A DNA stretch of 15,518 bases from Candidatus Micrarchaeia archaeon (GTDB taxonomy: Archaea > Micrarchaeota > Micrarchaeia > Burarchaeales > JAVZCV01). Below the pieces are notes generated by a model. The model had not been told where the DNA came from. It saw only the letters and a list, made by a program, of their open reading frames with translations, and ran no database searches. How positions within the stretch are numbered: position 1 is the first letter of the stretch; each line of letters starts with the position of its first letter. A program made the translations under genes and the position numbers. The stretch lies in NCBI GenBank assembly GCA_038874215.1, contig JAVZCV010000004.1, positions 36,538-52,055 of the forward strand, written 5' to 3'. This document shows, piece by piece, positions 1 through 15,518 of the stretch.

Positions 1-84
1 ACCGCACAAATCCACAGAATGCAATTCAAGAAGAGCTACTGCATCCTCCCCGAACTTCTTCATGTATTCCTCTACGCCTACCAA
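1..84 (-). CDS. 5' end of an unknown protein running off the window (MVGVEEYMKKFGEDAVALLELHSVDLCG...)
   Basis: Open frame from TTG at 84 to the window edge. GGTGA SD-like motif lies 4 nt upstream, and a TTTAAATA TATA-like box is at about 123-116. Too short to assign a function. Confidence 0.45.
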   Translation of the reverse strand, partial: MVGVEEYMKKFGEDAVALLELHSVDLCG

Positions 85-126
85 GCAATCACCATGAGTA
101 TTACGGTGATTGCGTATTTAAATGCC

Positions 127-1458
127 TTACAGTATGGGAAAGTATGTTTCAATCTCCCACGGCGTAACCCTTATCCTGTATTCATCCCAGTGCTCTCTCT
201 GCGCTGCCGTAAGCTTCTCATATATGTGCTTCCCGAGAGTCTGCTTTACGAGCTCGCTCTTGCCCATCTCTTCAAGAGCCTCGCCCAAAGAGCCCGGCAA
301 TGTCTTTATGTAGAACTTCTTGAGCTTCTCATCATCAAAATCATACACGTCCTCCTCAACAGGCTCTGGCGGCTTCATGCCTTTTTTTACTCCATCAAGC
401 CCTGCCGCAAGCATTACTGAGAAAGCTAGGTATGGGTTGCATGAAGGGTCGGGGCACCGCAGTTCTAGGCGCGTTGCCGATTTCTTACCTTCTATATGCC
501 TTGGCACACGAATCAACGCAGACCTGTTTATTTGCGACCAGCATATATACACGGGCGCCTCATATCCAGGCACAAGGCGCTTGTAGCTATTGACTGTGGG
601 CGCAACAACACCACATATCGCCCTTGCATGGTGCAACTGCCCCGCAATAAAACTCTTCGCAACATCAGAAAGGCCATATTCGTCTTTGCTACTGTAAAAG
701 GCGTTTTCCCCATTTTTCCATAAGCTCTGGTGCGTGTGCATCCCGGAGCCGTTTATGCCATAAACAGGCTTTGGCATGAAGGAAGCAAAAAGCCCATATT
801 TCTGCGCTGTCCTCTTGACTACATTCTTGTATGTTATAACACTGTCCGCTACTTTCAGCGCATCCCCATACCTGAAGTCTATCTCATGCTGGCCAGGCGC
901 GACTTCGTGGTGTGCCATCTCCACATCTATCCCCATCATCCCAAGATACGGCACAACCTCCCTTTTTATGTCTGACGCAAGGTCAAGAGGGGCAAGGTCA
1001 AAATACCCTGCCGTATCGTGCGTTGTCTGGCAACTCGCTTCACCATTCTTGAAAAAGAAAAACTCAAGCTCAGGGCCAACGAAATACTCATACCCCATCT
1101 CTTTTGCCTTTGCCAACGTTCTTTTCAGGCATCCACGCGGGTCGCCCTCAAAAGGCGTTTTCTCATCAACATAAACATCGCATATTATCCTCGCCACTTT
1201 GTTGTCAGTCATCGGGACTATTGCATACGTGTCTGGGTCTGGCATTAGAAACATATCGCTCTCATGTATCCTCACGAACCCTTCTATAGACGAGCCATCA
1301 AACCATAGACCCGAGTTGAGCGCATCCTCTAGCTTAGTTATCGGTATCTCGCATACCTTCTGTTTTCCTAAAATATCCGTGAATTGCATTGCTATGAACT
1401 TTACTCCCTCCTTTTTCACCCGTTTAAGTATCGCCGCACGTTTTTCATCCTTAGACAC
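127..1458 (-). CDS. glnA: Glutamine synthetase, type I
   Basis: Motifs FDGSSIEGF, GPELEFF, HHEVAPGQHEI, FMPKP..NGSGMHTHQSL, YKRLVPGYEAP, NRSALIRVP and RLELRCPDPSCNPYLA. Start placed at GTG 1458 because SD GGAGG (1470-1466) sits 7 nt upstream. The ORF-track GTG at 1464 abuts the SD. Confidence 0.97.
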   Translation of the reverse strand: MSKDEKRAAILKRVKKEGVKFIAMQFTDILGKQKVCEIPITKLEDALNSGLWFDGSSIEGFVRIHESDMFLMPDPDTYAIVPMTDNKVARIICDVYVDEKTPFEGDPRGCLKRTLAKAKEMGYEYFVGPELEFFFFKNGEASCQTTHDTAGYFDLAPLDLASDIKREVVPYLGMMGIDVEMAHHEVAPGQHEIDFRYGDALKVADSVITYKNVVKRTAQKYGLFASFMPKPVYGINGSGMHTHQSLWKNGENAFYSSKDEYGLSDVAKSFIAGQLHHARAICGVVAPTVNSYKRLVPGYEAPVYICWSQINRSALIRVPRHIEGKKSATRLELRCPDPSCNPYLAFSVMLAAGLDGVKKGMKPPEPVEEDVYDFDDEKLKKFYIKTLPGSLGEALEEMGKSELVKQTLGKHIYEKLTAAQREHWDEYRIRVTPWEIETYFPIL

Positions 1459-1511
1459 AAACACACCTCCTACAAATTATTTGTATATCGCACATTTACA
1501 ATAATAATCAA

Positions 1512-1533
1512 AGAAAGATATTTATAACTTTCT
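1512..1533. promoter_or_regulatory. Palindromic BRE/TATA-like element upstream of glnA (AGAAAG-ATATTTATAA-CTTTCT)
   Basis: A purine-rich BRE-like hexamer followed by a TATA-like box can be read on both strands. It lies 55-75 nt upstream of the glnA start. Confidence 0.5.
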
Positions 1534-1614
1534 ATTATACAAATGAACAAAAAAAAGTAAATAAGTATACAAACATACAAGAAATAGCTAGCCTACTCTC
1601 AAACCATCGTAAGG

Positions 1615-1622
1615 TATTAATT
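1615..1622 (+). promoter_or_regulatory. TATA box of tRNA-Phe
   Basis: TATTAATT at -31..-24 from the mature tRNA 5' end (1646). Confidence 0.55.
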
Positions 1623-1664
1623 CCTTGTCTTAGTAATTTTTTTGTGCCGTGGTAGCTCAGCCTG

Positions 1665-1698
1665 CGGGCTTTTTAGCAAAGCTAAAAAGCTCGGCTAA
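1665..1698 (+). other. tRNA-Phe intron 1, D-loop position 18/19, 34 nt, strict BHB
   Basis: Central helix AGCC/GGCT, bulges TG^C and AA^G, inner helix GGGCTTTTTAGC/GCTAAAAAGCTC, outer helix CTC/GAG. Confidence 0.92.
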
Positions 1699-1736
1699 GG
1701 AGAGCATCCGGCTGAAGACCGGAGTGTCGCTGGTTC

Positions 1737-1802
1737 GCGCCCCTTTTTCTAAAAAAGGAGAAAAAGCGGTTGTCCGGAAGACACCTCCCATGGGCGGCCA
1801 AA
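1737..1802 (+). other. tRNA-Phe intron 2, T-loop position 56/57, 66 nt
   Basis: Central helix TGGT/GCCA, bulges TC^G and AA^A, inner helix CGCCC/GGGCG. Removal restores the T-loop TTCAAAT. Confidence 0.9.
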
Positions 1803-1862
1803 AAATCCGGCCCACGGCACACATATCTTTACTCGCCAATTTTTCAGCCCATAAGAAACGAA

Positions 1863-1869
1863 TTTAAGG
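1863..1869 (+). promoter_or_regulatory. TATA box of tRNA-Gly(GCC)
   Basis: TTTAAGG at -31..-25 from 1894, preceded by purine-rich AAGAAACGAA (BRE-like). Confidence 0.5.
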
Positions 1870-1908
1870 TTTTATTGCCAAATCCATACCGATGCGGTTG
1901 TAGTCTAG

Positions 1909-1964
1909 TAAACTTTCTTTCAAAAAGAAAGTTTAATCAAAAAAACGAAAGAAAGTTTGGGCAA
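1909..1964 (+). other. tRNA-Gly(GCC) intron 1, D-loop position 15/16, 56 nt
   Basis: Central helix GTCT/GGGC (two G-U pairs), bulges AG^T and AA^C, inner helix AAACTTTCTTTC/GAAAGAAAGTTT. Confidence 0.88.
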
Positions 1965-1988
1965 CCTGGTTAGGACGCGAGCTTGCCA

Positions 1989-2006
1989 TGCGCTGAATGC
2001 GCAAAA
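1989..2006 (+). other. tRNA-Gly(GCC) intron 2, canonical position 37/38, 18 nt
   Basis: Central helix TTGC/GCAA, bulges CA^T and AA^A, inner helix GCG/TGC, outer helix is the anticodon stem. Confidence 0.92.
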
Positions 2007-2021
2007 AGCTCGTGGCCCGGG

Positions 2022-2060
2022 TGGCTTTTCTTTTCCGTTTTTAAAAAGAAAGCCCGGGAA
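2022..2060 (+). other. tRNA-Gly(GCC) intron 3, position 53/54, 39 nt
   Basis: Central helix CCCG/CGGG, bulges GG^T and AA^T, inner helix GGCTTT/AAAGCC. Confidence 0.92.
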
Positions 2061-2083
2061 TTCAAATCCCGGCGACCGCATCA

Positions 2084-2090
2084 TTTTTTT
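2084..2090 (+). terminator. Oligo-T terminator of tRNA-Gly(GCC), overlapping the convergent kinase stop codon
   Basis: T7 run 3 nt after the discriminator base. Archaeal terminators are oligo-T tracts. Confidence 0.5.
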
Positions 2091-3186
2091 AATACGTCAA
2101 AAAGAAGGCTGAGGCAAAGCAATCCCCAAGCCCTACGGTGCGCCTCTCTTTTACAGGGAAGCTTCCAACACCGCCTTTGACACCGAATCTTCCCTGTTTT
2201 ATTCTTTGTGAGTAATCGTACAGCTCCTCAAATCTTGGGTTTTTTCCATAAAATGCTCTATAAGAAGCGACTATTGAGGCGAAAACCTGTGCTTCTTCCT
2301 TCTTCTCCCCGACAAGAACCGAGCCTTCCTTTGTATGGATTACTGCACTCTTAACGATTTTTCTTAGACTATTGATATCACCGCCAGCAACCTGCTTCAA
2401 TTCAACCTCGTTCATCCCTACGCAATCAACGAGCGGAAAAAGCCTCCGTTTCACCTCCCTTGCAATATCCAAATCCTGAAAGTCGCCAAGCTCCAAAAAT
2501 ACCCTTATTTCTTGGTTCATATCCCTCCACCTCTCAACGAGCTTCTCTACATGCGCAACCCGCTCTCTGCACTTCCTGCCAAGAAGGTGGAAGCCGCCAA
2601 GAACAATTTTTTCTATCCTGCCTATATTCCTCTCAACGCATCTTTCAAAATTATCGTCAATAAGCATGTTGAAATTCGCCTCATCATACGATGCGATAAC
2701 CCTGTTTGATGCGGGAATCTTTTTGCCAAGAAACACCCCCTTCTTGAACTCAAAAACATAGTGCGTTGATTCCTCATCGCCACAACCTGCCATACGTGCG
2801 GGCTTAAAGCATTTTTCAGTCTGCACCATCACATTCTTATCAATGAGAGAAATCTGTCTTTCGGACTTGCTATACACGTGCAAATATGTGCTTACGCCAA
2901 GCGCCGCTGACACATTCGCCATATTTCCTGCCTGCCCTCCTACAACCGCAACACCGCCTCGTAGCTGTGCAAGTTTCTCTGCCGTCCTCCTTGAAACTCT
3001 TATCTCCCTCTGACCACCAGAAAATACGCATTCAAGAAGCGGAGCGAGCTCCTCGTTCTCTGAAAACACCTTTGCATGCTCCTCGCTGAACTCAAAAACA
3101 ACGTCAACGTTTGTGTTGAATGCAAATAAACAGGAATTCGCTACCCTTCCCTCGGCCCATTCAACATATTTCGCGTAGTCCTTCAT
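2089..3186 (-). CDS. ADP-dependent glucokinase/phosphofructokinase family protein (ribokinase superfamily)
   Basis: Family motifs AFNTNVD, GGQAGNMAN, NRVIAS, VFLELG, GMNEVEL (NxxE) and TVGLGD. Compact at 365 aa. Substrate cannot be determined by eye. Confidence 0.9.
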   Translation of the reverse strand: MKDYAKYVEWAEGRVANSCLFAFNTNVDVVFEFSEEHAKVFSENEELAPLLECVFSGGQREIRVSRRTAEKLAQLRGGVAVVGGQAGNMANVSAALGVSTYLHVYSKSERQISLIDKNVMVQTEKCFKPARMAGCGDEESTHYVFEFKKGVFLGKKIPASNRVIASYDEANFNMLIDDNFERCVERNIGRIEKIVLGGFHLLGRKCRERVAHVEKLVERWRDMNQEIRVFLELGDFQDLDIAREVKRRLFPLVDCVGMNEVELKQVAGGDINSLRKIVKSAVIHTKEGSVLVGEKKEEAQVFASIVASYRAFYGKNPRFEELYDYSQRIKQGRFGVKGGVGSFPVKERRTVGLGDCFASAFFLTY

Positions 3187-3192
3187 GCAACC

Positions 3193-3219
3193 TATTTAAT
3201 TCTTTCAGTTTTTTAAATA
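3193..3219. promoter_or_regulatory. Interleaved divergent promoters for the kinase (-) and tRNA-Gly(CCC) (+)
   Basis: TATTTAAT (+, 3193-3200) is at -34..-27 from the tRNA start. TATTTAAA (-, 3219-3212) is at -33..-26 from the kinase ATG, which has no SD, suggesting a leaderless mRNA. Confidence 0.55.
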
Positions 3220-3279
3220 CTTGAATGCGGCCGTAATCTAGCCTGGTAGGATATGAGCTTCCCAAGCTCACTGCCCGGG

Positions 3280-3317
3280 TGGCCTTTCTTTCTCTTCTGA
3301 GAAAAATGGCCCGGGAA
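3280..3317 (+). other. tRNA-Gly(CCC) intron 1, position 53/54, 38 nt
   Basis: Central helix CCCG/CGGG, bulges GG^T and AA^T, inner helix GGCC/GGCC. Confidence 0.92.
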
Positions 3318-3323
3318 TTCAAA

Positions 3324-3363
3324 GCAGCTTTTTTGGAAAAAGCTGCCAAAAAACTACTGGAAA
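3324..3363 (+). other. tRNA-Gly(CCC) intron 2, position 59/60, 40 nt, relaxed BHB
   Basis: Central helix TTCA/TGGA, bulges AA^G and AA^T, outer helix is the T stem. The inner helix is imperfect, and the A-run makes the exact boundary rest on BHB geometry. Confidence 0.8.
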
Positions 3364-3395
3364 TCCCGGCGGCCGCATCATTTCTGCTCATTTGA

Positions 3396-4034
3396 CTACA
3401 TGAACTGTTTTAACATCTCCCTTAAAGCCTGCGCTCCCTGAAAAACCATGCCGAAAACCAACACTGTAAGCCCAATCTTCATGTATCTATCGGCTGCGGC
3501 GAGTTGTGCAAGCGATTCGGCTTTTCCATACGCTACTGTTGCAGTTTCAATGAAAAGTGCGTAAGAAACGGCGTACTCGCCAATTATACTTACAGGATAG
3601 TACGGGTTGCCTTCTGCATCTTTCAGGAATAGCGATAACTCTGTGTTGTAAATGCCTTCCTCTGTGAGATGCACAGTAGGCTTTATCATAACACTCTGCA
3701 ACCTTGTCAGGTTGTACTGCCCATCAAAGCTTACCTCCCTCCCAGACGGATACACTGTTTTTCTAACTATCCTCCCGCTAAGCGAAATGTCCCTTTCTGA
3801 GTCAAAGAACAGCATGCAATCAACATATCCACCTCGCAGAGGATATTGCCCCTCTGAAGGGCCGCATTTAAGATAGAAAACGGCATCTTTGTACCTGATA
3901 CTTTTAGTTTCTTGCTCAATAGGAGCAAAGGCAGTAGAGCCCCATATAAAGAGAAGCAAAATAAAAAACGTTAAAATTGCGAGTGCAAAAATCCACTTCT
4001 CATAAAGAGCACGAATAAGGATTTTCATTACCAA
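3396..4034 (-). CDS. Hypothetical membrane protein with N- and C-terminal TM helices around a beta-rich extracellular domain
   Basis: 212-aa ORF with hydrophobic segments WIFALAILTFFILLLFIWG and IGLTVLVFGMVF. It lies 6 nt downstream of the Cys-rich gene, so an operon is likely. The start may be ATG 4028. Confidence 0.8.
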   Translation of the reverse strand: MVMKILIRALYEKWIFALAILTFFILLLFIWGSTAFAPIEQETKSIRYKDAVFYLKCGPSEGQYPLRGGYVDCMLFFDSERDISLSGRIVRKTVYPSGREVSFDGQYNLTRLQSVMIKPTVHLTEEGIYNTELSLFLKDAEGNPYYPVSIIGEYAVSYALFIETATVAYGKAESLAQLAAADRYMKIGLTVLVFGMVFQGAQALREMLKQFM

Positions 4035-4040
4035 TAACCC

Positions 4041-5312
4041 TCATGTTGTTATTCCTTCGCAGCTTTCCTTCACATCATACGTTTCTTTGTTCGTTGTCAG
4101 CAGGCATACTGTGCCCATACTCCTCCTGAAATATAATTCGTAAAACTCGTTTGCGCTTTCCCTCGTTGCATGGCACATGCGCATTCCGCGGTATGTCCTA
4201 ATCCCATCTATGGTGTAATTATACTTTGGCGTTTGGTTCACGGGGTATGTGGCTATATTTCCAGGCACACACCATACGTGCGTGCAGTCTTCTGCATAGT
4301 ATCTTATCTCGTTCGTTACTCTCGTCCTTATTCTCGTAGTGTAAATCATCGTCGGCTTTTTCACACCGCTTTCCCACCCTTCAAGCGTAACATAAACGTC
4401 CCCAACATTCTCCCCAAGCTCACCGAATGCGGCGGGAACAACAACATAGCACATACCGATGTTGCTCGCCTTTATCCTGCAAGCGCCGCCCGTAACCTTG
4501 TCATAAACTCCAAGCCCATCGGGCGTCGTAATCTCCATAACGAACGGGTGGTCGTTGTTAACCCTAAAATCAACATTGAAACTCTTACAGTTGAAAACGA
4601 ACTGCTCCGCTGGGCTTAGAACAGTCACCTTCAGCTCATCGTAACATACCTTGCAGTCTTCGTTGCAGGAGTAGCAATCTTCGTTGCTCTCACAAATGCC
4701 GTTTCCGCAGCAGGGTTTTATCTCCTCTATCGTGCATGTTCCCTCACTGCATGTCCTTCTTCTGCAAGGCTCTCCCTCTAGCTTTCCGCTGCATCCAGGC
4801 TGTTGTCCATCAATTTTTTGGTGCATGCACAGATAGCCCGTCTGCTCACTACAGTAATCCGTAGTGCATGGGTTTGCATCATCACACGATGCGGGGCACT
4901 GCGGAGTGCAATCCAAAGGACATGAGGAGAATTTTTCACCCTCCTCGCAAACCCCATTCCCGCAACAGTTTGTCACATTTTTTACTACGCACTCACCAGA
5001 GATGCATACTGCCAGCTTGCAGTTCTCGTCGGTTCTACATCCTGGATACGTTCCGTTTGCAGGGGCATGGCGACATGAGTAATTAGTATCCGAGCCGCAG
5101 TAATCAATTGTGCACGGATTTCCATCATCGCAAACAGGACATACTCTCTTTTCGCATTCCCCCAAATCTGTTACAACGGTGCCATCAGCACACGTGTATG
5201 TGTCGTTTCTCACATCGCCCGCTTTTTCTCCACCGAGATTAGGCATGGGCAACACGCATCCAGATAAAATCACAACCAAACCCACAGCTAAAACTATAAG
5301 ATTCGGCTTCAT
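4041..5312 (-). CDS. Cysteine-rich surface lipoprotein with CDDxNPCTxDxC and CCGNGxCE repeats
   Basis: Start at ATG 5312 gives MKPNLIVLAVGLVVILSGC, a signal peptide with an LSGC lipobox. Two tandem Cys-rich units and several NxT/S sequons follow. Confidence 0.85.
   Translation of the reverse strand: MKPNLIVLAVGLVVILSGCVLPMPNLGGEKAGDVRNDTYTCADGTVVTDLGECEKRVCPVCDDGNPCTIDYCGSDTNYSCRHAPANGTYPGCRTDENCKLAVCISGECVVKNVTNCCGNGVCEEGEKFSSCPLDCTPQCPASCDDANPCTTDYCSEQTGYLCMHQKIDGQQPGCSGKLEGEPCRRRTCSEGTCTIEEIKPCCGNGICESNEDCYSCNEDCKVCYDELKVTVLSPAEQFVFNCKSFNVDFRVNNDHPFVMEITTPDGLGVYDKVTGGACRIKASNIGMCYVVVPAAFGELGENVGDVYVTLEGWESGVKKPTMIYTTRIRTRVTNEIRYYAEDCTHVWCVPGNIATYPVNQTPKYNYTIDGIRTYRGMRMCHATRESANEFYELYFRRSMGTVCLLTTNKETYDVKESCEGITT
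4644..5141 (-). repeat. Two tandem Cys-rich protein units of about 81-85 aa
   Basis: CPVCDDGNPCTIDYC...Y.C.H...G..PGC...CCGNGVCEEGE...SC..DC aligns with CPASCDDANPCTTDYC...Y.C.H...G..PGC...CCGNGICESNE...SC..DC. Confidence 0.85.
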
Positions 5313-5421
5313 GGCATCTCTCTCGCTATTTCTTATGCACCGCAATATAAAAATATGACGCTAATAACGTGCGAGCGTTTTATTAATCTTACCAGAGCTA
5401 AAAAAGGCACAAGGTGATTCC

Positions 5422-5580
5422 CTGCCAGAGCTAAAGAATTGCACTACATGCGGAAGAAAAACGAAGGTGTTTGCGCTCTTTCCATGCCCTGCTTGCGGTG
5501 AGGAGATAATACGCTGCTTTCACTGCCGCGAAATTTCAAACGTTTATGTATGCCCAAAGTGCGGGCTCAAAGGTCCTTAG
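5422..5580 (+). CDS. Small zinc-ribbon protein (DUF1610 / HVO_2753-like), 52 aa, probable CTG start; absent from the ORF track
   Basis: (M)PELKNCTTCGRKTKVFALFPCPACGEEIIRCFHCREISNVYVCPKCGLKGP* has four CxxC pairs and the family's C-terminal CPxCG..GP. It sits in the usual archaeal position directly upstream of EF-1beta. SD AGGTGA at 5412-5417. Confidence 0.88.
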   Translation: MPELKNCTTCGRKTKVFALFPCPACGEEIIRCFHCREISNVYVCPKCGLKGP

Positions 5581-5588
5581 GTGTGCCT

Positions 5589-5837
5589 ATGGCCAACGTT
5601 GTTGCTCAAATTCGTGTAATGCCGCAGGATATGGAGGCTTTTGAAAAGATGAAGAACGAAATAGAGAAGAAGATAAAGCCCTACCGCATTGAGGAGGTTC
5701 CAATTGCATTCGGGCTCAAAGCTATACGGATAACGCTCCTTCTTGAAGACGATGCGGGCTTTACAAAAATTGAGGAGCAGATACGCAACCTTGATGGCGT
5801 GGGTGAAATAGAAGTTGAGCAGGTGAGCAGGATATAG
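5589..5837 (+). CDS. ef1b: Translation elongation factor 1-beta (aEF-1beta)
   Basis: MANVVAQIRVMP...EEVPIAFGLKAI...IDGV-like C-terminus (LDGVGEIEVEQVSRI). True start is ATG 5589 with SD AGGTG 5 nt upstream. The ORF-track start at 5550 lies inside the zinc-finger gene. Confidence 0.95.
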   Translation: MANVVAQIRVMPQDMEAFEKMKNEIEKKIKPYRIEEVPIAFGLKAIRITLLLEDDAGFTKIEEQIRNLDGVGEIEVEQVSRI

Positions 5838-6293
5838 CTATTTACAAACCTTATCAGCCATCTGCATTATCCTGCGCCAATGGCTTCCTTTCCAGTAAAC
5901 CTTTCCGCAACCCATGCACACCCAAAACCATTCATGCCTCTGCAATACCGACTCCAAAACCTTGTCCGCAACCTCATTTCTTTTAGCCAACTTCAATTCT
6001 CCGTTGCACTGCGGGCAGAGCGTTTCTTCCGGGAATTTTATCTTTATCCCAAACTCCTTCATCACTGCCTTCAACTGCTCCTCCTCGCTTCCTTTCGGGA
6101 CGAGAAAGACACGCACCCCTTTTTTCTTGGCGCGTTGCACGAGTTCCCTATCCATGGTAAGAAGGATGCGCCCTTTCTCTCTTGCGAGCCCCATTATCTT
6201 GCAATCATCCTCAAAATCTGGGTATATTACATCAATGCCGAATATCCTCATCCAGCGTGCAAGCTTTTTCAGCATCACATCCGCTACAAACAT
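5838..6293 (-). CDS. Mut7-C (PIN-fold) RNase domain protein with zinc ribbon
   Basis: FVADVMLKKLARWMRIFGID, RILLTMDREL, CPQCNGEL and CMGCGKVYWKGSHW. Start is likely ATG 6293, where the domain begins. Confidence 0.92.
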   Translation of the reverse strand: MFVADVMLKKLARWMRIFGIDVIYPDFEDDCKIMGLAREKGRILLTMDRELVQRAKKKGVRVFLVPKGSEEEQLKAVMKEFGIKIKFPEETLCPQCNGELKLAKRNEVADKVLESVLQRHEWFWVCMGCGKVYWKGSHWRRIMQMADKVCK

Positions 6294-6338
6294 CGTCCCA
6301 CGGGATAGGATTATTATTTTTGGCATTTATATAATCTC

Positions 6339-8630
6339 GTGATACGCTCTATTCTCCTTAAAAACTGGCGCTCCCACGAGGAGACATCCCTTGAATTCAC
6401 GGAAGGCACAAACATCCTTGTTGGCGTTATGGGAAGCGGCAAGACGAGCGTTCTTGATGCAATCACATTTGCCTTGTTTGGAACATTCCCAGCGCTTCAA
6501 AGGAGGCGCATAAAGCTTGAGGACATCATTAGGCGCGGCGCTGATGGAAAAGCCGAAGTTGTGCTAACGATTGATATTCAAGGCGATGCATACAGGATAA
6601 CACGGAGCATAGAGGAAAACTCAACGAGCGCACGCGTTGAGAAAAACGGCTCTCTAATAGAAGGCCCGCATCCAAGAAGGGCAACAGAATACCTTGAGCA
6701 TATCCTTGGTATAGACTACGATTCATTTTCTCGCGTAATCTACTCTGAGCAGAATGGGATAGACTACTTCCTTACGCTTTCCCCATCAATGCGCAAAAGC
6801 CACATAGACAACCTGCTTGGAATTGACCGCTTTGAGAAAGCGAGGGCGAACATAACGAAAATCCTCAACGAGCTGAGAAAGATGGCTGATGAGGGGAAAA
6901 AGACGCTCAGCGGCATTAGCGAGGAAGAGCTTGAGAAAGCGCTCAGGGAGATAGAGAAAGAGGTTGAGGCAGGCGAGAAAGAACTGGGGGATGTGCGAAG
7001 AATTGCCGATAAGCTCTCGCAGGATTTCAAAGAAATTGAGAGGAGACTTAGACTGCTTGAGGCAGCAGAAGAGAGGCATAGAGAGCTTGAATCAGAAAGA
7101 ATACGTACGGCATCGCTGATCTCGCAGATAAAGGCCGAGATTGAGAGGATAGACGAAAAAGAATACGAGAACGATGTGCGCATGCTCGCCGAGCTTAGGG
7201 AGAAGATTAAGAATTCGTCTGTGCTGCTCTCCTCTCTTGAAGATGAGCTTTCTTTCCTTACGGGCAAAACGGCAACGCTGCAATCAAGATGCGCAGAACT
7301 CAGAAAGAAGGACGAAAGCAGGAGAAAGCTGGAAGACGAGCTTAAAAAGCTCTCAAAAGGCATGGGTGATGAAGAAATTGAAAACGAACTCATGATTTTA
7401 AGAAAAGAAGCAGATTCTCTAAGAGAAAGGCTTTCTGAAAGCATCGCTTTGAGGGGAGAGCTTGAAAATTCGCTGAAAGCGCTTGAAGAAAAGAAGGATG
7501 TCTGCCCCGTATGCGGCTCTGAGATAACCGAGGAAAAAAGGAGCAGGCTGATTGAAGAGAAGCGCATGAAAATCGCAGAGCTCTCTAAGAAAGAGCGCGA
7601 TTTTGAAAAAAAGCTCTCAAATGTAAAAGATGCGCTCAAGGAAGCAGAAGACCGCCTCGCAAAAACCCGAAACATCCGCTCTCGGCTTGATGAAATAGGG
7701 GAGGTAAGCAAGGAGTTCGCAGCAGCAGAGAGAGAATACGAAAAGGTTTTTTCAGAGAAACAAAAGCTTGCGGAGAAGCGCTCAAGCCTGCTTAAAGAGC
7801 TTGATGAAATTCGGGAGAGCGAGAGAAAACTGTATGCAAAGGTTGAGAACGCATCCTCTATTTTATCAAAAAAAGAAAAAATAAGGGAGCTTGAAGAAAA
7901 GCTAAAGGAGATAGAGCGGGAGCTTGGGAAAATTTCGTTCAATCCCTCGGAATTGAAAAAAGCGCGTGATGACTTTATGGAGAAAAGCAGCAAGCTTTCA
8001 ACGGTTAAAGAGAGATATGCCGGCATAGAGAAAAACCTCGCAACAAAGAGGGCGTGGCTTGCTGAGAGAAAGCAGAGGCTTGACGAGCACAGGAAAGTTA
8101 AGCAGAGGGTTGAAAAGTATGAGAGGATTGCAAGAGACATGCGCATACTCCTTGATGGCGTTGTTGAGACGCAGCGCATTCTAAGGAGCGAGTACATAGA
8201 GGCGATAAATGCAACCCTCTCAGAGATATGGCCTCACATCTACCCATACAGAGATTATACGGCAGTCAGGCTTAACGCAACAGAAGACGATTACTCGCTT
8301 GAACTAAAATCAGGAGCCCACTTCTTCCCAGTTGAGGGAATTGCGAGCGGAGGGGAAAGGGCATGTGCAGCGCTCGCCCTAAGAATAGCATTCGCGAGCG
8401 TTATCGCCCCCAATGTCGGCTGGCTCATACTTGACGAGCCTACCCATAACCTTGACAACGACGGAGTTCGCGCCTTAACTGAAATGCTTTCAGAAAAGCT
8501 TGATGGCATAATAGAGCAAGCCTTCGTGATAACCCACGATGAGCGCCTCATAGACGCTGGGAAAACAGTCTACCGCCTCAACCGCAACAAAAACGAGAAC
8601 GAAACCACAAAAGCCGAGAGGATCGTGTAA
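6339..8630 (+). CDS. rad50: Rad50/SbcC SMC-like ATPase
   Basis: NWRSH, Walker A GVMGSGKTS, Q-loop YSEQ, long coiled coils with central zinc hook CPVC, signature SGGE, Walker B/D-loop LILDEPTHNLD and H-loop ITHD. Confidence 0.93.
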   Translation: MIRSILLKNWRSHEETSLEFTEGTNILVGVMGSGKTSVLDAITFALFGTFPALQRRRIKLEDIIRRGADGKAEVVLTIDIQGDAYRITRSIEENSTSARVEKNGSLIEGPHPRRATEYLEHILGIDYDSFSRVIYSEQNGIDYFLTLSPSMRKSHIDNLLGIDRFEKARANITKILNELRKMADEGKKTLSGISEEELEKALREIEKEVEAGEKELGDVRRIADKLSQDFKEIERRLRLLEAAEERHRELESERIRTASLISQIKAEIERIDEKEYENDVRMLAELREKIKNSSVLLSSLEDELSFLTGKTATLQSRCAELRKKDESRRKLEDELKKLSKGMGDEEIENELMILRKEADSLRERLSESIALRGELENSLKALEEKKDVCPVCGSEITEEKRSRLIEEKRMKIAELSKKERDFEKKLSNVKDALKEAEDRLAKTRNIRSRLDEIGEVSKEFAAAEREYEKVFSEKQKLAEKRSSLLKELDEIRESERKLYAKVENASSILSKKEKIRELEEKLKEIERELGKISFNPSELKKARDDFMEKSSKLSTVKERYAGIEKNLATKRAWLAERKQRLDEHRKVKQRVEKYERIARDMRILLDGVVETQRILRSEYIEAINATLSEIWPHIYPYRDYTAVRLNATEDDYSLELKSGAHFFPVEGIASGGERACAALALRIAFASVIAPNVGWLILDEPTHNLDNDGVRALTEMLSEKLDGIIEQAFVITHDERLIDAGKTVYRLNRNKNENETTKAERIV

Positions 8631-8683
8631 TCCCCTCCCGTCTGCTTTTCTTCTGCCCTTTCTATTTCTTCATTAATTTTTCC

Positions 8684-9248
8684 CACAAAGTTCCCTTTCC
8701 ATCGGGACTGGTTTTCTAACTCAAAATGTGTATTTTTAATAAAAGATGAGGAAGAAAGAGTCACAGTTCCCTTTCCATCGGGACTGGTTTTCTAACTTTT
8801 TGAAAATCTAGGACTTATTTTCGTGAAGATATGTCACAGTTCCCTTTCCATCGGGACTGGTTTTCTAACATAAAGCGTGTGGGGCGATTCTATTTTAGAA
8901 AAGCTGATGTCACAGTTCCCTTTCCATCGGGACTGGTTTTCTAACAAGAGTATGAGGAAGAGTTGGTGTTTAGGGTGGAGGGGGGGGTCACAGTTCCCTT
9001 TCCATCGGGACTGGTTTTCTAACTGCAGTCCACCCGAGATGTGCTCGGGTGGGTAAAAGTCGTCACAGTTCCCTTTCCATCGGGACTGGTTTTCTAACAC
9101 CGTATTTTTAAAAAGTCTAATCGACGAGGAGGAGAAGTCACAGTTCCCTTTCCATCGGGACTGGTTTTCTAACCTCTTTCTGCAACTGTTTTAATCTCCT
9201 CCCTAAACATTGTCACAGTTCCCTTTCCATCGGGACTGGTTTTCTAAC
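8684..9248 (-). CRISPR. CRISPR array of 8 repeats (37 bp, GTTAGAAAACCAGTCCCGATGGAAAGGGAACTGTGAC) and 7 spacers (36-41 bp)
   Basis: Repeats at 8684-8720 (degenerate terminal copy), 8760-8796, 8833-8869, 8909-8945, 8987-9023, 9062-9098, 9137-9173 and 9212-9248. Minus orientation follows from the leader/cas2 side and the degenerate distal repeat. A TCCC/GGGA stem is followed by the 8-nt handle ACTGTGAC. Confidence 0.99.
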
Positions 9249-9387
9249 AGCGGGTGAAAATGCTCTGTTTGGCAAACAGAGAAATATAATGGCTTGTTTT
9301 TTTAATAGTTTGTGGCATACCCCAAAAGGGCTAAAAAAGTGGGGGGGTATGAAAGGGCTAATTGAGTTATAAAAACGCTGTTTATGG
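9249..9387 (-). promoter_or_regulatory. CRISPR leader
   Basis: 139-bp non-coding segment between the cas2 stop and the first repeat, with a minus-strand TATA-like TTTTTATAA at 9376-9368. Confidence 0.8.
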
Positions 9388-9660
9388 TTATAGGATGACA
9401 TAAGGTTCCTCCTTTGGGCGAAGTGCGTAGCCAACTGTCTTTATTTCGGAAAAGCAGGAAGAACAGAGAGGTAAAACATGAACAACGTCTGTTTTTACCG
9501 TTTCGTCCAACTTTTTTATGAGCGCGCAGTAGGTGTTCTTGTCAAGCTCTCCAAAGAATGCGCTCTTCTGTATTCTCATCAAGCCAAAGTTCTTGAGTAT
9601 CTCGGCTACCGAGTTGCGCAGGTCATCATCAGTTATATCATAAATAACTACGTATTTCAT
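9388..9660 (-). CDS. cas2: CRISPR-associated endonuclease Cas2
   Basis: YVVIYDITDD...LKNFGLMRIQKSAFFG and C-terminal LPLCSSC. Coupled to cas1 by a TGATG overlap. Confidence 0.97.
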   Translation of the reverse strand: MKYVVIYDITDDDLRNSVAEILKNFGLMRIQKSAFFGELDKNTYCALIKKLDETVKTDVVHVLPLCSSCFSEIKTVGYALRPKEEPYVIL

Positions 9661-10652
9661 CAGTCTCCCGTATACCCATTGTAATAAGCTTTACACCCGA
9701 GAAGAAAGTCCGCTATCAAATTGCATTCAAATCGTATTATGTTTTCAAACCTCATTTTTTTGCCCTGGTATGGCTTATATGCATCAAGCAAAGAGAAGAC
9801 TGCCTGAACGACACGCCTTCTTCCAGAGTATGTAAGAAGATGGGATGTTTTGTCAAAATCCTCATCTACTTTAAACTCGTTCAGCGTGAAAAGCGAAATT
9901 ACCTGCCTATCAACAAAAGGCCTGAACTGCTCCATAACATCAAAAACAAGAGAACACCTGCCCTCAGCATCTGCATGGAGAAATCCCATATACGGATCAA
10001 GCGATGCCTTCACCGCAGAATCAAAAACCTTTGAGAACAAGATCGCATACGCATAGTTGAGCGAGGCATTGAAAGGGTCTGTTGCGCCACGTTTTACTCT
10101 TCCCTCTATTTCAACGTCCTTCCCAACCACGCACGCAACATTGCGCCAGTATTCGGTGGCAAATCTCGCTTCAACCGCCATTATTTCGTTTCGGCATTCG
10201 CTTATCGGGCCTTTAACCGCTTCAAGAGCGCAAATCATTTCTGATAACAGCTTCCTTGCATATGATACGTCTTCAAGCTGCCCTGTTTTTGCCAGGCTTG
10301 ATAAAACGCGCATTTGATTGACTAGCTTCGCTTTTATAATCGCCACAACGAGTTCTGTGCCCCTTTCAGTAGAGTAATGCTCAACCTGCTTTCTCCTTAC
10401 AGCTGCTTTCCCTCCCTCTTTCGGGTATGTTAGCATTGCAACCGGAGCATCAGAAAAGAGAAATGAAACGTTTATACCAAGAGAGGAGACTTCTTTTATC
10501 AGGTCGCACGATATGCATACGCCCCGGCACTCTATTAGAATCTGCGATATTTTAGAGAGCGGAAACTCCTCACGGTAGTCCCCACGCTTCACCACAACTC
10601 TCCTGCCTTTTTTCCCGACAAAACTCCCAAACTCAGAGACAAGAAGGCGCAT
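9660..10652 (-). CDS. cas1: CRISPR-associated integrase Cas1
   Basis: EARFATEYW, R.KRGATDPFNASLNYAYAIL, LDPYMGFLH and SLVFDVMEQFRPFVD. ATG 10652 has SD GGTGA 5 nt upstream. Confidence 0.97.
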   Translation of the reverse strand: MRLLVSEFGSFVGKKGRRVVVKRGDYREEFPLSKISQILIECRGVCISCDLIKEVSSLGINVSFLFSDAPVAMLTYPKEGGKAAVRRKQVEHYSTERGTELVVAIIKAKLVNQMRVLSSLAKTGQLEDVSYARKLLSEMICALEAVKGPISECRNEIMAVEARFATEYWRNVACVVGKDVEIEGRVKRGATDPFNASLNYAYAILFSKVFDSAVKASLDPYMGFLHADAEGRCSLVFDVMEQFRPFVDRQVISLFTLNEFKVDEDFDKTSHLLTYSGRRRVVQAVFSLLDAYKPYQGKKMRFENIIRFECNLIADFLLGCKAYYNGYTGD

Positions 10653-11193
10653 ATTTCTCACCCATGAGCTTCTTCTTCTCTGCCTTTATCTCCTCTATCA
10701 AGCCGATTAGCTCATCGTACTTATCACATAAAGCTGTCTTCACAACCCCGTATGGGTAAACCGTCAACGCCTCTGGCACTTTTAAGCAAAGGGCATACGC
10801 CGCAGCCTGATAACAATCCCCGGGAGTAACCTTTCCAAACTTGAATTCCACAGGCATTCCATTCTCAGCCACCCCATCAACTCTACCTATAAGAGAGAAA
10901 CCCTCGTTTCTAACAAAAATTTCTGTTTTAGCTATTCCGATGTTCTTTGCATTCCTCAAGAGCAGCCTTACCCGCTCTCTTTCACTTTGCGTGAATATTA
11001 TGCCACTCTCAACCTCAACTTTTTCAATCGCTTCCCTAAGAGGCTCGCCTTTTAGGGCTGCATACACTGCACAGTGTGCAGCCCTGCCAAAGCTGATATA
11101 GCGTCCAGAGAGCTTCGCTCCCTCAACGAAGATGCTTTTCCATTCTTCGTATGAATTTTTGTATATACGTATTTCGGAGCATGTAACTTTCAT
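10633..11193 (-). CDS. cas4: Cas4-like PD-(D/E)xK nuclease lacking the 4Fe-4S cysteine ligands
   Basis: GRAAH, IGRVDG, VEFKFG and QAAAYALCL are RecB/Cas4 motifs. First gene of the cas4-cas1-cas2 operon. Confidence 0.75.
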   Translation of the reverse strand: MKVTCSEIRIYKNSYEEWKSIFVEGAKLSGRYISFGRAAHCAVYAALKGEPLREAIEKVEVESGIIFTQSERERVRLLLRNAKNIGIAKTEIFVRNEGFSLIGRVDGVAENGMPVEFKFGKVTPGDCYQAAAYALCLKVPEALTVYPYGVVKTALCDKYDELIGLIEEIKAEKKKLMGEKYAPSCL

Positions 11194-11276
11194 GATTCTA
11201 TTTACTTTTTTCGCGATAAAAAATTGCCCTTGAACTGTTCTAAAAAAAGTTTAAAAAACCCGAGCAAAATAAAATC

Positions 11277-12008
11277 ATGGAATATAAATTGCAGATAGCG
11301 CTCGTAGGCGAGAAAAGCGAGCCCCTCCTTCGCTCAATTCCACGCATAAGTTCACAAAAAGTTGTCCTTTTCTCATCGCAGAAAACATTAAAAAACGCAA
11401 AGGGCATCAGAAACCGCTTGGATAATGTAGTAGCCATAGAGGAAATAGAACCATACGATATGGTAAATTGCTTCATAAAAACTCTAGAATGGATAAGAAA
11501 GACCCAAGGCCAGACTGCAATAAACATAACAGGTGGAACGAAGATATCCGCAATAGCGGCAATCATGGCAGCATATTTTGGGAATTCCCGCACATTCTAT
11601 CTCTCTGATGAGGGGAATATCATTGAAGTGCCTATTTTTGAGATGCGCATGATAGGTGAGGAAGCGCTGGTAAACAAAAAAAGGAAGCAGGTAAAAAAGA
11701 AGGAAATCTGTATACTTGAAGAATTGGAACGAGGGTCACTCATGCATAAGGAGCTAAGCAAGAAACTGGGTTTAAAAAAGAACAGCCTCACCTACCATAT
11801 GCGTAATCTTATCGGTGGGAATTTTGTTGAATTTACAAGCAAAGGGAGAGAAAAGCATTACCACATAACACAGCATGGCAGGCTTGTTTTAGAGAAATTG
11901 CGTACGCTGGAGAAACTCAAGAATGGGCAGTCATCGCAGAGCGTACGTGTAGGCGCCAGCACCAAAAGTGCTGAATTTACCGATATGCGAATATGTTCCA
12001 AAATCTAG
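11277..12008 (+). CDS. csa3: CARF-wHTH transcriptional regulator (Csa3-like)
   Basis: N-terminal Rossmann-like CARF domain (IALVG, INITGGTK, AAYF..FYL) and C-terminal winged HTH (HKELSKKLGLKKNSLTYHMRNL...GREKHYHITQHG). TATA TTTAAAAA at 11250-11257 suggests a leaderless transcript. Confidence 0.82.
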   Translation: MEYKLQIALVGEKSEPLLRSIPRISSQKVVLFSSQKTLKNAKGIRNRLDNVVAIEEIEPYDMVNCFIKTLEWIRKTQGQTAINITGGTKISAIAAIMAAYFGNSRTFYLSDEGNIIEVPIFEMRMIGEEALVNKKRKQVKKKEICILEELERGSLMHKELSKKLGLKKNSLTYHMRNLIGGNFVEFTSKGREKHYHITQHGRLVLEKLRTLEKLKNGQSSQSVRVGASTKSAEFTDMRICSKI

Positions 12009-12854
12009 CATCAGACTAACAAGCTCCTTGTCTTCTAAATTTGAAGCATCGTATTCTGCTTCACCAACAACAGCAGGAAAAAACTGGTGCTCAGACAATC
12101 TTCCCGCCCACCGTTTAATGTCCTGCCTTCTGAAATTAGAAGAAATCGTTTTGCTGTTCCTGTCAACATCCTCAAAAAGTTTTTTCCAGTCTATTTTTGG
12201 CTCGCTGTCAGTGTGGAAATAAACGATGTTTGAGAATTTTCGCGCAGCAGCACGTATGAGATGAGAAAAGCTTATCTCTTGGATTAAAGCAGAGTCAAAT
12301 ACAAGCATCGTTGGAGTAACGAAATTAACAGATACATAGTCAAAATTTTTTGTTCTTTTAGGAGAGATTGACGGAAGAGCTTGAAGATTGAGTGGCACAT
12401 ATCCGCCAGAATTCGGATCAAACATCTCCGACATACACAAAGAAACGTTGCCAAAACCCTTCTCACGGCCCTTGCCTATCCTATCAATGCTCCTTACAGC
12501 CTCATCAATGTACCTTGCATACTTAACCCCATTGCCAAAAAGCGTTATCTCAAAAGAAAACGTATCACCAGGACGGTATTCTCTCTTAGTGTTGAGAGGA
12601 GGCTCTATTACATATGGCTTCGTAACCTGGTTGCATTTCGCCAGTTTTGACATTATGGAAGGCGGTTTCGTTTCAAATATATACCCATAGGGGCAGATCG
12701 TGGCAAAACTGCATGAGCGGCATACCCCATTCTGACGCTTGCACGATATCTCGTGGAGCTTGCTCCCTAACGCACCCCTTATCGTGCCCCCTTTCCATTC
12801 TGGAAGAAGAGCGGGTGATTCAAACCGCAGAGTGTAGCGGAGTTTTGAGAGCAA
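11931..12854 (-). CDS. cas6: CRISPR RNA-processing endoribonuclease Cas6 (variant with N-terminal Cys cluster)
   Basis: WKGGTIRGALG, C-x7-CxxC-x5-CPY, PYVIEPP, IGKGREKGFG, FVTPT and the C-terminal G-loop HIGKFSTFGAG. Confidence 0.93.
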   Translation of the reverse strand: MLSKLRYTLRFESPALLPEWKGGTIRGALGSKLHEISCKRQNGVCRSCSFATICPYGYIFETKPPSIMSKLAKCNQVTKPYVIEPPLNTKREYRPGDTFSFEITLFGNGVKYARYIDEAVRSIDRIGKGREKGFGNVSLCMSEMFDPNSGGYVPLNLQALPSISPKRTKNFDYVSVNFVTPTMLVFDSALIQEISFSHLIRAAARKFSNIVYFHTDSEPKIDWKKLFEDVDRNSKTISSNFRRQDIKRWAGRLSEHQFFPAVVGEAEYDASNLEDKELVSLMLDFGTYSHIGKFSTFGAGAYTYALR

Positions 12855-12858
12855 AAAA

Positions 12859-14259
12859 TCACTCTTCTAAATTTATGAAAACATGCGGCTCAATTATCTT
12901 CTCAAAATCAGACTGCAAATATTCTCTAAAAATTTCTACAGTTAATTTATACATCCCCTCATAATCCTTCTTTGAAGCAAATTCCTTACCATGCGCAACT
13001 ATCAGCTTATTCCTCGTGTCAATTACCGCCTTTAGTGTTTTCAACCTTTCTGTATGATTATCCCCTGCCTTTGCATGCTCTACTGCCGTTAAAACTATAT
13101 GTGCGTCAAGGGCACCAATCTTACTCCCAAGCGGATACGGTTCACCGTATATCTCCTTCCTGATTTCGTTTAAGCGCTCTAGTTCATCGCTTTGTAGACC
13201 GTCTTCTTTAAAATTTGATGTGTCAATGTTTCTTTTCGCGAGTTGCCATTGCGCTATTATTTCAACTGCCCTATAGAGGCGGCATATCCCCTCATTGTAG
13301 TTCCTTTCATCCGCTCTTCTTTTCGCATTCGCTATCATGTCGGCTATTAGGTGTACCGGATAACTATCGTTCTCATCTCTGAGAAGATCAAAAAACTTCC
13401 CACTTCGGCCGAGTAGTTTCAATACGTCTATCTGGTTTTTTATCCTATTGGCATGATGCCTATGAATCTTATGGAGATTTATGTTTTCGAGCGCATTTCT
13501 GAGCATATTTTCTGCAACAGAATAATTAAACGAATCCCAATGATAATACGCCCCTGCTATGAACGCCTCTATCTCATATTGGTGATGTTCTGATAAGTTT
13601 CTTAGTTCTTTAAATAGGCTTTCGGCAGCGCTGTATTGGTGGTTGTTGAAAAGCGACACTGCACGTAGCCTGTTCAAATCGCCAAAAACATTAAACGGAT
13701 TTTCAAGTTCAACGAGTTTTTCGCTTCCCGGGACAGTCTTCCCATTCTTCTGCTCTGAATCAATGTAGATAAGCGCAGCGTTGATGAATGCACCCGCAGC
13801 TGTTGCTCCTCCTGCCATCGCCTTTTTGCCCCCCGTTATATCAACAGCTATCTTTCCATATTTCCCCCACTTCTTCCATACTTTCTTTATATTCTTATAA
13901 ACATCGGATGCATCCGCACTGCTGATCTCCTCTAAACAATACTGGCTGGGTTTTAAGCGCGTCGCACTCACAACCTTGTCAATCGTTTTCTTTGATTCTG
14001 AGGAGTGAAGAAAACACACCTCCTTTGGTTTTATTGCAAGTATAGATAGTGCTATGGGTTCTGGGCTATTCCCTACACTCACTATAAGGTAGTCATATTT
14101 TCCTTTACACCCATACTCATTAACGAATTTTTCCTTAACCAGCGGAAAGAGATTCTTCCAATAAAACTTATCCTTATTCTCTTTGTCTTCTATCTTCTCC
14201 CAAATTTCAATCAGCTTATGAAGACGTGTATAGTCCCGCATGCTCTCAACCCCAACCAA
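12859..14259 (-). CDS. TIGR02710-like CARF-HEPN effector (cOA-activated RNase, Csm6/Csx1 class)
   Basis: CARF motifs VSVGNSPEPIALSI and VDITGGKKAM, PGSE..LENP, a helical mid-region with RLYRAVE, and HEPN RNKLIVAHG (R-x6-H). The start may be ATG 14241. Confidence 0.88.
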   Translation of the reverse strand: MVGVESMRDYTRLHKLIEIWEKIEDKENKDKFYWKNLFPLVKEKFVNEYGCKGKYDYLIVSVGNSPEPIALSILAIKPKEVCFLHSSESKKTIDKVVSATRLKPSQYCLEEISSADASDVYKNIKKVWKKWGKYGKIAVDITGGKKAMAGGATAAGAFINAALIYIDSEQKNGKTVPGSEKLVELENPFNVFGDLNRLRAVSLFNNHQYSAAESLFKELRNLSEHHQYEIEAFIAGAYYHWDSFNYSVAENMLRNALENINLHKIHRHHANRIKNQIDVLKLLGRSGKFFDLLRDENDSYPVHLIADMIANAKRRADERNYNEGICRLYRAVEIIAQWQLAKRNIDTSNFKEDGLQSDELERLNEIRKEIYGEPYPLGSKIGALDAHIVLTAVEHAKAGDNHTERLKTLKAVIDTRNKLIVAHGKEFASKKDYEGMYKLTVEIFREYLQSDFEKIIEPHVFINLEE

Positions 14260-15333
14260 TCACTTGACTTCAACCGCGACCCAGCCAGGAGGAAAAAGGC
14301 TACCGTTGTACCTGCAAAGCTTGCGTGAGTTCGGGCAACTCTCCGCATTCCTGCTTCTTCTTCGAGGCAGAAGCTCTCTTCTTAATCTTTCGTCTTCGGA
14401 GAAAACCGAAGTCATGAAAAAAGACGAGCCCATGCCAAGCCGAAGCAGATACATTTTCTCTTCCTTAAGTTTTTTGTAGAAATCAACAACCCGCTCGTAT
14501 TCAGCGGAAAAGGCACCATAGTCCCCAAAAAACCTGATTTCTGCTTCTACAATACGTCTGCAACGTTCAGAACAAATACCCAGTATTCTTGTGACATTTA
14601 GTTCTTCTGTATCTCCAAAATTTTTGACCCACATTTCTGTTTTAAACGAGAGATTTGGCGGTATGAACTCGCCGAAAAGCTTTGATCCCCTCCCCCTCCT
14701 ACTTCGCATCATCTCCCCTAAAGCCCCATCCCTCTCACGGTGTATCTCAAGCGGGCATAATGCAAGCATAGCATCGGAAGGAGCATCCGAATATACATCT
14801 CTTAAGCCAAAACGGCGTTCCCTTAAAGACTTCTCGATCTCCACCACAATTCCACGCAAATGATCCCTGAGCTCTCTATTCCTTATTAATTCTTGCATTT
14901 TGTCTGGGGTGGGTATTTTCACTTTATCATACACGAGGCATCCTTTTATAGAGCCTTTAATCGATGAACCGGGAATGTATGGTCTGCCGAGGCCGTCTTT
15001 TATGAAAACGTGAACTTCATACGTTCTCTCAAAATCCTGTTTCGCATGGTTTTCAAGGTAGTAGGCAGCTATATCTTTTGGCTCTATCTTTTTCTCATTT
15101 ACAAATTTTTCTATGCTGAATTCATCAGGTTTACGCATTGATCCTACAAGGTCTTCTATACCCTTTTCATCCAGCAGCATGGTGAGTTTTTCTATATCTA
15201 CCCTTATCGCTCTTCCGTCTTGCCTAATGTAATCATAGCCTATTCTCGCCTTCTCACCACTTCCGATCAGGATAGGGCTTAGGGTTTTTATCTCAAGAGT
15301 TCTTCTTTCTACTTCTCTCTCCCCATCACTCAT
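14260..15333 (-). CDS. csm5: Type III-A RAMP subunit Csm5
   Basis: TLSPILIGSG, PYIPGSSIKGSIK, LRLGMGSSF and C-terminal PPGWV. ATG 15333 has SD GGTGA and overlaps the csm4 stop. Confidence 0.92.
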   Translation of the reverse strand: MSDGEREVERRTLEIKTLSPILIGSGEKARIGYDYIRQDGRAIRVDIEKLTMLLDEKGIEDLVGSMRKPDEFSIEKFVNEKKIEPKDIAAYYLENHAKQDFERTYEVHVFIKDGLGRPYIPGSSIKGSIKGCLVYDKVKIPTPDKMQELIRNRELRDHLRGIVVEIEKSLRERRFGLRDVYSDAPSDAMLALCPLEIHRERDGALGEMMRSRRGRGSKLFGEFIPPNLSFKTEMWVKNFGDTEELNVTRILGICSERCRRIVEAEIRFFGDYGAFSAEYERVVDFYKKLKEEKMYLLRLGMGSSFFMTSVFSEDERLRRELLPRRRSRNAESCPNSRKLCRYNGSLFPPGWVAVEVK

Positions 15334-15518
15334 CCGAATCACCACTGAAGAAGTAAGGAATAGTTCTTCCATCCCAGAAAACAGCATGCCCGTCTATCTC
15401 AAAATCACGGTATTTTCCATACGCGCCATACAGTTCCTTCTTATTTTCGCATGGGAAAATTGATCCCTCGGCGATAAAAATCTTTGTAGGCTTCACCTTT
15501 TCCTTTGCATATATGTTT
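15326..15518 (-). CDS. csm4: 3' end of type III-A RAMP subunit Csm4 (partial)
   Basis: My translation from 15517 is NIYAKEKVKPTKIFIAEGSIFPCENKKELYGAYGKYRDFEIDGHAVFWDGRTIPYFFSGDSDE*. The EGS.F...G...H.V...G pattern and the position upstream of csm5 fit Csm4. Confidence 0.85.
   Translation of the reverse strand, partial: NIYAKEKVKPTKIFIAEGSIFPCENKKELYGAYGKYRDFEIDGHAVFWDGRTIPYFFSGDSDE

Follow-up and report, generated by a model that had tools for sequence, protein, structure and literature searches.

Three neighbouring tRNA-like loci at positions 1646-3377 of the window (here, the whole 15,518-nt stretch of DNA that was analysed) are so heavily interrupted that standard gene finders do not see them. 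Are they working genes, and if so, how would their transcripts be matured? Their source is a tiny hot-spring archaeon, a Micrarchaeota-like DPANN member, represented by a metagenome-assembled genome (G000) of 38 contigs that is 91% complete. The loci encode tRNA-Phe(GAA), tRNA-Gly(GCC) and tRNA-Gly(CCC) and carry two, three and two bulge-helix-bulge (BHB) introns, respectively (Table 1).

Structure of the three interrupted genes

The search of the unspliced window with ARAGORN returned no genes and that with Rfam at gathering thresholds returned no matches, as had been expected of standard annotation in the original prediction; these finders are blind to the three genes because introns interrupt each of them. 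Once the exons were joined by coordinates, ARAGORN called Phe(gaa), Gly(gcc) and Gly(ccc) (3/3), and the in silico spliced products are cloverleaves of 74, 74 and 73 nt. A cloverleaf-aware scanner of our own, run without coordinates, arrived at these three genes too and placed all seven introns identically; its scores were 27.5 for tRNA-Phe(GAA) and 27.5 / 27.0 for tRNA-Gly(CCC). Removal of one candidate intron followed by an ARAGORN call was dropped as too permissive, because long variable arms gave many conflicting calls.

The introns occupy what we take to be, in standard tRNA numbering, sites 18/19 and 56/57 of tRNA-Phe, 15/16, 37/38 and 53/54 of tRNA-Gly(GCC), and 53/54 and 59/60 of tRNA-Gly(CCC). 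By linear numbering of the mature molecules they follow nt 19 and 57, nt 15, 39 and 54, and nt 53 and 59, respectively. The original prediction had placed all seven at these sites, with standard cloverleaves of 73-74 nt after their removal and with 1646 and 3377 as outer limits; the exon maps and the coordinate-free scanner agree on the sites, ARAGORN on the cloverleaves, and the two limits are the exact gene ends. G+C content is 63% in the exons versus 43% in the introns. The original prediction also raised the idea that the introns might mask integrase attB sites; no integrase was found in the window.

Table 1. Coordinates of the three tRNA genes, their exons and their introns in the window
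Feature	Position	Strand	Length	Mature nt	Remarks
tRNA-Phe(GAA) gene	1646..1819	+	174 nt	74 in total	3 exons, 2 introns; CCA not encoded; ARAGORN on joined exons
Phe exon 1	1646..1664	+		1-19	
Phe intron 1	1665..1698	+	34 nt		D-loop 18/19; strict BHB: outer 3 bp, central 4 bp, inner 12 bp
Phe exon 2	1699..1736	+		20-57	BLAST matches in relatives
Phe intron 2	1737..1802	+	66 nt		T-loop 56/57; relaxed type: outer helix absent, central 4 bp, inner 5 bp
Phe exon 3	1803..1819	+		58-74	
tRNA-Gly(GCC) gene	1894..2080	+	187 nt	74 in total	4 exons, 3 introns; run of 7 T directly after
Gly-GCC exon 1	1894..1908	+		1-15	
Gly-GCC intron 1	1909..1964	+	56 nt		D-loop 15/16; central 4 bp (2 G-U), inner 12 bp; dispersed-family member
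Gly-GCC exon 2	1965..1988	+		16-39	
Gly-GCC intron 2	1989..2006	+	18 nt		canonical 37/38; anticodon stem as outer helix (7 bp)
Gly-GCC exon 3	2007..2021	+		40-54	
Gly-GCC intron 3	2022..2060	+	39 nt		53/54; 5' strand of T stem used in central helix
Gly-GCC exon 4	2061..2080	+		55-74	
tRNA-Gly(CCC) gene	3227..3377	+	151 nt	73 in total	3 exons, 2 introns; ARAGORN on joined exons
Gly-CCC exon 1	3227..3279	+		1-53	
Gly-CCC intron 1	3280..3317	+	38 nt		53/54; central 4 bp, inner 4 bp
Gly-CCC exon 2	3318..3323	+	6 nt	54-59	T-loop micro-exon
Gly-CCC intron 2	3324..3363	+	40 nt		59/60; central 4 bp; outer helix is the 5-bp T stem
Gly-CCC exon 3	3364..3377	+		60-73	

The spliced tRNA-Phe aligned gap-free with 10 intron-less orthologues, each as long as itself (identity at 63-71 of 74 positions), and was identical to the orthologue of genome G014 at 74/74 positions; mismatches to the other orthologues lie mainly at stem positions. 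Spliced tRNA-Gly(GCC) likewise aligned gap-free with intron-less orthologues in related genomes and is identical at 62-70/74 positions to orthologues of the same length, and spliced tRNA-Gly(CCC) shares 71/73 positions with its orthologue in G009. The residues flanking the junctions of tRNA-Phe and tRNA-Gly(GCC) are all conserved in orthologues. Among the five introns of these two genes, three junctions are fixed if the mature sequence is to stay unchanged, and two can slide by one base. G001 and G014 both carry a homologue of Phe intron 1 at its site, the site of Phe intron 2 is also occupied in G001, there by an intron of 33 nt, and tRNA-Gly(GCC) of G005 has an intron at 15/16 as well. In introns that relatives share by position, the central helix keeps its 3' strand and the terminal AA is retained (as in the homologues of Phe intron 1), and the hairpins have diverged.

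Splicing motifs and processing enzymes

At all seven introns, four of four base pairs form a central helix with a 3-nt bulge on either side when the register is set so that cleavage falls after the second bulge base, whereas control registers shifted by 1-4 nt gave a full central helix in only 13 of 560 cases (2.3%). This is the cut that the original prediction had specified, and its remark that the introns end in AA is correct for 7/7. A solid outer helix is absent in four of the seven motifs, which have 0 or 1 bp next to the central helix; these four would therefore depend on relaxed specificity, a property shown for the ARMAN-2 enzyme rather than for the present one. Minimum-free-energy folds of the whole precursors contain the complete central helix at only one of the seven introns. 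Group I and group II intron models had no match in the window (Rfam). By motif, restored cloverleaf and genome-encoded enzymes, all seven are assigned to the archaeal protein-spliced BHB tRNA introns, their splicing being predicted from the sequence. None of the sequencing runs registered as RNA contained the stretch.

The original prediction had stated that multi-intron tRNAs need a broad-specificity splicing endonuclease and had called for a check of the EndA architecture; the genome does encode an enzyme of the epsilon2 type, at a single EndA locus (G000:C2; L003:1489-2643; 385 aa). Residues 5-385 align in one stretch with residues 7-387 of the ARMAN-2 epsilon2 enzyme (PDB 4FZ2; 465 bits, E 1.3e-138), and Pfam recognises one N-terminal domain together with two stretches of C-terminal domain. 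Residues Y233, H248 and K279 align with the ARMAN-2 catalytic triad Y236/H251/K282, and K158 with the specificity-loop lysine K161, which according to Hirata et al. 2012 (PMC3488258) confers broad specificity. On this alignment the protein is classed as epsilon2, with predicted alphaN, alpha and betaC units collinear with those of ARMAN-2 EndA, and by homology it would act as a homodimer of the three-unit chain. An RtcB ligase is encoded at G000:C11:2606-3910 (E 4e-177).

We infer the following course from transcription through cleavage to ligation, including the order in which introns are spliced out. Each gene would give rise to a precursor of 151-187 nt, presumably from a separate transcription unit, in which a bulge-helix-bulge could form at every exon-intron boundary. 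The single epsilon2-type EndA would cut both 3-nt bulges, RtcB would join the exons, and CCA would be added afterwards. In the tRNA-Gly(CCC) precursor the 53/54 intron may pair with the T stem's 5' strand; its removal would allow the T stem to form and thereby complete the 59/60 motif. The two T-arm introns are thus probably removed in order, 53/54 before 59/60, because the outer helix of the latter, the T stem, can form only without intron 1, as judged from base pairing alone.

The tRNA gene set of the genome and rival explanations

Over the whole genome, ARAGORN reported 5 tRNAs when its intron option was off and 16, a few of these misassigned, when it was on; Rfam reported 16. Our census recovered 40 tRNA genes: 3 uninterrupted, 36 with about 68 introns, and one (Cys, at G000:C36) circularly permuted. 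Hence 37 of the 40 recovered genes (92%) are disrupted, at about 1.7 introns per gene and a maximum of three, so that the intron-saturated tRNA set envisaged in the original prediction proves to be close to saturated. The census was conducted outside an ORF mask that partly hid 3 of 23 loci checked, where tRNA genes could be missed. Thr-GGT (C33) and Arg-TCT (C1:82280) were read by eye, with approximate boundaries; relaxed and weak local re-scans gave nothing acceptable at C33, C1:82280 and C12:3600-3950. Genes for Leu-TAA, Leu-TAG, Pro-GGG, Arg-GCG, Ser-GGA and Ser-CGA and one more CAT gene are still missing from the census.

What is observed here is how the genes are built, the geometry of their motifs, their orthology to genes without introns, and the presence of the enzymes. 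Beyond this, we regard it as very likely that the three loci are functional and the only genes the cell has for tRNA-Phe(GAA), tRNA-Gly(GCC) and tRNA-Gly(CCC), spliced by epsilon2 EndA and RtcB. They might instead be decaying pseudogenes that have collected insertions and gone out of use, and their invisibility to ARAGORN and Rfam would fit such a history. However, the exons are undamaged, with tRNA-Phe matching G014 throughout and differences from other orthologues mostly at stem positions; each insertion sits in precise BHB register, and 36 of the 40 recovered tRNA genes are built alike. The original prediction held that intron-less copies of these isoacceptors elsewhere, together with a lack of spliced junction reads, would point to pseudogenes, but the 91%-complete assembly holds neither intron-less nor any second copies of the three; that argument therefore fails, and we rate decay as very improbable. 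Interruptions arising from assembly or binning are a still more distant prospect, which we consider negligible: the assembly is in 38 contigs and the sole sequencing run in which the stretch occurs in full may itself be the source of the assembly, but same-site introns occur in independent genomes of other families (G001 at Phe 19 and 57, G014 at Phe 19, G005 at Gly-GCC 15), and such errors would not yield BHB geometry at 7/7 sites.

It is also conceivable that the genes are functional and that some inserts leave by another route or at other boundaries, for instance in a shifted register or with 59/60 removed before 53/54. The weak outer helices at four introns would suit this, as would the minimum-free-energy fold of the tRNA-Gly(CCC) precursor, in which the preferred pairing around the 59/60 intron is shifted by one base and the T stem's 3' strand is taken up by the tail of intron 1. 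Against it, only the predicted boundaries yield the mature sequences of intron-less orthologues, and the window is without group I or group II matches; we accordingly give such departures a very small chance. On the preferred reading, that of functional genes spliced by EndA and RtcB, standard pipelines would report this genome as missing most of its tRNAs, and completeness and codon-usage inferences for such genomes would be affected.

Comparison with known systems and intron turnover

The three tRNA genes reveal no new mechanism. Sugahara et al. 2008 and Fujishima et al. 2010 reportedly described multi-intron tRNA genes and intron transposition in Thermoproteales. As early as 2011 such a gene layout had been reported from a related archaeon, together with its processing enzyme, and G000 adds a further case.

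In the reports on that archaeon, Candidatus Micrarchaeum acidiphilum ARMAN-2, an epsilon2 EndA with the conserved triad and loop lysine (PMC3239211, PMC3488258) is found together with non-canonical introns in strict and relaxed BHB motifs (PMC3239211), as in G000. Its pre-tRNA-Pro(GGG) has the adjacent 53/54 and 59/60 pair seen here in tRNA-Gly(CCC), and its pre-tRNA-Cys shares the 59/60 site (PMC3239211). The two organisms differ in genus and family, and their EndA proteins are roughly 60% identical, as estimated by eye from the alignment. Of the 43 tRNA genes of ARMAN-2, 56% are disrupted (Fujishima et al. 2011, PMC3239211), compared with 92% of the 40 recovered in G000; the known link between epsilon2 endonucleases and intron-rich tRNA genes is thus extended from 56% to about 92% disrupted, in a second lineage.

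Thermoproteales, as portrayed in PMC4090602, resemble G000 in having up to three introns per gene, many D-loop and T-loop sites, and near-identical introns across isoacceptors at both canonical and non-canonical sites; their enzyme is a heterotetrameric (alpha-beta)2 in contrast to epsilon2, and in G000, unlike in that account, a member of one tRNA intron family also lies in the 23S rRNA gene. Asgard archaea, according to bioRxiv 10.64898/2026.10.13.758758, likewise have most tRNA genes interrupted and many missed by standard annotation. The same source gives 1.54 introns per gene for Pyrobaculum calidifontis, the richest reference genome, more than 2 for some Asgard families and up to five introns in one gene, which places G000 between P. 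calidifontis and the richest Asgard families, in a phylum and with an enzyme type different from those of Asgard archaea.

The family of Gly-GCC intron 1 is dispersed: three tRNAs have a member at 15/16 and others have one at 37/38, and the 23S rRNA gene contains a member of 59 nt. Local alignments of this intron with those of Gly-TCC, Glu-TTC, Leu-CAA and 23S rRNA scored 55-65 against a shuffle maximum of 23, with BLAST matches too; in the literature consulted for comparison we found no mention of one intron family shared between tRNA and 23S rRNA. Gly-TCC and Glu-TTC carry homologues of Gly-CCC intron 2 at 59/60 (scores 41-51), and Gly-GCC intron 3 is related to Gly-CCC intron 1 (local alignment score 27). 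A blastn-short search of the introns against the genome (E 1e-3) gave only 5 non-self matches, and a fuzzy search for the short core of the 53/54 family gave noise only. The exact-pattern scan of species genomes for the family core returned 3 matches, all intergenic and none in a tRNA (one Moheibacter, one Methanosarcinales and one ANME-1 genome).

We tentatively suggest, with somewhat more doubt than confidence, that the seven introns may belong to families of BHB mini-introns that are mobile now or were so very recently, in a lineage with an epsilon2 endonuclease. If so, one common pool would supply tRNA and rRNA introns, and the mechanism of archaeal tRNA-intron gain could be traced site by site in this genome group. 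Orthologues of the same tRNA with zero, one and two introns in related genomes allow intron gain and loss to be compared. G000 and G014, which belong to different families, have an identical mature tRNA-Phe and different intron sets, which means that intron turnover outpaces change in the exons.

Interrupted tRNA genes in the window

No tRNA was reported in the 15.5-kb window by ARAGORN or by Rfam at gathering thresholds, as had been anticipated for standard annotation of such genes. Exon maps of 1646-3377 were read from the sequence by eye and give three genes. When the exons were spliced in silico by coordinates, ARAGORN called all three with the anticodons Phe(GAA), Gly(GCC) and Gly(CCC), at 74, 74 and 73 nt respectively, which bears out the original prediction of seven introns at these sites and of standard cloverleaves after splicing. 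The site names follow standard tRNA numbering; counted linearly along the mature tRNA, the introns come after nucleotides 19 and 57 in Phe, 15, 39 and 54 in Gly-GCC, and 53 and 59 in Gly-CCC. An encoded CCA is absent from all three genes. Gly-GCC is followed by seven T and Phe, about 25 nt downstream, by five T; the three genes are probably separate transcription units. Their neighbours in the window are glutamine synthetase, Rad50 and a CRISPR-Cas block (9660-15387), with a gene of the ADP-dependent sugar-kinase family lying between the tRNAs on the opposite strand; no integrase was found in the window.

Features of the window and of G000, the genome that carries it (C, contig; L, sequence record)
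Feature	Coordinates	Strand	Remarks
tRNA-Phe(GAA)	window exons 1646-1664, 1699-1736, 1803-1819	+	introns of 34 nt at 18/19, 66 nt at 56/57
tRNA-Gly(GCC)	window exons 1894-1908, 1965-1988, 2007-2021, 2061-2080	+	introns of 56 nt at 15/16, 18 nt at 37/38, 39 nt at 53/54
tRNA-Gly(CCC)	window exons 3227-3279, 3318-3323, 3364-3377	+	introns of 38 nt at 53/54, 40 nt at 59/60
Cas1	window 9660-10661
Cas6	window 11931-12854
Csm6-like HEPN protein	window 12859-14259
RAMP protein	window 14260-15387
tRNA-Gly(TCC), with its 15/16 intron	G000:C14:2527-2747		family of Gly-GCC 15/16 intron
tRNA-Glu(TTC), with its 15/16 intron	G000:C2:75577-75780		family of Gly-GCC 15/16 intron
tRNA-Leu(CAA), with its 37/38 intron	G000:C1:160428-160665		family of Gly-GCC 15/16 intron
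23S rRNA gene 59-nt insert	G000:C14:4054-4112	-	L024; score 62 with Gly-GCC 15/16 intron
23S rRNA gene	G000:C14:3563-6811		L024; 3249 nt vs 2987, about 260 extra nt
16S rRNA gene	G000:C14:7164-9272		L024; 2109 nt vs 1478-position model, about 630 extra nt
Permuted tRNA-Cys(GCA)	G000:C36:5278-5373		L066; 3' half 5278-5312, 25 nt upstream of 5' half 5338-5373
Ala-CGC	G000:C1:55276-55394		ARAGORN, intron option: Leu(caa), splice site wrong
Gln-TTG	G000:C6:39441-39554		ARAGORN, intron option: stop-codon tRNA (tta), splice site wrong
Arg-CCG	G000:C1:68719-68810		ARAGORN, intron option: Gly, splice site wrong

Each intron was tested in the canonical bulge-helix-bulge (BHB) register, in which a central helix of 4 bp separates two 3-nt bulges, one per strand, and each bulge is cut after its second base. 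The central helix was fully paired (4/4) and the terminal AA present in all seven introns, whereas four central pairs formed in only 13 of 560 registers (2.3%) displaced by 1-4 nt at either end; the bulge geometry and AA ends first proposed thus stand. Six of the seven introns have an adjoining inner helix of 3-12 bp. The outer helix is solid at three sites only, namely 18/19 of Phe (3 bp) and 37/38 (7 bp) and 53/54 (3 bp) of Gly-GCC; the other four introns are relaxed motifs that lack a solid one. Against the motifs counts the minimum free energy folding of entire precursors, which formed the full central helix in only one of the seven. Our scanner, in which a cloverleaf model is walked along the DNA and may jump any candidate BHB intron, returned identical exon maps for the three genes when run without coordinates; on reversed sequence (542 of 771 unmasked segments) its top score was 18.5, against at least 24.5 for accepted genes.

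The 59/60 introns copy the geometry of the anticodon arm: T-loop nucleotides 54-57 supply one side of the central helix, and the outer helix is the 5-bp T stem. In Gly-CCC, the 53/54 intron, whose own central helix uses nucleotides 48-51, comes between the loop and the 5' strand of the T stem, and therefore the 59/60 motif would be without its outer helix in the primary transcript. It would acquire the 5-bp T stem after removal of the 53/54 intron and, because this outer helix depends on that removal, pairing suggests that the 53/54 intron leaves first and the 59/60 intron second.

Orthologous genes and alternative readings

The scanner was applied to 19 loci fetched from a comparative set of 40 genomes that belong to the order or class of G000, which is the sole member of its family and genus. 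tRNA-Phe was located in 14 relatives and is intron-less in 11. Introns follow mature nucleotides 19 and 57 in G001, the same sites as in G000, nucleotides 19 and 38 in G014, and nucleotide 60 alone in G040. Spliced G000 Phe aligns gap-free with ten intron-less orthologues of equal length (63-71/74 identical) and is identical to spliced G014 Phe (74/74). When the Phe genes of G000, G001 and G014 are aligned, the exons do not vary, nor does the 18/19 intron in its terminal AA or in the 3' strand of its central helix; the intron hairpins differ. tRNA-Gly(GCC), which directly follows Phe in eight relatives, was located in nine, seven of them intron-less and two with one intron, that of G005 lying after nucleotide 15 as in G000; spliced G000 Gly-GCC is identical to five equal-length orthologues at 62-70 of 74 positions. 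By sequence comparison, these orthologues fix the exon boundaries independently of the BHB motif.

Intron-less copies elsewhere in the genome had been named as the mark of pseudogenes. BLAST of G000 recovered no uninterrupted copy of the three spliced tRNAs; the matches were the genes' own exons and short stretches of T arm. Together with the orthologue alignments, this rules out the pseudogene reading within the limits of an assembly that is 91% complete. G000 also has a circularly permuted tRNA-Cys gene, which may be a misassembly. Each half occurs once in G000; in the eight relatives where both halves were matched, their order is normal. Joined 5' to 3', the halves give an ARAGORN tRNA-Cys of 71 nt, and the leader pairs with the trailer in a BHB at 37/38 that has a 4/4 central helix and a 6-bp outer helix. 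Only general mentions linking permuted tRNAs to Micrarchaeota were found in the literature searched.

Genome-wide tRNA set and splicing endonuclease

On G000, ARAGORN reports five tRNAs, or 16 once its option for anticodon-loop introns is switched on, several of these being misassigned; Rfam finds 16. Scanning 220 kb outside long ORFs, extended by local scans at loci flagged through intron similarity or exons of the relative G019, yielded 36 genes with 63 introns: three genes uninterrupted (Ala-GGC, Ile-GAT, Leu-CAG), 13 with one intron, ten with two and ten with three. Four more were read partly by eye, namely Ala-CGC (one intron), Thr-GGT (one T-loop intron, ends uncertain), Arg-TCT (three inserts, ends approximate) and the permuted Cys. 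The total of 40 genes, in a census leaning toward motifs accepted by the scanner rules, comprises 36 with about 68 introns, one permuted and three uninterrupted, and upholds the predicted intron-saturated set. The sequence and loci scanned yielded no gene for about seven of the expected anticodons. The sites used most often in the first 34 genes, which hold 58 introns, are 37/38 (20), 59/60 (13) and 53/54 (7). Terminal AA closes 32 of 36 non-canonical introns, part of them found under an AA-favouring rule, and 16 of 17 from a run without that rule.

In a count of Rfam tRNA matches over 41 genomes of the order or class, relatives have 2 to 44 per genome, with a low group of 17 relatives (17 or fewer) plus G000 (15) and a high group of 16 genomes (30-44). 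Many related lineages may thus be as interrupted as G000, and heavy interruption may be widespread among several families of the order, with assembly incompleteness confounding the counts.

Broad-specificity cleavage had been expected of the enzyme. The single splicing endonuclease (EndA) locus found in the whole genome by Pfam searches encodes a 385-aa protein whose alignment with the three-unit epsilon2 endonuclease of ARMAN-2 (PDB 4FZ2) runs over the full length (E 1.3e-138). Excerpts of PMC3488258 give Y236, H251 and K282 as the ARMAN-2 catalytic triad and K161 as the loop lysine conferring broad specificity; the aligned counterparts are Y233, H248, K279 and K158, so that G000 EndA is predicted to be of this type. 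RtcB is also encoded, and on the EndA and RtcB evidence the organism appears Micrarchaeota-like. The sole sequencing run containing the entire stretch is labelled a hot-springs metagenome.

According to excerpts of PMC3239211, 56% of 43 tRNA genes are disrupted in ARMAN-2, whose epsilon2 enzyme cuts strict and relaxed motifs, and up to 87% in archaea with the (alpha-beta)2 enzyme. In a preprint (bioRxiv 10.64898/2026.10.13.758758), the richest reference genome has 1.54 introns per gene, and some Asgard families exceed 2. G000, at about 92% (37/40 recovered genes) and about 1.7 introns per gene, is a further, denser example of a known phenomenon; this degree may be new for an epsilon2 lineage.

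Intron families, one of them shared by tRNA and 23S rRNA genes

All-against-all local alignment of 51 introns (1275 pairs) placed 43 pairs over the threshold of 27, the maximum among 3000 mononucleotide-shuffled pairs being 23. The window Gly-GCC 15/16 intron scores 55-65 with four other introns, including the 23S rRNA insert, and has weaker links to the introns that Ala-TGC, Trp and Pro-CGG carry at 37/38. Since shuffling loses hairpins, the weaker links may stem from common low-complexity stems; the strong links extend to the non-hairpin tail. A second family joins the 59/60 introns of Gly-CCC, Gly-TCC and Glu-TTC, and a third the 53/54 introns of Gly-GCC and Gly-CCC. Gly-TCC, Glu-TTC and Leu-CAA carry three introns each; the first two hold all three families of the window Gly genes in mosaic combinations (15/16, 53/54, 59/60), and Leu-CAA has a 15/16-type intron placed at 37/38.

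The BHB of the 23S insert is perfect (central helix 4/4, inner helix 8 bp). The insert is absent at the site in the relatives G004, G007 and G019, where the BLAST pieces abut in the subject sequence; in nine further relatives, the gene is longer by 200-250 nt near this site. No match to the group I intron model at gathering score was found in the G000 16S and 23S genes. Two introns interrupt the tRNA-Ala(TGC) of the rRNA spacer. In Thermoproteales, different tRNAs share near-identical introns, some at canonical and some at non-canonical sites, which has been read as transposition (Fujishima et al. 2010, as excerpted from the review PMC4090602). One intron family common to tRNAs and 23S rRNA may be new; no mention of such sharing was found in the literature searched, which does not prove it unpublished.

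No tRNA was detected around a core (hairpin and tail) of the dispersed intron family that recurs in two archaea of other phyla, Methanosarcinales (record L034) and ANME-1 (L035), where it lies at about position 301-327, almost letter for letter, in intergenic sequence just past a stop codon.
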